Part shown: positions 1 through 61,068 of the stretch, piece after piece | How positions within the stretch are numbered: position 1 is the first letter of the stretch | Layout of the letters: every line of letters starts with the position of its first letter | IMG/VR virus record: IMGVR_UViG_3300017966_000001 | Span: 1 to 61,068 of that record | DNA: 61,068 nucleotides | Source of the DNA: a virus | Lineage: Duplodnaviria; Caudoviricetes | Strand: one strand, 5' to 3' | The notes under the pieces: generated by a model | Told to the model about the DNA's origin: nothing | Databases searched by the model: none | The model's input: the letters and a program-made list of their open reading frames with translations, nothing else | Program-made: the position numbers and the translations under genes

Positions 1-123
1 ATTATTCAACTTTCTGAGTTTGGAGAGATTGACGACGATGTCGTGTTTGATTTCGTTTCGCTGTATGCGATGACCGAAAAGGAGCTGAGCCTTATACGTA
101 AGTCCAATGCCGAGAGCGATCAA
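1..123. repeat. Terminal direct repeat (circular assembly overlap), copy 1
   Basis: 1-123 is identical to 60946-61068 and lies inside the portal ORF. Confidence 0.97.
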
Positions 124-231
124 TTGCATGTGCAGCTCGGCGCGGTGAGCCCTGAAGAGGTTCGGCATCGGCTGGCAAATGACCCTGATTCAGGTTGGAA
201 CAATCTAGTCACATCCGAGGGGATTGAATGA
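1..231 (+). CDS. Portal protein, C-terminal part (continues from 59686 across the junction)
   Basis: In frame with the ORF starting at 59686; ends ...SPEEVRHRLANDPDSGWNNL..., typical of DUF1073-type portal C-termini; stop overlaps the next start. Confidence 0.9.
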   Translation: MIQLSEFGEIDDDVVFDFVSLYAMTEKELSLIRKSNAESDQLHVQLGAVSPEEVRHRLANDPDSGWNNLVTSEGIE

Positions 232-1079
232 AACTCAGATCCCCACAAGGGAGGGTGACGCTTGGCTCAATCCGGCCAAGCGCTGCTGTTAGCTCCTGGT
301 ATGATAGTTATTTAAAGAAGCTAATTGTTGAAATGCGGAAGGATGTTGAACAGGCTATCCTGGCGGAATACAGCAAGAACCCGTCCAAATCAAAACTGGA
401 TCATTTGATCAATGGGCTGAACAAAACGTGGGGCAAATTCTTCAATGCCAAAGCGGATGCGCTCGCGAGAGGTCTCGTTGTTCGCTCACTGCGCCACTAC
501 GACCAAGCGTTTAATGCCGAGCTCAAATCTGCAAAGATCCCCTCCAGGCCAATCCCGAAAAAGGAAATTTCTGCATTGGGTATGGATGCTTTGCCGAAAC
601 TAAATGCAATCAAATTCCAAATCACAGATAGATTGCAAGAAACAATCGATCGCGGTGTCCGAGACAACGTTGATTTGATCACGAGCGTCCCCACAGAATA
701 CCTCGATTCAGTTCGATCTCGCGTGCGAGAGGCTGTCGAAAAAGGACGCGATACTGAAGCCCTTGCGCGAGATCTACGTGAGCGATTCGACATAACGGCT
801 CGCCGAGCTAGGACCATCGCAACTGACCAAAACAACAAAATCACGGCTCAGATCAACCAAACTAGGCAACGGGACCTTGGCATCACGCAGGCTGTTTGGA
901 TACACACGGCGGCCAGTTTGAATCCTCGTGAGTCACACGCTGAGTTCAACGGCGAGGTTTACGACGTCGAAGAAGGTGTGGATTTTGATGATGGTTTTGG
1001 TCCAGTCCTGCCTGGTGAAGCAATCAACTGTGGTTGTTTGAGTAGGTCAATAATACCTGGTTACGATGATGAGGAGTGA
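228..1079 (+). CDS. Head morphogenesis protein (MuF / SPP1 gp7 family)
   Basis: [13 protein letters not shown]-x-H...[14 protein letters not shown] motifs; directly after portal. Confidence 0.9.
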
Positions 1080-2329
1080 GTGAGATGGTCAATCAACTCG
1101 GTCGTTATCTCGACTCCTTGGCGCAGGACAGTGCTAGAACTGTGGACGCGCAGGGGTTCCTGCACGTCGCTATCAGCAATATCTCAAAAGCAACAGTCAA
1201 TCCTTATTATGGGCGAGAGATCCCGAATTACGAGAGTTTCGGACTTGATCCTGATAAAGTTTATCAAGTGCTTCGTCCTGCCGACGAGTTGGAAAAAGCA
1301 GCTACAACGTTTAATAACCTCCCTCTTTTGAACAAGCACATTGGGATTTCAGCATTTGACCTTGAGAACCCTGACGTGCAGCGTCACATCGTGGGTAGCA
1401 CTGGCTCGGAGGCTGTGTTTGACGCACCGTATCTGAAAAACAGCTTGGCAATTTATACGGCGAGCGCCATAGATGGTGTGATCAACGATTACCAACGTGA
1501 ACTATCTTGCGCCTACAGGTATGATTATGATCCGACGCCTGGGGAGTTTGAGGGTAGGTCATATGATGGACGAATGCGCAACATTATCGGGAACCATGTC
1601 GCCCTCGTCCAGGAAGGCCGCGCTGGGCATGACGTGCTAGTGGAAGATGCGGCGCTCATTGGAGCTAAGCTCAAAATCTATAAGGCGTTGAAAATTGCGT
1701 TGGATTACAACCCCTATCACGATGAGCGCGGACGATTTACTGGCGGAGAGGGCGGATCGGGCGCAGATGTCAGCTCTGTCTCCATTGGTAACAAAGCGGC
1801 TGTCGCTAGGATGAGAGACGCCCATGCTGCTAGCGGAAGCAATGTGTTACGTGTCACTGACCACAAAGACATGCATCCATATAGTGGGGTCAAGAGCATT
1901 CGAATTAATCACGAGTTGCGCAACGACCGCACATCGGACCCATTGGTCAAAAAAATGGACAGTGTGTTGAACAGGACATCTTTGCCTGAGGCTATGACGA
2001 CATATCGTGGGATTCCGGAACGTGTGGTTGAAACGACGTTTGGACAAGACGGACCCAGAATCGGTGATGTTTTCGGCGATAAAGGTTACGTGTCAACGAG
2101 CAAGAGCCGCGAGGTAGCTGAGGGGTTTTCGACAAAGTATATCATAGAGATCTCAATACCCAAGGGATCGAAAGGATATGACTATGAGCGGCCAGGGGCT
2201 AAGCCCAGCGACCCTGGGGAAAGAGAAGTGTTACTTCCTAGAGACTCGTCATTCAGGATTACTGGTGTGGAAAAGCAAAGAACGAAATTGAACGATCCAG
2301 TGACCGTCATCAAAGTGGAGAAGTTATGA
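1076..2329 (+). CDS. DUF2213-type head maturation protein fused to a C-terminal ADP-ribosyltransferase domain
   Basis: N-half: [39 protein letters not shown]-half: YRG...GYVSTS...EREVLLPR (R-S-E ART motifs). Confidence 0.85.
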
Positions 2330-2637
2330 GTGGCAAATACAATTGGGAGCACAACGAAATTGAGCTCGTCAAACGAGGCGGGAAAGGTGCGGCTGACATC
2401 GCCAAAAGAGAGGAGGTGAATCCAGAAGCAGGCAAGGAGAAATACGGCAATGTCGAATTTGCCGATCCAAAGAATAAGAAATACCCACTTGACACAGAAG
2501 CGCATGTTCGGGCGGCTTCTAGCTATTGGGGCATGCCGAAGAACAAAGCTATGTATTCCAAAGCTGACCAAGTGGCGATCACTAAACGAATTGAATCGGC
2601 GAAGAAGAGATTCAAGATTGGCGAATATGCCGAATAG
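2326..2637 (+). CDS. Small basic protein, DUF6582-like
   Basis: [24 protein letters not shown] motif; ATGA overlap with the upstream gene. Confidence 0.65.
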
Positions 2638-2718
2638 CTTATGCCCACAGTGTTATAACTGCCCTTGAAAAGTAGCGTCTTGATTGGGTACATCGTAAAT
2701 TTACGTGTGGAGGATTGC

Positions 2719-3531
2719 ATGAAAAAACTAAACGTCCAGCAGATCGCGCTGAAAAGCGGATTGCTGGGATATCTTGGCGGCAAGCTAGCAGCCGACTCCG
2801 CGCTCGAATCGGGGGAGATGGCGACCCTGATCGAAGGTGTCACCAGTGAAAATTACCACGGCCTACGAGACGTTTTAGCTTCAACAATCAAGTCTGTCTT
2901 TACTCCCCGTCTCGCCAAAGACTCCAAACTCGACGATCTCGAAGAGCTCCTTGAGGAACTCGAAGAGGAAGGCGAAGAAGGCGAAGAACTCGAAGAAGAG
3001 GACATGGACGCTTACGATTGTGGGCCTCTGGAAAAGGCCTTGATGGATCTGGAGGTTCCCAAGGAAAAGATTGCCGAGCTAATGAAATTGGTTCCAGCTA
3101 AAGCCGACAAGGCGATGGACAAAGCTAAAGATGAAGACATCGATAGTTCCGAAAGTTCCGCTATGGACGAAGACGAACTCTCAAAAAAGGAGAAGAAAGC
3201 AATGCCCGAACCCCTCGATAACAAGCAGGCAATGGATGCCGCCATCCAGGCCAGCAAGTCTGAAATCGCTGCACTTTTCAAGGCTGCTGAAGAAGTTGCC
3301 CCCCTTGTGGGCAAAATCGACGCACTTGCCATGGACTCCGCCGCCTCCATTTACAAACTCGCACTTGATGCAGCTGGCGTGGATGTGACCGGCGTTGATC
3401 CTAGCGCGTTCCGCGCCATGGTCAAGCTCATCGAAACGCAGAAAGCCAGTGCCCCTGCTCAAATCACAGCAGACGCTGCGAGCGTGGACTCCTTTGCTGC
3501 CCGTTACAAGCACATTCCTTCCAAACTTTAA
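2719..3531 (+). CDS. Capsid scaffolding protein
   Basis: GGAGG RBS before ATG 2719; acidic, helical, repeated AMD motifs; lies before decoration and capsid genes. Confidence 0.75.
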   Translation: MKKLNVQQIALKSGLLGYLGGKLAADSALESGEMATLIEGVTSENYHGLRDVLASTIKSVFTPRLAKDSKLDDLEELLEELEEEGEEGEELEEEDMDAYDCGPLEKALMDLEVPKEKIAELMKLVPAKADKAMDKAKDEDIDSSESSAMDEDELSKKEKKAMPEPLDNKQAMDAAIQASKSEIAALFKAAEEVAPLVGKIDALAMDSAASIYKLALDAAGVDVTGVDPSAFRAMVKLIETQKASAPAQITADAASVDSFAARYKHIPSKL

Positions 3532-3543
3532 GGAGATAAAGAC

Positions 3544-4524
3544 ATGGCAGGTTTCCAGAAACAGGCAAATATTTACCTGGCACCTGGCGTGCCGGGGCAG
3601 TTTGCCAGCACAAACCCCTTCAGTGCGATTGTTGCCGGGCCCGGTGGTCTGGTGGCAGGTTTCCTTGGCTGCGTAGTTGGTAAATTCGCATGGATTACAT
3701 ATGCGATTGCCGGTGGCCCGGGTGTTGCTAACAGTTTTGGCGAAGGCGGCGTGGTACCTGACGGTTTCGTTGGCGCCGACATGCAGGCCTTGATCACCGA
3801 TTTCCTCGGTTCAGATTCCATGGTGGTGCCTAGCGGTATCCCCGTGACGCTGTTCGATCGTGGCGATTTCTGGGCACAGAGCTTTGGTGAAGCGGCGATT
3901 GGTCAGAAAGCCTTCGCCAATCTCTTCACTGGCGACGTGCTCGCTGCAGCTTCCGGAGCTTTCCCGACAACCTCTTTCGGTTCCGCAGTTATTGCTGCGG
4001 CCACTTTGGTGGCTGGTTCTTATAGCATGAACGTCACGGCTGTGACTAGCGGCGTGCTGGCTGTTGGTCAGCTGGTCAGTGGTGCCGGCATCGCGCCTGG
4101 GACATTTATCGAGAGTCTCGGTAATGGATCTGGGTCCACCGGAACTTATAACCTCAGTCGCGCTGCTCAGGTTGCTGGAACCGCTGTCGCGATTGCTTGT
4201 GCTGTTCCCGCGGCGGTTGGTGGTGCGGTGGCCACGTGCTCTTGCTCCAGTGCTAGCCCCACGATGACCGTTACCACCTTGACCGCCGGTTCCTCCGTTG
4301 TAGCTGGCATGTTGGTGTCTGGCACGAATGTTCCCGCGGGCACTTACATTGCCGGCATTGTGAGTGGCGGCGGAGGCAATGGCAGCGTGATCACGCTGAG
4401 CGCCAATGCGAGCGATACTATCTCCGGCGCGTCGATCAAGTTCAGCAGCTGGGTTGAAACTCCGTTTGTGATCAAGTCTGCCGGCAATGTGGGTGATGTC
4501 ATCAAAATTGGTGTGAAAAACTAA
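3544..4524 (+). CDS. Capsid decoration/cement protein with two inserted beta-rich repeats
   Basis: N-term APGVPGQFASTNP...RGDFWA...GQKAFA and C-term WVETPFVIKSAG...KIG; immediately upstream of the major capsid gene. Confidence 0.7.
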   Translation: MAGFQKQANIYLAPGVPGQFASTNPFSAIVAGPGGLVAGFLGCVVGKFAWITYAIAGGPGVANSFGEGGVVPDGFVGADMQALITDFLGSDSMVVPSGIPVTLFDRGDFWAQSFGEAAIGQKAFANLFTGDVLAAASGAFPTTSFGSAVIAAATLVAGSYSMNVTAVTSGVLAVGQLVSGAGIAPGTFIESLGNGSGSTGTYNLSRAAQVAGTAVAIACAVPAAVGGAVATCSCSSASPTMTVTTLTAGSSVVAGMLVSGTNVPAGTYIAGIVSGGGGNGSVITLSANASDTISGASIKFSSWVETPFVIKSAGNVGDVIKIGVKN

Positions 4525-4537
4525 AGGAGCTTGAAAC

Positions 4538-5557
4538 ATGGCAAAGATTAACCCCCATATCCCGCTGCTCGCAGAGCACTACGGGATTGTTTTTCCCGGT
4601 GCAACGGACTACCTGCCCCGGTTTGGCATGGACGGCGCTCCCACAAATGCGCTCCAGTCTCCCCTTGTCACCCAGATGAACCAGGGTATTCCCGCGTTTC
4701 TAGTGACAATGATTGATCCCGAGGTGACTCGGATTCTCACCACTCCCCCCAAGGCTGCCGAGATTCTGGGTGAAGCCAAGAAGGGCGATTGGACGACTAA
4801 GGTTGATCTGTTCCCCGTGGTTGAGAGTGTCGGTGAGGTTTCCAGTTACGGCGATTTCAGCACTAATGGTATGGCTAATGCCAATATCAATTGGGTGTCC
4901 AGGCAGAGCTATCATTTTGAAGCCCAGACTCGATGGGGTGATCTCGAATTGGAGAATGCCGGCAAAGGCAAGATCGACCTGGCTGCTGAAAAGAACATTG
5001 CCTGTGCTCACCTGTTCGCCAAGGCCTTGAACAAGAGCTATTTCTTTGGCGTGGATGGTCTGGAAAACTACGGCCTGCTTAATGATCCCAGCCTCAGCCC
5101 CAGTTTGGCACCTACCAAGGCTTGGTCCGGCGCAACCGGCGTTGAGATTGTGGCCGATATCAATCGGCTGTATCAGCAGCTGCAGATCCAGATGCCCGAC
5201 ATGATCGAGCCGGATGCTGAGATGGTGCTGGCACTGTCTCCCAAGATCCTACCCTATCTCAGCGTGCCCATGCAGAATGTTTACGGCACTAGCTCTGTCA
5301 AGGCCTACCTGAAGGATCTGTTCCCCAACATGGAAGTCAAGACTGCAGCTGAATACAGCCTCGCCGCTGGTGAGCTCGTGCAGTTGATTGCCAAAAACGT
5401 GATGGGCCAGCAGACTGGTTTCTGCGCGTTTACTGAAAAGATGCGGGCCCACGCAATTGTCAGGATGAGCTCCTACACCGAACAGAAGAAGTCCGCCGGA
5501 ACCTGGGGTGCCGTCATCAAACAGCCTGGTGCGATCGCCAGCATGATTGGGGTCTAA
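4538..5557 (+). CDS. Major capsid protein (DUF2184-type)
   Basis: KKGDW, SSYGDFS, FFGVDGLENYGLLNDPSL, FTEKMRAH...QKKSAGTWGAVI motifs; AAGGAG RBS. Confidence 0.9.
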   Translation: MAKINPHIPLLAEHYGIVFPGATDYLPRFGMDGAPTNALQSPLVTQMNQGIPAFLVTMIDPEVTRILTTPPKAAEILGEAKKGDWTTKVDLFPVVESVGEVSSYGDFSTNGMANANINWVSRQSYHFEAQTRWGDLELENAGKGKIDLAAEKNIACAHLFAKALNKSYFFGVDGLENYGLLNDPSLSPSLAPTKAWSGATGVEIVADINRLYQQLQIQMPDMIEPDAEMVLALSPKILPYLSVPMQNVYGTSSVKAYLKDLFPNMEVKTAAEYSLAAGELVQLIAKNVMGQQTGFCAFTEKMRAHAIVRMSSYTEQKKSAGTWGAVIKQPGAIASMIGV

Positions 5558-5562
5558 GTTAA

Positions 5563-5916
5563 ATGGCTAACGAAACCGTCATCGTCGGGTGCAAATTGCC
5601 CAACGGCCTGATCCTCCAAGTAGGGGACAAGCGCGTGTGCCTTCGCGGTTCTGCTATTCCCAAACAACCCAATGCAAAAAATGCCGATTCTCGGGAATTT
5701 TTGTATGCCGACTCGATCAGCCTTGTTGACAGGGTTTTTTGGGAGGCATGGGTTGCTCAGGTTGGGACCGATTTCCGTCCACTCAAATCCGGCGCAATTT
5801 ATGCTAGCAATAGCAAAACAGATGCCACTTCGAAGGCCAAAGAGACCGAGCGTCTCAAAACCGGATTTGAAGGCTACCAACCCAGAGTGGATGGATTGCA
5901 GGAAGTTAGTCGTTAA
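5563..5916 (+). CDS. Conserved head-region protein
   Basis: VIVGCKLPNGL N-terminus and KTGFE C-terminus, as seen after capsid genes in this phage type. Confidence 0.65.
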   Translation: MANETVIVGCKLPNGLILQVGDKRVCLRGSAIPKQPNAKNADSREFLYADSISLVDRVFWEAWVAQVGTDFRPLKSGAIYASNSKTDATSKAKETERLKTGFEGYQPRVDGLQEVSR

Positions 5917-5929
5917 TTAGGAGTTGTAA

Positions 5930-6352
5930 ATGGCTGTTGCTGTGTTCAACCTCACGTTGTTTCGGGCTCGTTATCCCGAATTTGCCACGTTGGGTGACGA
6001 CATAGTGACGGCCATTTTCTCTGAGTCTACACTCTATTGCAACAACACTGACAACTCAGTCATTGCTGATGTTAACGTGCGCTTGACGCTGCTCAACATG
6101 ATGACCGCACATTTGTTGGCTATCAACTTCGGCGTGAACGGCCAGGCCCCTAGCTCCCTTGTGGGTAAACTATCCAACGTCAAAGAAGGTTCGGTCTCCG
6201 CAACTGTCGACTATGGGTCTCTGAGCCGTAATCAGCAGTGGTTTTGCCAGACTAAATATGGCGCGGCCTTTTGGCAAGCGTCTTTGCCTTATCGATCCGC
6301 ACTCTATGTGCCTCCCCCGTCTCAGCCCGTTGTTTTCGTACCGAGGGCGTGA
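5930..6352 (+). CDS. Head-tail adaptor (DUF4054-type)
   Basis: FRARYPEF, EGSVS, WFCQTKYGAAFWQ. Confidence 0.85.
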   Translation: MAVAVFNLTLFRARYPEFATLGDDIVTAIFSESTLYCNNTDNSVIADVNVRLTLLNMMTAHLLAINFGVNGQAPSSLVGKLSNVKEGSVSATVDYGSLSRNQQWFCQTKYGAAFWQASLPYRSALYVPPPSQPVVFVPRA

Positions 6353-6861
6353 TGGATATTGCGAGTTTTGGTGGAGGCGATGGTTTAGAACGTCATCTAA
6401 GCGACCTGATCGATAAGCTCGGCGGTGCAACGCAGGTGCACGTCGGCTTTCTTGAGGGCTCTAAAGCCGGTTGGCCAGGTCCTAGGCCTCGCCGAAAGGG
6501 TAAAAAGGTTACAGCCAAGGGCGAGGCTTCCATTGGCAACCAGCAACCTGCTCCAGAAGTGGCATACAATCTAGAGTATGGCACAAAGCACATGCCTCCA
6601 CGACCCTTCTTCCGGAATATGATCGACAGACGATCGCCAACCTGGAGCAAGTTAATTGCAGCTGCGCTAAAGGCACAAAACTACCATTCAGATGCAGCTC
6701 TACAGATGGTTGGGTTGAAGATCAAAGAACAATTACAACAAGAAATACTTGAATTCACAAACCCAGATATCAAACAAGAGACTAAAGATCGGAAGGGATT
6801 CTCGGCGCCATTGATTGACTCTCACAACATGATCAATTCCATAGATTTCAGGATCGATTAA
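6352..6861 (+). CDS. Neck/tail completion protein
   Basis: VGFLEG...EYGT..MPPRPFFR...PLIDS; start taken at ATG 6352 overlapping the upstream stop. Confidence 0.75.
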   Translation: MDIASFGGGDGLERHLSDLIDKLGGATQVHVGFLEGSKAGWPGPRPRRKGKKVTAKGEASIGNQQPAPEVAYNLEYGTKHMPPRPFFRNMIDRRSPTWSKLIAAALKAQNYHSDAALQMVGLKIKEQLQQEILEFTNPDIKQETKDRKGFSAPLIDSHNMINSIDFRID

Positions 6862-7229
6862 TGGACCTGCACGCAATCGTAGCAAACGCAATCTCAGCCG
6901 TCAACCCCCGGATATGTTGCACTTTGCAACGTTCGGTTGGCTACTCAATTGACGAAGCTGGCGTGCAAATCCCGAAGTATGCGGTTTACCATGGCGAGGC
7001 TCAAGTCCAACCTTTGAGCAGCAAAGAGATCCAGCATTTGGAGCAGTTGAACATCAGCGGAATTCTTAAAAAAGCTTATCTCTGCGGAGAGATAAGCGGA
7101 TTGGTGCGCATGGAAGGGCGAGGTGGTGACCTCTTAACCCTGGCTGATGGGACCAAGTGGTTAGTGGTTAGAGTGTTGGAAGCTTGGCCGGATTGGACAG
7201 CAGTTGCCCTGCAACGGCAGGTGAGCTGA
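6861..7229 (+). CDS. Head closure/head-tail joining protein
   Basis: AQVQPLS...GGDLL...WLVVRVLEAWPDW; synteny. Confidence 0.7.
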   Translation: MDLHAIVANAISAVNPRICCTLQRSVGYSIDEAGVQIPKYAVYHGEAQVQPLSSKEIQHLEQLNISGILKKAYLCGEISGLVRMEGRGGDLLTLADGTKWLVVRVLEAWPDWTAVALQRQVS

Positions 7230-7942
7230 TGGCTAAAGTATCAGCTGGTGATCGTCAAGTCTTCGTGGCCATAAAGGCATGGCTTGAAGACACTCTTGAG
7301 TTAGATGTGTCGACACCAGTGATCCAGGGTGATATCAACCGTGTCGCTGAGCCGGTTGGACCGTTTATCCTGATGCGTCGTGTCAAAGAGAATCGATTAA
7401 ATACAACCATTGAAGATTACACGGACACCCGCGCAAGTTTCCAGGGCTCAATTTCCGGAACATTGCTCACAACGTCATCGGTTTCTGGAACGATTGTGGA
7501 AGGGCAAACGGTCTTTGGAGTGGGCGTGCCCACAGGGGTGTTGATCAGCGCCGCCGGAGTTGACGTGAATCACTGGGTGCTGAGCAAAAACTGCGGGGTG
7601 ATTACTACCGAGGTAATGCGTGCCGAGCTAGCCATAGAACGGTTCGAGCGTTCGGTAGAATGCTTGATCCAGCTGGATTTCTACGGAGACGACGCTGGCG
7701 ATTACGCGCAAACTATCGCAGGGGTATTCAGATCATCAGAGGCGGCAGCCTTCCTGGACGAGTATGCTGTTTACCCCCTGTGGGAAGAAGACGCAATCTA
7801 TGCACCGGTCGTCAACGGCGAGGAGCAATACGAGCAAAGATGGACAGTGCGGCTACACTTGCAGTATACTGCTGTGGTGGAAACGGTTGCCGAGTTTATG
7901 GATACGGCGCACATCGATCTGGTAGACGCTGACAAACTGTGA
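7229..7942 (+). CDS. Tail terminator/neck protein with an inserted beta domain
   Basis: IQLDFYG...NGEEQYEQRWTVRLHLQY; immediately before the sheath gene. Confidence 0.7.
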   Translation: MAKVSAGDRQVFVAIKAWLEDTLELDVSTPVIQGDINRVAEPVGPFILMRRVKENRLNTTIEDYTDTRASFQGSISGTLLTTSSVSGTIVEGQTVFGVGVPTGVLISAAGVDVNHWVLSKNCGVITTEVMRAELAIERFERSVECLIQLDFYGDDAGDYAQTIAGVFRSSEAAAFLDEYAVYPLWEEDAIYAPVVNGEEQYEQRWTVRLHLQYTAVVETVAEFMDTAHIDLVDADKL

Positions 7943-7952
7943 AAGGGTCTCA

Positions 7953-9083
7953 ATGAGCACAATCCCTATCAATACAATCATCAACGTTGAGCCAAGCGTC
8001 CTGTCAGCAGGTGGGAATCCAGCTGCTATGGACGCCCTGGTGCTGACTAAAAACGTCGTTCTGACATCCGGCGGGGCTCCGAGTGTTTTCTATGACGCCG
8101 CATCGGTTGCTGTCATTTTCACAGCAGGATCTGACGAGGCAAAGATCGCCGATCAATATTTTGCCGCATTCGACACTGCTACACAGAAACCCAAGAAGCT
8201 GTTGTTCTTTCGACCGGTCACAGTTGCTGGCGCCATGGATGCGGTGACAGCGTTGACCACTGATTTTTTCAGCGTGCTGACAGCATTTGTGGCTACTAGC
8301 CAGGAGATGGAAGATCTGTCGGATTGGTTCGGAACATGCGATGGTAAGTTCGCCTTTATCTGTGCTGATGCGGATGCAACTGCTGCGCAGAATCCTGGCA
8401 CCTTTGCTGGCCTTGGGAAATACCTGGTGACGAATACCATCAGCGGCGTGGCGCTTGTGCGCAACATGCTGGAGGCTGCGTTTGTTGCCGGATCGATTGC
8501 CGCTACCGACTACGCTCGTAAAAATGGCCGTATCACACTGGCGTTTAAATCAGCCAGTAGTTTAGCCGCCAGCGTCAGTGATGCAACCTCTGCCGCAAAT
8601 CTGCTGGCAAACGGTTACAACTACTACGGCGCGTATGCCACTGCCGCCACTCCGTTCAACATTTTTTATAACGGACAGATCTCCGGAGATTCCAAGTGGA
8701 TCGATAGCTACGCCGGGGCGGCCTGGCTTAATAGGTCGCTTGAGTTGGCAATCGCGAGCTTGTTTGTCCAGATGAATGCTGTCCCATATACTAACTATGG
8801 ATATTCGCTCATCAAGGCGGCCTGCCAGGACTCCATTGACGCAGCACTTAACGCTGGGGTGATCGTGCCTGGTGTGATATTGAGCAATGCCCAGAAGGCA
8901 GAGATTAATGCAATGGCCGGCCTGCCTATTGACAGCCAAGTCCAACGTAAGGGCTATTACTTGCAGATCCTCGATCCTGGTGTAGCAGTTCGTGCGCTGC
9001 GTGGTTCACCAGTGTGCACACTGTGGTATGCCGACGGCGGCTCTGTCCAGAAACTCACGCTTGCTTCAATTTCGATTCAGTAA
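7953..9083 (+). CDS. Tail sheath protein (DUF3383-type)
   Basis: NVEPSVLSAGG, NGRITLAFKS, NGYNYYGAYATA, WYADGGSVQKL. Confidence 0.9.
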   Translation: MSTIPINTIINVEPSVLSAGGNPAAMDALVLTKNVVLTSGGAPSVFYDAASVAVIFTAGSDEAKIADQYFAAFDTATQKPKKLLFFRPVTVAGAMDAVTALTTDFFSVLTAFVATSQEMEDLSDWFGTCDGKFAFICADADATAAQNPGTFAGLGKYLVTNTISGVALVRNMLEAAFVAGSIAATDYARKNGRITLAFKSASSLAASVSDATSAANLLANGYNYYGAYATAATPFNIFYNGQISGDSKWIDSYAGAAWLNRSLELAIASLFVQMNAVPYTNYGYSLIKAACQDSIDAALNAGVIVPGVILSNAQKAEINAMAGLPIDSQVQRKGYYLQILDPGVAVRALRGSPVCTLWYADGGSVQKLTLASISIQ

Positions 9084-9093
9084 GGAGAGTTAA

Positions 9094-9534
9094 ATGGCTC
9101 GTTCAATTACCTCGACAGACGCCGTATTCACACTCACAATCCCTGGGCTTTACGATGTGCCACAGGTGATCCAGGGTTACGCAACCGATGAAATGTTCGA
9201 TCTCGATGCAATCGCAAAAGTCGAAACTCAATTCGGCATTGACGGAAAGCTGAGTCAAGGCTACGTGCGACACCCGCGCAAGATGAAGATCAAGGTGGCC
9301 GCTGACAGCGCAAGCCAGCAGGTTTTCGACGACTGGGCGGCTGCCATGGATCTTACGCTGGCGGCTATCCCCTGCCAGGGCTTCATCGTGATGCTGTCGA
9401 ATGGCACGGAATACAGCCTCAAAAATGGCGCCCTCACTAGCTATCGTGATATGCCCGACGCGAAGAAGGTGTTGCAGCCACAGCAATACGAGATTACGTG
9501 GGAGAGCGTTGTTAAGTCGCAGAATGCCGCTTAA
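9094..9534 (+). CDS. Tail tube protein
   Basis: Follows sheath; IQGYATD...GIDGKLSQGYV...PDAKKVLQP. Confidence 0.8.
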   Translation: MARSITSTDAVFTLTIPGLYDVPQVIQGYATDEMFDLDAIAKVETQFGIDGKLSQGYVRHPRKMKIKVAADSASQQVFDDWAAAMDLTLAAIPCQGFIVMLSNGTEYSLKNGALTSYRDMPDAKKVLQPQQYEITWESVVKSQNAA

Positions 9535-9546
9535 TAAGGAGCAACG

Positions 9547-10005
9547 GTGAGAAAAACTAAACTTGTCACGATCGAAGCCTCAAACCGGGATCAGGGAAAA
9601 ACTTACCTTCTCACGGAGATGGCCGCGTCGCAAGCCGAGAAGTGGGCGGCCAGGGCGTTTCTCGCCCTGGCTAAATCGGGCATTGAGATCCCCGACGAAG
9701 CTGCCAACGCTGGCATGGCTGGAATTGCAACGGCTGGCCTCCAAGCTCTGGGTGGAATTCAATGGGAATTGGCAGAGCCTCTTCTCGATGAGATGTTCAA
9801 ATGCGTCAAAATCAAGATGCCTCTCGCCACTCGCGAGTTAATTGAGGATGACATTGAAGAGGTGTCAACGCGGCTGTTTCTGCGTAAAGAGCTCTTGGAA
9901 TTGCATTTGGGTTTTTCGCTGACCGAGAGCCGCTCGGAATCGGCTCCGGTTTCGGAGATTCCAATGCAGACCTCGCCGATTACAAAAATGTTTCCCGCCT
10001 CATAG
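9547..10005 (+). CDS. Tail assembly chaperone (G)
   Basis: RDQGKTYLLTEM-x-A-x-QAEKWA; lies between tube and tape measure genes. Confidence 0.85.
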   Translation: MRKTKLVTIEASNRDQGKTYLLTEMAASQAEKWAARAFLALAKSGIEIPDEAANAGMAGIATAGLQALGGIQWELAEPLLDEMFKCVKIKMPLATRELIEDDIEEVSTRLFLRKELLELHLGFSLTESRSESAPVSEIPMQTSPITKMFPAS

Positions 10006-10145
10006 GTGTCCTGGTGAGCCATAAGGCCGCGACACTGAATGAGTTGCAGACAACCTATAGTCTAGAAGACGCGTATGATCTGCTTGAGATTCTATTGATC
10101 GATGCCCACAATGAGCGAGTGTCGGCACCAAAGGAAGATTACTGA
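9909..10145 (+). CDS. Tail assembly chaperone GT extension via -1 frameshift at G GGT TTT (9909-9915)
   Basis: In-frame X XXY YYZ heptamer; the -1 frame is open to TGA 10143-10145 and encodes ...ATLNELQTTYSLEDAYDLLEILL... Confidence 0.8.
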   Translation, partial: GFFADREPLGIGSGFGDSNADLADYKNVSRLIGVLVSHKAATLNELQTTYSLEDAYDLLEILLIDAHNERVSAPKEDY

Positions 10146-11896
10146 TGGCAACCGTTATCGATAGCTTGCTAGTGACACTTGGACTCGACGCCTCTGGGTT
10201 ATCTAGGGGCAAGGAAGAGTCCAAGCACTCGCTTGACGAGCTGCGGGTCAAAGTTGACGAAGTGGGAAAGCATCTGAGCTCATTGAAAGCTCAGTCAATG
10301 GCTACAGCGGCTGACGTAAAAAACGGTGTCCCAGAGGCGGCCACATCATACCATAAATTGCAATCCGAAATTAGCAAAGTCACTGAAGAAGAACGCAAAC
10401 TTCAAGGGCAAATCAAACACGTCACCGCTGAATTTGCCGAGCAAGGTAATAAAGTCAAAGAAGTTTTCAGCGAGTCCAAAAAAGTCCTAATGGAATTGGT
10501 CGGACTCGCCGGCCTTGGCCTAGCTGTGGGCAAATTTGTCGGGTTCATCGAGAAGACCACGGAAGCGGCTGTGGTTGTTTCTCGTCTATCCAAAGAAGCC
10601 CACATCGGAGTTGAAGAAGTTCAAGCATGGCAAAGCGTCGTCGCTAAATTTGGAGGATCCGCAGAAGGCGTTGCCAGCTCTATTGAGCATCTGGGAATGC
10701 GGATGTCGATGCTTGGCACCAAGCTGCACGGCGCTAAAAGGGTGACGATGGCTTTGGCTCAAATCGGGATTAGTGAGATTCAGGTCAAAGGCAAGGAAAC
10801 TGGGCAGGTCTTAGAGATAATTTCGGATAAACTGAAGGGCATGGAGTTTTACAAAGCTCGCAAAATGACGTCCCTGCTTGGCATTGACGACCCTGGGTTG
10901 ATCAGGGCTATGGTGCAAGGGGGTGACGAGCTACAGAAGGCGCTATCGAGTGCAAAAAAGAACGCCTTGAATGAAGAAGACATCGAGGCAATGCATCGCT
11001 ACCACGAGTCTCAGATTGCGATAAGCAAATCGTTTAGCAACATCAAGAAGCATGTAGTTGCTGATTTGATGCCAGCTTTGGAGTTGCTCACAAAGCTAGT
11101 TGAAAAAGGCGCTAAATTTTTAAAGGACAACCGAAAAACAATCGAAGCGGGCATACTCGCAATCGGAGCTGTCACCCTGTGGCTAGGTCGAGCTACACTC
11201 GCCACCGGAATCAAAATGGCTTCGGGTTGGTTGATTGCTCAGGCTCCGCTGATCCCATACTATCTAGCAATAGCTGCAATAGTGACAATACTCACATATC
11301 TAATTGTAAAATTCCGAGAATGGCGAGAAGGCGGAGAGTCCGCGTTTAGCCCACTTTTTGCCTACTTGCAGCAAGGCTTCACTCAGTTGATGGGTATGGT
11401 TGAGGATGTAGGCGCCATCTTCAAGGACGTGTGGGATTTCATTGTTGGCGTCGTCACAGGTGACGACGATAAAATCCTAAAAGCGCTCGGCAATTTGTGG
11501 GAACATGTGGTGGACCTGCTTGATATAGCTGTCGGCTGGATGGAATACCGTTTTTGGGTCCTATACTACACAATTGAAAAAATCATCAAGAAAATTCCAG
11601 GCATGATGAAAGAAAATTTGACGAAAGGCTTGGGCGATGTCTTCGGAAACCTACTTCGTAATCCACTACTCCGCTTCAACCCTGTCACTGGTCCAGTAAT
11701 GGGTACGATTGGCGCGACCAGATCACTCATGAAAGGCGCTTCAAACGAGGGTGGGCCAACTAGTGTAGATAACAGTAAAACCGCCACAACAACGATCAAC
11801 GGACCCGTCACAATTCAAACTCAAGCCACAAATGCGCCCGATCTAGCCAAAGATCTGTCCTGGGGAACGTTCCAGATAGCCGGGGGGTTCAATTAA
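10145..11896 (+). CDS. Tape measure protein
   Basis: MATVIDSLLVTLGLD start; long helical protein with hydrophobic segments; follows the chaperone. Confidence 0.9.
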   Translation: MATVIDSLLVTLGLDASGLSRGKEESKHSLDELRVKVDEVGKHLSSLKAQSMATAADVKNGVPEAATSYHKLQSEISKVTEEERKLQGQIKHVTAEFAEQGNKVKEVFSESKKVLMELVGLAGLGLAVGKFVGFIEKTTEAAVVVSRLSKEAHIGVEEVQAWQSVVAKFGGSAEGVASSIEHLGMRMSMLGTKLHGAKRVTMALAQIGISEIQVKGKETGQVLEIISDKLKGMEFYKARKMTSLLGIDDPGLIRAMVQGGDELQKALSSAKKNALNEEDIEAMHRYHESQIAISKSFSNIKKHVVADLMPALELLTKLVEKGAKFLKDNRKTIEAGILAIGAVTLWLGRATLATGIKMASGWLIAQAPLIPYYLAIAAIVTILTYLIVKFREWREGGESAFSPLFAYLQQGFTQLMGMVEDVGAIFKDVWDFIVGVVTGDDDKILKALGNLWEHVVDLLDIAVGWMEYRFWVLYYTIEKIIKKIPGMMKENLTKGLGDVFGNLLRNPLLRFNPVTGPVMGTIGATRSLMKGASNEGGPTSVDNSKTATTTINGPVTIQTQATNAPDLAKDLSWGTFQIAGGFN

Positions 11897-12441
11897 TGCA
11901 AAGTTTAGAATGGGGTATTTATGATCTAAATGGGAATCTAGTCTTCAATGCGGACTCAATCTCGGAAGTCAAGTATGCTGTGAAGACCAAGGTGTCAAAT
12001 TTCCCTGTCGAGAAAGGGACATTTGCTACCTACAACAAAGTCCAGGAACCCGACTCAGTCAAACTCAAACTTCTGGCCAGCGGTGCAGCAAAAGTATCCC
12101 CACTGATCGCAAAGCTCAAGCAAGAGACCGTTTCACCGAACTTGTATAATATCGTTACGCCATTAAACATATACGCGAACATGACGTTGGAAAACTTCAA
12201 CTACTCGCAAACTTCAACAAAAGGTCTTGAGCTTCTATCAATTGATGCGAGCTTCCTGGAGGTTCGAGAAGTTAACCCAACGTTCACAAATGTCAAGATC
12301 CCGGCTCCTAAAAAAGCAACCGCAAAGTCTAAAGAGACTGAGGGCAAGAAGCAAACAAGTAACCCTAGGAAGACTGAATTACTCAAGGGGACTCTTAAAA
12401 ATGCTGACGCAGCCGCTCATCGGCTCGTTTATGGTGATTGA
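11896..12441 (+). CDS. Baseplate protein (tail tube initiator / Dit-like)
   Basis: VSNFPVEKGTFATYNKV motif; follows tape measure. Confidence 0.75.
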   Translation: MQSLEWGIYDLNGNLVFNADSISEVKYAVKTKVSNFPVEKGTFATYNKVQEPDSVKLKLLASGAAKVSPLIAKLKQETVSPNLYNIVTPLNIYANMTLENFNYSQTSTKGLELLSIDASFLEVREVNPTFTNVKIPAPKKATAKSKETEGKKQTSNPRKTELLKGTLKNADAAAHRLVYGD

Positions 12442-12761
12442 TGATATATTGTGATTTGGCTATTAACGGTGTTCCCACATGGGTGGGGGTGCCATGTTTA
12501 ACCAACGTGTTGATTGGTAGTCAGCCGTATCTACCTTTTCGCGGCCTACTGATATTCAATTGCACATATGGGATGACAGATCCAGATTACACAGGATTCG
12601 GGGATGATGGGCGGTTCGAACTATTGTTTACTCCGGATGCTGAAAATTGGGAGACGATTCCACTCAAGGCTATCCCATCGCAACAGTTTGACATCGACCT
12701 CAATGGACAAAACTGCACGCTATCTATCTATCAGAAAGACTCGTTTGACATAGGTGCCTGA
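12438..12761 (+). CDS. Baseplate plug-type protein
   Basis: DPDYTGFG and IPLKAIPSQQF...QNCTLSIYQK; synteny. Confidence 0.6.
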   Translation: MMIYCDLAINGVPTWVGVPCLTNVLIGSQPYLPFRGLLIFNCTYGMTDPDYTGFGDDGRFELLFTPDAENWETIPLKAIPSQQFDIDLNGQNCTLSIYQKDSFDIGA

Positions 12762-13627
12762 TGGCCGGTTCGTTCACCAAAAAGCGTATACAAGTCAACA
12801 TTTCGTTGGCAAGCGGCACATTTGATGGATCGAACAATACGATCCAGTTGCAGGGTTTGCGTGTCGAGTGCCATGTTAAAAAGGGCGGGCATCCAAGCAA
12901 AAATGAATGCAAGCTCAAGGTATACGGCCTATCGGACGCAGACATGAACAAGCTCACCACCATGCCATCCAAAGACAAGAACGCGCTAGTAGTGCACAAG
13001 TCGATAGTGCAAGTGCTGGCCGGAGACAGTGATGGCATGGCTGTGGTTTTCTCGGGCAACATTGTTTCGGCATTCGCTGCCTATCAGTCCCCACCCAACC
13101 TGGCGTTTGAGGTCACAGCGATGGAGGGTTATTACCCATCTATTGCACCCAGCAAACCAAAGTCTTTTAAAGGTGTGACGCAGGTCAGCACTATTCTGAA
13201 AACCCTTGCCGGCGAGATGGGTTATAGTTACGAGGATGGCGGAGTGGATGCCACACTCAACAGCCCCATTCTGGAGGGTAGTGCGTGGGCGCAGGCGTCT
13301 GAGGTAGCAGACAGCTGCGATTTGGAGTTTGGCGCAGATGACGGAGTTATGTTCGCGGCACCTCGACACGGGGTCCGTTCCGGGTATGTGCCTCTGATTT
13401 CCCCAGACAGTGGATTGAGGGAGTATCCTGTGTTTGATAAGGAAGGGTTGAGATTCTCATGTCTCTATAACCCAGCTTTGAGACTAGGGGGCGCCGTGTC
13501 AGTCAAATCAGCGGTTAAAGTCGCATGCGGGACGTGGCGCATCCATGGTCTAGACCATCAGTTGGAGTCAGAAAATCCCAATGGCAAATGGTTTTCAGAT
13601 GTTCGCGCCACTTGGATCGGCTCATGA
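12761..13627 (+). CDS. Baseplate hub protein
   Basis: LKVYGLS...VFSGNI...LISPDSGL..YP...CLYNP; synteny. Confidence 0.75.
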   Translation: MAGSFTKKRIQVNISLASGTFDGSNNTIQLQGLRVECHVKKGGHPSKNECKLKVYGLSDADMNKLTTMPSKDKNALVVHKSIVQVLAGDSDGMAVVFSGNIVSAFAAYQSPPNLAFEVTAMEGYYPSIAPSKPKSFKGVTQVSTILKTLAGEMGYSYEDGGVDATLNSPILEGSAWAQASEVADSCDLEFGADDGVMFAAPRHGVRSGYVPLISPDSGLREYPVFDKEGLRFSCLYNPALRLGGAVSVKSAVKVACGTWRIHGLDHQLESENPNGKWFSDVRATWIGS

Positions 13628-14289
13628 GCGACGCGGTTTATTCCAAGCGCAAAGTTTCAACCGAGAACACTGGATTTAACCAGCTGTCGTTTGTTGTCAA
13701 ACAACACCTCAACAAGATGCGAACAGCAACTTTAGTCAAAGTTGTGGGCGTCACGCCTAACGGTGACGGCACGGGCTTTTTGGATGTCCTACCCCTGGTC
13801 AATTCTGTGGGCAGTGATGGAGCGATTATCGAGAATGTGCCGATTTATGACGTGCCTTATTTACGACTCTCTGGCGGTCCGAATGTCGTGATTTGTGACC
13901 CCGCCGTTGGTGATGTTGGTTTTTGTGTGTTTGCTGACTCAGATGTTTCAAGTGTTATGGGCCAAATTGGACCAGCCACAGCGCCATCAGAGCGCAAATT
14001 CTCGCCGTCCGACGCACTCTATGTGGGCACATGTCTACCTGTCACAGCGCCACAACGATACATCAAAATCAGTGACGCCGGTGTTCAGATTTTCGCACCC
14101 GAAGACATGGCCATCAACGCTCCTGCGATTGCGACCGATGCAGCTCTGAAAATTGCCGGCAAACAGGTGGTTGGTGCGCAGCAATCCGCTGTGAGTTTTA
14201 CTGCCGGTGGGCCCAACCCAGATCCGAACTCTCAATCGGCGATCCAAGGAATCATCAATGTATTGAAAGCACACGGGTTGACGGCATGA
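13624..14289 (+). CDS. Baseplate spike / gpV-like protein
   Basis: DVLPLV...VPYLRLSGG...DPAVGDVG...FADSD...RKFSPSDALY OB-fold pattern; ATGA overlap start. Confidence 0.8.
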   Translation: MSDAVYSKRKVSTENTGFNQLSFVVKQHLNKMRTATLVKVVGVTPNGDGTGFLDVLPLVNSVGSDGAIIENVPIYDVPYLRLSGGPNVVICDPAVGDVGFCVFADSDVSSVMGQIGPATAPSERKFSPSDALYVGTCLPVTAPQRYIKISDAGVQIFAPEDMAINAPAIATDAALKIAGKQVVGAQQSAVSFTAGGPNPDPNSQSAIQGIINVLKAHGLTA

Positions 14290-14633
14290 ACACACTAAAA
14301 CTTGACATCAATTGGGATCTAACTCTGGACTCGTCCAGAAACATAGCCGTCCTAACTGGCGGGGCAGCACTTGCTCAGGATGTTGCATCCGCCATCTCAC
14401 TGTTTTCAGGCGAGCTATACTATAACACAAGCCAGGGAGTGCCATGGTTCGGTGACGTGTTGGGGCGGTCGTATAGCAAACGTCTGATCGAGACACTCCT
14501 GGAGAGAGCGGCATTGACAGTGCCCACAGTTGTGTCTGCGCAAGCCGTTGTTTCGGGCTTCTCGGGGCGCACTGTTACTGGGGAAGTCCGGTTCATTGAT
14601 AGCACGGGTGCTGAAAACGGAGTATCTTTCTAG
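14286..14633 (+). CDS. Baseplate wedge protein (gp25/W-like)
   Basis: WDLTLD..NIA...AQDVASAI.LF.GELYYN...GVPW. Confidence 0.75.
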   Translation: MNTLKLDINWDLTLDSSRNIAVLTGGAALAQDVASAISLFSGELYYNTSQGVPWFGDVLGRSYSKRLIETLLERAALTVPTVVSAQAVVSGFSGRTVTGEVRFIDSTGAENGVSF

Positions 14634-14645
14634 GGATGAGGTTGT

Positions 14646-15878
14646 ATGCCAACTAGCGTTCCATCCCCGACCCTCGGGCCAACAGGTTATTCGATCCCCA
14701 GTGACGCAGATATTCTGACAGGCGTGTTGGCCGATATCAATTCAGCATTTGGTGGCAACCTCAATACTGATTTAAGCACCCCACAAGGTCAACTTGCTAC
14801 ATCTATAACTGCTATAATCTCTAATTGTTATGCTCAATTTTTGGCACTGGTGTCTCAATTCGATCCAATTTACGCACAGGGTCGCATGCAGGACGCGATA
14901 GGTGCACTGTATTCAATAACGCGATTTCCAGCGACATCAACTACTATCAGTGCTCGATGCAATGGCTCGCAGGGCACGGTCATCCCCGCAAGTATAGCAC
15001 TATTGGTGGATGCCGCTGGTAACAAATATCAGACGGTGGGTGGAGTGATAACCTCGGCGGGGTATGTCGATTTGGAATTCACAAATCAGACAGCCGGAGC
15101 ACTTGCGTATGAGGCACCAATCACAATCTACCAATCGGTCGCGGGCCTGTCATCAGTGTCGAACGTCAGTTTAATCTCCACTGGGACTGATGTCGAAACC
15201 CAGCAAGCATTCGAATATCGCAGGCAGGCACTCTTGGCGGTTAAATCCGATGGAATGATCGCATCAATGAGAGCTGCAATCCTGTCGATCGCCCCGTCAT
15301 TGGCTTGCGCAATAGCCGAGAACCCCTCCGACTCACCGGCCACAATCCGTGGTGTCTCGCTGCCAGCAAATTCGATCTATATCTCAGTGGGTGTGATTGA
15401 CGGGGTGATCGATCAAGCGCTGGGATTTCAGATATCTCAAGCAATTTATTCCAAAAAGGTGCCCGGGACGCCATACGCTGTCGCAACTGGTCCCTATTAT
15501 GCAACCGATTCGACGTTACCCGATCCTAAACCCACATACCCCGTGGGGTTTGTCGAACCAACTAAAACGTCAATCAATTTTGTAGTTAGTTTAGTTGCAG
15601 CCTCAAATCCGCCTGGGGATGCGGCGTTGTTGGTTCAACAGGCGATTCGCAAGGCGTTTACTGGGGAAGATGGTGGGTTCGTTGACGTCGCAATTGATTC
15701 CCTGATCGGCGGCACAATTTACTCAAGTCAATTTTACCCGGCAGTCACTGCAGCTTTGCCCACAGTGGGTGTGGCTTCGATTGCAATTGGGTTATCCATT
15801 TCGCCATCTGACTATGTGCTAGAGCTGAATTTGGACCAGATTCCTGTCCTGGGCAGCATTTCAGTAGTGGCAATATGA
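14646..15878 (+). CDS. Baseplate J-like protein
   Basis: TPQGQLA...FDP..AQGRMQDAIG...GTDVET...FEYRR. Confidence 0.85.
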   Translation: MPTSVPSPTLGPTGYSIPSDADILTGVLADINSAFGGNLNTDLSTPQGQLATSITAIISNCYAQFLALVSQFDPIYAQGRMQDAIGALYSITRFPATSTTISARCNGSQGTVIPASIALLVDAAGNKYQTVGGVITSAGYVDLEFTNQTAGALAYEAPITIYQSVAGLSSVSNVSLISTGTDVETQQAFEYRRQALLAVKSDGMIASMRAAILSIAPSLACAIAENPSDSPATIRGVSLPANSIYISVGVIDGVIDQALGFQISQAIYSKKVPGTPYAVATGPYYATDSTLPDPKPTYPVGFVEPTKTSINFVVSLVAASNPPGDAALLVQQAIRKAFTGEDGGFVDVAIDSLIGGTIYSSQFYPAVTAALPTVGVASIAIGLSISPSDYVLELNLDQIPVLGSISVVAI

Positions 15879-16486
15879 TCGATCTCGCCTCGACAGTAAT
15901 TGCCCAGTATTCGAATTCCCCAGTATTGTTGTCAATGTTGGGATCGATCAATTCGGCCTTGGACAGCGATGCTGAGACAGCTGATTTTTACAACAAAGTT
16001 TTCAACATCGCGACTGCCCAGGGTTACGGTCTTGATGTGTGGGGACGCATACTCAGGGTATCACGCAAACTATTGTTACCACAACTCAAGAGTCAATACT
16101 TTGGGTTTTCAGAAGCCAATGGCTGGCAACCGTGGGGGCAGGCCCAATTCTGGGATGGTTGCGGACAATATTCGATTTACACGTTGGGCGACACCGAGTA
16201 TCGTAGATTATTGATGGTTAAGGCCCATAACAACATCAGCAACTTGTCAATTGAAAACATGAATTTTGTCTTGAATGCTCTATTTGGTGACACTACAAAA
16301 TGTTATGTTCAAGACAATCTAGACATGACCATCTATTTGGTGTTCGAAACCCCATTGACGTTGATACAGGCGTCAATTCTAGTCCAATCAGATTTGTTAC
16401 CTAGACCAATGGGTATCAAAAGTTACATTGTCGATGGTATCGGAACTACCCCCCTGCAAATTCAATACCGTGAGGTTATACCGTGA
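15875..16486 (+). CDS. Baseplate wedge protein (DUF2612-type)
   Basis: TVIAQYSNSP, TAQGYGLDVWGRI, YFGF, LPRPMG. Confidence 0.85.
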   Translation: MIDLASTVIAQYSNSPVLLSMLGSINSALDSDAETADFYNKVFNIATAQGYGLDVWGRILRVSRKLLLPQLKSQYFGFSEANGWQPWGQAQFWDGCGQYSIYTLGDTEYRRLLMVKAHNNISNLSIENMNFVLNALFGDTTKCYVQDNLDMTIYLVFETPLTLIQASILVQSDLLPRPMGIKSYIVDGIGTTPLQIQYREVIP

Positions 16487-18468
16487 CTCTATCTAATCCC
16501 GACAGCCGGTTGATTCAACTGCCGTGGCGCGGTAGAAATGGGGTGAACGCAGGCTTGTTAAATGTTGTCCCCGTGGACGCGGTGGGTAGCGGTAATTCGG
16601 CATCGTTTGCGGATGGCTTCCCTATCCAGACGATGGTTTCACCAGATTTGGGTGGTGTTCCCCCAAGTGGAGCGGATATCAATGGGTTGCTTAACCAGTT
16701 GACGGCATTGATGTTGTGGGATAACGCTGGCGGGCAATGGCGCTACAATGCCGCGTTAGCTGCAGCTATTGGCGGTTATCCGATTGGCGCTACTCTGCAG
16801 CTGTCTGACAATGCAACGACAGTGCTTTGCACAAGCGCGGGTAATCTTAACGACCCAAACAGCAATCTCAATGGATGGCAGCTCGTTGGCAACGCGGCCC
16901 TGATCGATTCGACGCTCGCCAACGGTGACGCCCTTGTGCGCGTATTGCAGCCGTTTACTGGGGCAATCGCCAGGACTCAGCATCAAAAGAACATTGACGC
17001 GCTCAATGCCCTGGATTTTTGCGTGGGGGATGGTGGCACTGATGACACTGCGGCAATGCAGCATTTGCTTAACACGGGGCGAGATGTCGATCTGAGCTAC
17101 GGCGTCTACAAATGCGGCGCATTGTTCATGGCAGCCGACAACCAAAAGATCTTCAGCCATAGAGGTGGCACAATTATTGCTACATCCAGCGCCATACAGC
17201 AGATAACGGTGGCTGGGGATAGTCAGCGGATCTCTGGGATCAGGTTTAAGGGCGTCGCCACAACATCAAATCCAACGCTGTATTTCGCCATCTACACCTC
17301 TGCTACGCCAGCGACAAACATCACCATTGACAACTGCTATTTCACGGGGACAGACGCATCACATGGCTGGAACAATGGTATAAAACTGGCAATCGACTGT
17401 CACGGTGCGATGATCTTCCACAACCGCATCGACAGTTTGTGGGGATCAGCTGACGGTGGTTATGCCATATTGGTGTCCGACTCCGACCATTGTTTAATTC
17501 ATCAAAATATCATCATCGGGGACTCTGCGACACAACTAAGAGGCCGTCACGGAGTCTATTTGTCTGCTGGCGCTCAATACAACTCGGTCACGAACAACTT
17601 CATATACGGGACGTATGAAGCGGGGATTACCCACTTTTCCCAAAATACACAGGACGTTTGCGACAGCAATTTGATTGCTGAGAATTATGTAATCCGGTGC
17701 TCTAGGGCTGCAAATTTTGCGGGTGGTGGCATCACAATCGGAGGTAAATCAACAAGATGCATGTGCCTCAACAATATCGTCCTTGAAAGTCCAGCTAAGG
17801 GTATCACCCTCGACGCCACTAACTATGGCACGAGTGTCGCTCCAATCGCGTATGGCAACGTCGTGCGTGGTAACAAGGTCTACAATTCCGGGTCGTTCGG
17901 GATCACGATGATCAATCAAGACTCATTTGTGATCGCTGATAACGACATCCGAGACTCTAGTGTTGGATATCCTGGCACATATCCACACATTGGCTTAGAC
18001 AACATTGTGGGTGGATTTGGATGTCAAAACGGTTACGTCGGAAACAATCAATGTAACGTCTCTGTAACGGCCAGAAGCTCATTTCAGTGCAACGCGGCCT
18101 ATGCGGCTGTTAACATTACAGTTGTGGGCAATAAGTTCCCTGTCTGCAACCTCACGGACATTGAGCTCAACGGATCGATCATTCCGGTCGATGGCAAACT
18201 GTGGAGCGTGACATCCTGGGCTCCTGGGACCGTCAACAATGGGGCGTCCGCAAACACAACGGTCAGTGTTCCGGGCGCTGTGCTCAACGATTTAGTTGAA
18301 GTCACGTTACGCGGTGGCGCTGGTGAAATGGTGGCCGGCCTGTTTGCGACCGGATTTGTTGCCAGCACTGGCAACGTCACGGTGACCCTCGGCAACCTAT
18401 CTGGTGGCAATCTAGCAGTGGCCAACACAGTTTTGACAGTGGCAGTGAGCAAACGTCAGCAGGTGTAA
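16483..18468 (+). CDS. Tail fibre/tailspike with right-handed beta-helix (putative polysaccharide-binding or depolymerase)
   Basis: N-term ASFADGFP...GGVPPSGADING...IGGYPIGA anchor; GDGGTDDTAAMQ tailspike motif; Asn/Gly-rich beta-helix rungs. Confidence 0.85.
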   Translation: MTLSNPDSRLIQLPWRGRNGVNAGLLNVVPVDAVGSGNSASFADGFPIQTMVSPDLGGVPPSGADINGLLNQLTALMLWDNAGGQWRYNAALAAAIGGYPIGATLQLSDNATTVLCTSAGNLNDPNSNLNGWQLVGNAALIDSTLANGDALVRVLQPFTGAIARTQHQKNIDALNALDFCVGDGGTDDTAAMQHLLNTGRDVDLSYGVYKCGALFMAADNQKIFSHRGGTIIATSSAIQQITVAGDSQRISGIRFKGVATTSNPTLYFAIYTSATPATNITIDNCYFTGTDASHGWNNGIKLAIDCHGAMIFHNRIDSLWGSADGGYAILVSDSDHCLIHQNIIIGDSATQLRGRHGVYLSAGAQYNSVTNNFIYGTYEAGITHFSQNTQDVCDSNLIAENYVIRCSRAANFAGGGITIGGKSTRCMCLNNIVLESPAKGITLDATNYGTSVAPIAYGNVVRGNKVYNSGSFGITMINQDSFVIADNDIRDSSVGYPGTYPHIGLDNIVGGFGCQNGYVGNNQCNVSVTARSSFQCNAAYAAVNITVVGNKFPVCNLTDIELNGSIIPVDGKLWSVTSWAPGTVNNGASANTTVSVPGAVLNDLVEVTLRGGAGEMVAGLFATGFVASTGNVTVTLGNLSGGNLAVANTVLTVAVSKRQQV

Positions 18469-18473
18469 ACGAT

Positions 18474-18498
18474 AAAAGCCCACTTTCGCGGGCTTTTT
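18474..18498. terminator. Bidirectional intrinsic terminator between convergent blocks
   Basis: AAAAGCCC-actttcgc-GGGCTTTTT. Confidence 0.85.
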
Positions 18499-18514
18499 AA
18501 TGCACCAAGCAGAG

Positions 18515-18820
18515 CTATTTGTGCTTCCGTGCAGCTTCACGCATCTTCACCAGATCGTCGAGCGAGTATTTGGTACTGTTGGCTAGCATCCGGCCAATTT
18601 CTTCAGGAGTGGCTTCGCGACCTTCGTTGACAGTTTTTGCAGCGAGTGATTCCGGGCTGTTGGGATCGGCAGCAGATTTGATGGTTTCAGCCGCTTCAGT
18701 CTGATGGATCTGCTCAACTTGCAGCGCCATGATCCCGCGAACTACACAATAAGCACCACCAGAGAAGCCGATGAGCAAGCTAGCTGTTGCAACAAGAATG
18801 AACTGGGTTGTGGTCTTCAT
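18515..18820 (-). CDS. Hypothetical protein with N-terminal transmembrane helix
   Basis: Hydrophobic residues 7-30; overlaps the upstream stop. Confidence 0.6.
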   Translation of the reverse strand: MKTTTQFILVATASLLIGFSGGAYCVVRGIMALQVEQIHQTEAAETIKSAADPNSPESLAAKTVNEGREATPEEIGRMLANSTKYSLDDLVKMREAARKHK

Positions 18821-19764
18821 TTAGTCCTCGCAGCCATAAAGGCTTTATGCAGCGATTTTACTTTCTTGGTGGTCGCATTTGGGATCACACCATTGTATTT
18901 GCTATAATCAAACGGCTCGTTCGAACTCATATCGCAATTGAACCCACTCCTTGAAAGAAGCAAGACAATTGCCTCTCTTGATAGACTCGTAGGCTTATCA
19001 AAGAGCATCATTTTTTGAGGAAAAGTGTTGCAAAACCCTGTGGCGAAATCGGTATTGTTCCAGTCGCCTGTGTTGCTGTCGCCTGTGTTCCAGTCGCCTG
19101 TGTTCCTGTGGCCTGTGTTCCTGTAGCCTGTGTTGCTGTGGCCTGTGTTGCTGTGGCCGGTGTTCCTGTCGCCTGTGTTGCTGTCGCCTGTGTTCCTGTG
19201 GCCTGTGTTGCTGTAGCCTGTGTTGCTGTCGCCTGTGTTGCTGTCGCCTGTGTTCCTGTGGCCTGTGTTGCTGTAGCCTGTGTTGCTGTGGCCTGTGTTG
19301 CTGTGGCCGGTGTTCCTGTCGCCTGTGTTGCTGTCGCCTGTGTTCCTGTGGCCTGTGTTGCTGTAGCCTGTGTTGCCGTGGCCTGTGTTCCTGTAGCCTG
19401 TGTTCCAGTCGCCTGTGTTCCTGTGGCCTGTGTTGCTGTGGCCTGTGTTGCTGTTGGCATCAAATTTAATTTCTTCAACTAACTCAATTCGCCGGGCCAC
19501 CATTTTATGGTCTGCACCTGGCTCGATAGCTGCATCCAACACATCATACGCTCTGATTTTGAATACACGCCCTGAACTGTAATAAGCCCAAACTCCAGAA
19601 GGATGTTTGCAAAAATGGATACCGTTTTTACAAGGTTCGAGAGGGTCATCGTTGCTCAATTCGTTGATTTCTCCAAAGACGTATTGTTTATCTCGACAAG
19701 TCAAGTCGTTGTTGAAAATCTTATATCCGTCAATGGGTCCGGGGAGTTCTTTATATTCGTGCAT
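18817..19764 (-). CDS. Pentapeptide (NTGxx) repeat protein with a conserved phage N-terminal domain
   Basis: GYKIFNNDLTCRDKQY...CKNGIHFC domain, then 26 NTGxx units. Confidence 0.85.
   Translation of the reverse strand: MHEYKELPGPIDGYKIFNNDLTCRDKQYVFGEINELSNDDPLEPCKNGIHFCKHPSGVWAYYSSGRVFKIRAYDVLDAAIEPGADHKMVARRIELVEEIKFDANSNTGHSNTGHRNTGDWNTGYRNTGHGNTGYSNTGHRNTGDSNTGDRNTGHSNTGHSNTGYSNTGHRNTGDSNTGDSNTGYSNTGHRNTGDSNTGDRNTGHSNTGHSNTGYRNTGHRNTGDWNTGDSNTGDWNNTDFATGFCNTFPQKMMLFDKPTSLSREAIVLLLSRSGFNCDMSSNEPFDYSKYNGVIPNATTKKVKSLHKAFMAARTK
19060..19449. repeat. 26 x 15-bp coding tandem repeat
   Basis: Minus-strand unit AAC ACA GGC (C/G/T)AC (AGC/AGG/TGG/GGC). Confidence 0.95.
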
Positions 19765-19774
19765 TTAGATTCTC

Positions 19775-19996
19775 CTAATTAGAAAGAACAATTTTGTCAT
19801 TGAACGGTTCGAACAAGCTATTAACGAAATTGTCACGATGTTCTCCAACACACAAGCCTTCATCGTAACTGAAAACAACAACTCCTTTATTGTAGGAGGA
19901 AAATAACACAACTACCAGAGGTTCACATTTACGCTGCATAAGCCTTGGATAGTTGTAATTATCTGTTTGATCGAGTTTGAGTATTTCGTTTTTCAT
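19775..19996 (-). CDS. Hypothetical protein
   Basis: ORF with GAGGGG RBS downstream of the promoter at 20019-20046. Confidence 0.6.
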   Translation of the reverse strand: MKNEILKLDQTDNYNYPRLMQRKCEPLVVVLFSSYNKGVVVFSYDEGLCVGEHRDNFVNSLFEPFNDKIVLSN

Positions 19997-20018
19997 TTCA
20001 GACCCCCTCACGACTCAA

Positions 20019-20046
20019 AAGATAACTCGGCGAGTATAATTGTCAA
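20019..20046 (-). promoter_or_regulatory. Sigma70-type promoter
   Basis: TTGACA-N16-TATCTT with AT-rich upstream sequence. Confidence 0.7.
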
Positions 20047-20056
20047 TAGGAAATTT

Positions 20057-20899
20057 TCATTTCAACAAATTCAACAAATTCATCGGCTTTACCAAAGGTG
20101 GCCAAGCTTCCTTCAATAGAGCAATCTGCTGTCCAGCGATGTCTCTGAGCACACGTTCCATCCTGTCATAGGTTTGAGCTGTTGGTCGATAGCCTTTGTT
20201 TAACCAGTAACGCCAGATCCGCAACTGTTGAATGAAGAACTCGCAGTCATATCCACCTACCGTCTTGCTGTCTGAGTTACCATGGATGCGGTATTTAATC
20301 AGCGGGTGGGGAATGAAAGCGCTCCGGCTACGGCTGGCGATCTCAAGCCAGAGCGCCCAATCATTTAAAGCGCCATGTGGTGGAACTCCAAAAAACGGCA
20401 TCCATTCGCGACGGAACATGACGGACGGCATACAAATTTGATTCCGAATTATCAAATTGTCGAATGGGGTTGCATCTAAATAGCCAACTTGTTTGGGCAG
20501 ATCAAAATCACACAGTCCGTTCACGTCGCCGAATAGCTCAACACGGGAAAAGGCAAAACCACACTCGGGATGCGTGTTCAACACTTCGGACTTCTTGGCC
20601 AAATTGCCAGGCATCATGATGTCATCGTCGGAAAATAGCACGATGTATCGACCAGAGCTATTGAGAGCCAAGTCTTGCCACGGGCACGTGGCTCCAGGAG
20701 CTCGGTTCACTTCTCGGCGCCACGTTCTCAGGCGTGGATCAGAATAGTTCTGTAGGACAGCCGCCGTCTCTGAAGTGGAACCATGGTCCAAGACTAGGCA
20801 CTCAAGGTCGACACCCTGCTGTGCGAGGATCGAATCCAAGGCCAGCTTGAGGTAAGCTGGCCGGTTGTAGGTTGGGAAAATTACAGAAACGTCGATCAA
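20057..20899 (-). CDS. Glycosyltransferase family 2 (GT-A fold)
   Basis: VSVIFPTYNR, LDHGSTS, GRYIVLFSDDD (DxD), DWALWL, YRIHG. Confidence 0.9.
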   Translation of the reverse strand: MIDVSVIFPTYNRPAYLKLALDSILAQQGVDLECLVLDHGSTSETAAVLQNYSDPRLRTWRREVNRAPGATCPWQDLALNSSGRYIVLFSDDDIMMPGNLAKKSEVLNTHPECGFAFSRVELFGDVNGLCDFDLPKQVGYLDATPFDNLIIRNQICMPSVMFRREWMPFFGVPPHGALNDWALWLEIASRSRSAFIPHPLIKYRIHGNSDSKTVGGYDCEFFIQQLRIWRYWLNKGYRPTAQTYDRMERVLRDIAGQQIALLKEAWPPLVKPMNLLNLLK

Positions 20900-22761
20900 A
20901 ACAACCCCCTCCTCTTGACTTTAACACCCAGATCATATAAATAGCTGTTTGCCTCTTTGATATACCAATTGTAATCCAGGTCTTTTGGTATGGTTTTGCT
21001 TTCCATGCACATCAATGGTTTGCACCCCTCCGTGCACGCGACGAGGTTATCGTTTGCAATCCGCCGTATCGCGCTGTGCTCGTTCTCGGCGTAGTAAAAC
21101 CTGATTACTTTACCGAGCCAAACGCCATCTTTATGGGCACCACCTGTGACATTGGTGACAGTGAGAAACTTGGTCACGTCGTGGCACTCTCGGACGGTAA
21201 CTTCAATAGGTGTGCCCACAGTGAGGTGCGCAATGACTGCGTCCGTGCAGATTTGATTTGATGGGTTTTTGGATAAAGCAAGCCGGGCATTACCTTTTAG
21301 TGTTCCGGAATCGGTGAACGCACCTTTGGTCTTGACTTTTCCGTCAGGCTTTACAGCGATATAACTATTTACGTCACGTGAGTGCAAGGCTCTATAATCC
21401 GTGAATTCCAATTCTAGACCGGCTGTTTGCTGCCACCAGTTGCAAATTGCATCATATTGTGGCTCTAGTTCTTTGGAAAAGAAAGACACAACACCGTCGG
21501 TATTCGCTGAAACTACAGATATTCCGGAGTTTTCTAGGCGTTCTATTAGCATTAACAGCGCAAGCTGCCCTGTGAGGGTTACCGTCAACAAAAGAGCAGG
21601 TGAATATAAACAACTATATTTACTGCCGAACTTGCCGTATGATCCATTACAAACAATTTTAAGGCTATCCGCTGTTACTTTATCGCCAGCGCGTTTCGCT
21701 TCAACTCGTCTATCTACTATACTTTTATAAACAGATGCGAAATTTTTGCCACATTGCTTTGGGTAAAGGCCAAGTGTCAAAATTAGCGATGGGTAATAAC
21801 TGCATACATCGGCGTCTCGGCAAATTTGGCCTTCATTTGGCACGATCGATTGACTCTTTTCTGTGCTGTGTAAACCACCGATGCCTAATTGATATGTGGA
21901 TCGCCCCATCGATATCTTGAGTTTCGAAATATTGTCTGGCATAACAATTGCACCGCTTGCTTCAACGTTAAATTCTGTGTCCCGGATCAGAGCTAGGGCT
22001 GAATTCAGTTGGTTTGACTCGAAAGCTATGTAAGCGGGAACTTGATATTTGATAATAGCGTTCGTATCAAGTTTCGGTTTTTTCGGACGATAGCCATTGA
22101 CCTTTTCCAGTTCAGATGCGAGAACGGCCTCGGCAATTTGTGCATCTGATTTAGAGCGAAGATCCACTCCATATTGCAGACTCATACTGCGCCGGAGCTC
22201 GATTTGGTCACCTACAGCCTGGTAGAGGTTGATGGTGGAATCCAACTTATGGATACAATAGTCTCTGATGTAATCTGCCTCTTCGCGCGTCAAGTGTTTG
22301 TCAACACCAATGGGTTGTGTCTCCACGCGAGATGCGTGCATTCTCCCATTGAGTGTTTCGAGAGCCGGCGCAAGTGCGACAATCTCAATCAAATCAATAT
22401 GATCCACCCTTGTGGGCAACTTACAACCTATAAATTGTTCGAGGGCTGAAAATCGGAGCTCTTCTTTTACAATTCGATTGGAAATGTGGCACAATTCAGC
22501 GGCGTTTCGACCCTGCAGCGCTGCCATGGTTAACGGAATGTCATATGAGGCACTGTTGAAACCTATTAGTTTGTAATGATAGACCAACCATTCAAGTTTG
22601 GCGCAATCGATAGTGGCCTCGGGGCTCGTTTCAAAGAGGACTACCCCGCCAGTGGCGACATGTTTGAACGCAACGACGAAATAGTTGGGGTAGCATTCGA
22701 TATTGAACACCATGTCTGTCAGGATGTTACCAACTAATTCGTCATCGCTCATCAGTTTCAT
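20896..22761 (-). CDS. Family-B DNA polymerase with a degenerate 3'-5' exonuclease domain
   Basis: Motif A DVCSYYPS, motif B KIVCNGSYGKFG, motif C NTDG; start may be 22773. Confidence 0.9.
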   Translation of the reverse strand: MKLMSDDELVGNILTDMVFNIECYPNYFVVAFKHVATGGVVLFETSPEATIDCAKLEWLVYHYKLIGFNSASYDIPLTMAALQGRNAAELCHISNRIVKEELRFSALEQFIGCKLPTRVDHIDLIEIVALAPALETLNGRMHASRVETQPIGVDKHLTREEADYIRDYCIHKLDSTINLYQAVGDQIELRRSMSLQYGVDLRSKSDAQIAEAVLASELEKVNGYRPKKPKLDTNAIIKYQVPAYIAFESNQLNSALALIRDTEFNVEASGAIVMPDNISKLKISMGRSTYQLGIGGLHSTEKSQSIVPNEGQICRDADVCSYYPSLILTLGLYPKQCGKNFASVYKSIVDRRVEAKRAGDKVTADSLKIVCNGSYGKFGSKYSCLYSPALLLTVTLTGQLALLMLIERLENSGISVVSANTDGVVSFFSKELEPQYDAICNWWQQTAGLELEFTDYRALHSRDVNSYIAVKPDGKVKTKGAFTDSGTLKGNARLALSKNPSNQICTDAVIAHLTVGTPIEVTVRECHDVTKFLTVTNVTGGAHKDGVWLGKVIRFYYAENEHSAIRRIANDNLVACTEGCKPLMCMESKTIPKDLDYNWYIKEANSYLYDLGVKVKRRGLF

Positions 22762-23192
22762 AGCTGAATCCAATCCATGTTATAGCAACCGATCCATTCG
22801 AGCCGGTCCAGACGCTCCTGATCACCAATCGATGTGTATGGTTTATCATAGTAAACCGTACGGACGCCTGCTAGTGCCAGCTCTTTGGTGCAATTGACGC
22901 AAGGCTCATGTGTGACGTACGCGACCATTGGCCGGCTCGCAGATACTCGGAACAGCAATGCGTTTTGTTCAGCATGAACGGTTCGATTGCAACGGGAGCT
23001 TGAGTTGCAATGTTCGTCATTACAGTGAGGCATACCTGGGCCAGCTCCATTATATCCGCACCCGCAAATTCGACCCTGTTCATCCAGAAGCACACAACCT
23101 ACGTGCAAACGATTGCATGTTGACAGATTGGTGAGTTCTTTTGCGATCTGCATGTAAGTATGGTGTTTCAGCCAGGTGCGTTCGCTGTTCAT
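22758..23192 (-). CDS. dCMP deaminase
   Basis: STC.RLHVG, GYNG, HAEQNA, PCVNC zinc motifs. Confidence 0.92.
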   Translation of the reverse strand: MNSERTWLKHHTYMQIAKELTNLSTCNRLHVGCVLLDEQGRICGCGYNGAGPGMPHCNDEHCNSSSRCNRTVHAEQNALLFRVSASRPMVAYVTHEPCVNCTKELALAGVRTVYYDKPYTSIGDQERLDRLEWIGCYNMDWIQL

Positions 23193-23380
23193 TCGGAGCC
23201 CTTATCGGTAACAATTTCACACAGCAGACCCGGAACGGCTACAGTATAACTACCCCACATTGAGCACCACATACCAACGTATTCGCCCTCTGCGTTAACC
23301 TCGCAATTGCGAATGAACGACCCCTCTGGAATACCTTCATGGTCGTGTAAAGTGCGCACATCCACCGTTTTAGACATCAC
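23189..23380 (-). CDS. Small hypothetical protein (probable paralog of 42574-42753)
   Basis: Overlaps both neighbours; G-x-YVG-xx-C motif. Confidence 0.6.
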   Translation of the reverse strand: MMSKTVDVRTLHDHEGIPEGSFIRNCEVNAEGEYVGMWCSMWGSYTVAVPGLLCEIVTDKGSE

Positions 23381-24246
23381 TCCTCCTCTGGATAGAATTT
23401 AGACACTGCACCACGAACACCTTTGCCACGGAAGACAAGTTTGTCTTCGCCGACACCAAAAGTCAACACATGTTTTGCGAAGTGGCGCATTGCGTCAGCG
23501 TAATACTCTTTCCCCAGGAATCTAACAACTTTAGCAAGATTTGAGATCAAAGCCAATGGCATCGCCGATTCAAATGTAAGCTCTTGATCACACTCAATAT
23601 CCAGAAACTCGCACGGATAAACGACAAGTGGTTCAAGCGAAAACTTCAAGCAAAACTGAGGATACCTAAAAGTAATACTTTCGCGTGATCCACCCATGGC
23701 TTTTAACGGCTCTTTGATTTTAAACAGGGCCTGCACGGCCTCGCCGTGGATGCTCCCCACAGGGGGGTTATTGAGGCCGTGATCGGCTTCCAGGTAAACT
23801 CTTCGGTTGGTCGCTGACAAATGATGAGGCCCGATATTGACCCGTGTTGTTACAGGTGAACCCGAACGGTCTGGAATAGCTGCGACCGCAGACAATGCTG
23901 CCATGAATCGCTTGGATTCGACGCCGATGGACATCTGGTCAGGCTGCGAGTCATGCACATATGGAGTTTCGGCGCGATGACAATCATAATATGCGACTTC
24001 GCCCTTAAACCGGATCATGGACGGCATCTCGATGATTGTGTAGTTATGGCCAAGTTGTTTAATCACGTCAAATGTATCGGTTACCGATAGAGCGACATCG
24101 ATATCTTCATCAATGTCATGGATTAAGATCACGCCATGATTGCACACGGCATAGAGTTTGTAGTCATGAAGCCGGCACACCTTCGCGCCGAGCTTCTTGG
24201 CGAATTTAACGGCCAGCTGGAGTTTGGTTTCGGGTTTGGGTGTCAT
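23377..24246 (-). CDS. Putative sliding-clamp-like replication protein
   Basis: Size, LSATNRR segment resembling the beta-clamp ATDGHR motif, position between polymerase and helicase. Confidence 0.45.
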   Translation of the reverse strand: MTPKPETKLQLAVKFAKKLGAKVCRLHDYKLYAVCNHGVILIHDIDEDIDVALSVTDTFDVIKQLGHNYTIIEMPSMIRFKGEVAYYDCHRAETPYVHDSQPDQMSIGVESKRFMAALSAVAAIPDRSGSPVTTRVNIGPHHLSATNRRVYLEADHGLNNPPVGSIHGEAVQALFKIKEPLKAMGGSRESITFRYPQFCLKFSLEPLVVYPCEFLDIECDQELTFESAMPLALISNLAKVVRFLGKEYYADAMRHFAKHVLTFGVGEDKLVFRGKGVRGAVSKFYPEEE

Positions 24247-24773
24247 GGGTGGCAGCTCAAGAGAGACTTGACCTCATCAACAATGACGCCAACAGCAGTG
24301 CCATAGTCTAACTTGCGAAATGGAACTTCGTTATCGAACAATAATTTAGCAACCTCACCATCAATAGCTTGTGCGCTCAACACATCTTCGTTTCGTCCAC
24401 GAGTGTCATAGGTTTTGGTCCGTTGAATCACATAGTTGAGGTTGTTGAACTTATTGAATAACTCGAAAACAAACGGGTTTAAATGTTGCAAATCGGAATA
24501 TCTATCATTGTATACGACAGTTAGAAGCAGAGGCGAATCAGTGATAACCACATCAACTTCACCATCACATCGAAACAGTCTCCAAAACTGTTTTCCAAGT
24601 ATATATGGTTGACAACAAAAGACCTTCTTGTTCCCTTCCCACACCTTGTCTTTGGCGAACTCCGTGACCAATTCGCAACTAACACCAAGTTTCTTTAGTT
24701 CGTGGAAGACCCCGGCTGCTGTGGTGGATTTTCCAGCACCAGGTCCAGCGAACAAGTTTACAACCAATGCCAT
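24243..24773 (-). CDS. P-loop kinase/ATPase (NadR/AAA_28-like), putative nucleotide kinase
   Basis: GPGAGKST, ELVTEFAK, VITDSPL, GRNE. Confidence 0.8.
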   Translation of the reverse strand: MALVVNLFAGPGAGKSTTAAGVFHELKKLGVSCELVTEFAKDKVWEGNKKVFCCQPYILGKQFWRLFRCDGEVDVVITDSPLLLTVVYNDRYSDLQHLNPFVFELFNKFNNLNYVIQRTKTYDTRGRNEDVLSAQAIDGEVAKLLFDNEVPFRKLDYGTAVGVIVDEVKSLLSCHP

Positions 24774-24784
24774 GTAGTCCCCTT

Positions 24785-25303
24785 TTAATCCGTCAAGCCA
24801 AGTTTGAGATCGTCAATGGTGAAGCTACCATTGATTTGTGGTGCTTCAGAATGTGCCCTCAACTTGCACTCGATTATAGCCAACAAATTCCAACACTCGT
24901 GAAGTTCATGATCAAACCCAGAATCGACATCTAACTCCTCACCCTGCAAGCGCTTTAGCTTGTGCCGTCCAGCCGCTTTGCGATATTCGTTAACCGCGTC
25001 AGGGACTTTCAGGAAACCTAACCGGCTATACTTTTGAGCACCGAACTCAGCAACCTTGCACAGTTCCAGCAGTGCATTTGGGAAGCTCTCGAAAACCATC
25101 TCAACATCGGGCTTACCCTTGGATAACTTTGCGCCAGGTTCATGCTGTGGGATACCGTTTGGGTCCTCTTCTGGAAGCGGCTGGGGAAAAAACGACGGTT
25201 TGTAATTATGATAACTAGTGTGTTGACCACAATCGTGGCACATTCCGCCGCAGGATGTCGAAACATTTCTAAATATGCAATTATCACAAGGCTTATGTTG
25301 CAT
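24785..25303 (-). CDS. dATP/dGTP diphosphohydrolase-like protein (DUF5664-type) with N-terminal Cys module
   Basis: HEPGAKLSKGKP, AEFGAQKYS, RH...D.DSG..H..H..WN. Confidence 0.8.
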   Translation of the reverse strand: MQHKPCDNCIFRNVSTSCGGMCHDCGQHTSYHNYKPSFFPQPLPEEDPNGIPQHEPGAKLSKGKPDVEMVFESFPNALLELCKVAEFGAQKYSRLGFLKVPDAVNEYRKAAGRHKLKRLQGEELDVDSGFDHELHECWNLLAIIECKLRAHSEAPQINGSFTIDDLKLGLTD

Positions 25304-25495
25304 TCAATCCTCCAATTCGGCACTTTTGACGACACCGTATTCGCCATCGGGATGGAAAAACAGACGCTCACCACGTGGACCTCGCTTTTCGTCCCAACCC
25401 TCATATGCTGGGAAACAGGCCAAGGCACGTTCAATGCTTGTAAAATAACGCTTGCCGCACCGACGTTTGACAATGTAAATCACGGAATTATACAT
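25304..25495 (-). CDS. Hypothetical protein
   Basis: AAGGAG RBS; tightly packed in the operon. Confidence 0.55.
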   Translation of the reverse strand: MYNSVIYIVKRRCGKRYFTSIERALACFPAYEGWDEKRGPRGERLFFHPDGEYGVVKSAELED

Positions 25496-25625
25496 CGAAC
25501 TCCTTTTTCAACATGGACGCCAGCTCTTTGATTCGAGCTTGACGCGGGTGATCCACACACGGGATTCGTGCCGGTTGCAGCAAAATTAGAGTCAACAATT
25601 CCTTGAGTCGATACATGCAACCTCC

Positions 25626-27272
25626 TTAAAACTCATGACTTAGCACCTGCGGATACTTCAGATTTGTCTGCACCGAGATCCGACGAGGCACCGCTAGACC
25701 CCCAATATACTCCAAAGCTTCATCAATGGAAGAGGGGATAGTTGCCGAGTTCATGCGCTGAATCCACCAATCCACGGCTTTGCGTCTAGCAAATCCCAAA
25801 TGCTCCAAACAGACGTATTCCGAAAAACTACTCAGACCAACAAAGTATGTCACTTTGAGGCTCGGGTTGCCACCAGCCTTGCTGTGTTTAGAATAAACAA
25901 CGCGGTCAACTGTAAACCATTCGATCTTTGGTGCGTCATTCCTGCGGATCAATTCCAACTCAGCAGCGGCATGAGTGAGTTTTGAAGCCCCCGGTGGGAA
26001 ATCGTGCCCACACGAATAACACTTACGCGCGGACGCGTGCAAGTAAATTCCACACTGCGGGCAAATCTTGATCGGGGCTTCTCCGGGTTTGTCACCTTTT
26101 TTACGCGGTTTGACGGGATCGTTGATCGGCCCCAAGCGTTTGACATTGCCGGCGAAATCCAGTACGAGGCAATCGCGTTTAGGGCTAGCAGCTATTGCGG
26201 CAAGTCGACCCTCTGCTGTCGATAGGTCGAATCCAGGCGCATAGACTGGCCTGGTGCCTCGTCCAAGGATCTGAACGTGAAGGCCAGGGCTGAGAGTCGG
26301 GCGGAGCAATAAGAGGAGGTCCACTGGTTTATGGTTGAAGCCAGTCGTGAGCACACCATTCGACACGATGGCACGATATTTTCCGGCTTTAAAATCAGCA
26401 ATGTTTGCATCACGATCAGCTTTGCTCATTTTGGAGTGAACGACGCAGGCAGACACACCGAATGAATGTAACGCTTCTGTGATGTGTTCGGCATGCTCAA
26501 TTCCCGACGCAAATACAAGCCAGCTCTGTCTATCGGCGCCAAGCTCAATCGCCTCCTGGATACAATCATACGTGACCTTATCAACGTCGACAGCTTGTTG
26601 CAATTGATGCTGATTGAGATCGCCATTTTGAATCCCAACGTTGGACACGTCTAGTTTCGTTGCCGTTGGCCGTGGGACGAGGTTAACGAGATAACCCTCG
26701 TCGATAAACCAGTTGAACGCATCTAAGCTAGACATATCGCAAGATATTGCATCAAACAAGCCGTTTTCAGTTATCATACCCTGGCCTAGACGATATGGCG
26801 TGGCTGTCAATCCAATGACCCGTAATTGTGGGTTAACCACCCTCAGCCCACCTATTAACTTTTGATACATTGTGTCGTCTTTTGTTGAGATAGAATGAGC
26901 TTCGTCTACTAACAACAGATCGCGGAACCCAATACCTTCTATGTTGCCCACAAGGGAGCCAACGCCACCGAACACAATTGGCGGGCACGCTTGCTTGAGC
27001 CCTAGGCCGGCTGAGTAAATCCCGAGCGGAGCACTTGGCCAATATGCCATAAGCTCATCGGCATTCTGCTGGATCAGCTCTTTAACATGTGTCGCCATTA
27101 AAATACGGCTATTGGGATATAAACTGAACGCTTGCTTGATGATGCCCGCGCACACTATGGCTTTACCCGATCCTGTGGGCATCACAACACAAGGGTTACC
27201 AGCATTTGCATACAAATAATCAAACGTCGATTTGACAGCATATTCCTGGTAATCCCTGAGTTTAAATGACAC
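25626..27272 (-). CDS. Superfamily 2 (DEAH) helicase with zinc ribbon
   Basis: LRDYQ, PTGSGK, DEAH, TATP, LTTGFN, QILGRGTR, CPQC/CYSC; GTG start after GAGGTG. Confidence 0.93.
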   Translation of the reverse strand: MSFKLRDYQEYAVKSTFDYLYANAGNPCVVMPTGSGKAIVCAGIIKQAFSLYPNSRILMATHVKELIQQNADELMAYWPSAPLGIYSAGLGLKQACPPIVFGGVGSLVGNIEGIGFRDLLLVDEAHSISTKDDTMYQKLIGGLRVVNPQLRVIGLTATPYRLGQGMITENGLFDAISCDMSSLDAFNWFIDEGYLVNLVPRPTATKLDVSNVGIQNGDLNQHQLQQAVDVDKVTYDCIQEAIELGADRQSWLVFASGIEHAEHITEALHSFGVSACVVHSKMSKADRDANIADFKAGKYRAIVSNGVLTTGFNHKPVDLLLLLRPTLSPGLHVQILGRGTRPVYAPGFDLSTAEGRLAAIAASPKRDCLVLDFAGNVKRLGPINDPVKPRKKGDKPGEAPIKICPQCGIYLHASARKCYSCGHDFPPGASKLTHAAAELELIRRNDAPKIEWFTVDRVVYSKHSKAGGNPSLKVTYFVGLSSFSEYVCLEHLGFARRKAVDWWIQRMNSATIPSSIDEALEYIGGLAVPRRISVQTNLKYPQVLSHEF

Positions 27273-27274
27273 GA

Positions 27275-28132
27275 TCACCTCTGCAGGATTGACACCCATT
27301 GTCCACACTGGGTCGGTTTCATGCAATGCTCCTTGGGGATGATCCCATACAACGAGCACTCCCACTGCCCATTGTCAACGGCGCGCGCATTCTGGCAAGA
27401 CCGGCAACTTCGTAAAACTTCTTTACCTCCATGACAAACTCCACTGAAATCGCAGAATTTGCATTTGTAGTAGGCAGCACTTGCACCTAGCTTAGGCAAA
27501 GATTGCTGTGATGTGATGATTTCAAGGGATTTGTCTTCCAGTTGCATGGCGAATTCAGGGTTTGCTGGAAGAATTTCATAATATATCTCGTCGTTCGACT
27601 TTAAAACTGCTGTGTATAGCGCATGATTGCAGTTAAACTTATGACAATACAGCACCATCTGCGCGTAGTGGATGGGTTTTACCGACTGAACCCCAGTCTC
27701 AAACAAGCCCTTGAACTCGGTCGCCTTGCCATAAGTCTTGCATTCCCACACGAGATTGCCTTTGACGCCAACCCCTGTGGGCATTGTTACAATACCATCG
27801 CAAGATCCACCAAAATGCCCCATACCCGAGCTGAACTGATGCTGTTCCGTCTTCCAATTGTAGAACTCGAGCAGCGTCTGGAATTTAATTCCAGCGCCCT
27901 CCAGGTAATCGCGAACACGAGGTTCTTCCTTGTGACCTCGATTGAAGAGCCGTTGCATCCGGCCAGTGTGAACTTTGTAGTCACAATTCCGGAATCCGAG
28001 CCACAGTTTCTGCCGGCACGGATCACCAATCTGTGATGCACCGAGATGGGATCGGGGACCGTCCTCATGCAGAAATTGACTATAAGCATCAACGGCATCG
28101 CGTAGTTTCTGGCAAACTGGGCTCATGGGCAT
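27275..28132 (-). CDS. Cas4/RecB-like PD-(D/E)xK exonuclease
   Basis: HLGASQIG..C, GSCDG, WECKT, HYAQM, C-terminal CKFC..C cluster ligands. Confidence 0.85.
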   Translation of the reverse strand: MPMSPVCQKLRDAVDAYSQFLHEDGPRSHLGASQIGDPCRQKLWLGFRNCDYKVHTGRMQRLFNRGHKEEPRVRDYLEGAGIKFQTLLEFYNWKTEQHQFSSGMGHFGGSCDGIVTMPTGVGVKGNLVWECKTYGKATEFKGLFETGVQSVKPIHYAQMVLYCHKFNCNHALYTAVLKSNDEIYYEILPANPEFAMQLEDKSLEIITSQQSLPKLGASAAYYKCKFCDFSGVCHGGKEVLRSCRSCQNARAVDNGQWECSLYGIIPKEHCMKPTQCGQWVSILQR

Positions 28133-28145
28133 GAAGTGACTCCTG

Positions 28146-28168
28146 AAAAAGGCCCCATTGCTGGGGCC
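28146..28168 (-). terminator. Intrinsic terminator after the SSB gene
   Basis: Minus strand GGCCCC-agcaat-GGGGCC-TTTTT. Confidence 0.75.
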
Positions 28169-28199
28169 GTAGAACGACGTATTGGATTTTAACCGAAAA

Positions 28200-28784
28200 T
28201 TACCTCGCCGCCCAGGGAGGGACATTGCCGACGGGTGCGGGCGTAGTAGGCGGTGCTGAAGCCGCAAAAGCAGACTGCACGGACGAAGCAGCAAACTGCT
28301 GAGCCGGCGGTCCACTCTGAACAGCAGGCGCGCCACACTTACCAGGTTTGTTGCCGTTGGCATCTAGAAAGCGCTTGATTTTGGTGGTATTGACAGTCTC
28401 ACCGTTGGTGTTTGTAAAGCTGTCTGCAACCACAACGGCACGGAACGGCCTACCATGGAAAATGGAGGTGTCGACATTACCAGGCGCAGGTGCGACACCA
28501 ATAACGGCGCAGATAGCCGCAAGATCGGCGCGTGCAATCTGCACCGCCTTCTCGCTCGGATTGAAAAGATTGAGCCGGAAGGTAGCGGAGCTACCCACAG
28601 CTTCACCGTCCATGCCTTCGATTTCGAAGACCAGCATACCACCATTGCCGTCTTTTGTGCTCTTCATTTCAGAGCTCACGATCTGAACGAGATGACCGTT
28701 AGAATCGGACACGGGAAGGCAACCACCGCCTGAACCGCTGGGATTGACTGCGGTGAGATCAAAATTGAGATTGAAGACTGTCAT
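28200..28784 (-). CDS. Single-stranded DNA-binding protein (DUF669-type)
   Basis: EMKSTKDGNGGML...RLNLFNPSEKAVQIA...; Pro/Ala tail ending PPW. Confidence 0.8.
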   Translation of the reverse strand: MTVFNLNFDLTAVNPSGSGGGCLPVSDSNGHLVQIVSSEMKSTKDGNGGMLVFEIEGMDGEAVGSSATFRLNLFNPSEKAVQIARADLAAICAVIGVAPAPGNVDTSIFHGRPFRAVVVADSFTNTNGETVNTTKIKRFLDANGNKPGKCGAPAVQSGPPAQQFAASSVQSAFAASAPPTTPAPVGNVPPWAAR

Positions 28785-28801
28785 GTTGGCTCCTTTTGAG
28801 G

Positions 28802-28960
28802 TTAAACGAAATATTCTTTGGTGAAAAAAGGAATGCCGAAGACATAATATTTGGTAACGCTGTAAGGTGGGAGATCGTGAAGCTGCGTTTCACACTGGCC
28901 ACAGCATGTGGGCTCACCAGCTTGTGCATCAGCACAGTAATTTTCATCGTAATGGCACAT
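28802..28960 (-). CDS. Small hypothetical protein (52 aa, not in ORF track)
   Basis: AAGGAGG RBS; MCHYDENYCADAQAGEPTCCGQC...; fills the gap between neighbours. Confidence 0.55.
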   Translation of the reverse strand: MCHYDENYCADAQAGEPTCCGQCETQLHDLPPYSVTKYYVFGIPFFTKEYFV

Positions 28961-28970
28961 TCTGCCTCCT

Positions 28971-29642
28971 TTAGGCAAGGATCTTATTAAAGATCGCAGT
29001 CAAGTTAGGTTCTTCCCAAGGATCGAGCGCGCCGCTTCGATCCTTGGCTTCGTGGGTTGTGTCCTTCTGAGTCTGCAACCAATACGAGCGAGCTTTGGTT
29101 GCTGGATCGTCATGAACAAGAGACCTGAACACTTCATCGAAAAAGTAAGGCAATTGTTGCCCGAGTTTTGTTCCAGGAAGCCCTGGGTAAATAGCGATCG
29201 TTCCTGCAACAGGGTCAGTTACGACGCGTTCTTGTTTGGCGCTGAAATAGACGTGCTTGTCTAAATCTCGGAACGATCGTATAATCTGAGTCATCTGATC
29301 CTGGAGCTGCCCATAGGCTTGCCGTGGATCTTTGCTGGTCTTTTTCAGCTCGACGAGGACAGTTTCGGCCACTTCGGAAAGACTGTCAAGGCAAATCGTC
29401 TGGTAATTTTTTGCCTCTGTGGAAGATTGTGCCCACAAGAAGCTTTCCGTGAGCTCTTTATACGTTCCAATGTCAACGAACGGTATTTTTTGCTTACGTA
29501 AACTCAGGAGACCGGATTCGGCACTGAGCACAATTGGGTTGGGTGCTGTGGCACAGAGGGTAGTTTTTCCTGTCCCGGCAAGACCGTATACAAGCACTTT
29601 GACGTGATAGAGCTTTTGATTGTCTGTGTATCGGATCTTCAT
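28971..29642 (-). CDS. AAA_24 / Sak4-like recombination ATPase
   Basis: LVYGLAGTGKTT, SAESGLLS, CLDSLSE, AKDRSG. Confidence 0.88.
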   Translation of the reverse strand: MKIRYTDNQKLYHVKVLVYGLAGTGKTTLCATAPNPIVLSAESGLLSLRKQKIPFVDIGTYKELTESFLWAQSSTEAKNYQTICLDSLSEVAETVLVELKKTSKDPRQAYGQLQDQMTQIIRSFRDLDKHVYFSAKQERVVTDPVAGTIAIYPGLPGTKLGQQLPYFFDEVFRSLVHDDPATKARSYWLQTQKDTTHEAKDRSGALDPWEEPNLTAIFNKILA

Positions 29643-29862
29643 TCGTCACAGCCTGTGGTGGGTAATGGGAACCAGTGGGTGGGTGCGAACTTATGAGGCC
29701 ATCTGACAAACGTGCCGTCTGGGCTCCTCCACACACAGTAAGGATCACTAGTGTATGGCGTTGACGCTCCGGAGAATGGCTCAACGTCTATAGCAATGAC
29801 TACAAACATTTTTTGCTATCCCTGGGCGCCGTTTCTATTAGCAACCATTCGTTTGAGTGCAT

Positions 29863-30282
29863 TCATTCACTCACATTCTTCGGACGGATATATTCCAGAG
29901 ATGGCGCTCCTGGCTTGATCGTCAACACTTCATCAATGAGCACTTTCTGTGCAGGTAACAGTGACTTGTAGACGCTCGTGCTCAGCTCTGGTTTCCACTT
30001 GAAGATCGTTCTGGCCAATTCCGGGCCGTCAGGTGTCTCGCACAACTTGGTGAGCACAGCTTCAACCCTCTCAACATTGCGCTCTACAGTGATATTCTCT
30101 TTGGTTACAAGGCGCAGAAAATACCCATCACCAAGTGCATGCCGGTGTGTTCCAATGGCATCCGTGCTCTCGAAGACCTCTGCGTGAATGCGATCGCGCA
30201 GGGTTCGTTCTTCTTTCTTTGTTACTTCGAGTTCTTCTCCGGCTTCAAGCCATGCTAGAATCAGTTTGGTTTTTGGGTCCAT
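29863..30282 (-). CDS. Conserved phage replication-region protein
   Basis: AAGGAG RBS; coiled coil then FKWKPEL...LTIKPGAPSLE. Confidence 0.7.
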   Translation of the reverse strand: MDPKTKLILAWLEAGEELEVTKKEERTLRDRIHAEVFESTDAIGTHRHALGDGYFLRLVTKENITVERNVERVEAVLTKLCETPDGPELARTIFKWKPELSTSVYKSLLPAQKVLIDEVLTIKPGAPSLEYIRPKNVSE

Positions 30283-30493
30283 GTTTGTCTCCTTGTAAAG
30301 GCACGAGCGGTGCTGTTTTGCATTTAGGACATGTGGTTTCACCATCGAAACAATTGGTGAGGATATACCAGTCACCGGAATCAAAAACAATACCGCACAA
30401 CGACTCTTCCCCATCCATTGATCCGTGAACTAGGCCATACGGGATACCATCATTCCGGACGCGTGATACAGTGTATAGCGATCGACGCATCAA
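30245..30493 (-). CDS. Hypothetical zinc-binding protein
   Basis: VH...SLCG...TCPKC. Confidence 0.55.
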   Translation of the reverse strand: MMRRSLYTVSRVRNDGIPYGLVHGSMDGEESLCGIVFDSGDWYILTNCFDGETTCPKCKTAPLVPLQGDKHGPKNQTDSSMA

Positions 30494-31152
30494 ACCTCCA
30501 AATAAGCGAACTCTTTGAACACATTAGGACATTTGCGCCATAGTTCAATAGCTATTTTTTCAGCAAGGAAGCGATGATCAATCTGTGCCGTTTTATGCGT
30601 CCTGGAACGCAGATACGTCAACCAAGCGGAAAAATTTGCAGTGACGACAAACTTGGTTGCAACAGACTCAGGCAAAATGAACCTGGCGGTTTCGGGTTTG
30701 TTGCCTTCGGTGAGCAGGCGAAAATAAGCTTTTTCTGCAATCGCGCACGAATTGAGCCAGGCATCAAAACCAATTCCGTTAGCTTGCAAATCACACGGTT
30801 TGATGACAGCTATCTCACCCTCGAACCGCTCACTTCCTAGGTTGCAATACCTGAGGGATTGCTGCGTGTGGGCGTGACAGACGACATCACCCTTCCAAAA
30901 TCGGTGTGTCCTGATTTGCGCGGCGATTGCTACAGATGTTTCTATGAGGAATGACGCATTTGCGTGTTCAAGCACCGATTTATGCGCTTCTCCGCCACTG
31001 GGAGGTGTCAGTAAATTTTCGATAAATCGCACATAGCTCGTGCTTGTGATCCTGCCAACTGTTGCCGTGCAGATTCGACCTACTCGCTCGATAAGTTTTT
31101 CCGCGTTGGGTGTGATGGCCATCAGTTCGGCACGCTGGTTTTTGACGATCAT
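30490..31152 (-). CDS. thyX: Flavin-dependent thymidylate synthase (divergent)
   Basis: HKSVLEH, QIRTHR, QQSLRY, ARFILP, NFSAW..YL..R. Confidence 0.85.
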   Translation of the reverse strand: MIVKNQRAELMAITPNAEKLIERVGRICTATVGRITSTSYVRFIENLLTPPSGGEAHKSVLEHANASFLIETSVAIAAQIRTHRFWKGDVVCHAHTQQSLRYCNLGSERFEGEIAVIKPCDLQANGIGFDAWLNSCAIAEKAYFRLLTEGNKPETARFILPESVATKFVVTANFSAWLTYLRSRTHKTAQIDHRFLAEKIAIELWRKCPNVFKEFAYLEV

Positions 31153-31194
31153 AGTTCCCTCGGGAGTCCTAGTTTACGGTAGGCTCAGAGGAAG

Positions 31195-31821
31195 TCAAGA
31201 GGAAAATTTCACATCTTCGAGTTCACGTAACTTGATGATCTTTCTTAGCCGGCCAATAGCCCGGACATAGATCTGATGCGCGCGCTGTCTGCTCTTACCC
31301 GGGCACGCCTCGCCTAGCGATTCGCAACCCAGGTGCTCTCCAAAGCCAAAATACCGCTCCAGCAAATCGCGTTCTGCAACGGGCAGTGCCTCCAGGAGCA
31401 TTTTGCAATAGCTTTCCCTTTCTTGGCGAGAGACGTTCTCGAAGGGGGTTTCGGTTGCGGCGTCTTCGAACTTCAACATAGAATCTTCAGCTTCATCTTT
31501 TTTGCCAGAGACGACTAGTCGACGCATCCGCGCACGTTCTTCACGATCAGCCTCATCAAAATGCCGCTGTGGCACTTTCAATGGAAGATTCAATCGGATG
31601 AATTTGTTCACGTCGTGCAACATCGCCCAGATCGCGAATGTTGAGAAATGAGCATATTTGTTAGGATCGTAAGTCCGAGCTGCCATTACACCGGCTAAGA
31701 ACGCAGTTTGATACAAGTCATCTCTATCAAATCGTGTGTTGCAACTAATTAAATATTTGCGTATAAACCAGTTACTCAGCTTGCCAATGTCTTTAATGCG
31801 TTCCTCAGTCAGCTCGCACAT
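31195..31821 (-). CDS. Sigma-70 family RNA polymerase sigma factor
   Basis: Region 2 DDLYQTAFLA...YDP...FSTFA.W; region 4 LP..ER..L...FG...SRQRAHQI..RAI.RLR. Confidence 0.85.
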   Translation of the reverse strand: MCELTEERIKDIGKLSNWFIRKYLISCNTRFDRDDLYQTAFLAGVMAARTYDPNKYAHFSTFAIWAMLHDVNKFIRLNLPLKVPQRHFDEADREERARMRRLVVSGKKDEAEDSMLKFEDAATETPFENVSRQERESYCKMLLEALPVAERDLLERYFGFGEHLGCESLGEACPGKSRQRAHQIYVRAIGRLRKIIKLRELEDVKFSS

Positions 31822-32132
31822 GGATTCATTTCCTGATCAAAGGGTGCTGTTCGGTGATGGTGGTTTCGAAATCAACAACGCCTGGGTTGTGATGGACCCG
31901 TCCGCAAACCAGGCACTCCTGGCGCTGGATGCCATTCTTACGCTCTTCGTCGGTTTGCGTAACCCAGCGCCTAACATTGCATGAGCAAGTCCGCATCACA
32001 TCTCCCAGATGGTGACGAGGTTGGTTTCAGCGGCAGAAAGTTTGCTAGCGTCTCCGCCATTTTCAGGCGAGCGCTGCGACTGCCAGAGTGCAAAGAGGAA
32101 GCGGTTGAAGGCGGCGTGATACGAGTTAGGCA

Positions 32133-32438
32133 TTAGAGTGCCTCCACATAAAGGGTTTCTTCGGTTTCGTCCAGGAAGCGTGAGCGTTCGACAGCGCGTC
32201 TAGCTTTCAGGGGTGAGATTTCGATACACTCGATTCCGATTCGGTGGCCTGGGAGCCAGGTGATGGTGTCGTCTTCCATGACGCTCTGCATGATCGTGGC
32301 TTTGATTTCGACAAGACCTATCTGAGGCTCCATCCGGCGCAGCTCGTATGCGAGCCACTCGATCGTATCGGTCATTTTGGTCAAGTGGAGATTCCGGCCA
32401 TGGACGTGACTTGTTACTTTGAGTGTCAGGGTTCGCAT
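32133..32438 (-). CDS. Hypothetical protein
   Basis: AAGGAGG RBS directly after the promoter at 32459-32486. Confidence 0.65.
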   Translation of the reverse strand: MRTLTLKVTSHVHGRNLHLTKMTDTIEWLAYELRRMEPQIGLVEIKATIMQSVMEDDTITWLPGHRIGIECIEISPLKARRAVERSRFLDETEETLYVEAL

Positions 32439-32458
32439 CTGCCCCCTCCTTGACCCAA

Positions 32459-32486
32459 AGGATAGCCCAGGATTTGAAACCGTCAA
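32459..32486 (-). promoter_or_regulatory. Sigma70-type promoter
   Basis: TTGACG-N16-TATCCT. Confidence 0.7.
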
Positions 32487-33037
32487 TAGGTCTTTTCAAA
32501 AAAGTTTGAGCCCCTGGTTGGAGGGGCTCAATTGAAGTGCTCTCTTGGTTTAGTAACAACTACCCCAACGCACAGACAAGGCATCGGCGACACCCCATCG
32601 ATAGCAATGGCTCTTCAGGTGCATGTCATTCGATATTCGTCCGTCCACGGCATGTTTCCAGCCGAGGTTGTATAGCTCGAACAGTTTTAACAGCTCGGTT
32701 CGTGTGAGTGGATTCATAATGTCACAACCTTAGACGATGCAGGATTATGATAAACGCAACAACTCGTTCAAACCAATTCGCGGACCTATCACTCACAAGA
32801 TATCGTATCGCTAGAGATATGGATAGATAGGCGGACGCTAGTAATAGGCATTGCAACCATACGGCCACATTACCTCCAAACGTTTTGATGGAACACAGCC
32901 AAACACAACGCGTGATTGGCCCGGCTAATTGCAGAATTGCCTTCCCGTGAAGCAGATCTCGCAAGCAATCGCAATATAGCATTCAGGCAATTGTTTCGGT
33001 GCTCAATTTGGCAGCTCATGTTTACCTCCACGACGTA

Positions 33038-33065
33038 AGGGTAATACCGCTGCGTTAGGTGTCAA
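33038..33065 (-). promoter_or_regulatory. Sigma70-type promoter
   Basis: TTGACA-N16-TACCCT followed by GGAGG and ATG. Confidence 0.55.
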
Positions 33066-33139
33066 GAGTGGAAATTTGAATTGTCGCGTTTTTCTGTGAT
33101 TTTACCTGTTTATGCGACAAAATGTCGTCAAATACAGAG

Positions 33140-33397
33140 TTAGACAGCATCATTCAGGTGTCGAATGATTGCAGTTTTGACTTCGATTTCATCTTCGTAT
33201 TCAAAGGGAATAACAGCCTTGGCACGTCGCAGCAGAGCATCCGACGCCTCAAGCCGATTCTTGTATCGGTTCCTGTCGTGTTCGGCTTTCTCAAGTTCCT
33301 TGGCTAATTCGACTGCCCGACCTTCATATAATTTTGCCTTGAACTTCGCATCATCCAGGGCTTCGCAGGAAACACTCAAGCAATTTTCCAGTGTCAT
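33140..33397 (-). CDS. Coiled-coil hypothetical protein (cassette gene)
   Basis: AGGAG RBS; the stop TAA lies within the GTTAGAC core site at 33139-33145. Confidence 0.7.
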   Translation of the reverse strand: MTLENCLSVSCEALDDAKFKAKLYEGRAVELAKELEKAEHDRNRYKNRLEASDALLRRAKAVIPFEYEDEIEVKTAIIRHLNDAV

Positions 33398-33429
33398 CGT
33401 TTCTCCTGTTTCTCGTTTCATCCTGTGCC

Positions 33430-33492
33430 GTCTAACCACGGCTTCAACACGGACGCGGCCTTCAGCCGCGCCGGTTAAGCCGGGCGTTAGCC
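33430..33492 (+). mobile_element. attC: Integron attC recombination site (63 bp)
   Basis: R'' GTCTAAC, 5-nt spacer, L'' CTT(C)AAC with extra C, GC-rich stem-loop, L' GTTAAG, 6-nt spacer, R' GTTAGCC. Confidence 0.88.
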
Positions 33493-33984
33493 GACCACCA
33501 AGCGATAGGCTTCCTCCCAGAGATGGGCTTCTCCTTCGCGCAGTAATTCCAGAAGAAGTCGCTTCTCTTCCAGATAGACACGCGCAAAATTTGGGTCTCG
33601 CTCAACGATGCTTCGTGTGTTGTCGATAAGGTCAGCTAGCTTAATGGTTTTTGCCTGTGGGCTCGCCTTGGACGTGTGCTCACGGTCCATGGCCTTCCTG
33701 ATGGCTCGTTTGCCATCCGAGGGCTTGGAAACATCGGTCAGCTGTTCCACCAGCGATGCGACCTCAAACCCAAATATTTGCTCGATCTCATCCAGGCTAA
33801 CCCCGCAGTCCTCCACGGTATCATGCAGCCACGCAGCGCAAAGCATTGCCTCTGTGTGCGGCACGCTCCGCACCAGTTCAGCAACGGCGGCGGGATGCGC
33901 GATGTAGGGTTCACCCGTATATTTTCGAGTTTGCCCAATCCGTGTATGGGCAAGGGTAGCAAATTCTTTGGCACGGTGCTCCAT
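33487..33984 (-). CDS. HD-domain (p)ppGpp hydrolase-like protein (Mesh1/SAH type; cassette gene)
   Basis: AH..QTRKYTGEPYIAHP, AWLHDTVEDC, LVEQLTD, IKLADLIDN. Confidence 0.9.
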   Translation of the reverse strand: MEHRAKEFATLAHTRIGQTRKYTGEPYIAHPAAVAELVRSVPHTEAMLCAAWLHDTVEDCGVSLDEIEQIFGFEVASLVEQLTDVSKPSDGKRAIRKAMDREHTSKASPQAKTIKLADLIDNTRSIVERDPNFARVYLEEKRLLLELLREGEAHLWEEAYRLVVG

Positions 33985-34010
33985 AAATCTCCTTGCTGTC
34001 AGCCACGGTC

Positions 34011-34071
34011 GCCTAACCGGTCGTTCGACCTGCGCTCCCTTGCGGTCGCCGGGCCAACTCCAGCGTTAGAT
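34011..34071 (+). mobile_element. attC: Integron attC recombination site (61 bp)
   Basis: R'' GCCTAAC, 5-nt spacer, L'' GTT(C)GACC, L' GGCCAAC, 6-nt spacer, R' GTTAGAT. Confidence 0.85.
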
Positions 34072-34230
34072 TGCTCGTTGAGCATCGGATCGGTCTGCTT
34101 CTTCCACAGCTCTCTTCCAGCGTTCAAGGTATTCCTTAAATCCCTTTCTGTTCTCAGGGTCGCTTATAAGTTCGCCACTGAACACAGAGGCATCAAGGGC
34201 ATCACAGGCTTCGTCATATCGTGGGTGCAT
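34066..34230 (-). CDS. Small acidic hypothetical protein (cassette gene)
   Basis: AAGGAGG RBS; the stop lies within R' of attC 34011-34071. Confidence 0.7.
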   Translation of the reverse strand: MHPRYDEACDALDASVFSGELISDPENRKGFKEYLERWKRAVEEADRSDAQRAI

Positions 34231-34311
34231 GTTTCCTCCTTCGCTGTCAGTTTCGATTTCCACGCCCTCTCCATCGTTTCGGCTTGCGGTTGCGCCTGGT
34301 TAACTCTATCA

Positions 34312-34491
34312 CTAGACCGTATCTCTCCCTGCCATCTGTATGCATATCGAAACAGCTCTTGGAGCGTGGTTTGAATATTTGCAGCACCAGTTGCAGTATC
34401 GGCTCCCATGCAATGGAGTCCCTGGCTTGTGCCCTGCCTCATGATGATACTTACATCCTCGACAATGATCAGGTTTCTTCTGTTTGGGCAT
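34312..34491 (-). CDS. Small Cys/His-rich protein (59 aa, not in ORF track)
   Basis: MPKQKKPDHCRGCKYHH...YCNWCCKY...; ATG immediately follows the attC-like core GTTAGGCG on the minus strand. Confidence 0.6.
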   Translation of the reverse strand: MPKQKKPDHCRGCKYHHEAGHKPGTPLHGSRYCNWCCKYSNHAPRAVSICIQMAGRDTV

Positions 34492-34492
34492 C

Positions 34493-34578
34493 GCCTAACC
34501 TTTCGATTGACTCGGACGCTACCGCCGCTTCGGTTCATTTGCCATTCTGTCTCCTTCCGGCGGCGTCCGAGTTAGCTA
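34493..34578 (+). mobile_element. Truncated/degenerate attC-like site
   Basis: R'' GCCTAAC, 5-nt spacer, long stem TGACTCGGACGC / GCGTCCGAGTTA; no R' at the expected distance. Confidence 0.55.
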
Positions 34579-34760
34579 CAATTACACCCCAAATCCTGAC
34601 TCAAATTCGATATAACTGCACGTGCATTCTCAATCAATACGTGTTGACGATGTAACGCGTGGCACGCCTCTTCTAGCAACCGAAATACTTCAATACCACC
34701 AATTGTTCCTTCTCGCAATTCGAACAAAACTTTAACTGGATCGAAGTTGTCGCGCGTCAT
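34572..34760 (-). CDS. Hypothetical protein
   Basis: ORF MTRDNFDPVKVLFELREG...; start uncertain. Confidence 0.5.
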   Translation of the reverse strand: MTRDNFDPVKVLFELREGTIGGIEVFRLLEEACHALHRQHVLIENARAVISNLSQDLGCNCS

Positions 34761-34774
34761 TTGTTTGTTACACA

Positions 34775-34963
34775 TCAGTTTATATCCAAATCGACCCAAA
34801 CCCGGTTTTCAAGGTCAAGCAGGTCGTAATGGTCATATGACATGAATTCAATGGCTGATTTAGCCTCATCCACAGTGCTGTACGACCCACGGGAGTCACA
34901 GTGACCGCCCATCGCATAATGTTGATCATAACCAAACAACAGAAATCGCTTGTATGCGCTCAT
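34775..34963 (-). CDS. Small conserved phage protein
   Basis: KRFLLFGYDQHY..GG..D..GSY motif; AAGGAGGT RBS. Confidence 0.7.
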   Translation of the reverse strand: MSAYKRFLLFGYDQHYAMGGHCDSRGSYSTVDEAKSAIEFMSYDHYDLLDLENRVWVDLDIN

Positions 34964-34975
34964 TGCGACACCTCC

Positions 34976-37345
34976 TTAAGCCTTCAGCCCATCAAAATTC
35001 AGCACCTGGAAATACCTACCCTTGCGCTTACAGTAGCGCTTGTTGAGTGTTGCTGCATCAAGCTCTTCAATGATCGAGCTGTCGCAAAGCACTTTTAGGG
35101 CATTGTCCAGTGCGAATTTGACATCCCTACTGGCTTGCTTGTAGCAAATCTTGTTTGCCACTCGCCAGTAAAGATAGGATAAGGGAACCACAGAATCCGT
35201 CAAGACCTCTTTTAACAAACCGTGAGATTTTTGTGATTTCGTGATACACTCGGCATTAACAGACAATGCCTCGAGAATGGCCTTTTTGAGCTCATAGATC
35301 TGCTTGCCTTCGGAGGCATCAGCGCCGACGTCCTTCCGAGCAAACCTAGATAAGACATTCTCCGTCTCCCAGATCACAAGGTCATGTGCCCATTGCCAGA
35401 TCGATGCGGTGATCACGGGTTGCCAGACGTTAACGCCAACTGCGATCAAGCTGGCAATCTTCAGAATTTTGAACTGCGTGCGACCCCATAAGGAAGCAGT
35501 TACCCAATCCTCGGCAGCATTTGCCGCGTTGATTAGATCGTTAGTTTTGCGATCAAACGCTTCGTCCAGAGCTAACGCGTCTACGTCAAGCTCAACTGGA
35601 GTGACTTTGTGCTCGTCATTACGCAATGTGATGGTTTTACCGACGTTCAGAAACCAATCAACCAAGTCGCAGGGTATTGGATATTTTTCCTTGTTGGCCA
35701 GGCTTCGCAATCCCGTGTATTCGAAGATGCTAAACCTAGGCAAAAAACCATCAGTGCACGCCTCGTCTGTTAAATTCTTCCAGAAAGACCCAGGAGCCGA
35801 TTCACAAAGCATGGAAAAAGCAGGTTGAATTGTCGCAGCAACGTTTTTTTCCTTGTCGCTGTAGGTCTGGCCGATCAGGATGTTACCCTTCTCGCCCTTA
35901 CCGTAGAGATCCAGGAACGCCTCAGCCAAGCCACGATATGTCTCGGATGGGTTCTTACCGCCCATGCGGCCCAACTGCTTACCAAACTCGCCAAACAATG
36001 ACACGCAACATGGGTTCTCCGCAAGGTGTCGCATCAATCCGGAGTAGCTGGCCGCTTTTGGACCCAGAAAGTTTGCGATCTTTGGATCACGCTGCCGCAA
36101 AGTAGCAAGCAAATTGCTTACGTTTTTGGTAGTGTCTTCCTTGCCAGTCGCCGGCCCCGCCACCAACACCATATAGATATTGAGCGACGTATCCCAAACA
36201 CTATGGCTCCGCCCAAACACCCCGGAGAATAGACCCAGCGCTGACACAATCGAAATCAACGGGATTGGTCGTTTGGAGTTGCGGTAGAACGCTTTAGCGA
36301 GCTCACCTACTTTGCCCTCTGGCCAGGTTGGCTGCCACTCCAGAGTGTTGCCGGCAGGTGTCTCGATTACAACCGGCTCAGCTGGATCAGACAGGAACGG
36401 ATTGGGTATCGGCTCAACCTCTGGCAGCACAAGATCCATCGCTCGGCTGAACGTCCTGTCGAGATAGTCTTCACGGAAAGCTTTTGGCCTTTGGCCAAGC
36501 TGACTTTGGTGGAACAACCGAATCGTCTGCTCTTTGTTCCGAGAGTGGAATGAGAGCATGTTGAACAAAGCTTGATCATAGGTCGACTGCCCAGAGCCAT
36601 CCCAAGTCTGTGGATACAGGACCTTCAAATCATCAAAGTCCCGCTCAAAGAACGCGGCAAACTTTTCACCGTTGAATCGATGACAGCGTTCCAAAACCTC
36701 ATCATCGTCATACCGAACTTCTTCGGAGATCACTTGAACAGTAGCGTTGTTACTGTTACCAGGCACCTGAAAGTAGTAGGCCTTCATGGCGCTGAGTTTC
36801 TCCTGGATGGCTTCAGGAGACTGCAACAGCACATCGATGACCATATCACCAGTCAAAGCGATAAAGCGCTTGCTGGTATAGAATTCAATCTCTTTAGTGC
36901 GGCGATTAAAGACCTCATTGGTCTTGAGGAAGACGTGCAAACCACGTCCTGATACCGACACCTCGGTGGGGCAATTGAGCCATTTACAGAGCTCCCAGGA
37001 TTGGGTGCAAATCGGGTCATCCATCTCCAGGTGTTTGAGGTCAATGTCCAAGATTGCGTATGGATCGTCCTCAAAAAGCATCAACCCGATGCCATTTGCA
37101 TCAGTATTATATGCACAAGCAAGTGCCGTCTCAAAATCAACGCAGTCCTGCCGACTCTTGGGGTAAGCCGTGAGTCCAGTAAATGGACTCTTGGGCACCT
37201 TGGCGGGGCGAGTCCCATCCTCTGGATTCACCTCCAAGCAATACGGGATAAACTGCTGCAGACTTCGGATTTCCTCAGGCAGGCGCCTGAGAGTTGCAAT
37301 TTGTTGGTCTGTCAAAGGCATATTTAAGACCTCATTGGTGCCCAC
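34976..37345 (-). CDS. Primase-polymerase (AEP / NrS-1-like) fused to a P-loop helicase-like domain
   Basis: KVPKSP, LDIDLKH, EVSVSGRGLHVF, RFIALTG; helical bundle RLFHQSQL..R.K..R.DYL; AGPATGKE. Confidence 0.85.
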   Translation of the reverse strand: MGTNEVLNMPLTDQQIATLRRLPEEIRSLQQFIPYCLEVNPEDGTRPAKVPKSPFTGLTAYPKSRQDCVDFETALACAYNTDANGIGLMLFEDDPYAILDIDLKHLEMDDPICTQSWELCKWLNCPTEVSVSGRGLHVFLKTNEVFNRRTKEIEFYTSKRFIALTGDMVIDVLLQSPEAIQEKLSAMKAYYFQVPGNSNNATVQVISEEVRYDDDEVLERCHRFNGEKFAAFFERDFDDLKVLYPQTWDGSGQSTYDQALFNMLSFHSRNKEQTIRLFHQSQLGQRPKAFREDYLDRTFSRAMDLVLPEVEPIPNPFLSDPAEPVVIETPAGNTLEWQPTWPEGKVGELAKAFYRNSKRPIPLISIVSALGLFSGVFGRSHSVWDTSLNIYMVLVAGPATGKEDTTKNVSNLLATLRQRDPKIANFLGPKAASYSGLMRHLAENPCCVSLFGEFGKQLGRMGGKNPSETYRGLAEAFLDLYGKGEKGNILIGQTYSDKEKNVAATIQPAFSMLCESAPGSFWKNLTDEACTDGFLPRFSIFEYTGLRSLANKEKYPIPCDLVDWFLNVGKTITLRNDEHKVTPVELDVDALALDEAFDRKTNDLINAANAAEDWVTASLWGRTQFKILKIASLIAVGVNVWQPVITASIWQWAHDLVIWETENVLSRFARKDVGADASEGKQIYELKKAILEALSVNAECITKSQKSHGLLKEVLTDSVVPLSYLYWRVANKICYKQASRDVKFALDNALKVLCDSSIIEELDAATLNKRYCKRKGRYFQVLNFDGLKA

Positions 37346-37399
37346 ATAGATATGGAGGCGGACTCTCAGAGTAAGGCCGGGGTCTCAGGGTCGCAAGAT

Positions 37400-38110
37400 G
37401 TCAATTTCTTGACCGATTCTCAATACAAGGTGCAAATCGCATGCAACTCTAATCAAAACACACCATATTCACAATACACAAAATACAAGATTTTTCGATC
37501 AAACTTTATGCGGAGTATGCGCATAATACATCAATACATGAAAATCGTGTTCAGACTGTATGCAGTATTTTATGCAGAAACTCGCATAAAAACACAACAT
37601 TCGATCGCATAAGATAGATACTTTGCATAAACACACCAATTTCAATGGGTTGCTCAATACATTGAATACAAGATTTTTCGTTCAGGCTATATGCAGAAAA
37701 ATATGCAGTTTCTGCATAACCTATGGGTAGAATTTGCCTATAGGGGTGTCATACATGAGCCGCATTTTCATACATACAGCCATTTTGCATTTAAGTGCTT
37801 AAAAATCAATAACTTAACATTATACACCAAAATACAAGATTTCAGTATCATACATGGGGTAGGGGAGGGGGCCTACAGGGGGCCTACAGGGGGAAATACA
37901 CCACCTCCCCTGAGCGATCACTCTGACCCCTTTTAAGTGTATTGTATGTATTATGTAAGTAGTAGTAGTAGTAGTAGTTATGTAATGTATATTATATGTA
38001 TTTTTGTGTATGTTTGTAAGTAGTAGTAATAGTAGTATTTATATAAGTATATATTATTATTTATATTTATATATTTATCTTATTTTTACTTCTTTTTCTA
38101 TTGACATTCT
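37400..38110. other. Putative replication origin / AT-rich non-coding control region
   Basis: AATACAAGATTT(TTCG) at 37482, 37665 and 37831; GGGGGCCTACA tandem; (TAG)n and AT-only tract 37936-38100; next to the primase gene at the strand divergence point. Confidence 0.55.
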
Positions 38111-38559
38111 TCTATTTTGAGACTATTGTTTCGGGCCTTCTATCGAACTGCATATGCGCATATTTTCCAGACTAGCCGCACCGCCGGAATTGATGTAATT
38201 TGTCTGGGTAGCGCTGCGGTCCCCCACCCGTCAGCCAGAGTAGTTGATCCCGAGGCTACTCCTCTCCTGGACGTAACAACCAGTGATGAACCTCGGGTGG
38301 ATTGTGACCGGGAGGCTTTTGGGCTTCCCGGTTTTGTTATCCAGAGAATACCCTTGTGGGAACAAGCACGTTAAATTCGTCCGAATCGGGTTGCGAGCTG
38401 ACTCCAAAAGGCTGGTTGCTCGCGCGAGGTTCGCTTGAGTGGCTCTAGAATGCGTTTGAGTGCATATCGCGATGTCCATGGCCAAACGATAGCCTTAAAT
38501 GATGAGATTGGATCTCAATTAGAAAGGTGTTGACTTCCTGAACAAAAATCCGATCATGG

Positions 38560-38692
38560 ACTCAACAGCGGGAATGATGACAACCCGGCCATAGTTGAAG
38601 TCGATTCCTCATCATCGAAGCTGAACTGAAAGCCTCCTGATAGACCAAGTGTCCGTAGAGGCTTTGCCCCAAGACTATACTTGGGGCTTTTT
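38560..38692 (+). ncRNA. Candidate structured small RNA
   Basis: Follows TTGACT at 38530; three hairpins plus terminator; no plausible ORF. Confidence 0.4.
38666..38692 (+). terminator. Intrinsic terminator
   Basis: GCCCCAAG-actata-CTTGGGGC-TTTTT. Confidence 0.85.
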
Positions 38693-38729
38693 GATTCCAT
38701 AAACCGCTACCACTGACTGGAGTCCACAC

Positions 38730-39125
38730 ATGCCACGCGCAGAATGCCGCATTGACGCATTGATGGGTAAGACAATCACCGAGATTATAGGGATGGAGCC
38801 AGGTAGTGGAGAAATCACTTTTCAGTGTTCAGGCGGAAAACGCTATCTCATGTTTCATGATCAATGCTGCTGTGAAAGCGTGATTGTGGAGGACGTCTGC
38901 GGGGATGTGGATGATTTGATAGGATGTCCGATTCTACATGCCGAAGAGGTTGTTAGTGAGCGATGTGAGACACCCAATGGGGTGACAACACCCACCAATT
39001 GTTACGACTACACCTGGACATTCTATAAATTCGCCACGCAAAATGGATACGTGACATTGCGTTGGTTTGGTGAAAGTAATGGCTATTACAGTGAGAGTGT
39101 TGATTTTTGCGAATTGATCTTCTGA
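38730..39125 (+). CDS. Conserved phage protein
   Basis: H.QCCCESV.VEDVCGD..DLIG.PI..AEE...TWTFYK...W.GESNGYYSE motif. Confidence 0.8.
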   Translation: MPRAECRIDALMGKTITEIIGMEPGSGEITFQCSGGKRYLMFHDQCCCESVIVEDVCGDVDDLIGCPILHAEEVVSERCETPNGVTTPTNCYDYTWTFYKFATQNGYVTLRWFGESNGYYSESVDFCELIF

Positions 39126-39145
39126 GTCCAAATTTCAAATCCCCA

Positions 39146-39174
39146 TTGACATCCACCAGGCAAAGAGCTATTCT
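39146..39174 (+). promoter_or_regulatory. Sigma70-type promoter
   Basis: TTGACA-N17-TATTCT. Confidence 0.7.
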
Positions 39175-39221
39175 TGGGTTGCAAGGAAAATCAAACCGAA
39201 GCGAGCGAACCTGGAGAACAC

Positions 39222-39383
39222 ATGTTCGACCAACTGCTGTGCGGAATTCTTGAATTCGTCCTTGACACTACGGCGAACGCTTGTGCCACTCCTGCGGCTC
39301 AGGAAGCCCTTAGGTGCCTGGCGAAGCACCCTGAGATCACAGCAGCCGGCCTGGATCACCCTGAAATTAATTCGGAGTTGTGA
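39222..39383 (+). CDS. Hypothetical protein
   Basis: GGAG RBS, ATG 39222, downstream of the promoter. Confidence 0.5.
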   Translation: MFDQLLCGILEFVLDTTANACATPAAQEALRCLAKHPEITAAGLDHPEINSEL

Positions 39384-39822
39384 TTGCAAGAACGCTTGAA
39401 ACAAGCACTATAGGAACTGCGAGAGACAGCACATAGAGATGCGCTCAGACGGTGGAATGAGGGAAAAGAAGAATTCATACGTCAATTGATCGCTGGCCAT
39501 GACAAAGAGTGACTTACTGAGAGGTTCAAATGTTTAACAAAGTCATTGATATTGGCATCATCGTTGCAATTGGAATCATCTGTTGGCTCGCTTCTGAATT
39601 GATCCTGCGAGCCTGCAAAGTTCCGCCTGAGAAATAACCTGTGGGGAAAAACAATGGGCAAACCTCTGGAACAAGCGCTCGACGTTGTCAAAGTGATCAA
39701 GAGTGCTGAGGAGGATCGGATTGCGACACGAAGCCGATACGGCTATCACACGAATGACGAGTTGGCCGTTAGCTATCGCGATTGGCTTGAAAAACACGGC
39801 ATCGTCAAACCAAAGGAGTAGT

Positions 39823-40047
39823 ATGACGCAGGAAACATGCCAAAATGGTGTAGCTCAGTTCGAGAGCATCAACGATTACCTGAACTTCATGGGTGGTGTT
39901 GACGATTACGCGGTCGTTTGGAGTCGATCTTTTACCAATCCTGTCGATTCATGGGATTGGCACGATCTTCGCAAGCACATGGATGACACGTTCGAAGAGT
40001 ATTGCAAGAAGTATACCAGTCGCCATTTCATCCTTGTTGAAAAATAA
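39823..40047 (+). CDS. Hypothetical protein
   Basis: AAGGAG RBS before ATG 39823. Confidence 0.6.
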   Translation: MTQETCQNGVAQFESINDYLNFMGGVDDYAVVWSRSFTNPVDSWDWHDLRKHMDDTFEEYCKKYTSRHFILVEK

Positions 40048-40061
40048 TTTCATAAACGCAA

Positions 40062-40089
40062 TTGACATCTAGGACAATTGCGTTATCTT
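40062..40089 (+). promoter_or_regulatory. Sigma70-type promoter for the ibrAB-like operon
   Basis: AAAAATAATTT UP element, TTGACA-N16-TATCTT. Confidence 0.75.
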
Positions 40090-40119
40090 CTTGGCATCGG
40101 GGAACCCGATAAGTGAGAG

Positions 40120-40359
40120 GTGGCTGAAATGGAACGCGCCCAATGTAGTATCGAAGAAGACGTTGAAGGTATTAGGGTCGCCTGTGAAGAGCTGCTAGCT
40201 TACATCAACAATGTGGGAAAAGTTGATCCTGAGGATTTAAGAAATTGTGCATTGTTTGCCCATTTAGGGCAACCGGAAATAGTTACTTCGGAGATGGCCG
40301 TTGAACGCGCCAAGCACACTTTCCGTTGCTTGTTGGGGTTGTATAGTGTGGACCAATGA
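40120..40359 (+). CDS. Hypothetical protein
   Basis: First ORF after the promoter; overlaps the next gene. Confidence 0.55.
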   Translation: MAEMERAQCSIEEDVEGIRVACEELLAYINNVGKVDPEDLRNCALFAHLGQPEIVTSEMAVERAKHTFRCLLGLYSVDQ

Positions 40360-40757
40360 AGGCGACTTTATCTCTTGAGTATATAGGTGAGTCTTGTGAT
40401 GCCAGGCTCATACTGGAGTCCATGAAACTCGACTATGCGTTTGGTGGTAATTTTGGTAAGGCTGTTATTGGTAACACCAAGGCACGTCGACCATGGGTGG
40501 CTGAAATTGTTGACAAATCAGACAAATTTGGATTTGACAGAAGATTTTTAAAAGGCAAGATTCAATATGCCGGATCAAACAGCACTGGATCACGCGGTGT
40601 TGAGTTATGGTTTATTTTAGAGTCTGAGCATCTCTATGAGGTGAAACGGTATACTTCGTGGAAATCATCCGAACGTTATTTTTGCACTGTTACTCCATCC
40701 GGCGGAATCGCCCTAATTGTGGATGTGGACCAATGGCTAAGCGACCACTCGGGATAA
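40356..40757 (+). CDS. Hypothetical protein coupled to the IbrA-like gene
   Basis: PWVAEI...R.FL.G...Y...NS.GSRGV..W..L....LYEV...SW...RYFC; overlaps ibrA. Confidence 0.7.
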   Translation: MKATLSLEYIGESCDARLILESMKLDYAFGGNFGKAVIGNTKARRPWVAEIVDKSDKFGFDRRFLKGKIQYAGSNSTGSRGVELWFILESEHLYEVKRYTSWKSSERYFCTVTPSGGIALIVDVDQWLSDHSG

Positions 40758-41932
40758 ACGTGTTAGACGCTGCAACTGAGCGCATTCGTTCAGTTTTTGA
40801 TGATTTTCCGAGAATATACGTCAGCTTTAGTGGCGGTAAAGATAGCTCTGTCATGCTTCATCTGGTTATGCATGAAGCCATTCGACGTAGGCGTAAGGTC
40901 GGTGTGCTATTTGTTGACCTGGAAGCTCAGTATGCGCTAACAATAACCCATATTCAAGAGCTATACGACAGGTATGCGGAATACATTGAGCCATACTGGG
41001 TCGCTCTACCCATACACCTACGAAATGCTGTCAGTCAATATGAGCCGCAATGGGTGTGTTGGGAGCCAGGTAAAGAAGCCGATTGGGTTAGAGACGCTCC
41101 AGAGATGGCGATTACAGATGAACGTTATTTTCCGTTCTTTCGTCGAGCCATGGAGTTTGAAGAGTTTGTTCCATTATTTGGTGAGTGGTATGCGCAGGGG
41201 AAGCTGTGTGCCTGCTTTGTGGGGATTCGCTCAGACGAATCGTTGAACCGATACAGGACGGTGTCCTCCAACACCAAGGGTTCGTTTGAAGGTAAGAAAT
41301 GGACCACTTGGCTCGGTAATTGCGTTTACAACGTCTACCCTATATACGACTGGCGAACAGAAGATATCTGGACGTTTAACGGGCGATTTAAAGCTCCTTA
41401 CAATAAATTGTATGATCGGATGCACCAGGCTGGGCTAACGATCCACCAAGCCCGTATTTGTCAACCTTATGGTGATGACCAGCGGAAGGGGTTGTGGTTG
41501 TTTCACATCATTGAACCTGAGACGTGGGGCAAGGTTGTGGCTAGAGTCAATGGGGCAAATCAGGGCGCTCTCTATGTCCAGGAGTCAGGAAACATCTTGG
41601 GTTATCGAAAAATTAGCAAGCCGGCTCATCTGACGTGGCAGAAATTTGCGGAGATGATTCTAGCCAGTCAACCACCTGCAACAGCTGAGCAATACCGCAA
41701 TAAAATCGCAGTTTTTCTACGATGGTATCAACAGCGAGGTTACCCAACCGGCATTCCGGACGAGGGGAGTGCCACCGATAAGGCCACTCCGAGCTGGACT
41801 AGAATATGTAAAGCCTTGCTGCGCAACGATTATTGGTGTAAGGGTTTGTCTTTCTCGCAGAACAAGACCGAAGCGTTCTCAAAATACCAGGCGTTGATGA
41901 AAAAACGGAGATCTGAGTGGGGGTTGATTTGA
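40733..41932 (+). CDS. ibrA: PAPS-reductase/PP-loop family protein with DUF3440-type C-terminus (IbrA/YbdN-like)
   Basis: VSFSGGKDS PP-loop, DLEAQY, GIRSDESLNRY, YPIYDW, SWTRICKALLRNDYWCKGLSF. Confidence 0.88.
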   Translation: MAKRPLGINVLDAATERIRSVFDDFPRIYVSFSGGKDSSVMLHLVMHEAIRRRRKVGVLFVDLEAQYALTITHIQELYDRYAEYIEPYWVALPIHLRNAVSQYEPQWVCWEPGKEADWVRDAPEMAITDERYFPFFRRAMEFEEFVPLFGEWYAQGKLCACFVGIRSDESLNRYRTVSSNTKGSFEGKKWTTWLGNCVYNVYPIYDWRTEDIWTFNGRFKAPYNKLYDRMHQAGLTIHQARICQPYGDDQRKGLWLFHIIEPETWGKVVARVNGANQGALYVQESGNILGYRKISKPAHLTWQKFAEMILASQPPATAEQYRNKIAVFLRWYQQRGYPTGIPDEGSATDKATPSWTRICKALLRNDYWCKGLSFSQNKTEAFSKYQALMKKRRSEWGLI

Positions 41933-42564
41933 ATCACAAACAGATTGTAGAAGCTGCAATAGATGTTTTTCGCGAACTGGAAGTCATTGATGAGGATTCC
42001 AGAGTTGACGTTATCAATGATATTCGCAAAGCTTTACGAGAGTATTCACCCATGCGTCGTGAACCTGTAGATTGCATTCTGTGGGTTAAGGCTGACGAAC
42101 TTCATGCTAATGATTATAATCCAAACAGTGTGGCTCCTCCTGAAATGCGTCTGTTGCAATTGTCAATTATGCAGGATGGTTACACACAACCCATTGTGGC
42201 TTGGCCTGATGCTGGTGGCACCTATGAGGTGGTAGATGGGTTTCATCGCAACCGTGTGGCTAGGGAGGTAGGTTCAGTTAAAAAACGGGTTCGTGGTCGA
42301 ATGCCCATAGCTGTCATAAATCCAGACCGGACCAGCAAAGAAGATCGCATTGCTGCTACCATACGTCACAACCGAGCAAGGGGTAAACATCAAGTCGACG
42401 CCATGGCAGATATCGTGTTGGATCTGAGTCGCAGGAACTGGGATGATGCGAAGATTGCCAAGGAGCTAGGTATGGAAGCTGACGAAGTTTTGAGGCTGAA
42501 ACAAGTTACTGGTTTGGCTGAGTTATTCGCAGACCGTGATTTCAGTGAAGCTTGGGAAGCATAA
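41929..42564 (+). CDS. ibrB: ParB/Srx-domain protein (IbrB/YbdM-like)
   Basis: ANDYNPNSVAPPEM, DGYTQPIV, VVDGFHR, ATIRHNRARGKH, C-terminal HTH. Confidence 0.9.
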   Translation: MNHKQIVEAAIDVFRELEVIDEDSRVDVINDIRKALREYSPMRREPVDCILWVKADELHANDYNPNSVAPPEMRLLQLSIMQDGYTQPIVAWPDAGGTYEVVDGFHRNRVAREVGSVKKRVRGRMPIAVINPDRTSKEDRIAATIRHNRARGKHQVDAMADIVLDLSRRNWDDAKIAKELGMEADEVLRLKQVTGLAELFADRDFSEAWEA

Positions 42565-42573
42565 GGGGTTGTC

Positions 42574-42753
42574 ATGGAAGTGAGATTGAACAGAGATATT
42601 GATCACATGCGTCTTAAGAAGGGTGCGTTACTTCAGTATGCTGATCGGACACTGGATGGGAACTATGTTGGATCATATTGTGCTGGTGGAGTGACAACAA
42701 TCGAAAGTTTGCCATGTGATTGTTGCGATGTTGTTCACAGAATACTTAAGTGA
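42574..42753 (+). CDS. Small hypothetical protein (59 aa, not in ORF track)
   Basis: AAGGGG RBS; MEVRLNRDIDH...GNYVGSYC...; resembles 23189-23380. Confidence 0.6.
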   Translation: MEVRLNRDIDHMRLKKGALLQYADRTLDGNYVGSYCAGGVTTIESLPCDCCDVVHRILK

Positions 42754-42832
42754 TTCACTTAAGATAATCAACATATCGCATTCATAGATGTGACGTGTTA
42801 CGTCACGTTGCAAAATACCACACAAAATGGTA

Positions 42833-42861
42833 TTGACTTGACGATATGTCACGCTTATGTT
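42833..42861 (+). promoter_or_regulatory. Sigma70-type promoter
   Basis: TTGACT-N17-TATGTT. Confidence 0.6.
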
Positions 42862-42930
42862 TTGGTATCGGGTCTTTGGAGATCCTAGTGAAATCTATGT
42901 TTTACGGTTTGTAAAGGGTGGTTATGACAC

Positions 42931-43137
42931 TTGCGCCAAGACGTAAACAAAGTGTATGCGGATTGGAGCCCAGTTTTAATTTGTAAATGCCCCCATTGTA
43001 ATGAATATGTTGACTTAGTTAGCCACCCCAACTTTTGGGAAAATTGTAATGATTGGATTTTAATCGGTCGACCAAGAGAAGATCTTGAAGTGGTGTGCCC
43101 GCTGTGCTCATCCAAATTTGAGGTGGACGTTAGATGA
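42931..43137 (+). CDS. Zinc-ribbon protein
   Basis: CPHC...CPLC; start uncertain. Confidence 0.6.
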   Translation: MRQDVNKVYADWSPVLICKCPHCNEYVDLVSHPNFWENCNDWILIGRPREDLEVVCPLCSSKFEVDVR

Positions 43138-43150
43138 TACGGAGAGACCT

Positions 43151-43522
43151 GTGGATCCAGAAGAATTGAGAGGTCTGAGTATTGAAGAGCTTGAAGCTAA
43201 ACTGCTTGAGCTGCATGAAGCTAGGACTAGGATAAAGTCGCAGTTAGAAGAAAGTGCGTTGCTCACTAATTCGATGGGTGTGATTGATTTCAACTGGAAG
43301 AAACGGGCCAACCATGCTTTGAGATGCAAAAACTTTGAATACAAGTTGATTGAAAGAATCGTTGCTGAAAAAAGGAAAGCGTTTCGACAAAAGGCTCATT
43401 TCGAAGATCGAGATTCTGTGGCCAATCGGTTCATTGAAGCAGCTAGGAGAAGTTTGAGTGAGGCCACCTTTGACCGCCTGATGAGTGAGGCTACGCACGG
43501 GTCAATATCCACGGCTAAATAA
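43151..43522 (+). CDS. Coiled-coil hypothetical protein
   Basis: GGAGAG then GTG; W..RA..AL motif. Confidence 0.6.
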   Translation: MDPEELRGLSIEELEAKLLELHEARTRIKSQLEESALLTNSMGVIDFNWKKRANHALRCKNFEYKLIERIVAEKRKAFRQKAHFEDRDSVANRFIEAARRSLSEATFDRLMSEATHGSISTAK

Positions 43523-43541
43523 CCACTTGGAGTTGTTACAT

Positions 43542-43868
43542 ATGACCGACACAAACGAAGCCCTCTTGGACGTGGCTAAAGCGCTTGCCAGGCGCTTGCG
43601 GCTATTTCGCAAGCTGGCAGATCAGGCCGGTGAACGTGATGAGCAAGTATGCGCCTGGCCATGCGAGCTTTGGGAGCCGGCGGATCAAGCTGCGTTGGAT
43701 AAGTTTGAAGCTGTGCTGGCTGATATGAAGTCTCAGGATGCGAGTCCACCGGCACAGGTTCGGCTTGAGGAAACGCGGTATGTGGTTCCTGAAACATTCG
43801 TTCCAACACAAACCTGTCTCACCAATCTGATTGATCGAGCGCTCAGGAGTCAGGGGCATGCCTGTTGA
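43542..43868 (+). CDS. Hypothetical protein
   Basis: GGAG RBS; operon packing. Confidence 0.55.
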   Translation: MTDTNEALLDVAKALARRLRLFRKLADQAGERDEQVCAWPCELWEPADQAALDKFEAVLADMKSQDASPPAQVRLEETRYVVPETFVPTQTCLTNLIDRALRSQGHAC

Positions 43869-44028
43869 AGACCCACTCGCCAACAGTTTCTTCTTCGAAT
43901 TCAGGTGCCCCATCTGTGGGAACAACTGTAAATCATCAATGCCGCCACCTAAACATGGCATGAAATTTGTATGTTCGAATTGTGAGACTCTGCAAGAAAA
44001 TCCAATTGACAAAATGGTTTGGCACTAA
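43858..44028 (+). CDS. Zinc-ribbon protein
   Basis: CPIC...CSNC; AGGAG upstream. Confidence 0.55.
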   Translation: MPVEDPLANSFFFEFRCPICGNNCKSSMPPPKHGMKFVCSNCETLQENPIDKMVWH

Positions 44029-44219
44029 AAGGGGTCCAGTGTGAATTTAGAACAACTGCTTCGCAAACCAGCGCCCAAACCTCGTGAACTATCAGTATGT
44101 GGTAGTGGGGCACTGCTTGACATGCAGCAAGAGCATTACGAGTTGGGATGGAAAGAGGGGATTGCAGCCTATCGCAAGATGCTGCGTGAGCTTGGAAAAG
44201 CTATTGATTGAAATAGCAA

Positions 44220-44243
44220 ACCCGCCATGAGGCGGGTCTTTTT
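44220..44243. terminator. Intrinsic terminator between convergent genes
   Basis: ACCCGCC-atga-GGCGGGT-CTTTTT. Confidence 0.8.
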
Positions 44244-44258
44244 GTTTTTATGTGATGA

Positions 44259-44414
44259 TCACTGATGCATCCAGGACCAGGCCATCCAGAACACATCGGG
44301 ATTGCAGGTTTCGCTGGGGTCGATTTCGAGTTCGCCCTTGGCGTATTGCCTGGCTTCGGCACAAGCGGTTTTCCAGGCTCCCTTGCGGATGTTGCGGCGG
44401 GTGGAGTTTGACAT
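44259..44414 (-). CDS. Small solitary reverse-strand protein
   Basis: AAGGAG RBS; own promoter at 44450-44478 and terminator at 44220. Confidence 0.65.
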   Translation of the reverse strand: MSNSTRRNIRKGAWKTACAEARQYAKGELEIDPSETCNPDVFWMAWSWMHQ

Positions 44415-44449
44415 CTCAGGCTCCTTTGGGTTGCTTCCTTTATGCCATA

Positions 44450-44478
44450 AAGATAATTCCTTCATGCCATTTCGTCAA
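44450..44478 (-). promoter_or_regulatory. Sigma70-type promoter
   Basis: TTGACG-N17-TATCTT with AAAAATAATTTT UP element. Confidence 0.75.
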
Positions 44479-44514
44479 GGGGTTTTTGAAAGAAAATAAA
44501 AATTATTTTTGGGG

Positions 44515-44543
44515 TTGCATGAAACTTAGTTTTGGTGTATGTT
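44515..44543 (+). promoter_or_regulatory. Sigma70-type promoter (divergent partner)
   Basis: TTGCAT-N17-TATGTT. Confidence 0.6.
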
Positions 44544-44549
44544 GGGGTC

Positions 44550-44723
44550 TAAAGCAGGTCAGCCATGCCACACGCTGAGAGTTGTGGGTTTGCACCTTGA
44601 TGCAGTAACTGATGTGCACAGCGCGCCAGCAAACCATCAAAGTGACCTTCCGGTCATGGTGAATCACTAATGGTCCATGATTCGGCTGCAGCACCAGCCA
44701 GTCTCTGCAGGGGCTGGCTTTTT
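44550..44723 (+). ncRNA. Candidate structured ncRNA (about 175 nt)
   Basis: Promoter-to-terminator unit; stems CCACA/TGTGG, TGCAC/GTGCA, TGACC/GGTCA, GAATCA/TGATTC. Confidence 0.5.
44696..44723 (+). terminator. Intrinsic terminator
   Basis: AGCCAGTCTC-tgca-GGGGCTGGCT-TTTT. Confidence 0.75.
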
Positions 44724-44737
44724 CTTTGGAGGATTAT

Positions 44738-45073
44738 ATGAATCAATTGTTGGATTTGGTATTAGCCTGCAAATATGCGTATTATGTTAACTCCGAGTCT
44801 TTGATGTGTGATTCAGATTTTGACATCCTGGAACGCCAACTCAAATTTGAGTTGGCCAACGAGCATCCCTATAAACGCCTCGTTGGGTGGTCCGATGAGT
44901 TCATGACTGACGGGGTAATGGATAAATACGATCAATTGAGGTCCGGATCATTTGAGTTATACATTGCCTATACGAAGGATGAGCCATTGGCCACCAATAC
45001 AGTTGTATTGGCCGATCCTTTTCGATCAGGCCCATTCTGGGTGATACCCTGTTCCCGCCCCCAATATATTTAG
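44738..45073 (+). CDS. Protein resembling the N-terminal (Ia) subdomain of NAD-dependent DNA ligase
   Basis: YAYYVNSESLMCDSDFDILERQL matches the YY....P..SD..YD.L...L pattern; GGAGG RBS. Confidence 0.6.
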   Translation: MNQLLDLVLACKYAYYVNSESLMCDSDFDILERQLKFELANEHPYKRLVGWSDEFMTDGVMDKYDQLRSGSFELYIAYTKDEPLATNTVVLADPFRSGPFWVIPCSRPQYI

Positions 45074-45162
45074 CCGAGTTATGGTCGGCCACGATAATCT
45101 TGTGGGGATGAATGGGAGGTAGTGTTGTATTAAGTTGCTGAAAAATAATTCAAAATCCCCTC

Positions 45163-45190
45163 TTGACGTCTTCTACAGAAGTGGTATCCT
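45163..45190 (+). promoter_or_regulatory. Sigma70-type promoter
   Basis: AAAAATAATT UP element, TTGACG-N16-TATCCT. Confidence 0.7.
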
Positions 45191-45550
45191 TTGGGGCAAG
45201 GAGAAAGAGCCATGACTAATGAGGAAAGAGAGCTTTTAACGGCGTGGCAGGGGGGAATGTGATCGATACTGGGATCTGGCACAAAAACTGGATGATATGT
45301 ATCCCGATACTCCAGGCGCTCATGACGGTTCCCCGTCTGAACGGATTTTCAGACAACTTAAGCAACTTGGCCTCTTAAAGTAATCTTCAAGTAAGGAGAG
45401 CTACATGACCTACAGCCTTTGCCCTCTACCCCACGGTGAACGGATTGAGCTTAGTGCCAGGACTCAGGAAGGTGCGCTGTTGGAAGCGGCTCTGACTGCG
45501 CTGGATCAGTCAATTGAGCACTACTACGTTTCAGCCAGAAAGGATAGTTT

Positions 45551-45823
45551 ATGAGTAGTTGCCTTAGTTGCCGCCATGGCGGCAAAAATCATTCCGCGGA
45601 ACCGTGTCATAGCTGCAATTTATATAGCAACTGGGAGGAGTATAAAAGCACTGTGGATGAGCCCTGCTGGTCATGTGAGACCGGCAACAAGCGGATCCCC
45701 AATCAACACTCTCTAGACAACTACGGCGTGCAATCAGACGAACGTAAAACAATCCTCGCGTTGATCTGTGCATTTACTGCTGGGTTTGTCACAGCCGTTT
45801 GGATTTGTGCTCTACTTCTCTGA
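45551..45823 (+). CDS. Cys-rich membrane protein
   Basis: CLSCRH...EPCHSC...; C-terminal TM helix. Confidence 0.6.
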   Translation: MSSCLSCRHGGKNHSAEPCHSCNLYSNWEEYKSTVDEPCWSCETGNKRIPNQHSLDNYGVQSDERKTILALICAFTAGFVTAVWICALLL

Positions 45824-45831
45824 GGTGTTTT

Positions 45832-46005
45832 ATGCAAGATCAATGTCAGAAACTCGAATTCATTATCTCATTTTGGTCTTGCCTTTTGGCCAAAAATCCT
45901 GATAGTTTGGTTGCATCCTGCAAGCTGCATGATGCAACGCTTGAGCTCAAGAAGTTGCAACGTGATCGACAGAAAGGATGGTTTGATGTTCTACGAATCG
46001 TTTAA
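45832..46005 (+). CDS. Hypothetical protein
   Basis: GAGGTG RBS; operon packing. Confidence 0.5.
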   Translation: MQDQCQKLEFIISFWSCLLAKNPDSLVASCKLHDATLELKKLQRDRQKGWFDVLRIV

Positions 46006-46423
46006 GTTCATCACGAAGATTGACGATAAGTCCAAAGAGGCCGAACATCAGAAACGGTTTTTCGAGTGTATGGCGCTGATGGCTGCGGCTAATCCATACA
46101 AATACGCCATGCTTGGCAGCAAATTACTTTTTGCAACACAGAATGAAAATTCGAGTGGTTCAATTAAACTTGCGATGAAACGCAAAGCGATGGGGATCAA
46201 AAGCGGGGTTGCTGACATCTTGTTTCTATATCCTCTTGATAAATGGATGGATAACTGTTATCACGGTCTTTGCATTGAGCTGAAGAAACCCAAAGGGAAA
46301 CAATCACCTGAGCAGAAATTGTTTCAATGTGACGTGCGAGATGCTGGTTATGCCTATGCCGTATGCTACGGTTGGCAAGAAGCCGTCGAAACTGTTGTTA
46401 AGTATTTGGAGGGAAGACTGTGA
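45986..46423 (+). CDS. VRR-NUC domain nuclease (putative Holliday junction resolvase)
   Basis: E...Q, GIKSGVADI, IELKKPKGKQSPEQ. Confidence 0.88.
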   Translation: MFYESFKFITKIDDKSKEAEHQKRFFECMALMAAANPYKYAMLGSKLLFATQNENSSGSIKLAMKRKAMGIKSGVADILFLYPLDKWMDNCYHGLCIELKKPKGKQSPEQKLFQCDVRDAGYAYAVCYGWQEAVETVVKYLEGRL

Positions 46424-46668
46424 AATCGTGCCAAAACTGCATTCACTTTCGAACAGATTGCGAAGAGCTTCCCTGCTCAGATTGCATCTGGGATGATGAC
46501 CGTCCGTCTTACCGAGCAACACCTGACACGAAAGTTATCGTGATCGCTATCGCACTGGTTGTGCTTGTGCTGTTGGTGGCTACTGTCAGCATCGGCATGG
46601 TGGTTCGCCATGCCATTGGAACAGCCGATCACGTCAATCATTTCCATGTTCAAGTGTTGGAGGATTGA
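46420..46668 (+). CDS. Cys-rich membrane protein
   Basis: CQNCIH...PCSDC then a TM helix. Confidence 0.6.
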   Translation: MKSCQNCIHFRTDCEELPCSDCIWDDDRPSYRATPDTKVIVIAIALVVLVLLVATVSIGMVVRHAIGTADHVNHFHVQVLED

Positions 46669-46847
46669 TGCGCACTATTGCGGTTTTTATGCTGACATTG
46701 GTAGTATTGCTAATTGCTGCAATACCAATGTGTCTAAGCCTCCTCGTAGGTGCTATTGTTGGGGCATGCCAATGTGGTTATCGTTACGGTGATGCTCGAT
46801 TCTTCACTCTCGTTCACGACCTCTTGGGGGGAATCGATGAAATTTAA
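46665..46847 (+). CDS. Small membrane protein
   Basis: Long hydrophobic N-terminus; overlaps neighbours. Confidence 0.55.
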   Translation: MMRTIAVFMLTLVVLLIAAIPMCLSLLVGAIVGACQCGYRYGDARFFTLVHDLLGGIDEI

Positions 46848-47217
46848 CCACGTCAACCTATGTCTCCTCAGCGCCCCCGCCATCGTCTCAGCCGCGCCGG
46901 CACCGATGACACCAGCTGAGCCGGCACCGATGACACCAGCTGAGCCGGCACCGATGACACCAGCTGAGCCGGCACCGATGACACCAGCTGAGCGGCTGAT
47001 CGCAATGTCGGCTGAATACTACAAGCAGGCACTGGCGTGTGATCGTGTGGCAGAGCAGTTACTCGATCAGCTCATCACTGCTGACGATGGCGCTGCCCAG
47101 CTTGCCACGTCGCTTGAACTCAATCGTGTGCTCTTGAAGGGAGCCGCCTATAGGGATAAGGCACTTGAATGCCTGGGCGCCGTTTTTGACGCAATGCGTG
47201 AGGAACGCAAATCATGA
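46837..47217 (+). CDS. Hypothetical protein with a (PAPMTPAE)4 linker
   Basis: GGGGGA RBS, ATG 46837. Confidence 0.65.
   Translation: MKFNHVNLCLLSAPAIVSAAPAPMTPAEPAPMTPAEPAPMTPAEPAPMTPAERLIAMSAEYYKQALACDRVAEQLLDQLITADDGAAQLATSLELNRVLLKGAAYRDKALECLGAVFDAMREERKS
46897..46992. repeat. 4 x 24-bp perfect tandem repeat
   Basis: CCGGCACCGATGACACCAGCTGAG x4. Confidence 0.97.
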
Positions 47218-47572
47218 CTGAATCACGAATCATCAAATGCCCCCACTGTGGGAAACCTGCCCTCTGCAACAAAGTTGGCCTTTATTGCCCACACTGTAAG
47301 AACAACCGGAGGTGACATGTCGAAGCTCGAATGGGACGAGATCAAAGGTTGGTATGTCGTCGACGATGAGCCAAAAATTCCTATTGACACGAACCCTAAT
47401 TACGACGACATTGTTCGCAAATCGATCGTCCGGGATTCCTGGAATCGACACGGAGAGGGGTTTGATTAGATGCCGGTTACCCCAGATTTAAGCGCGCCAG
47501 AAAACAGAGACTGGTGGGAATTTGTCAGGAAGACCTCTGAAGAGGTTAAAGCCTGGCCCGCTTGGATGAAAG

Positions 47573-47833
47573 GTGATTATAGTGGAAAAGGGTTGCGATA
47601 ACTGTCGTCATTTCAATTCGCATGGAAGGCCCGTGTGTTCTAAACTTCTTTGCAGCAGGGATTACGAAACTGGTGAACTTTCTGGATGGGAGCCGAATGT
47701 GTGCGACATTGCCATTCTGCCCGAACATCAACGTATCGAATCCGCAATCTCAGAGGTCATCTATTCGCATGTCGACAGTCCAGTTGTCGCTGGGCAAATC
47801 ATGCGTGACATTCGTAAAGCGATCTACAACTAA
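47573..47833 (+). CDS. Hypothetical Cys-containing protein
   Basis: CDNCRHF...; operon packing. Confidence 0.55.
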   Translation: MIIVEKGCDNCRHFNSHGRPVCSKLLCSRDYETGELSGWEPNVCDIAILPEHQRIESAISEVIYSHVDSPVVAGQIMRDIRKAIYN

Positions 47834-47844
47834 AAGGAGCGAGT

Positions 47845-48027
47845 ATGAACACCATGACAAGTTTCAGCCTCTTCGCTATCGCTTACAGCAAGACCGTCGT
47901 TCAAGCTGATATCGGTCTTGTGCTCAGCGAGACTTTTGAAACCTCCTTGTTAGGTTTCCAGCTTGACTTGGACGAGCGGTGCGTGATCTTCAATATCTTC
48001 GAACTCAACATTGGCATTGGTTTTTAA
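47845..48027 (+). CDS. Hypothetical protein
   Basis: AAGGAG RBS. Confidence 0.55.
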   Translation: MNTMTSFSLFAIAYSKTVVQADIGLVLSETFETSLLGFQLDLDERCVIFNIFELNIGIGF

Positions 48028-48126
48028 CTACGGACCCCTCCCCCGGAAAGGCGCTATTTGGCGCCTTTTTCATTTTTGCTATTGACACTCAAACAACATG
48101 AGCCATCATTATCTCAGGAGGCACCG

Positions 48127-48279
48127 ATGAACGCTGAATATAGACACGCGCTTGAGGCGAACATTCGTGCTGAACGTAATCGTGGTCTTGTGTGCAAGTT
48201 CGCAATTATCGCACTGAGCTTGTCAGGTGTGATCGCTTGCTTGTATTCATTGGGCGTGATTTGTGTTGGGACGTTCTAA
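48127..48279 (+). CDS. Small membrane protein
   Basis: AGGAGG RBS; C-terminal TM helix. Confidence 0.55.
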   Translation: MNAEYRHALEANIRAERNRGLVCKFAIIALSLSGVIACLYSLGVICVGTF

Positions 48280-48303
48280 CCGAAGCCTGAGGAGAGGCGC
48301 TCT

Positions 48304-48522
48304 ATGCTATACATCCTACCAACCACCTATGATGACACACCTCTCAAAGGTTATCGTTACCAAACCAAATCTGGCCTGAACTTGTGCCAGGATTGCGTAT
48401 GTGGCAATCGCTCGGCATGTGCCGACCCATACAGCGAAGATTGGTTCGTGATCGGGCATGAAAAATGCAGCAACTTCGTTTGCGATAACTGCGCGGAAAG
48501 GGGCATCGATGGCGAAATTTGA
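48304..48522 (+). CDS. Zinc-binding hypothetical protein
   Basis: CQDC...CDNC; AGGAG RBS. Confidence 0.55.
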   Translation: MLYILPTTYDDTPLKGYRYQTKSGLNLCQDCVCGNRSACADPYSEDWFVIGHEKCSNFVCDNCAERGIDGEI

Positions 48523-49009
48523 TTTGGCGTTGCCATATCTTTTGTTAAGCGAGGGTGGTTTCAGCGATAACCCGCATGACGCCGGTGGTCCAACCAATCA
48601 CGGTATCACCCTGCACCTGGCACAGCACTATGGGATCAACAGCGTCGAAGAACTCAGGACGATGTCGATGGACAAAGTTGCCGAAATTTACGAGACCGAG
48701 TTCTGGAGGTTTGACGGCATCACCAACCAGAGGGTTGCAACTAAACTGTTCGATATGGTTCCTAATTTCCGAGCTGGCAAAGCGATAGAAACTGCCCAAC
48801 GTGAGATGGCGCTCGCTGGAACCAAACTCACGATTGACGGGCGTTATGGGCCAGCTACTGAGTCCGCAATCAACGCCTTTGGCGACCGCATGCTCGACAT
48901 GCTGTGCGAGGGTTGTAAAAAACACTACCTAGCAATTGTTGCAAAGCAACCCGATCAGGTTGTATTTTTACGGGGTTGGTTAGCACGCGCAGCGAGAGTC
49001 CCCAGGTGA
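48509..49009 (+). CDS. Endolysin, glycoside hydrolase family 108 with peptidoglycan-binding domain
   Basis: EGGFSDNPHDAGGPTNHGIT; DGRYGPAT; FLRGWLAR. Confidence 0.92.
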   Translation: MAKFDLALPYLLLSEGGFSDNPHDAGGPTNHGITLHLAQHYGINSVEELRTMSMDKVAEIYETEFWRFDGITNQRVATKLFDMVPNFRAGKAIETAQREMALAGTKLTIDGRYGPATESAINAFGDRMLDMLCEGCKKHYLAIVAKQPDQVVFLRGWLARAARVPR

Positions 49010-49013
49010 TGGC

Positions 49014-49604
49014 ATGAACTTTGATTGGAAGACAACAATCTCGGCGGTAGCCCCTATTCTGGGGACGGTCCTTGGTGGGCCCCTCGCCGGCACGGCTGTC
49101 AAAGCTTTGTCTGATCTGTTGCTCGGCAAGCCGGATGGTACATCAGAAGAAGTTCAGAAGGTCGTGGAAGCTGGGCTACCCCCTGAAACGTTGGTTAAGC
49201 TCAAAGAACTGGACAACCAATTTAAACTCTCCCTCGAAGCCGCGAAACTTGACATCGCAAAACTCGAAGCTCAGGTTGAACAATCCTATCTTGCTGACAC
49301 CCAGAATGCCCGGTTGGCCAATGCTCAGAACAAAGGCACCTTCTGGATGGGAGTGTGTATACTCTGCACGTTTTTCGTCTTGATGGCATTGGTCCTTCTC
49401 GCTTGCTATAAGATTCTTACACGCGGGCTTTTGATTGCAGATCCTGGCACAGCAGCTGTTGTGTTTACCCTTGTGGGCACGATAGTTGGATATGTGGCTA
49501 GCAATGCTCAAACGGTTGTCAATTTCGAGTTCGGTTCTGCTCGGGGATCGGCGAAGAAGTCCGAAGATCTCGCCGCTGCTGTTCAACAGTTGGTTAAGAA
49601 ATGA
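49014..49604 (+). CDS. Holin-like membrane protein
   Basis: VAPILGTVLGGPLAG, D..NAR, two TM helices, F.FGS..GS..K; follows the endolysin. Confidence 0.8.
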   Translation: MNFDWKTTISAVAPILGTVLGGPLAGTAVKALSDLLLGKPDGTSEEVQKVVEAGLPPETLVKLKELDNQFKLSLEAAKLDIAKLEAQVEQSYLADTQNARLANAQNKGTFWMGVCILCTFFVLMALVLLACYKILTRGLLIADPGTAAVVFTLVGTIVGYVASNAQTVVNFEFGSARGSAKKSEDLAAAVQQLVKK

Positions 49605-49837
49605 GCAGGTCCAGACGCAAGACCTCTATTTGTGCCAAATCTACTTGCCGATCTGAGAAAGAAGACAAGCAGATTTGGCACTCAAGAGAACGACACGCGA
49701 TCAAGCAATCTTTGCACTGCGACCCAGAGGTAGAAATTTTGCCCGCACAGAAAGAAGTAAGCGATCCCTGGTCGATGGGTAAGGATGGAAAGCAATTCTT
49801 CGATTCGGTAAGGTTCCCAAAATACATGCGCAAGTAA
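49601..49837 (+). CDS. Small basic conserved protein
   Basis: MSRSRRKT...SEKEDK..WH...R...DPWSMGKDGK. Confidence 0.65.
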   Translation: MSRSRRKTSICAKSTCRSEKEDKQIWHSRERHAIKQSLHCDPEVEILPAQKEVSDPWSMGKDGKQFFDSVRFPKYMRK

Positions 49838-49844
49838 CTTCACT

Positions 49845-49865
49845 GACGGCGAAAGCCGTCTTTTT
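49845..49865 (+). terminator. Intrinsic terminator
   Basis: GACGGC-GAAA-GCCGTC-TTTTT. Confidence 0.8.
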
Positions 49866-49879
49866 CTATTGGTGCCAAA

Positions 49880-50128
49880 ATGCCTATTGCCGCCGGAACC
49901 ATAATTTCAAGCCTGTCGTTACTTCTTCTGAGTATGATGGCATGGTTCCTGCTTGAGCTCTGGCGGGGAAACAAGGATACTCGTGAGCTGCTTTTGAAAA
50001 TCTTCCAGGAACTCAAAGACGAGATGAACGAGATCAAGCTTGAAGAGCAGAAATTGCGCGATAAGCAAGAAATGCTCGCTAAGCAGTGTGACTGGCGACA
50101 CTCCAGGAGCAGACGTGACGCAGCTTGA
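49880..50128 (+). CDS. Single-TM coiled-coil protein (possible lysis accessory)
   Basis: N-terminal TM plus coiled coil. Confidence 0.55.
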   Translation: MPIAAGTIISSLSLLLLSMMAWFLLELWRGNKDTRELLLKIFQELKDEMNEIKLEEQKLRDKQEMLAKQCDWRHSRSRRDAA

Positions 50129-50188
50129 ACTGTGGCGTATATTGTAGTTGTGAGATCGGTCCCTTAGCTAACACAGGAGGCGCTGCGT

Positions 50189-50764
50189 ATGCCAGAGAAA
50201 ATCAACCCGTTGACGAATCTGACTGACAAAGAGGAAATCTTTGTCGAGGAATATATTAAGCATGGCAACGCGTCGAAGGCGGCAGACGTTGCTGGGTATA
50301 AATGGTCCAATCGGGTTGGGCCAAGGACGCTTAAGAATTCTCGTGTCAAGGCTGCGATAGCAAACAAAAAACTTGACATGAAGGCCGATGCGGTCGAACG
50401 AATTGACAGCAATTGGGTGCTCAAGCAGGCTGTCGAAGTCTACAATCGTTCCATGGCCCGTAAGCCAGTTACAACACGTGACCCCAAGACGCGTAAAGAG
50501 ATACCCCTTGTCGATGCTCAGGGTCGTCACGTCTGGAAGCATGACGCGTCTATTTCAATCAAGGCTCTGGATCTCATCGGCAAGCATGTTGAGATTCGAG
50601 CATTCAACAACGATGCCCAGGTGACGATCAAGAACCAATCCGACGAGATCGACTATTCTTTATACACGGATGACGAGCTAGAAGAGATCGCCAAACTGGA
50701 AGCATTGGTTGCTCGTGGCCGAAAGCGCACGAGTGTTGAAGACGCTGAAGATGAGGGAGAATAA
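50189..50764 (+). CDS. terS: Terminase small subunit
   Basis: LTDKEEIFVEEYI..GNASKAA..AGY; KALDLIGKH. Confidence 0.9.
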   Translation: MPEKINPLTNLTDKEEIFVEEYIKHGNASKAADVAGYKWSNRVGPRTLKNSRVKAAIANKKLDMKADAVERIDSNWVLKQAVEVYNRSMARKPVTTRDPKTRKEIPLVDAQGRHVWKHDASISIKALDLIGKHVEIRAFNNDAQVTIKNQSDEIDYSLYTDDELEEIAKLEALVARGRKRTSVEDAEDEGE

Positions 50765-52280
50765 CGATAAATTACTATCGCATATCCAGGGGGCTAAAGC
50801 CGAGTTGGCTAAACGCTCCTTGGCTGAGTTTGTCAAGCAAAGTTGGCACGTCATTGAACCAACAACACCGTTGATCTGGAATTGGCATATCGAAGTCATA
50901 TGCCAGCATGTGCAAGCATTATTAGAAGGTAGGCTGGGTAAAAACAACTTACTGGTTAATGTGCCACCCGGTTCAATGAAATCTACGATTATTAGCGTAT
51001 GCGTTCCTCCGTGGATGTGGCTAAGGAACCCGTCCTGGCGGGGTCTGTTCATTTCAGGTAATGAATCGGTTGCCATTCGAGACAGTATTAAGTGTCGTGA
51101 TATTCTAACTTCTGAGTGGTATCAGAATACCTTCAGACCTAGATGGACGTTCGCGAAAGATCAGAGGGCCAAGGGGAATTATAAAAATTCAGCGTCTGGA
51201 TTTAGAAAATCCACCACTGCCGGAAGTAAAATAACTGGAGATCGTTCTGATGATATTTTCGTAGACGACCCGAACGACGCGCAGTCGGTAATGTCGCAGG
51301 TCAAACGGGACACTATCAATTTCTGGTGGGACAATGCAGCTGCGAACCGTCTCAATAATCTGATAACCGGAAAACGTTGCATAATACAACAGCGGCTCCA
51401 CGAAGAAGATCTGACAGGCCACGTGTTAAGTAAAGACCCTGGTAATTGGGACGCTCTCGTGATACGCCAGGAATTCGAGGTTCCCAAAGAGACCGATCCT
51501 GATTTTTTGCCCACTAGTTTGGGGTGGCGAGACAATCGACTTTCGGGGGAGCTCATGTTTCCGGAGCGGTTTCCGGAAACAGTTTTGGCTGGGGAAAGAC
51601 GCCGGTTAAGAGCGACTGGATATGCCGGGCAACATCAACAAAGGCCCGCGCCGGCTGAAGGAGCAATTTTCAAGCGAGAGGATTGGCGATGGTATCGACC
51701 ACCCCAACCATGGGATACTCTGGACGATTCAGGCCGACGTATGCAGCTGCATGCACTCGGGATTAATCAAGTGCTTCAATCGTGGGACATTGCGATAGGC
51801 GGCAAACAATCGAACGACTATACAGCCTGTTGCACACTGGGTATTGCGCAGAATAAGTATTACATCCTAGATATCTGGACGGCTCAGTGTGAGTATCCGG
51901 AAGCCAAACGACAAGTACAGTTGTTGTATGACAAGTGGCGTCCCCACAGGGTGACGGTTGAAGGCGGTGGCGCTACTGGAGGCAAATCGATCATCCAGGA
52001 ATTACGACGCGAAACTCGAATCCCATTCAAAGAAACTAAAACGAGTTCTGACAAAGTCATGCGGGCACGGTTGATTAGCCCAAACCAGGAATCGGGATTG
52101 TGTTATCTCCCGGAAGGTGAGCCGTGGGTTGCTGATTTCTACGAGTCTTGCTCCGTGTTTCCGGCTGGCAAACACGATGACGACGTCGACTCATTTATCA
52201 TGGCGATGGAGGAGGCGACTACCCCGGGAAGCCGAAAACTGCAAATCACCGAGAGCCTGCTAAACAAGCTGGCACGTTAG
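50751..52280 (+). CDS. terL: Terminase large subunit
   Basis: NVPPGSMKS, ITGDR...VDDP, IQQRLHEEDL, QSWD, FPAGKHDDDVD. Confidence 0.95.
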   Translation: MRENNDKLLSHIQGAKAELAKRSLAEFVKQSWHVIEPTTPLIWNWHIEVICQHVQALLEGRLGKNNLLVNVPPGSMKSTIISVCVPPWMWLRNPSWRGLFISGNESVAIRDSIKCRDILTSEWYQNTFRPRWTFAKDQRAKGNYKNSASGFRKSTTAGSKITGDRSDDIFVDDPNDAQSVMSQVKRDTINFWWDNAAANRLNNLITGKRCIIQQRLHEEDLTGHVLSKDPGNWDALVIRQEFEVPKETDPDFLPTSLGWRDNRLSGELMFPERFPETVLAGERRRLRATGYAGQHQQRPAPAEGAIFKREDWRWYRPPQPWDTLDDSGRRMQLHALGINQVLQSWDIAIGGKQSNDYTACCTLGIAQNKYYILDIWTAQCEYPEAKRQVQLLYDKWRPHRVTVEGGGATGGKSIIQELRRETRIPFKETKTSSDKVMRARLISPNQESGLCYLPEGEPWVADFYESCSVFPAGKHDDDVDSFIMAMEEATTPGSRKLQITESLLNKLAR

Positions 52281-52327
52281 TTGCGAGTGGCTGCACCTGG
52301 TAGTAATTTGATAAGATCGGGGGTCGA

Positions 52328-52990
52328 TTGGGTTTCCAAGTGTTTAGCAACAATTGCTCAGCGGCATTGGCGTCGGCAATTGACGTATCGACCGACACCT
52401 TGACTTTGGCAAATGTCGTTGGCGCCTGGCCCGTCCCAAGTAATGGTGACTTCTTCAAGTTCACCCTTAGCGACGCAGCCGAAACCAAGTGGGAGATCTG
52501 CACCTGCTCAGCTAACGCGTCCGGGGTCCTATCTATTCAGCGCGCTCAGGAGGGAACCGTCGCCAGGGCTTGGCCGGCTGGGTCTGTTGTAGAGATTCGA
52601 GAGACAGCTGGGTTCTTTAATGAGCTCGCACTGAAACAATACTCGCAGGTTTTGTTGGGTGACAGCTTTGCGACAAACCAACCGTTTCAGTTGCAGAACG
52701 GTATAGCCCAACAGGTCACTTCATTGAGCGCGGACCCGACCGTAAACGGCATCATTCTTTCCTCGGGACACGCCGGCGACACAGTTCTATGCGCAATGAC
52801 TGACGGGCCCGTATTCGAAACGCCTCTTGCGTTCAACTTTGTGGGCACGGCATTTCTAGGACAAGATGGTCGGCTCACGGCAATAATACCGTCAAGCGAA
52901 GCTGGGGACGTTTGGAGCTTGCAGGTGGCCCGCGTCTTGACATCAACAACGTTTGCATTTCAACCTGATTATGCAATTCAATTGGCATAA
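52328..52990 (+). CDS. Virion fibre-associated structural protein
   Basis: FSNN..A.LA..I...EI...RAQEGT.ARAW.AG..VE.R.TAG, an N-terminal domain typical of fibre attachment proteins. Confidence 0.65.
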   Translation: MGFQVFSNNCSAALASAIDVSTDTLTLANVVGAWPVPSNGDFFKFTLSDAAETKWEICTCSANASGVLSIQRAQEGTVARAWPAGSVVEIRETAGFFNELALKQYSQVLLGDSFATNQPFQLQNGIAQQVTSLSADPTVNGIILSSGHAGDTVLCAMTDGPVFETPLAFNFVGTAFLGQDGRLTAIIPSSEAGDVWSLQVARVLTSTTFAFQPDYAIQLA

Positions 52991-52999
52991 GGAGATCCT

Positions 53000-53554
53000 A
53001 TGACCGCTGCGCAGAAATTTCTTCAACGCAATCCCTCTGGTTCAGGCTTGGCAGAAAACACAGCTAGCACCTCGGGAGGCGCTGGGAACGAAGGTAAAAT
53101 CCCGGCCCTCGATCCTACCACGGGTTTGTTGAATATCAACATGATGCCCGTTGGCATTGGCCCTGAGGTTGACGCATCCGGTGTCTGCGGAGCCACTTCT
53201 TTGACGGCAGGAATGTACGTCAATTTTTACAACAATGGCGGGACCAAAACAGTTCAACCCGCCGACAACAGCGATGCAACCAAGCCGGCCCACGGCTTTG
53301 TGCTGGCTGGCTATTCTGTTGGTCAGACGGTGACAGTATATCTCCCCAGCCAGACTAACAATCTGATCCCGGTTGGATCGTTTGTAGCCGCCGACATCGG
53401 GAAACCCCTCTACCTTGGAACCTCTGGCGCTGCTACGCTTACTCGCCTGGCATCTGGCACTGGTAAATTGGATCAGCAGGTTGGAGAGGTCGACAGCGTT
53501 GGCGCTGCAGTGAGTTCCTGCTTTAAGCCCGAAGCTGGTATTGTCTTGGCTTAA
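53000..53554 (+). CDS. Capsid-cement/fibre-like structural protein
   Basis: GKIPALD..GLL; ADNSDATKPAHGFVL...G..LYL...G...QQVG; AAGGAG RBS. Confidence 0.6.
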   Translation: MTAAQKFLQRNPSGSGLAENTASTSGGAGNEGKIPALDPTTGLLNINMMPVGIGPEVDASGVCGATSLTAGMYVNFYNNGGTKTVQPADNSDATKPAHGFVLAGYSVGQTVTVYLPSQTNNLIPVGSFVAADIGKPLYLGTSGAATLTRLASGTGKLDQQVGEVDSVGAAVSSCFKPEAGIVLA

Positions 53555-53581
53555 TTCAGCAGCACCAATGGAGGCGGTGGC

Positions 53582-56500
53582 ATGACGGCTAAAAAGCCTC
53601 TAATTCGATACCCAAGCGGGCCGGGCTTCCAGGAAGCCCAGCTCGCATCTAGCGATTTATCCGATGGACCATCCCAACCATTGGATGCGACGTTAACGGC
53701 GTTAGCTGGGTTAGACACGGTTACGGGGCTCGTATATCAAACCGGCGCGGATACGTTCACCAAGGTCGCCGGCTCATACAGTGCCGGTGTCGTAGTGCTT
53801 CCAGGCATAACCGATAACGGTAATGGCACAGTCACACTAAACAATAATGGTGTTGTAAATCTGTACAGTTCTTCTGGGTCAGTTACGCCACTGAAGAGCT
53901 ACCCCCTGACTGGTGGAACGTTTTCTCTAACTGACTTAACGACCAACTTTATATATGTCGATTACAATAGTGGGGCCCCAATATACGCTAGCACTGCAAA
54001 TCGTGACTTGATTAACAGTCATTATTTGATGGATCGCACAGTAGTATACACGATTGAGCGCAATGGGCTCGCACTGAATATAACGGATTGGGATCAAACT
54101 GGCATTGGGCTCACCGAAAAAGCCCTCAACCGTCGATTCGATGTTGACGCCAGATACCAACGTTCACGGTCGGTAGGTGGCCTGGCTATTTCTGACACAG
54201 GCTCCAATACATTCGCCCTGTCGGCTGGACGAGTTTGGGACCCAATCAAATATTATGACCTCGGAGCAGTTGCGAGTGGAAGCGATACAGTGTGGCTGGC
54301 GTATCAGGACGCTAGCTTAGTATGGCACACCAGCGCGGTCACAACATACAACAACACTCAGTACAACGATGCGACAGGCCTCGTTATACTGAGCACGAAT
54401 AAATACGCAGTCAACCACATCTGGCGGTTGGTATCTGCGACAACTAAGACGGTTTGGATTGTCCTCGGGAGGGGGGATTACAAACTCCTGGATGCCCAAT
54501 CGGCGCCTACACCACCAGCACCGCCATTCGTGAGTCCGTTAGCGATATACTGTGGTCGGATCATCGTTCAAAAGAACGCCTCAACAGCTACTCAGATTGA
54601 TTCAGCATTTACACAGAATTTGGGGTCCGCGCCGGTTCTCGTTCACAACGATTTAACAGGGCGTGATGCTGTTGATTGCCATCCAGTCGCCAGCATTACA
54701 GGTGCTGCTCCGGATATGTCTGCGATCACCAAAGAAGTGACTGGTTTTGCTGATCCAGGCGCAGTTGTGCTCAACTATGACCCAACTGCTCGGACGATAC
54801 AACTCACCGGGACAGCAACGGCATATTGGCGTAATACACTGGTAAGCTCGCTCACGTCTGGGTGGGTGAGCAGTGCCCACACTAATACGACCGGGCATGT
54901 CTATTGGCTCTACTACGACGGAGCCAATTTCCTGTGGGCGACAGATTCGTTCCCAGGCTTCGATAAACTGCTGATCGCTATCGTGAATTTCGGGGCGTCT
55001 GACAAATATGCTATGCGAGAATGTCACGGTGTCATGCAGTGGCAGGTCCATGAGGAGTTTCACGACACGGTAGGGACCTATCGCGAGTCCGGTGGAGCGG
55101 TTGGGGGTTACACTCTTGCGTCGACGACGGCTACTGAGCGTAGGCCATCTGTGACCCAGACTGTGATCCAGGATGAGGATAACACAACTACACTCCCAGC
55201 TTTAGCTGACAATGGCCCATATACGCAGATATACTTAGCCTCCACTGGCACATCCACGTATGCGGTTGACGCGGCTGAAATCGTTCCAGTGTCAGGTAGC
55301 AATCCATATTACAATAGCTTTTCAAGCCCCAACTGGGCTCAAACGCTGATGCCCGCCAACTCTGTGGGCACAGTTTGGCTCATGGGCATCCCAGCAACGG
55401 CCAGCGCAACGAGTCAGAAATACAGGTTCCTGTGGATACAACCTCAATGGATCACTCAGGCTCAGAGCACTTCCCCTGCCAACCTGGCTACCGCACGAGC
55501 CACCGAGCTATTGCGATCGCCAAGTGAGTTAAACCTAGGCACATTTGCCAGTGAGGTGCCTGAGCATGTGATTTTTGCACGGTTGACGATTCAATACACG
55601 GGTGGTAATTGGACGATCGAGGCGGTAAATGTTGTAAATGGCACGCGATACTCTCAATTTGGATCGCCGTCTGGTAATTTTCTGTCTAGTGTCGCAGTTG
55701 CGAGTCCTCTGACTGGATCAGGTGTTCTCACAGATCCGCTTACAATCGCAGCTGCAACAGCATCCGTGCCTGGCTATATGACTTCGGCGCAAGCCGGCGT
55801 CATATCCCAGATCATAACAACCGCTGGGCAGACCTATACACTGCCGGCGACTAGTGCAACTCTGGCCAGGACTGACGCAGGTCAGACTTTCACCGGCACG
55901 GAAGTCTTTAATGGCGTTGTTCAAATCCTGGGCGGCGACACTAAAGGCGTCACCTTCCGTGGCAACATCCTTAATAGTGAAGAATACAACGGTGCGACGT
56001 TCATCGCTGTTAACTATCATGGTTACAACAATGGGGTCACACAGTTCCGTGATTTCCGAGTTTACGATGGCAAAGCGAATCAGCTCCTCTTCGTAGACGC
56101 CGCTAATGCGCGGGTCGAACTGACTGCGACAACAGGGCGTGCGCTCCAAGTGGATTCTACCACAGCAGCGACGACACCGACCAATGGCGCGGTTTATGTG
56201 GTCGGAGGAATCGGAACCTCAGATTACTTCTGTGGGAAGTATCGTTCGTCCGACGGCACGGCTGGCGCCACAGTCACATTAACCGGCGCGCCCAGCGCAA
56301 TGACAATCAAAGACGGCATAATTACGTCGGCTTCCCCTGGCTCCGGTGGGGCATTGAACACCCGAGCGGAGGCGGCCCACACAACAGCGTTATTGGCCGC
56401 CAATGCGACCGAAACATTCACGTTGACTCTCAATAAACTCAGCGGGATCATTAAAATCGCGACGGATTACCCGGCTTGGATTAGAATCTATGGCACGGAC

Positions 56501-56734
56501 GCAGCTAGGACGAGCGATAACAGCCGATTGATCAATACTGACCCAGCTGCAAATATTGCATTGTATATGGATGCTGCAACAAATTCTGCGCTGTCGTTAA
56601 CAATCGTGCCGGTCAAGTTGTTCGCGAACATGGATTCACCAACGGCAAATACTGCCTATGTGTCAGTGCAAAATTTAGACGCTGTGAGCCGGGCGATAAC
56701 GTTGACTGTAACTTACCTTGGTCTGGAGGCTTGA
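53582..56734 (+). CDS. Long fibre protein (1050 aa)
   Basis: QPLDATLTALAGL fibre motif; Thr/Gly/Ser-rich beta domains; HNDLTGRD and GYMTSAQ fibre linkers. Confidence 0.75.
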   Translation: MTAKKPLIRYPSGPGFQEAQLASSDLSDGPSQPLDATLTALAGLDTVTGLVYQTGADTFTKVAGSYSAGVVVLPGITDNGNGTVTLNNNGVVNLYSSSGSVTPLKSYPLTGGTFSLTDLTTNFIYVDYNSGAPIYASTANRDLINSHYLMDRTVVYTIERNGLALNITDWDQTGIGLTEKALNRRFDVDARYQRSRSVGGLAISDTGSNTFALSAGRVWDPIKYYDLGAVASGSDTVWLAYQDASLVWHTSAVTTYNNTQYNDATGLVILSTNKYAVNHIWRLVSATTKTVWIVLGRGDYKLLDAQSAPTPPAPPFVSPLAIYCGRIIVQKNASTATQIDSAFTQNLGSAPVLVHNDLTGRDAVDCHPVASITGAAPDMSAITKEVTGFADPGAVVLNYDPTARTIQLTGTATAYWRNTLVSSLTSGWVSSAHTNTTGHVYWLYYDGANFLWATDSFPGFDKLLIAIVNFGASDKYAMRECHGVMQWQVHEEFHDTVGTYRESGGAVGGYTLASTTATERRPSVTQTVIQDEDNTTTLPALADNGPYTQIYLASTGTSTYAVDAAEIVPVSGSNPYYNSFSSPNWAQTLMPANSVGTVWLMGIPATASATSQKYRFLWIQPQWITQAQSTSPANLATARATELLRSPSELNLGTFASEVPEHVIFARLTIQYTGGNWTIEAVNVVNGTRYSQFGSPSGNFLSSVAVASPLTGSGVLTDPLTIAAATASVPGYMTSAQAGVISQIITTAGQTYTLPATSATLARTDAGQTFTGTEVFNGVVQILGGDTKGVTFRGNILNSEEYNGATFIAVNYHGYNNGVTQFRDFRVYDGKANQLLFVDAANARVELTATTGRALQVDSTTAATTPTNGAVYVVGGIGTSDYFCGKYRSSDGTAGATVTLTGAPSAMTIKDGIITSASPGSGGALNTRAEAAHTTALLAANATETFTLTLNKLSGIIKIATDYPAWIRIYGTDAARTSDNSRLINTDPAANIALYMDAATNSALSLTIVPVKLFANMDSPTANTAYVSVQNLDAVSRAITLTVTYLGLEA

Positions 56735-57597
56735 TCTTGGCTACTTCCACTTTCACAGTCGCTCCGTCCAATAGCTCCGATGCCTACTTTAGAGGCTGGG
56801 GTGGCGCCTTGTCAACTGCAATTCAGGCCGTAGGTGTGACTAAGACAACCGACACCGGCCAGGTTAACTGGACAACAGCGACCGCGCCAGCCGCTATAAA
56901 CACTAAAGCAGGTTACGAAATTTACAAGTTCACGGATACTTTGTCCGCAACATACCCGGTGTTCATTCGTATTGACTATGGCTCTGCTAGCTCGACAAAC
57001 AACCCGGCGATCTGGATTACAGTGGGAACTGGTACAAACGGTGCCGGAACGATTACTGGAACCGTAATAGCGGCCACTCAGATAGGCACAGCCAGTTCAT
57101 CTACCACCGCATACGTTTCGAGAGTTTCGGGTGACACCAATCGGTTGTCTTTTGTGACTTGGGACAATTTTGCCGGTGCCACATATTTGATCGGTGTCGG
57201 CATTGAACGCTCCAGAAACTACGCAGGGACTGAAACCGGGACCGGCGTGTTGTGTCTGTTCTTGAATGGCACGGGAGCCACCAAGATTTCGCAGTTCGGC
57301 ACGTTTGGAGTGACCACCACGCAGTACGCGAATTGGAACACTAGCACGCCGCCGTCGGGAACAGGAGCGTTGGCGCCTGACACGAATTTCTATCCGGTTC
57401 GCGGTTGGCGTCCTGGTGAGACCTCGCCAAGTTTGAATTTTTTGAGCTTTATTTCTGGCGACGCCGCGTTCAACAGTTCTTACAGCGTGGTTTGCTTTGA
57501 TGGCGTGACTCGCACATTTGTTACTCCGGTCAATTCCAATGCAGTGATCGCTGTCGGGTTCGGTGGAACAAACTACGCAATGATGAGGTATGATTGA
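56731..57597 (+). CDS. Beta-rich virion protein of the fibre module
   Basis: Thr/Gly-rich; overlaps the fibre gene stop. Confidence 0.6.
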   Translation: MILATSTFTVAPSNSSDAYFRGWGGALSTAIQAVGVTKTTDTGQVNWTTATAPAAINTKAGYEIYKFTDTLSATYPVFIRIDYGSASSTNNPAIWITVGTGTNGAGTITGTVIAATQIGTASSSTTAYVSRVSGDTNRLSFVTWDNFAGATYLIGVGIERSRNYAGTETGTGVLCLFLNGTGATKISQFGTFGVTTTQYANWNTSTPPSGTGALAPDTNFYPVRGWRPGETSPSLNFLSFISGDAAFNSSYSVVCFDGVTRTFVTPVNSNAVIAVGFGGTNYAMMRYD

Positions 57598-57878
57598 TGG
57601 CGTACCTGTGTTCATCCGATGCGCCGGTGACCGCGTTCACACGACCTACCGCCAAACAAGTCCAGGACGCGTTGGTGACGACAACCGCGGTTACTCGCCC
57701 ATCATCCGGCGTGCTATGGCCACGTGACACCTGGCCAACTAGCGTGTCAATTATTTGGAGCACGTTGCAAACGGACGTGACTGTTGTCAATGGGCAGAAT
57801 TACGTCATCGCTCGGCCTCTGATAACTAACAACCGGGTCCTCGAAATCAAAAAAGGTGGAATCGTGGCGGTGATATAA
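57594..57878 (+). CDS. Hypothetical protein of the fibre module
   Basis: Overlaps both neighbours. Confidence 0.55.
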   Translation: MMAYLCSSDAPVTAFTRPTAKQVQDALVTTTAVTRPSSGVLWPRDTWPTSVSIIWSTLQTDVTVVNGQNYVIARPLITNNRVLEIKKGGIVAVI

Positions 57879-58741
57879 TGGCGAATACGACTAGTTTAAT
57901 TCTACCCTCCGATGGTGCTGGGCGAGCCTTGTTTGCCGTGCCCACACTGAGTGGGGACCAGACGTATGTTCTGCCCGTTGCGGGGCAAACGCTTGGGGCG
58001 TCCGACATGTTCCAAGCGCTTGTCAATGCTGAGGTTGCGGTTGGATCTGCGACGACTGCGACAGCCGCCAAGATGCATGTGTGCTCAGGCACGACGGCGA
58101 ACTACGCGTTGACGTTGCCAGCGGCTGCAACCTGGACCGGCAAATTTATCGGCATTCGAATCTCTACGGCAATGACCAAATTGCTGACCGTCACAGCCAA
58201 CGGAGGGGAGACAATTGACGGTGCAGCTACCCGTATTATGTGGGCAGGAGAGTCGGCCATCCTATACAGTGATGGCTCCAATGTGTTTAAAGTCGCTGGC
58301 AAATCAATCCCTCAGGTTTGTCATCTACAGCTCGGCGCAGATACCGCCGCTGTCACCGTCAACGTCGCGACTAAAGTCTCTTGTGGGACTTACGATAGCA
58401 CTCGCAGCAATTACGCCGCCATGGGCGATACCGCTAACGGTAAAATAGTTATCGCTCGCCCGGGCATGTATAGTCTTTATATGAGCTGCGTGCTGGGTCG
58501 TGGTGACACCAGCGCTAGCGATGTCGCGTTAGTTCCAATGTTATCCGGAGCAAACACGGAGACGATGTACTCTAACAAAACGGCGAGCAACTGGGAGCAA
58601 GTGACGGTGCGATTGACTCCCAATCTAGCACTAAACGCAACTGTTGAGATGTATGTCTATTATAATACGGGTTCAGGTTTGTATGTCAGCTCCACCGGAC
58701 TCGGAACGTTTATCTCAGCACAGGAGATTCTCACGTGGTGA
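57878..58741 (+). CDS. Short fibre / receptor-binding-like protein
   Basis: LTLPAA...VTANGGETIDG...ESAILYSDGSN fibre domain; C1q-like C-terminal pattern (PGMYSL). Confidence 0.65.
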   Translation: MANTTSLILPSDGAGRALFAVPTLSGDQTYVLPVAGQTLGASDMFQALVNAEVAVGSATTATAAKMHVCSGTTANYALTLPAAATWTGKFIGIRISTAMTKLLTVTANGGETIDGAATRIMWAGESAILYSDGSNVFKVAGKSIPQVCHLQLGADTAAVTVNVATKVSCGTYDSTRSNYAAMGDTANGKIVIARPGMYSLYMSCVLGRGDTSASDVALVPMLSGANTETMYSNKTASNWEQVTVRLTPNLALNATVEMYVYYNTGSGLYVSSTGLGTFISAQEILTW

Positions 58742-59121
58742 TCGATGGCTATCTCAAGCCTCTCTGGATCGATGATGGTTCCGGGAAGGTCCGTAATCCG
58801 GACATTAGTGATGCAGAGTTCGCAGCGGCCCTGTCGAAACAAAAAGACGATAATATCGCGGCCCTTTGGGAAGCCGCGACTAAATACCAGGAGACTTGGA
58901 TCTCTGGTGCGGCGTATGGAGTTGTAACGCTAGGTGTCATACAACAGAAGCCAAAATGCCTAGCTGTGATGATGTGGATCAGCTCAATTTGGAATGGTCT
59001 GTATTATCCTCGCAAGGCGCAAGTGACTGAAGATTTCGATTCAGCGCTGTATGATTTTTCATCTTGCGGACCAATGCCGTATTCTGTTCCCGAACTCAAC
59101 GCCGAAGTGTTTGGTAACTAA
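58735..59121 (+). CDS. Fibre assembly chaperone-like protein
   Basis: Follows fibre genes; small helical protein with W/Y motifs. Confidence 0.5.
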   Translation: MVIDGYLKPLWIDDGSGKVRNPDISDAEFAAALSKQKDDNIAALWEAATKYQETWISGAAYGVVTLGVIQQKPKCLAVMMWISSIWNGLYYPRKAQVTEDFDSALYDFSSCGPMPYSVPELNAEVFGN

Positions 59122-59324
59122 TGACATTAAACGGTCGAAATGTCAACAGATCTGCTATCAATGGCTCCGGAAAACGCATTCCGTTGCTCGTAGATCTGGA
59201 CTATTTGATCAAAGTCTTGGTTCGTGTCAGGAAAATAACGATACGAAACCGTGTTGCTGAGATTGTAGTGTCAACAATTAGGCGGGTCACAATCAAATTC
59301 AGAGACAGTCTGTTGCGGTTTTGA
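59121..59324 (+). CDS. Small basic virion-module protein
   Basis: LNG..VN..AING N-terminal motif. Confidence 0.5.
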   Translation: MTLNGRNVNRSAINGSGKRIPLLVDLDYLIKVLVRVRKITIRNRVAEIVVSTIRRVTIKFRDSLLRF

Positions 59325-59332
59325 GGTCATAG

Positions 59333-59653
59333 ATGCCCACATGTCAGCGATTTCAATCATTTGGTCCCAAAGATCCAGACGAAATCAACGTCATCTCATT
59401 TGATGTGGCGGAACTTCTGGGTTCGGAGGTCATTGATTCGTGCTTGTTCGATAGTGAGCTATATGGTGCAGGCACTGTGGATGCGAGCATGATCTTGGGA
59501 TTACCCAGTGTATCCGGGACAATCGTTTCAACCCGCGTGCAGGGCGGGCACGATGGTTCAGTTTATCTAATTCGGTTGACGATCACCACCGCGAGTGCGT
59601 TGATCCTGATTTGCAGTGCTCTGTTGCCAGTGTCCCGGGGCGGCGCGGCGTAA
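59333..59653 (+). CDS. Fibre adaptor-like protein (Ig-like)
   Basis: KDPDE....FD....L..E.I...V.GG..G..Y.I....TT. Confidence 0.65.
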   Translation: MPTCQRFQSFGPKDPDEINVISFDVAELLGSEVIDSCLFDSELYGAGTVDASMILGLPSVSGTIVSTRVQGGHDGSVYLIRLTITTASALILICSALLPVSRGGAA

Positions 59654-59685
59654 CCATCTGCCGTAAAATTGTGGGTTGAGGGCAT

Positions 59686-61068
59686 ATGCTGAAACGATTT
59701 TGGGACAAACTGAGTGGACGGCAGACAGCCCATAGGGCAGCGAGGTCCATTGAGCAAGATCTCGCTGAGATGCGGTTCGCTCAGTCACAGCGGATCTATG
59801 GTGCAATCGCTGACCACTTAGCTAGCTTGGATAGCGGCAAGCCTGAGCCCATCCAGTTTAAAATAGCTGCGTATGTCCCACCAGTGGGTGTCGCACCGGC
59901 TTCGCATGTCAAGGGCGCAACGCTTGCAATGGATGCTACGATCACCAATATGCAGGGCAGCAATGCACAATTCTTCAGTTTGCTAGGGTTCCCCGGTTTC
60001 CCTTTCTTAACTGAGCTTGCGCAGATCTCGGAGTATCGGGACATTTCTGAGCGCTCGGCTTCTGAGATGGTTCGCAAGTGGGTCAAGTTTAGATCTGTGG
60101 GTAACAAAGACCAGAGCGAAAAGATTCAGGCAATTGAAGCCTGCTTGCGCAAACACCACGTTCGCGATCTGTTTAGGCAGTGCGCTGTGTATGACGGCTT
60201 CTTTGGCCGCTCACAGCTCTTCGTCAATTTGGGAGACACCGAGGGTTCGGAACTAGCGACGCCGTTGATTTTGTCTCCGGCAAAGATCAAAAAGGGCTCG
60301 CTCAAATGCTTCAAGATCATTGAGCCGATCACCACTTATCCAGCGCAATACAACGCCTCTCGCCCTCTGCAACCGGATTATTACAAGCCGTCTTCTTGGT
60401 TCGTCTACGGGCAAGAAGTGCATTCTTCACGGTTATTGCTGTTTGAGTCTCGCCCTTTGCCTGATCTGCTGAAGCCGGTTTACAACTTTTCTGGTATAAG
60501 TCTTTCCCAACTAGCTCAGCCGTATGTTGACTATTGGCTCAACACTCGCGAATCTGTAGGCAAACTACTCCGCAATTTCTCGACAACGTCTTTGTCCACG
60601 GACCTCTCTGGGCTCATTGCCACCGGCGGGGATGAGCTGTTGAACCGTATTCGGTTATTCACTCAGACTCGTGACAATCAGGGCATTTTCCTGCTCGATT
60701 CGGGGATGGGGCAAAGCGGCGAACAACTTAGTCAGATCAACACCCCTCTGTCTGGGTTAGATAAACTCCAGGCGCAGGCGCAGGAGCACATGGCGGCTGT
60801 GGCCAAAACGCCCTTGTCGATACTCCTGGGCATCACGCCGACCGGCTTGAATGCGTCAAGCGACAGTGAAATTAGGATTTTCTATGACTACGTGTCAGAT
60901 CAGCAGGAAGTGTTGTTTAGGAGGAACTTAGAAACAGTTGTAAAAATTATTCAACTTTCTGAGTTTGGAGAGATTGACGACGATGTCGTGTTTGATTTCG
61001 TTTCGCTGTATGCGATGACCGAAAAGGAGCTGAGCCTTATACGTAAGTCCAATGCCGAGAGCGATCAA
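59686..61068 (+). CDS. Portal protein (DUF1073-type), continues at 124-231; 496 aa in total; absent from the ORF track because it wraps
   Basis: MLKRFWDKL...FPGFPFLTELAQISEYR...VHSSRLL...LKPVYNFSGISLSQLA...QAQAQEHMAAVAKTP...LLGITPTGLNASSD. Confidence 0.92.
   Translation, partial: MLKRFWDKLSGRQTAHRAARSIEQDLAEMRFAQSQRIYGAIADHLASLDSGKPEPIQFKIAAYVPPVGVAPASHVKGATLAMDATITNMQGSNAQFFSLLGFPGFPFLTELAQISEYRDISERSASEMVRKWVKFRSVGNKDQSEKIQAIEACLRKHHVRDLFRQCAVYDGFFGRSQLFVNLGDTEGSELATPLILSPAKIKKGSLKCFKIIEPITTYPAQYNASRPLQPDYYKPSSWFVYGQEVHSSRLLLFESRPLPDLLKPVYNFSGISLSQLAQPYVDYWLNTRESVGKLLRNFSTTSLSTDLSGLIATGGDELLNRIRLFTQTRDNQGIFLLDSGMGQSGEQLSQINTPLSGLDKLQAQAQEHMAAVAKTPLSILLGITPTGLNASSDSEIRIFYDYVSDQQEVLFRRNLETVVKIIQLSEFGEIDDDVVFDFVSLYAMTEKELSLIRKSNAESDQ
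60946..61068. repeat. Terminal direct repeat (circular assembly overlap), copy 2
   Basis: Identical to 1-123. Confidence 0.97.

Follow-up and report, generated by a model that had tools for sequence, protein, structure and literature searches.

A DUF2213 prohead protease carrying a C-terminal ADP-ribosyltransferase domain in the head module of an uncultured contractile-tail phage

An ORF in the head-assembly module of an uncultured phage, located alongside the scaffold and major capsid protein (MCP) genes, joins two domains in a single chain. The N-terminal DUF2213 domain is a prohead maturation protease, and the C-terminal domain, as judged from its sequence and predicted fold, is a mono-ADP-ribosyltransferase (ART) of the C3/VIP2 class with intact R-S-ExE catalytic motifs. 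We consider it moderately probable that the product is a late protein whose protease and ART are packaged together in the head, and that the ART is released, injected, and acts on host proteins in the manner of T4 Alt.

Results

Genome and head module

The window, i.e., the whole stretch of DNA analysed, is 61,068 nucleotides long (Table 1). Its terminal repeat of 123 bp sits within the portal gene, and the record is therefore a circular assembly of approximately 60.9 kb. The genome is that of a contractile-tail phage, encoding a tail sheath, a baseplate, its own DNA polymerase, a helicase, a primase, and nucleotide-metabolism genes. The region was present in two public runs, both of which are peat metagenomes, and the phage is uncultured. 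When 56 ORFs were compared with PHROGs and 52 ORFs with Pfam, no integrase or repressor family was detected, many small ORFs having no assignment; in the same comparisons, at the thresholds used, no ADP-ribose-removing enzyme and no second ART were found elsewhere in the genome. A promoter and terminator scan of positions 1-6000 returned the same counts as shuffled controls.

Table 1. Positions of the head-module features in the window and of the domains and motifs within the fusion ORF.
Feature	Position	Strand	Details
DNA record	1-61,068		IMG/VR IMGVR_UViG_3300017966_000001; complete virus record, 61,068 bases
Portal gene, 5' part	59686..61068	+	continues at 124-231 across the 123-bp end overlap; 496 aa in total
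Portal gene, 3' end	1..231	+	Phage_portal_3 (PF06381), E 3.5e-5 on a 76-aa fragment
MuF-like head morphogenesis protein, 283 aa	228..1079	+	Phage_Mu_F PF04233 at residues 161-270; phrog_324
Protease-ART fusion ORF, 417 aa from GTG 1076	1076..2329	+	ORF list, Pfam
DUF2213 domain, residues 22-191	1139..1648	+	assemblin/T4 gp21-fold prohead protease
Linker, residues 192-255	1649..1840	+	short helix, then ALD, then junction motif
ALD, residues 208-210	1697-1705	+	within the linker
Junction motif, residues 211-229	1706-1762	+	contains HDERGRF
ART core, residues 256-417	1841..2326	+	Pfam, VIP2 alignment, fold
ART motifs	R311 2006-2008; S340-T-S342 2093-2101; E382-R-E384 2219-2227	+	
A7 homopolymer	1949..1955	+	upstream of the catalytic Arg codon
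DUF6582 ORF, 103 aa	2326..2637	+	Pfam; start codon overlaps the ART stop codon (ATGA)
Scaffold protein, 270 aa from ATG 2719	2719..3531	+	GGAGGA precedes ATG; ORF list starts at TTG 2665
Minor capsid/cement-like protein	3544..4524	+	PF23982, PF22758
MCP	4538..5557	+	43% identical to Orisa03 MCP

The original prediction was made from the letters of the sequence, and its description of one ORF with DUF2213 followed by ART motifs was borne out. The 417-aa ORF contained every string that had been quoted from it at the expected place (GNHVALV at residue 172, IALD at 207, the junction at 211, TTYRG at 308, STS at 340, and GEREV at 381). Pfam placed DUF2213 at residues 22-191 (161 bits against a cutoff of 22, E 2.6e-47) and ADPrib_exo_Tox (PF03496) at residues 261-404 (67.9 bits against a curated cutoff of 23.4, E 9.4e-19). 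Both matches far exceed their curated cutoffs, and chance motif matches are excluded. The MuF stop and the GTG at 1076 overlap, and an ATG at 1085 stands 8 nt behind GAGGAG (1071-1076); the ATG is more likely to be the start, and the protein collection lists the resulting 414-aa form, on three contigs. Residue numbers are counted here from GTG 1076 (417-aa form). For the scaffold ORF, the ATG behind GGAGGA is the most likely start.

The neighbouring MuF gene had been described as free of a toxin extension, and Pfam agreed, leaving no C-terminal toxin domain in its 283 residues. The portal protein of the phage has no ART extension either.

Elsewhere in the window, a 315-aa pentapeptide-repeat protein (PF01469, E 1e-30, and DUF7666) is encoded at 18817-19764 (-) by a gene that is a 15-nt tandem repeat array of approximately 26 copies. 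A PAPS-reductase/DUF3440 protein is followed by an overlapping ParB-like protein at 40658-42564 (+), and together they possibly form a module for DNA modification or anti-defence. Between the terminase and portal genes, flanked by tail-fibre-like ORFs, lies a 1050-aa ORF (53582-56734, +) that matched no Pfam family and, at its C-terminus only, weakly matched a PHROG. A direct repeat of 26-43 nt occurs in three copies at 37472-37853 (spacings of 183 and 166 nt) in a small-ORF region, and these copies may be regulatory or origin repeats.

ART domain

Residues 277-398 aligned to VIP2 with an E of 2e-7 (phmmer against PDB sequences), pairing YRG with YRW, YVSTS with YMSTS, and GEREVLL with SEKEILL. 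In an alignment of the fusion with six homologues, R311, S340, T341, E382, and E384 were invariant in all seven sequences, as were an upstream Y..IN..LR helix and an L-L-x-R following the ExE. The ART core (residues 256-417) was modelled confidently by AF2, with block pLDDT mostly between 75 and 93, and a Foldseek comparison of the model with the PDB gave 156 matches at E <= 0.001, the top set being at approximately 1e-12 to 1e-10. Plx2A (2.7e-12), C3bot1 (3.5e-12), and VIP2 (1.2e-11) were joined by CDTa, iota Ia, C3larvin, and Certhrax, all of them at a probability of 1.00. The C-terminal R-S-ExE ART that had been proposed from the letters was thus supported by profile, alignment, and predicted fold. 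An E-x-E in place of the Q-x-E in the C3/VIP2 class goes with an arginine acceptor, and because this ART has E-x-E, it is predicted to be arginine-specific.

The GC content of the ART core (0.477) is similar to that of the neighbouring genes and to the genome value (0.496); recent foreign insertion was considered, and composition gave no signal for it. Close relatives of this ART were sought in IMG/VR, where 66 pattern matches were obtained and none was confirmed. A word-indexed search with residues 200-417 gave just three matches among 521 candidates, one of which was a frameshifted copy.

Protease domain and the separate scaffold gene

The original prediction had also taken DUF2213 for a putative maturation protease, and this assignment held. 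A fold test gave the domain the assemblin fold (herpesvirus-assemblin/T4 gp21 type), and H88, S144, and H174 were invariant in 150 of 150 DUF2213 sequences; these residues are the candidate catalytic set.

In canonical relatives, the protease is continued by a scaffold half. Positions 9-188 of PHROG 2229 (428 positions) matched the fusion protein, and positions 204-422 matched the ORF at 2665-3531. Likewise, residues 8-178 of a 418-aa protein of Aeromonas phage 4_D05 aligned to the protease of the fusion with 58% identity, and its residues 316-410 aligned to the C-terminus of the scaffold ORF, which by homology corresponds to the C-terminal half of the canonical DUF2213-scaffold chain. By profile, the scaffold C-terminus lies in the same chain in 102 of 149 DUF2213 representatives (the best 149 of 8,120 matches); the 47 of these 149 without it include all the closest relatives of the fusion, and some may be fragments. 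The usual protease-scaffold gene is split in this phage, which leaves the fusion without a scaffold domain, the part expected to tether it inside the procapsid.

The small ORF behind the ART encodes DUF6582, a domain fused C-terminally to the DUF2213 protease in 15 of the best 149 representatives and placed between protease and scaffold in three of them (P0007, P0012, and P0013). From PHROG 2229, the 4_D05 protein, and these DUF6582 fusions, the ancestral order protease-(insert)-DUF6582-scaffold is seen to be kept, now spread over three ORFs, and the ART occupies the place of the insert. In an ESM Atlas cluster, which serves as a lead only, 98% of 54 members carry DUF6582 together with a Peptidase_S78 prohead protease. 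Because it is attached to ART-less DUF2213 proteases and to Peptidase_S78 proteases, DUF6582 is read as a head-module domain whose presence is independent of the ART. The ESM Atlas clusters also include fusions of DUF6582 with an inorganic pyrophosphatase domain and with guanylate cyclase domains, and no paper naming the family was found in a literature search. Co-folding of the ART core with DUF6582, run twice and without controls, scored 0.00 in both runs, a score that speaks neither for nor against binding.

Two candidate explanations for the present gene arrangement were rejected. An apparent recombination scar, in which MAFFT set the first ~22 residues of the DUF6582 ORF on the C-terminal strand of the protease, was an alignment artefact: the best blastp-short score was 19.7 bits, whereas 50 shuffled sequences averaged 19.0 bits and reached as much as 24.8. 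Programmed frameshifting or readthrough joining the ART, DUF6582, and scaffold was also discarded, as no X XXY YYZ heptamer occurs in the ART frame at 2200-2326 and two in-frame stops separate the DUF6582 and scaffold ORFs.

Domains attached to DUF2213 and carriers of the ART family

The best 149 of 8,120 DUF2213 matches were compared with Pfam (E <= 1e-5). DUF2213 was found in all 149, and at least one further family was found in 60 of them. The commonest addition was an N-terminal NUDIX domain (35 of the 149), followed by the C-terminal DUF6582 described above. ADPrib_exo_Tox was present in five (P0004, P0042, P0014, P0036, and P0044), a C-terminal TopoIB (Topoisom_I) in two (P0015 and P0035), DUF5710 in two, and Acb1 (anti-CBASS; P0053), the RNase PBECR1 (P0144), and LPD3 (P0058) in one each. 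The slot for varied domains that had been postulated on the protease is supported by these add-ons, the C-terminal ones including ART, TopoIB, and DUF6582.

Among the five ART carriers, P0004 (436 aa) has the domain order of the fusion and is 50% identical to it over residues 15-402, P0042 (1675 aa) has NUDIX, protease, and ART in that order, and P0014, P0036, and P0044 carry the ART N-terminally on a protease-scaffold protein. A search for the gene neighbourhood of P0004 returned its protease part only, at two loci in IMG/VR and one locus in JGI metagenomes. In P0053 (630 aa), Acb1 (PF23474, E 4.4e-40, residues 15-162) stands N-terminal to the DUF2213 protease, a layout that suggests a capsid-delivered anti-CBASS nuclease.

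The full-length fusion was not recovered from phage records: of 594 with a DUF2213 match, none covers 80% of the protein. The ART part alone matched 29 phage records, the best being four Pseudomonas syringae phages (Orisa/Orimi). Their 703-aa protein combines Phage_portal_3 (100-453) with ADPrib_exo_Tox (545-681) in Pfam, and the gene is followed by MuF and then by a 430-aa DUF2213 protein. In Microbacterium phages, a gene labelled 'capsid maturation protease' matched the ART family alone in Pfam (one checked, Krampus gp14), and one record labels a gene 'ART domain and MuF-like fusion'. These placements show one ART family moving among the portal C-terminus, the protease N-terminus, and the protease C-terminus in homologous head modules.

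Junction motif and candidate cleavage sites

The linker between the two domains is predicted to be disordered, with a pLDDT below 50 for residues 200-255 (AF2). Within it lies the motif H-[PD]-x(2-4)-G-[KRQ]-F, mostly with glycines behind it, which precedes the ART in the fusion (HDERGRF), in P0004, P0014, and P0036, and in Orisa03 (KHPRSDDGKFG). The motif precedes other cargo modules as well. The regular expression matched 25 of the best 149 representatives, and on inspection by eye approximately 21 of these matches were convincing. Another motif, NPxG[IV]NQY, was counted in 15 of the 149 and is often repeated. One instance of the junction motif lies at L006:2270-4381, around residues 525-540.

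Downstream of the protease domain, A-x-D was the most enriched spaced pair in 139 relatives (1076 observed against 579 expected, z 23, counted on homologous, non-independent sequences), with A, S, or E as the commonest next residue. The scaffold of the present phage contains nine A-x-D against 3.9 expected, and the portal, MuF, cement, and MCP sequences are at expectation. The fusion has four such sites and none in residues 211-417. The site at 16-18 marks the N-boundary of the protease, where 91% of the family have the A and 98% the D; those at 93-95 and 131-133 fall inside the folded protease core, and that at 208-210 is in the linker. The C-boundary of the protease is V-x-D191 followed by S or A, the D being invariant. 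On these patterns, ALD210 is a reasonable candidate for cleavage. The MCP has its sole A-x-D (ATD) at residues 22-24, near the N-terminus, and the DUF6582 ORF has its sole A-x-D (AAD) at residues 22-24, exactly at the start of the Pfam domain; both are possible processing sites.

A7/A8 variant

The 301-aa protein P0001 matched the fusion identically through K293 and then diverged as it would with one extra A at 1949-1955. The remainder of this A8-split gene (301 + 115 aa), in which the break falls upstream of the catalytic Arg, is supplied by 115-aa members from contigs of 24,320 and 23,571 bp. The A7 form was found with zero differences to the window in the assembled contigs of two peat-metagenome runs, which are possibly the source samples of the window; assembled contigs cannot reveal minor variants. 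The A8 form arose by natural variation, as an ART-null allele, or else by an error of assembly; given its presence in other contigs, the ART may be dispensable.

Discussion

The reading of the fusion as a packaged effector builds on the domain identities and folds, the intact motifs, the head-module context, and the recurrent attachment of effectors to capsid-internal carriers. In the proposed mechanism, the protease domain would carry the ART into the assembling procapsid, and the protease would then cut the disordered linker, for which A-L-D210 is the leading candidate. The freed ART would be retained inside the head and leave with the DNA at the next infection, and it would ADP-ribosylate host proteins in the newly infected cell, as T4 Alt does. 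Encapsidation, the cleavage site, ejection, and the target are steps that we infer. Accordingly graded, the original prediction stands for the ART domain, the prohead-protease fold, the plain MuF, and the add-on slot, and its cleavage at ALD and delivery with the DNA keep the status of proposals.

Recruitment into the procapsid is the weak point, as the fusion is without the scaffold half, the capsid-binding part in Pa193. Separate protease genes are common in the clade, and a non-covalent route of the protease into the capsid therefore probably exists. Further points count against the packaged-effector reading: two of the four A-x-D sites lie in the folded core, the enrichment was counted on homologous sequences, the A8 variant truncates the ART in other contigs, and the IMG/VR search confirmed no close relative of the ART.

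T4 ModA and ModB offer the comparison for an ART that works late in the producing cell. A similar role here, on host or phage proteins, with the ART fused for co-expression only and left unpackaged, seems unlikely to us, although it would accommodate a fusion without the scaffold domain, the capsid anchor of most relatives; the gene is expressed alongside late genes, and encapsidation is what we infer rather than observe. The same family, however, is found on three capsid-internal carriers, so that its location in the head is hard to call irrelevant, and a prohead protease needs to enter the procapsid to work. If the ART was packaged, it would be shut in with phage components, and these (proteins or DNA) might be its targets instead of host molecules. 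This is scarcely probable, because the nearest structural relatives (C3, VIP2, CDTa, iota Ia, and Plx2A) modify proteins and a sealed capsid would presumably be without an NAD source.

Decay of the ART into a passenger domain with no present function would explain the A8 frameshift form, but we regard it as quite improbable: the frame is open in the window, the catalytic residues are intact and invariant across the seven homologues, the unbroken 414-aa form recurs on its three contigs and the A7 tract in both runs (possibly source samples), and the GC of the ART resembles that of the neighbouring genes. A toxin-immunity pair of the MuF-polymorphic-toxin type, with the ART as the toxin and the coupled DUF6582 ORF as its immunity protein, is very improbable. 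The ATGA overlap does put the 103-aa ORF right behind the putative toxin, and passages of PMC5576092 connect a small coupled ORF in that place with immunity. Against such a pairing, DUF6582 occurs on ART-less DUF2213 proteases (the 15 of the best 149, three with it between protease and scaffold) and, as a lead only, on the Peptidase_S78 proteases of the Atlas cluster, and no integrase or lysogeny gene was found among the ORFs scanned.

Beyond the proposed packaging of this ART, a wider role of the protease can be proposed, which we hold to be possible but doubtful. The DUF2213 protease would be a general self-releasing cargo loader paralleling MuF, bringing interchangeable effectors (ART, Nudix, Acb1 anti-CBASS, TopoIB, and PBECR RNase) on either terminus into the procapsid and freeing them at A-x-D sites that bracket the modules, and H-[PD]-x(2-4)-G-[KRQ]-F would mark cargo for retention or ejection. 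In the present phage, this loader would be divided into protease-cargo, DUF6582, and scaffold genes, implying non-covalent entry of the protease.

Proteins injected with phage DNA act ahead of any phage gene expression and therefore decide early conflicts with host defences, and the maturation protease can carry such enzymes, besides MuF and the portal. If the A-x-D sites and junction motif are functional, packaged effectors would be predictable from sequence, and there would be a simple tag to load chosen proteins into the capsids of a widespread phage group, which takes in Pseudomonas, Acinetobacter, Burkholderia, and Aeromonas phages in laboratory use. The single gene may prove less valuable than the side observations, namely the protease as a cargo hub, the carrier-switching of the ART, the A-x-D sites, and the junction motif.

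Comparison with known systems

The proposed delivery follows a known phage strategy with an unusual carrier. The prohead protease gp21, which has the assemblin fold, processes T4 Alt. Like Alt, the fusion contains an R-S-E ART that is made late, and we propose for it the same passage in the head and action on host proteins at entry. It is not an Alt orthologue, as the PHROG family 'RNA polymerase ADP-ribosylase' scores an E of 0.0027 only, and its ART is covalently joined to the protease, whereas Alt is a separate protein. The packaging of Alt in the head and its injection are described in passages of PMC5512222 and PMC9503650. Passages of the same two papers already report head-packaged ARTs and effector fusions to MuF, the portal, and an assemblin-like or capsid-processing peptidase, and the MuF precedent also appears in part of PMC5576092. 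In a literature search that covered the text of the surveys, no paper naming DUF2213 together with ART was found, and none of the papers listed for prohead protease-ART fusions in phages appeared to describe this one.

The polyvalent proteins of Iyer et al. (2017, 2022) resemble the fusion in having effector domains joined to virion proteins, and LPD3 and PBECR1, defined in parts of those surveys, occur on DUF2213 relatives; the fusion differs in having two domains only, one effector and one virion-assembly peptidase. The term 'DUF2213' is absent from the text of these surveys.

MuF polymorphic toxins (Jamet 2017; the E. faecalis EFV toxin; Microbacterium MuF-ART) likewise combine a conserved head carrier near the portal with a variable C-terminal effector, often an ART, according to passages of PMC5576092. 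The carrier in our phage is DUF2213, and its own MuF is a short, separate protein of 283 aa. The MuF toxins were reported from temperate phages, in contrast to the ORFs scanned here, among which there were no lysogeny genes, and the downstream small ORF is a common partner of the protease and does not resemble a dedicated immunity gene.

Orisa03 and Pa193 have homologous head modules. Orisa03 gp4 has a 31%-identical ART behind its KHPRSDDGKFG, but the ART is on the portal, and the Orisa03 protease (430 aa) retains its scaffold domain. Pa193 gp24, a virion protein, has the DUF2213 domain in common with the fusion (E 8.6e-12) but is without an ART. The sections of PMC11456595 on this DUF2213-scaffold protein report its detection in virions by LC-MS and its scaffold C-terminal part bound to the capsid interior.

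What the first reader, a model, noticed from the sequence alone, without database searches (positions are those of the whole stretch)
33080..34578. Integron-type gene-cassette array (attC sites, no integrase) inside a phage genome
Seen: two canonical attC sites (33430-33492 and 34011-34071), each with RYYYAAC, 5-nt spacer, L'' with one extra C, stem-loop, L', 6-nt spacer and GTTRRRY. Each cassette's left end matches its own R'' better than the adjacent R' does. For cassette 33140-33486, start GTTAGACAGCA versus reverse complement of the R'' flank GTTAGACGGCA gives 10/11. For cassette 33487-34065, start GTTAGCCGACC versus GTTAGGCGACC gives 10/11. Established: this is the signature of cassettes that were once circles with a complete attC and were inserted by IntI at G/TT. 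No tyrosine recombinase was found in the genome, which also appears to lack a lysogeny module. Inference: the phage gains or shuffles single accessory genes using a host integron integrase in trans, i.e. a phage-borne CALIN-like variable locus.
Basis: partly seen in the sequence, partly recalled or inferred. Interest (0 to 1): 0.9.

Follow-up and report, generated by a model that had tools for sequence, protein, structure and literature searches.

The report
Integron gene cassettes inside a phage
A complete 61-kb phage genome with no recombinase gene carries three small gene cassettes bounded by integron-type attC recombination sites, a known but rare arrangement, and here every cassette gene faces the opposite way to the bacterial norm.

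Summary
I built an attC covariance model from 19 class 1 integron sites taken from plasmids. Run without filters over the whole window, it finds exactly the two claimed sites: 34011-34071 (31.6 bits, E 9e-6) and 33430-33492 (30.8 bits, E 1e-5). It also finds a degenerate third site at 34493-34577 (15.6 bits, E 0.1). All three lie on the + strand; the next hit is 10.4 bits.

About 3.7 Mb of control loci gave nothing above 17.3 bits, except two other phage lineages that carry attC arrays beside a homologue of the same HD-domain gene. The 10/11 match between each cassette's start and its own R'' flank is real for 2 of 3 cassettes. The phage is complete (terminal repeats) and has no tyrosine or serine recombinase.

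This is therefore a CALIN (attC cluster lacking an integrase) in an integrase-less phage. Capture or shuffling by a host IntI in trans is inferred, not shown. The kind is already published (Qi et al. 2023), so this is a new member.

The unexpected feature is that all cassette genes are antisense to their attC sites, with each stop codon inside an R' box. I saw this orientation in 4 of 5 phage lineages examined. This scan has noted integron-like phage arrays before on other DNA.

The parts
33139..33145 (+). Leading core-type site GTTAGAC. The G|TT junction at 33139/33140 is the left end of the array. No attC lies to its left.
   Evidence: Sequence. 10/11 complementary to the flank of site A's R''. 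No model hit upstream at E<=10.
33140..33486 (+). Cassette 1 (347 bp): one reversed ORF plus attC A up to the G of its R' box.
   Evidence: Boundaries follow from the G|TT positions of the leading core site and of site A.
33140..33400 (-). 86-aa ORF with an ATG start and a GGAG ribosome-binding site. It is an orphan. Its TAA stop lies inside the leading GTTAGAC.
   Evidence: No Pfam or PHROG match. Only 3 weak partial relatives among 1.84 billion representatives.
33430..33492 (+). attC site A: well-folding, with a canonical R''/L''/L'/R' layout, one extrahelical base and a 5/6-nt spacer asymmetry.
   Evidence: 30.8 bits, E 1.4e-5. DNA fold -23.7 kcal/mol, z -4.1. Bottom-strand R-box pairing p 0.60.
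33487..34065 (+). Cassette 2 (579 bp): the reversed HD-domain gene plus attC B.
   Evidence: Boundaries from the G|TT of sites A and B. Start against own R'' flank is 10/11.
33487..33984 (-). 165-aa HD_4 (RelA/SpoT-type HD) phosphohydrolase gene. Its TAA stop lies inside the R' box of site A.
   Evidence: Pfam HD_4 4e-19. phrog_990 5e-39. 5419 homologues, the best 81-85% identical.
34011..34071 (+). attC site B: the best model score but a weak central stem.
   Evidence: 31.6 bits, E 8.6e-6. Fold with flanks z +0.7. R-box pairing p 0.37, MFE -8.8.
34066..34571 (+). Cassette 3 (506 bp): one or two small reversed ORFs plus the degenerate attC C.
   Evidence: Boundaries from the G|TT of sites B and C. 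The own-R'' rule is not met (5/11).
34066..34230 (-). 54-aa ORF with an ATG start and a GGAGG ribosome-binding site. Its TAA stop lies inside the R' box of site B. Whether it is a real gene is not shown.
   Evidence: No family match.
34312..34491 (-). Possible 59-aa Cys/His-rich ORF. An alternative 124-aa ORF (34164-34538) overlaps it. The gene call is uncertain.
   Evidence: No family match.
34493..34577 (+). attC site C: degenerate. R'' GCCTAAC and R' GTTAGCT are present, but the L boxes are not paired.
   Evidence: 15.6 bits, E 0.095. R-box pairing p 0.044. The stem at 34510-34572 has z -3.2.
34572..34799 (-). 75-aa flanking phage gene. Its TAA stop is the TTA of site C's R' box, which I infer to be the original G|TT target.
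   Evidence: The target role is inference.

Best explanation
The 1.43-kb stretch 33140-34571 is a cluster of three integron-type gene cassettes (347, 579 and 506 bp) in a complete, non-integrating phage.

Shown:
- Each cassette ends in an attC site whose top strand is the window's + strand.
- The genes lie on the - strand.
- The phage encodes no recombinase.

Inferred:
- The cassettes entered as circles through an IntI-type integrase supplied by a host cell.
- The first one landed at a G|TT that sits on the stop codon (TAA-C, read GTTA on the other strand) of the 75-aa phage gene downstream of the primase. IntI is known to insert cassettes at simple GWT sites in double-stranded DNA.
- The later ones landed at the resulting attC sites.
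- Because the target strand is antisense to the phage genes, only cassettes whose gene is reversed relative to attC are co-oriented with phage transcription, so only those are kept.
- They are read through from the primase operon up to the terminator at 32531-32506.
- In a host that expresses IntI the cassettes could still be excised or exchanged. Site A is the most competent, site B less so, and site C is probably decayed.
For: - Model hits: the attC model built from plasmid integrons hits only these three sites in the window, all on one strand.
- Controls with the same model:
  - best 16.0 bits in 1.274 Mb of 80 distant-relative phage loci;
  - 0 hits at E<=5 in 1.15 Mb of 80 bacterial loci;
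  - among 80 metagenome loci, hits only in L181 (5 hits) plus one 13.6-bit hit in L243;
  - among 80 viral loci, hits only in L260/L261 plus one 15.9-bit hit in L258.
- Published phage attC clusters score lower than sites A and B. TJE1 gives 24.9, 13.7 and 10.1 bits. PH101 gives 21.7, 21.6 and 21.6 bits. Of the six attC sites tested from three phages including these two, five were recombined by IntI1 (PMC9892861, section 3.4).
- The cassette-start versus own-R'' hallmark is 10/11 in 2 of 3 cassettes, better than the adjacent R' (8/11 and 6/11). The same rule holds in TJE1.
- R-box pairing probability is 0.60 for site A and 0.37 for site B. Five plasmid attC sites scored the same way give 0.19-0.89.
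- HD homologues lie in attC arrays of the same antisense layout in two other phage lineages. L181 has 7 sites. L261 has 2 clear sites and 4 weak or collapsed ones and is a complete 50.5-kb phage without PF00589.
- The HD protein is 70-85% identical to many proteins, while the primase is about 30% identical to its nearest relatives.
- The HD stop codon lies in a YTAAC context, as in only 4 of 230 homologue loci.
- The phage has no recombinase.
- IntI inserts cassettes at GWT genomic sites (bioRxiv 10.1101/2022.09.11.507474; passages read).
Against: - No recombination event was observed.
- No close relative exists, so no indel boundary could be tested.
- The two runs that hold the phage are probably its source and carry identical contigs.
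- None of the 80 bacterial genome loci with HD homologues has an attC, so no bacterial integron copy of a cassette was found.
- All genes are antisense to attC, which is not the standard cassette layout. The selection argument offered for this is untested.
- Site B's fold is weak and site C fails the fold and the own-R'' tests.
- The own-R'' rule is mixed in L181 and L261.
- GC content of the array (0.532 against 0.496) is only in the top 7% of windows of equal size.
- The host, and whether it has an integron, are unknown.
Confidence: 0.65

Rival explanations
1. The attC sites are genuine, but the array is an inert relic. It was captured once as a block, by illegitimate or homologous recombination with another phage or element, is now inherited vertically, and its sites are decaying.
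For: - Site C is degenerate and site B folds weakly.
- L261 shows collapsed R''-R' remnants and weak sites between genes, so decay does happen in phage arrays.
- No variants appear in the two runs.
- Qi et al. also suggest off-target recombination as a route of entry (PMC9892861, section 3.4).
Against: - Two cassettes keep the 10/11 own-R'' hallmark.
- Site A is as well formed as plasmid attC sites.
- Block capture from a bacterial array would be expected to bring genes that are sense to attC.
- The same HD gene sits in attC arrays of three otherwise unrelated phages.
Confidence: 0.2
2. The sites are used by a recombinase other than IntI, for example a phage- or host-encoded Xer-like enzyme, in a phage-specific cassette system that only resembles integrons.
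For: - The gene orientation is opposite to the integron norm in 4 of 5 phage lineages examined.
- Earlier notes of this scan describe phage arrays run by small Xer-type recombinases. These are unchecked leads.
Against: - The sites match a model made purely from class 1 integron attC sites, down to the extrahelical base and the 5/6 spacer asymmetry.
- PH101, which has the same antisense layout, is one of the three phages whose attC sites were tested with IntI1; five of the six tested sites were recombined (PMC9892861).
- Neither this phage nor L261's phage encodes a tyrosine recombinase.
Confidence: 0.07
3. The hairpins are ordinary intergenic regulatory structures (terminators, attenuators or mRNA-stabilising stems) that resemble attC by chance.
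For: - They lie exactly between genes of one operon.
- attC sites are thought to act as weak terminators (PMC9892861, section 3.4).
Against: - No T-run follows the stems, and no terminator-like call falls at A or B on the transcribed strand.
- Scores of 30.8 and 31.6 bits compare with at most 17.3 bits in about 3.7 Mb of controls outside attC arrays.
- The conserved AAC/GTT boxes, the spacer asymmetry and the cassette-end complementarity are not expected of terminators.
Confidence: 0.05

Closest known systems
[quoted passage not shown] 2023, PMC9892861)
   Same: - Two or more attC sites lie close together with single small genes between them.
- No intI is present, and the phage has no integrase.
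- The sites are detectable with an attC covariance model. My model scores TJE1 at 24.9/13.7/10.1 bits and PH101 at 21.6-21.7 bits.
- In PH101 the annotated genes are also antisense to the attC sites.
   Different: - This phage is unrelated to them and comes from a peat metagenome.
- Its sites score higher.
- Its cargo is an HD-domain hydrolase and orphan genes, not methyltransferases.
- Each stop codon sits inside an R' box.
- In TJE1 the genes are sense to attC.
- The paper's main text does not mention gene-versus-attC orientation: 0 occurrences of 'antisense' or 'opposite'. Its supplements were not seen.
Class 1 and other mobile integron cassettes (attC, the '59-base element', recombined by IntI at G|TT)
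   Same: - R''/L''/L'/R' boxes, an extrahelical base in L'', a 5/6-nt unpaired spacer and a variable stem-loop.
- The cassette start is complementary to its own R''.
- Site B's 5' half and site A's layout closely resemble the attC of the aac(6')-IIc cassette seen in L088.
   Different: - No intI, attI or Pc promoter.
- The genes are reversed. All 19 plasmid cassettes used for the model have the gene on the attC top strand.
- Expression must come from phage transcription.
IntI-mediated cassette insertion at non-att genomic sites (attG, consensus GWT; Loot and co-workers, bioRxiv 10.1101/2022.09.11.507474)
   Same: The left end of the array is a bare G|TT core with no attC or attI-like site before it. 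That is what insertion into a simple genomic GTT would leave.
   Different: That work was done in E. coli chromosomes under laboratory conditions. Its use on a phage genome is my inference.

Membership tests
Integron attC site | Inverse core R'' (RYYYAAC) and core R' (GTTRRRY) that pair with each other | tested here: met
   A: GTCTAAC / GTTAGCC, with one departure in R'. B: GCCTAAC / GTTAGAT. C: GCCTAAC / GTTAGCT..
Integron attC site | L''/L' boxes with an extrahelical base and an asymmetric unpaired spacer (5 nt on one side, 6 nt on the other), which set the recombined strand | tested here: met
   Met for A and B on the + strand (model alignment; sequence). Not met for C, where the L pairs are non-canonical.
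Integron attC site | Significant match to an attC covariance model | tested here: met
   My own model, built from 19 plasmid attC sites, gives B 31.6 bits and A 30.8 bits (E about 1e-5), and C 15.6 bits (E 0.095). The curated IntegronFinder model was not available.
Integron attC site | The bottom strand folds into the recombinogenic hairpin | tested here: inconclusive
   A: p 0.60, -21.5 kcal/mol. B: p 0.37 but only -8.8 kcal/mol, and no better than shuffles when flanks are included. C: p 0.044..
Integron attC site | Recombined by an IntI integrase between G and TT of R' | not testable with these tools
   Needs an attC x attI or excision assay.
Integron gene cassette | The cassette's first bases (TTRRRY...) are complementary to its own R'' rather than to the neighbouring one | tested here: met
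   10/11 against 8/11 for cassette 1 and 10/11 against 6/11 for cassette 2. Cassette 3 fails (5/11 against 5/11)..
Integron gene cassette | A promoterless gene on the attC top strand, upstream of its attC | tested here: not met
   All cassette ORFs, including the Pfam-supported HD gene, lie on the - strand, while all three attC sites are on the + strand.
CALIN (attC cluster lacking an integrase) | At least two attC sites close together (within about 4 kb; threshold recalled from the IntegronFinder definition) and no intI nearby | tested here: met
   Three sites lie within 1.15 kb. No TIGR02249 or PF00589 match occurs in the complete genome.
Complete integron | An intI gene, an attI site and a Pc promoter | tested here: not met
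   No intI. No attC or attI-like hit left of 33139. Promoter-like sites occur at the chance level.
Mobile cassette array (any) | Gene content differs between relatives exactly at the recombination points | not testable with these tools
   No close relative was found. L260 and L261 are 99.98% identical with no indel.
Intrinsic terminator | A G+C-rich stem followed by a T-run on the transcribed strand | tested here: not met
   No such call falls at sites A or B. The number of calls in the region equals the shuffle expectation.

The most novel reading that the evidence does not exclude
Phage genomes hold a distinct 'inverted' kind of integron cassette, in which the recombinogenic bottom strand of attC is the coding strand and each stop codon (TAA-C) doubles as the G|TT crossover point.

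On this reading, the layout arises because IntI targets GTTA at the ends of phage genes, and only reversed cassettes are then expressed. Phages would be a separate, self-sorting pool of cassettes, and perhaps a place where cassettes are made. An HD-type (alarmone-hydrolase-like) gene would be a recurrent passenger.

If genes are co-directional with replication, this orientation also puts the bottom strand on the lagging-strand template, which favours folding and excision (PMC5371416).
Probability: 0.3. Interest if true: 0.7.

Novelty: new member of a known kind. Interest (0 to 1): 0.5.

Why it matters
The finding adds an uncultured peat phage to the few phages known to carry integron cassettes. 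It comes with unusually clear sites and the cassette-end hallmark.

It also raises two leads that can be tested:
- Phage cassette genes are commonly reversed relative to attC (4 of 5 lineages here, including one published phage). That would change how such arrays are expressed, and perhaps how often they recombine.
- A small HD-domain hydrolase travels as a cassette between unrelated phages.

If confirmed by recombination assays, this would strengthen the view that integron integrases remodel phage genomes and that phages carry cassettes between hosts.

Tried and rejected
- Motif counting. The strict RYYYAAC...GTTRRRY count gave 11 pairs per strand in the window and did not discriminate. A hairpin heuristic anchored on AAC/GTT was too loose and then timed out. 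A TAAC/GTTA-anchored version singled out site A in the window and about 8 sites in 1.33 Mb of loci. I replaced it with the covariance model.
- Rfam. No relevant family: the best hit was ylbH at 19.2 bits, E 0.98, below its threshold.
- Close relatives. None in GenBank phages. None by exact primase peptides. The 80 loci found with a primase alignment are all about 30% identical and hold no attC.
- Bacterial integron copies. None of the 80 genome loci with HD homologues has an attC hit.
- Other cassette proteins. tblastn found no homologues of the other small window proteins in any fetched locus. The 86-aa protein has only 3 weak partial relatives.
- Population variation. Two peat-metagenome runs, probably the source, carry identical contigs with no joints or differences. 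This says nothing either way about mobility.
- Extra sites considered and not accepted. GCCTAAC at 31969 paired with GTTAGGC at 32125 is a perfect 7-nt inverted repeat 149 bp apart. GTTAGGT at 33054 looks like a 3' attC half. Neither has model support at E<=10.
- GC content is only mildly raised. Promoter and terminator scans are at the chance level.
- Not seen: the supplements of PMC9892861 (site coordinates, the 17 CALINs). They may already list orientation data.
Full report
**What is there.** The window is a complete virus record of 61,068 bp with direct terminal repeats, rated 100% complete. Around the finding every gene lies on the - strand:
- a DNA primase (34976-37345; phrog_3022, 4.5e-136);
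- two small genes of 62 and 75 aa;
- one or two small ORFs (54 aa, and perhaps 59 aa);
- a 165-aa HD_4 phosphohydrolase (33487-33984; Pfam 4e-19; phrog_990);
- an 86-aa orphan (33140-33400);
- further small genes, ending at a strong - strand terminator at 32531-32506.

The three intergenic elements sit exactly between these genes.

**Checking the observation.** Site A (33430-33492) reads on the + strand as R'' GTCTAAC, a 5-nt spacer, L'' with one extra C, a G+C-rich stem-loop, L', a 6-nt spacer and R' GTTAGCC. As single-stranded DNA it folds at -23.7 kcal/mol, z -4.1. Site B (34011-34071) has the same boxes but a weak centre. With flanks it folds no better than shuffles (z +0.7).

The IntegronFinder model is not available here, so I built one. 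I located intI1 on plasmid R100 and used it to find integron-bearing plasmids. I fetched 12 arrays and cut out 19 different attC sites downstream of annotated cassette genes. I aligned them (A2) and built model R1 with the 7 R-box and 7 L-box pairs.

Run over the whole window, both strands, filters off, R1 returns:
- site B: 31.6 bits (E 8.6e-6);
- site A: 30.8 bits (E 1.4e-5);
- a third site, 34493-34577: 15.6 bits (E 0.095);
- nothing else above 10.4 bits.

All three are on the + strand, and the - strand of the same places does not reach E 10. The model's E-values are rough, so I relied on empirical controls:
- 1.274 Mb of 80 phage loci with distant primase relatives: best 16.0 bits.
- 1.15 Mb of 80 bacterial loci: no hit at E<=5.
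- 0.54 Mb of metagenome loci and 0.70 Mb of viral loci: hits only in L181 and L260/L261, plus single hits of 13.6 and 15.9 bits.

Two published phage attC clusters served as positive controls:
- TJE1 gives 24.9, 13.7 and 10.1 bits at the ends of its first three ORFs.
- PH101 gives three hits of 21.6-21.7 bits.

So sites A and B score above attC sites from phages in which IntI1 recombination was demonstrated (PMC9892861, section 3.4).

Cut exactly from R'' to R', the bottom strands pair their R boxes with these probabilities:
- site A: 0.60;
- site B: 0.37;
- site C: 0.044;
- five plasmid attC sites: 0.19-0.89;
- TJE1 sites: 0.04-0.81.

It fails for the third (5/11). The same rule holds in TJE1. 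With the GTTAG/CTAAC core taken as given, 5 of 6 further matches has a chance of roughly 0.005 per cassette (my arithmetic).

**What it is.** These are three integron-type cassettes of 347, 579 and 506 bp with no integrase. No PF00589, TIGR02249 or PF00239 match occurs anywhere in the genome. That makes the locus a CALIN. The left end is a bare GTTAGAC with no attC or attI-like site before it. The right end is the R' box of site C, whose TTA is the stop codon of the 75-aa phage gene.

**The odd feature.** All 19 plasmid cassettes used for the model carry the gene on the attC top strand. In the window every cassette gene is on the opposite strand. Each TAA stop lies inside a core box (33139, 33486, 34065, 34571), and each start codon lies about 30 nt from the next R''. 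The strand call is robust: it rests on the extrahelical base, the 5/6 spacer asymmetry and a gap of more than 20 bits between the two strands. Nivina et al. 2016 (PMC5027507; search listing and abstract only) describe these unpaired features as what sets insertion orientation.

The same layout recurs in other phages:
- In L181, a phage-like metagenome contig (Sak4-like protein, phrog_124), seven attC hits of 8.7-17.3 bits all lie on the strand opposite to the genes, and stop codons fall in or near R'.
- In L261, a complete 50.5-kb phage without a tyrosine recombinase, the sites lie between primase and terminase. There is one 47.7-bit site, one 21-bit site and four weak or collapsed remnants, all antisense to the genes.
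- In published phage PH101, all three hits are on the + strand and all nine annotated CDS of the region are on the - strand.
- Only TJE1 is sense.

That makes 4 of 5 phage lineages antisense. L260 was not counted separately, because it is 99.98% identical to L261. The main text of PMC9892861 does not mention this orientation; I could not see its supplements.

**The HD gene as a travelling cassette.**
- The HD protein has 5419 homologues in the search, the best 81-85% identical. The primase's nearest relatives are about 30% identical.
- Among 240 loci fetched for HD homologues, attC arrays appeared beside the gene in L181 and in L260/L261, and in none of the 80 bacterial genome loci.
- The primases of the window and of L261 are barely related (28% over 285 residues). 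No other small protein is shared.
- The HD stop codon lies in a YTAAC context in only 4 of 230 homologue loci. So the R' box at its end is a feature of the cassette, not of the gene family.

**How it most likely works (inference).**
- In a host that expresses an integron integrase, a cassette circle recombined with a G|TT in the phage DNA. IntI is reported to insert cassettes at simple GWT sites of double-stranded genomes (bioRxiv 10.1101/2022.09.11.507474; passages read).
- A stop codon TAA followed by C reads GTTA on the other strand. Gene ends therefore offer harmless targets whose top strand is antisense to the phage genes.
- A cassette inserted there is transcribed with the phage operon only if its gene is reversed relative to attC. 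That would explain the orientation.
- Further cassettes could then enter at the new attC.
- There is no excess of promoter-like sites in the region (6 found, 5.7 expected), so expression by read-through from the primase operon is the simplest reading.
- If these genes are co-directional with replication, the bottom strand lies on the lagging-strand template. That is reported to favour attC folding and excision (PMC5371416; passages read). This last step is speculation.

**What is not shown.**
- No recombination event was seen, and no variant lacks a cassette. The two runs that hold the phage, both peat metagenomes, are probably its source and are identical.
- No bacterial integron copy of a cassette was found.
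- The host is unknown.
- Site C may be dead.
- The array could equally be a decaying relic.

**Comparison and novelty.** CALINs in temperate and virulent phages were described by Qi et al. 2023 (PMC9892861): 17 CALINs, with five of six tested phage attC sites recombined by IntI1. This locus is therefore a new member of a known kind, in an unrelated, uncultured phage. New here, as far as my two literature searches show, are:
- the systematic antisense orientation, with stop codons inside R';
- the recurrence of an HD-type hydrolase cassette in three unrelated phages.

Earlier notes of this scan report integron-like arrays in other phages, some 'with the genes facing the other way'. I treated them as unchecked leads.

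**Verdict.** Interest is moderate.

Noticed in passing
L261 6431-6447 and 4965-4984 (- strand): Collapsed attC remnants between genes: an R'' box joined to an R' box by only about 2 nt. They resemble the truncated site after aadA1 in plasmid locus L084. This suggests attC sites in phage arrays decay by deletion of the hairpin.
   Followed up: partly
KR534323 (phage PH101) 76529-77987; locus L340: In this published phage CALIN, the three model hits are all on the + strand, while all nine annotated CDS of 75000-79000 are on the - strand. The genes are therefore antisense to attC. The paper's main text does not say so.
   Followed up: partly
L044 3742-3812 and L033 379-449 (also L044 2828-2915, 7236-7321, 14359-14414): Phage contigs from one metagenome that are distant primase relatives carry several 56-88-nt hairpins with TAAC/GTTA at the base. 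Two of them are nearly identical. The attC model did not hit them at E<=10. Their nature is unknown.
   Followed up: no
window 31969-31975 and 32125-32131: GCCTAAC and GTTAGGC form a perfect 7-nt inverted repeat 149 bp apart, next to the stop codon of the 117-aa gene. They may be a cassette remnant, but they have no model support.
   Followed up: partly
window 33046-33060: A sequence resembling the 3' end of an attC (spacer plus GTTAGGT) lies 80 nt left of the array's left end. The stop codon of a 32-aa ORF lies within it. No model hit.
   Followed up: no
window 32506-32531 (- strand): A strong intrinsic-terminator-like hairpin (10 pairs plus a T-run) probably ends the transcription unit that includes the primase and the cassettes.
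   Followed up: no
window 33487-33984: The HD_4 protein is 70-85% identical to many metagenomic and some bacterial proteins (for example, a source names an Endozoicomonas protein at 70%). It is also common in viral contigs: at least 569 matching stretches. It looks like a widely exchanged phage accessory gene, possibly an alarmone hydrolase. Its function was not tested here.
   Followed up: partly
L085 3884-6063 and L087 2635-4717: Group II intron reverse transcriptase genes sit inside the attC sites of the blaIMP-26 and aadA16 cassettes on two plasmids. This is the known group IIC-attC intron habit, seen while collecting seed sites.
   Followed up: no

Follow-up and report, generated by a model that had tools for sequence, protein, structure and literature searches.

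A defining property of integron cassettes is that gene and attC have a fixed relative polarity, through which the platform promoter reads them. A first-pass annotation of one phage genome suggested a departure from this arrangement, in that all genes lying between attC-like sites appeared to be antisense to the attC top strand, and proposed a phage class of inverted cassettes. The locus thus raises the question of whether these genes do run against their attC sites, and whether such polarity is peculiar to this phage or common to phage arrays. The window (the whole stretch of DNA that was analysed) is a complete phage of 61,068 nt, corresponding to positions 1-61,068 of IMG/VR record IMGVR_UViG_3300017966_000001 (Duplodnaviria, Caudoviricetes). 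Its array contains two good attC sites (A and B), one decayed site (C) and one lone core.

attC sites and the assignment of their top strand

Site A (33430..33492, 63 nt) was detected with the + strand as top at 29.0 bits (E 1.3e-5), and reads GTCTAAC / 5 nt / CTT[C]AAC ... GTTAAG / 6 nt / GTTAGCC on that strand. Site B (34011..34071, 61 nt) was likewise detected with + as top at 31.4 bits (E 2.7e-6), reading GCCTAAC / 5 nt / GTT[C]GAC ... GCCAAC / 6 nt / GTTAGAT. Both scores fall within the range of held-out true sites (28-41 bits); no other model match in the window exceeded 10.2 bits, with 8.1 bits for site A read on the - strand. In both sites the spacers are asymmetric (5 then 6 nt) and L'' contains an extra C, the two features from which the first-pass annotation had derived + as the top strand; the best register of the unpaired central spacer was u1=5, u2=6 for both. 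The inverse core R'' (RYYYAAC) pairs with the core R' (GTTRRRY) at 6 of 7 positions in A and scored 5.5/7 in B. All L-box extrahelical bases lie on the L'' arm, with three in site A (G16, T20 and T24 on the - strand) and two in the weak stem of site B (C16 and C23 on +, hence G16 and G23 on the bottom strand, the second being a G where T is usual).

An extrahelical G had been predicted for the - strand, and folding of both strands revealed it in site A. Here, the - strand in its minimum-energy fold carries single-base bulges at three points (T, T and G), all on the 3' arm, matching the G16/T20/T24 arrangement described for attC bottom strands in the available text of Nivina 2016. The site A folds were far better than those of shuffled sequences (z -5.7 and -5.0 on the two strands, 0/200 shuffles as good), with the top strand at -23.1 and the bottom strand at -21.5 kcal/mol, contrary to the average trend. 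Site B folds weakly (-8.8 kcal/mol on either strand, z about 0).

The covariance model (R1) was built in this analysis from 8 class-1 attC sites and is not IntegronFinder's model; training did not include the aadA5 attC or the IS-interrupted smr attC, as the limits of these sites were not definable. On the control loci, 18/18 matches fell on the gene strand, held-out sites included; the model, with default filters and E up to 1, missed the dfrA1 site, which was held out of training. A register scorer was run alongside the model, and in class-1 control arrays it placed all 16 of its matches on the gene strand. At a threshold of at least 15.5 it returned 8 real matches vs 0-6 in shuffles, which is too loose for a site finder, so it was used only for comparing the two strands of a given site. 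For both window sites it preferred + as top, with 18.0 (of 19) vs 14.5 for A and 15.0 vs 13.5 for B. At all seven bacterial loci outside class 1 with an adjacent intI, that gene is divergent and the called top strand is directed away from it. An eighth bacterial locus, L167, holds integrase fragments only, inside the array. At each of the 32 bacterial loci with at least three matches, all matches were on one strand.

The same calls were examined at 94 viral sites, where the register scorer agreed with the model strand in 89 cases, disagreed in none and tied in 5. The bottom strand of these sites was more stable by a mean of 0.97 kcal/mol, the extra top-strand base was C in 80 (placing G at the L'' bulge), and model scores matched those of bacterial sites, extending up to 63 bits. 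Sites A and B are thus confirmed as integron attC sites with + as the top strand. The first-pass annotation had named a covariance-model call of - as top as one outcome that would overturn its reading, and the model called + at both sites.

Site C (34493..34577, + strand, inverted repeat I1) is a degenerate attC-like hairpin in which GCCTAAC and a 15-bp stem are followed by GTTAGCT directly abutting the stem. It scored 9.4 bits with the model, from the R boxes only, and 9.5-12.5 with the register scorer; it was rejected as a canonical attC, having non-canonical L'/spacer geometry and lacking the expected extrahelical bases. At its distal end the array closes with a lone GTTAGAC core (33139..33145, +). 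No attC hairpin was found to its left, as the fold of 33050-33145 was no better than shuffles and contained no model match. An ending of this kind occurs in 7/19 arrays, namely the window plus 6 of the 18 viral arrays inspected.

A search of the complete 61-kb genome gave 0 matches to integron integrase (TIGR02249) and 0 to tyrosine recombinases of any kind (PF00589). With A and B 518 nt apart on the + strand and no intI, the array is a CALIN (at least two close attC sites on one strand without intI). It is not a complete integron, in which intI, attI and Pc stand beside the array: intI is absent, and at the left end, where the lone core stands, no attI is recognisable.

Genes on the attC bottom strand

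The array lies within a leftward gene block headed by a DNA primase/helicase gene (34976..37345, -; phrog_3022, 4.5e-136), which extends through the cassettes. The best protein relatives of the primase/helicase are only 27-32% identical, and a primase pattern scan of viral contigs found no close relatives of the phage. In this operon the last gene outside the cassettes, p67 (34572..34775, -), is TGATG-coupled to ORF 34775-34963 (phrog_1411), and its stop, TAA then C, falls within the site C GTTAGC. A terminator-like hairpin (32506..32531, -) with a 10-bp stem followed by a T run lies downstream of the cassettes.

Four genes follow p67 in the direction of transcription. The first encodes p59, a Cys/His-rich protein of 59 aa (34312..34491, -) whose start follows the GTTAGGC core of site C by 1 nt and whose stop codon is TGA. 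It has three homologues with 62-78% identity; its composition score of -4.9 lends no support. The second, p54 (54 aa, 34066..34230, -), has GGAGG upstream of its ATG, a TAA at the G|TTA crossover of site B and a composition score of +2.9, and no Pfam or PHROG family was found for it. The third encodes a small alarmone hydrolase-like protein of 165 aa (33487..33984, -) with AAGGAG 6 nt upstream of the ATG and its TAA at the site A G|TTA. The last, p85 (85 aa, 33140..33397, -), is preceded by an RBS-like GGAGAA upstream of the ATG at 33397 and stops at the G|TTA of the lone core, where TTA 33140-33142 is the complement of its TAA. It belongs to no known family and has one homologue of equal length with 75% identity; its composition score is +6.9, while the overlapping + ORF scores -10.6.

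The product of 33487..33984 is a RelA/SpoT-type, HD_4/Mesh1-like protein with predicted (p)ppGpp hydrolase activity. Family matches are to Pfam PF13328 (4.3e-19, 69.2 bits vs a cut-off of 27.2) and phrog_990 (5.3e-39), PDB matches are to the MESH1/HDDC3 and SpoT/RelA hydrolase domains (1e-15 to 1e-16), and the translation contains the His-Asp motif WLHDTVED. Among the relatives found, the closest are in phages. No attC lies near the HD homologues of 23 other viral contigs, which indicates that the HD gene is not usually a cassette gene. No synteny was found around these homologues; only ORF 30490-31152 was matched, in 2 loci.

The HD_4 match on the - strand, together with the homologues of p85 and p59, bears out the earlier claim that the cassette genes are antisense. 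In a canonical cassette the ORF reads in the direction of the attC top strand, with the attC behind it; the supported ORFs here are all on the bottom strand. The stops at 33140, 33487 and 34066, noted from the start as the complement of TTA in G|TTA, were joined by a fourth, that of p67 at 34572. Much of the canonical cassette is retained, including the R''/L''/L'/R' boxes, the extrahelical bases, the G|TT crossover and compact, promoterless ORFs with the stop often in the core. In contrast to the bacterial order, with the ORF on the top strand and the attC after it, the phage unit starts with the attC, followed by a bottom-strand ORF whose stop is at the R' crossover. Unlike a canonical integron, the phage array has no intI, attI or Pc.

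It had been suggested that the genes are expressed from the leftward operon. This is weakly supported by co-orientation with the primase operon, by the single TGATG pair and by contigs from two RNA libraries that bridge the sites, although bridging contigs reveal neither strand nor transcription. Contigs of both RNA libraries terminate at 32398-32624, where DNA contigs run on, a weak hint in favour of the terminator. In public data, four peat metagenome runs contain the stretch, as contigs only, and the record itself possibly derives from two of the DNA runs. The contigs of these four runs had no joints, variants or loose ends at the stretch; as rare excision products are invisible in contigs, this result is silent on mobility. 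With respect to replication, a leftward-moving fork would place the - (bottom) strand on the lagging-strand template, as was originally argued, and attC folding is reported to be favoured on that template in the available text of PMC13108822. The region at 37.4-38.1 kb, where the first-pass annotation had placed a putative origin, is AT-rich and contains repeats. Rfam gave 0 matches in the window at gathering thresholds.

Gene polarity in viral and bacterial arrays

Gene polarity was surveyed in bacterial arrays and in IMG/VR viral arrays by an identical procedure of pattern search, model and ORF calling, covering arrays with one of two attC subtypes that have GCCTAAC/GTTAG-type cores. Viral status is that predicted by IMG/VR. 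By the longest ORF, the 164 bacterial cassettes comprised 149 sense and 15 antisense, and the 66 cassettes of viral sample 1 comprised 15 sense, 50 antisense and 1 tie (Fisher p 1e-23); loci and cassettes lack phylogenetic independence, several near-duplicates occur among the contigs, and removal was limited to exact duplicate cassettes. Viral sample 2 gave 82 sense, 123 antisense and 3 ties among 208 cassettes. A composition classifier, applied to bacteria by leaving one locus out at a time, called 121 bacterial cassettes sense, 9 antisense, 29 unclear and 5 none. For viral sample 1 the respective numbers were 3, 51, 11 and 1, and for sample 2 they were 9, 123, 64 and 12. Over both viral samples this amounts to 174 antisense and 12 sense cassettes of 274, with 75/274 unclear. 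At the level of loci, an antisense majority was found in 16/19 of sample 1 and 48/53 of sample 2, hence in 64/72 together, and a sense majority in 2/72. GC3 periodicity was dropped as a coding-strand test after failing the bacterial control (25 sense vs 28 antisense).

Family matches agree with these calls. None of 45 viral sense ORFs matched Pfam or PHROGs (0/45 each), while 5 Pfam and 23 PHROG families were found among 59 viral antisense ORFs and 63 PHROG families among 110 such ORFs; the antisense cargo includes DNA methyltransferases, Lar and Acb3. In bacteria, 80 Pfam families were found among 122 sense ORFs and 5 families among 122 antisense ORFs (IS integrase domains, PIN and DUF5701). 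Of ten hand-chosen ORFs tested in the flanks of viral arrays, seven match portal, adaptor, terminase, RecE/exonuclease or replication initiator families, and these flanking phage genes share their strand with the antisense ORFs. The TAA lies exactly at the crossover in 32/50 viral antisense ORFs, GCC being the last codon in 23 of the 32; among bacterial sense ORFs, the stop is in R'' in 35/164. No IntI1-like protein was found in the 80 viral loci of sample 1 (L033-L112), the search covering the loci numbered from L033 upward, bacterial ones included, that preceded sample 2 (L250-L326), nor IntI in any of 5 other viral records. Cassettes shared between different phages were found only as exact duplicates in near-identical contigs. 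Apart from these, L046 and L104/L112 share a partial match of 187 nt, which ends within a cassette where the contig stops and does not lend itself to interpretation. The phage class of inverted cassettes proposed at the outset is thus supported by most of the viral loci sampled, with bacterial arrays sense under the same procedure.

Among published phages, MW202573 has its attC sites on - and all annotated CDS on +, and H101 has attC sites on + and CDS on -; TJE1 is an exception, with one weak match (22.9 bits) in sense orientation. Two of these three model-detected phage attC clusters therefore show reversed polarity. Polaribacter phage P12002L gave no model match at E up to 1. Phage CALINs as such have been described by Qi et al. 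2023 (PMC9892861), who list 17 in supplementary tables and call the arrays typical. They resemble the present array in having attC sites between small ORFs and no integrase; the phages are virulent, the cargo includes DNA methyltransferases, and the sites are recombined by IntI1. The accessible parts of that paper make no statement on gene strand relative to attC strand, whereas here the polarity is reversed and general. No description of reversed attC-cassette polarity in phages was found in the literature searched.

Proposed origin and consequences of the reversed polarity

The reading that we regard as probable is that the array is an integrase-less CALIN in a leftward replication/accessory operon, with cassettes of reverse polarity, and that phage contigs are generally alike in this respect. 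Counted against it are the poor hairpin of site B and the non-canonical site C, and any mobility of the array is putative. An assignment of the wrong strand, such that the hosts' integrase uses the other strand and the genes are conventionally oriented, is the least probable of the alternatives. attC sites are near-palindromic, site A folds slightly better on +, and the - strand layout resembles a conventional cassette with a short leader after the core and the stop inside the core; however, the positions of the bulges, the 5/6 spacers, the model score and the mean folding energy are four independent features that give one and the same strand, and the same procedure returns conventional polarity in bacteria with the same attC subtype, the 7/7 intI loci included. 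Qi et al. 2023, in the text accessible and with the same strand assignment assumed, also found the predicted bottom strands of phage sites to be more recombinogenic than the top.

It is very unlikely that the locus is a one-off, in which a piece of a bacterial array, or a few inverted cassettes (e.g. toxin-antitoxin with own promoters), was captured in an orientation matching the operon. Bacterial arrays do contain antisense ORFs (15/164 by length and 9/164 by composition, with a PIN toxin and IS among them), and the integrase is able to insert cassettes at GWT sites anywhere, according to the published extract discussed below. Such a capture is at odds with the reversal in 64/72 viral loci and two published phages, with cargo from phage families and an HD gene whose nearest relatives found are phage, and with window cassette genes that are compact, lack own promoters and stop at the crossover. 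Inverted cassettes of sedentary chromosomal integrons, e.g. toxin-antitoxin cassettes, carry their own promoters. They share with the phage cassettes a gene antisense to the attC top strand, but are a bacterial minority (9-15/164); reversal prevails in phage arrays, whose genes rely on outside promoters. Among the bacterial antisense ORFs surveyed, the PIN match alone fits the name of inverted cassette.

Somewhat less remote, if still unlikely, is that the sites are recombination-dead relics, mere intergenic mRNA/DNA hairpins (acting e.g. in processing, stability or pausing) whose polarity reflects RNA-structure selection or neutral decay. The phage has no integrase, site B is weak and site C decayed, and cassettes are common only to duplicate contigs, bar the partial match of 187 nt. 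Yet site A retains every attC feature, with 18/19 register pairs, three extrahelical bases and canonical spacing, and viral sites score like bacterial ones and keep G at the L'' bulge in 80/94. Moreover, five of six phage attC sites were recombined by IntI1 when tested by Qi et al. 2023, as given in the accessible parts of PMC9892861.

Under the preferred reading of a reverse-polarity CALIN, the coding strand of a cassette gene is the attC bottom strand and thereby the recombinogenic strand. Each unit, taken in the direction of transcription, consists of an attC and then a promoterless ORF whose TAA stop falls exactly at the AA|C crossover, with the genes probably read from the phage's own promoters. 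The cargo in phage contigs appears typical of phages, much of it predicted to serve DNA modification and counter-defence. Recombination would require a host integron integrase acting in trans. We infer that the polarity could arise from insertion by the integrase at a stop followed by C, as TAA|C is G|TT on the other strand. Such an insertion would spare the upstream gene and land the incoming bottom strand on the coding strand, hence the reversed polarity; a phage gene between two TAA|C insertions would become a cassette. The bottom strand would then be the non-template strand of transcription, and the lagging-strand template too if replication runs with the genes.

The reversal in most sampled predicted phage contigs points to a separate phage cassette pool. 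That phages maintain a mirror-polarity attC pool, made by host-integrase insertion at TAA|C, loaded with DNA-modification and counter-defence cargo and shuffled during infection, is a more speculative proposal which we put forward tentatively. If systematic mirror polarity is true, a second, phage-side pool would use the same sites as bacterial cassettes, and cassettes of either kind would fall mutually silent on capture into the other's array. Recombination would use the non-template strand (also the lagging template if co-directional), and phage arrays would then be hot where bacterial arrays are kept cold. Insertion at stop codons would offer a testable model of cassette genesis, the origin of cassettes being an open question. 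Small bottom-strand ORFs between attC sites would become a new route to phage counter-defence genes, and phage attC annotation by tools that assume co-orientation would be altered.

Cassette insertion at GWT sites has been published by Loot et al. (10.1101/2022.09.11.507474). As far as the available text of that work extends, its attG insertions resemble the step proposed here in that cassettes enter DNA without an att site at 5'-GWT-3'. They differ in being reported for the E. coli chromosome without strand or orientation bias, while phage DNA and stop codons as targets are inferred here. In the window, the lone core GTTAGAC (33139) and the TAA|C that ends p67 resemble junctions of such insertions.

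Strand of the attC sites and cassette genes in the window

The attC sites A (33430-33492) and B (34011-34071) possess the complete attC anatomy when the + strand is taken as top strand, reading GTCTAAC, 5 nt, CTT[C]AAC, stem, GTTAAG, 6 nt, GTTAGCC and GCCTAAC, 5 nt, GTT[C]GAC, stem, GCCAAC, 6 nt, GTTAGAT, respectively. According to Nivina et al. 2016 (PMC5027507), the recombinogenic bottom strand is recognised by the extrahelical bases that its L'' arm carries: G at position 16, in some sites one at 20, and T at 23 or 24. The outermost two are separated by a 6-bp stem, and spacers measure 5-6 nt. Site A is an exact fit to this layout on the - strand, where the three single-base bulges of its minimum-energy fold (T, T, G) are confined to the 3' arm, and its fold is much more stable than those of shuffled sequences (z -5.7 and -5.0). 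The hairpin of site B is weak, with a z of about 0 against shuffles, and its extra bases on + are C16 and C23, the second bottom-strand bulge being G where T is usual. Site C (34493-34577, +; GCCTAAC, 15-bp stem, GTTAGCT) is decayed; the stem abuts the right core and the left arm has 12 unpaired nt, a stem/core geometry that rules it out as a canonical attC. A lone GTTAGAC core (33139-33145, +) marks the left end of the array. Within the 81-nt p59-p54 gap, the palindrome GGTTAAC (34298-34304) resembles a core on either strand; it has no hairpin or model match and may be what is left of a former attC.

As attC sites are near-palindromic, the strand was tested in two ways against nine plasmid regions with class-1 integrons, whose attC were found by a strand-symmetric search. 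A register scorer, which scores the canonical pairing register on each strand, placed 16/16 control matches at or above 15.5 on the same strand as the genes annotated in the cassettes. With + as top it gave 18.0 of 19 for site A (vs 14.5) and 15.0 for site B (vs 13.5), and 9.5-12.5 for site C whichever strand was top. This scorer is permissive (0-6 matches per shuffled window) and was therefore used for strand comparison only, not for site discovery. The second test was a covariance model made in this analysis (R1, not the standard attC model), trained on 8 of 11 delimited class-1 control sites. On the control loci 18/18 R1 matches fell on the gene strand, held-out sites at 28-41 bits among them; one held-out site, dfrA1, was missed. 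A scan of the window with filters off yielded site B at 31.4 bits (E 2.7e-6) and site A at 29.0 bits (E 1.3e-5), both on +, with 10.2 bits for the best match elsewhere and 9.4 bits, from the R boxes alone, at site C. R1 thus agrees with the register scorer in making + the attC top strand, as the first-pass annotation had proposed; R1 gives site A only 8.1 bits on - and so does not make - the top strand.

The - strand carries an unbroken series of genes encoding p67, p59, p54, an HD_4 protein and p85, the small proteins being named by their length in residues. GC3 failed the bacterial control and was dropped as a test of the coding strand, so an amino-acid composition classifier (log-odds, trained on bacterial cassettes only) was used instead. 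The p67 gene (34572-34775) is TGATG-coupled to the phrog_1411 gene; p59 (34312-34491; composition score -4.9) has three homologues with 62-78% identity; p54 (34066-34230) scores +2.9, and p85 (33140-33397; +6.9) has an equal-length homologue with 75% identity. The 165-aa product of 33487-33984 (+9.2) is certainly an HD_4 protein by sequence (Pfam 4.3e-19; phrog_990 5.3e-39), and resembles MESH1 and SpoT/RelA hydrolase domains (1e-15 to 1e-16). Long + strand ORFs cross the attC sites and are non-protein-like in composition (scores -5 to -11). With + as top strand and all supported genes on -, the cassettes are antisense to attC, as had been claimed from the sequence. Of the three TAA stops said to be complementary to the GTTA core (33140, 33487, 34066), each was confirmed, and a fourth was found at 34572, accounting for 4/5 genes of the series. 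Read in gene direction, the unit opens with an attC; a short leader containing a ribosome-binding site follows, then the ORF and TAA|C, with the stop exactly at the crossover.

The exact p85 protein is recorded on 4 contigs, and its 75%-identity homologue on a 5.4-kb contig. The HD gene has 23 relatives in IMG/VR (52-70% identity); no attC site was found near any of the 23, nor was synteny. The ORF at 30490-31152 (-), which by eye resembles a flavin-dependent thymidylate synthase, has 31%-identical relatives in two viral contigs (L015, L016), approximately 1 kb from the HD homologues there, and is the sole neighbour common to the window and any HD-bearing contig.

The 61,068-bp record has direct terminal repeats and a completeness rated at 100%; public runs containing the stretch are peat metagenomes. 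Genes point rightward over 0-18.5 kb and beyond 38.7 kb, and leftward over 18.5-37.3 kb; the array lies within the leftward block, directly downstream of the primase/helicase (34976-37345, -; phrog_3022 4.5e-136). Downstream of the cassette block is a terminator-like hairpin (32506-32531, -) with a perfect 10-bp stem followed by a T run. Metatranscriptome contigs from two libraries span sites A, B and C (32537-35600 and 32624-35161), in both cases ending within about 100 nt of this hairpin, and DNA contigs continue past it. These contigs give no more than a weak hint, being strandless and the RNA library possibly containing DNA.

Cassette polarity in viral and bacterial attC arrays

The survey covered arrays with two related attC subtypes, viral status being the IMG/VR prediction. 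A pattern taken from the window sites, CTAACN{30,60}GTYGAASNNNNNGTTAGRC, searched on both strands, found 82 stretches in viral sample 1 (80 scanned) and 120 in bacterial/archaeal genomes (the 80 listed ones scanned). R1 matches were held by 27/80 of the former (108 matches) and 50/80 of the latter (223, the 220 full-length ones being used). Viral sample 2 was drawn with a different L'' motif, CTAACN{30,60}CTTGASCNNNNNGTTAGGC, which found at least 120 stretches; 75 of the 77 new loci scanned held matches (323 in total; 297 of the 300 listed were used). Arrays of attC are common in predicted viral contigs (L033-L112; L250-L326 and beyond), the highest count being approximately 20 sites in one 37-kb contig (L320).

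The strand calls were validated on the bacterial sample. All matches fell on one strand in 32/32 bacterial loci with at least three, and in 7/7 bacterial loci with an adjacent intI the integrase is divergent, with the called top strand directed away from it; one further locus has only integrase fragments, within the array. For viral sites the register scorer concurred with R1 in 89/94 and contradicted it in none. Viral sites are rich in pyrimidines on the top strand, C is the extra L'' base in 80/94, and the bottom strand is stabler by a mean of 0.97 kcal/mol (1.57 in bacteria, 2.55 in our class-1 set; 2.12 in Nivina et al. 2016, PMC5027507). These independent strand features match those of bacterial and class-1 sites.

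We compared the longest ORF on each strand for every interval between neighbouring sites, after removal of exact duplicates; near-duplicate contigs remain in the counts. Bacterial cassettes were sense in 149 and antisense in 15 of 164 (38 loci; no ties), whereas viral sample 1 had 15 sense, 50 antisense and one tie among 66 (19 loci), giving a Fisher p of 1e-23 for cassettes that are non-independent. The bias was weaker in viral sample 2 (82 sense, 123 antisense, 3 ties among 208 unique cassettes), in whose GC-rich DNA long chance ORFs are common. By composition, bacterial cassettes scored leave-one-locus-out were sense in 121, antisense in 9, unclear in 29 and 'none' in 5 (total 164); the corresponding numbers were 3, 51, 11 and 1 for viral sample 1 (total 66) and 9, 123, 64 and 12 for viral sample 2 (total 208), leaving 75/274 viral cassettes unclear. 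Antisense-majority loci made up 16/19 and 48/53 of the two viral samples, with one sense-majority locus in each. The antisense arrangement is real, and the core of the first-pass proposal, a phage class of inverted cassettes, holds: the data point to mirror-image polarity as the rule in the sampled phage-borne arrays, beyond the window alone.

Cargo follows the same division. None of 45 viral sense ORFs scanned had a Pfam or PHROG match, whereas 59 antisense ORFs gave 5 Pfam families (N6_N4_Mtase, Lar, Acb3, a UPF0020 methyltransferase domain and a primase zinc ribbon) and 23 PHROG families; among the ten longest ORFs of each kind, Pfam matches occurred in 6/10 antisense vs 0/10 sense. In sample 2, 110 of 113 antisense ORFs were scanned and gave 63 PHROG families, DNA methyltransferases foremost, along with a queuine tRNA-ribosyltransferase family, RNA ligase and PAPS reductase. 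Bacterial sense ORFs (122 of 155 scanned) matched 80 Pfam families, and 122 antisense ORFs matched five: rve, rve_3 and HTH_21, which are IS integrase/HTH domains, PIN and DUF5701. Toxin-antitoxin cassettes tend to lie inverted in chromosomal integrons, and the PIN match fits this. Seven of ten hand-picked flank ORFs match portal, head-tail adaptor, large terminase, RecE/exonuclease or replication-initiator families, and the phage-family flank ORFs of viral arrays share the strand of the antisense cassette ORFs. One antisense cassette ending at the crossover in a viral array (L085:5483-6340:-) encodes a full-length Acb3, a CBASS inhibitor (7.6e-70). Another antisense ORF in a viral array (L110:2956-4335:+, 459 aa) has a sub-threshold Cas12f1-like TNB match (25.5 bits, cut-off 26.3) and may be a TnpB-like gene in cassette position.

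Seventeen CALINs (attC clusters without an integron integrase) have been reported in phages, and IntI1 recombines five of six phage attC sites tested (Qi et al. 2023, PMC9892861). Run on four phage records named there, R1 gave five matches on - in MW202573, where all annotated CDS of the region are on +, and two on + in Pseudoalteromonas phage H101, with CDS on -. TJE1 has a single weak match (22.9 bits) on the strand of its genes, and no attC match was found in P12002L; polarity is thus reversed in 2/3 and conventional in 1/3 of the R1-detected records. The accessible text of Qi et al. contains neither 'antisense' nor 'opposite', and our partial coverage of the literature turned up no account of phage attC arrays with reversed polarity.

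Proposed origin and consequences of the reversed polarity

In viral arrays the sites are of attC type and their bottom strand is the coding strand, and the cassette genes, which are compact and lack promoters, point the same way as phage genes. No integron integrase (TIGR02249) or tyrosine recombinase of any kind (PF00589) was matched in the whole 61-kb record, and five other viral records and the 80 loci of viral sample 1 likewise gave no integrase. Any recombination of phage cassettes would need a host integron integrase in trans. Integron integrases place cassettes at 5'-GWT-3' in ordinary DNA (Loot et al. preprint, 10.1101/2022.09.11.507474). TAA|C, in which C follows a stop codon, would present a GWT-type target on the other strand, and would be the sole spot in a densely packed phage operon at which insertion spares the upstream gene. 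Insertion here would link the bottom strand of the incoming DNA to the coding strand, and two insertions flanking a phage gene could create an excisable attC + gene unit ending in TAA|C. Two such insertions would account for the polarity and for stops placed at the crossover, as well as for cargo of phage type. Among antisense ORFs of viral arrays, 32/50 have TAA exactly at the crossover, with GCC as the last codon in 23/32. At the array start in the window, p67 terminates in TAA|C, and the lone core stands at the array end, an ending seen in 7/19 arrays examined, the window included.

With the reversal, the recombinogenic strand is the one that does not serve as template for transcription. 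Were forks to travel in gene direction, this strand would also lie on the lagging-strand template, the opposite of the arrangement in bacterial chromosomal integrons. Folding and excision of attC are favoured on the lagging-strand template (PMC13108822). The replication argument of the first-pass annotation is logically correct, its premise of an origin at 37.4-38.1 kb having no basis beyond AT-richness and repeats; the divergent intergenic region, AT-rich over 37350-38700, could be regulatory or an origin. This region has 43-nt repeats at 37472 and 37655 (spacing 183 nt) with a third partial copy at 37828, an exact tandem of two copies of AGGGGGCCTAC at 37866-37887, and (TAG)n runs at 37954-38046.
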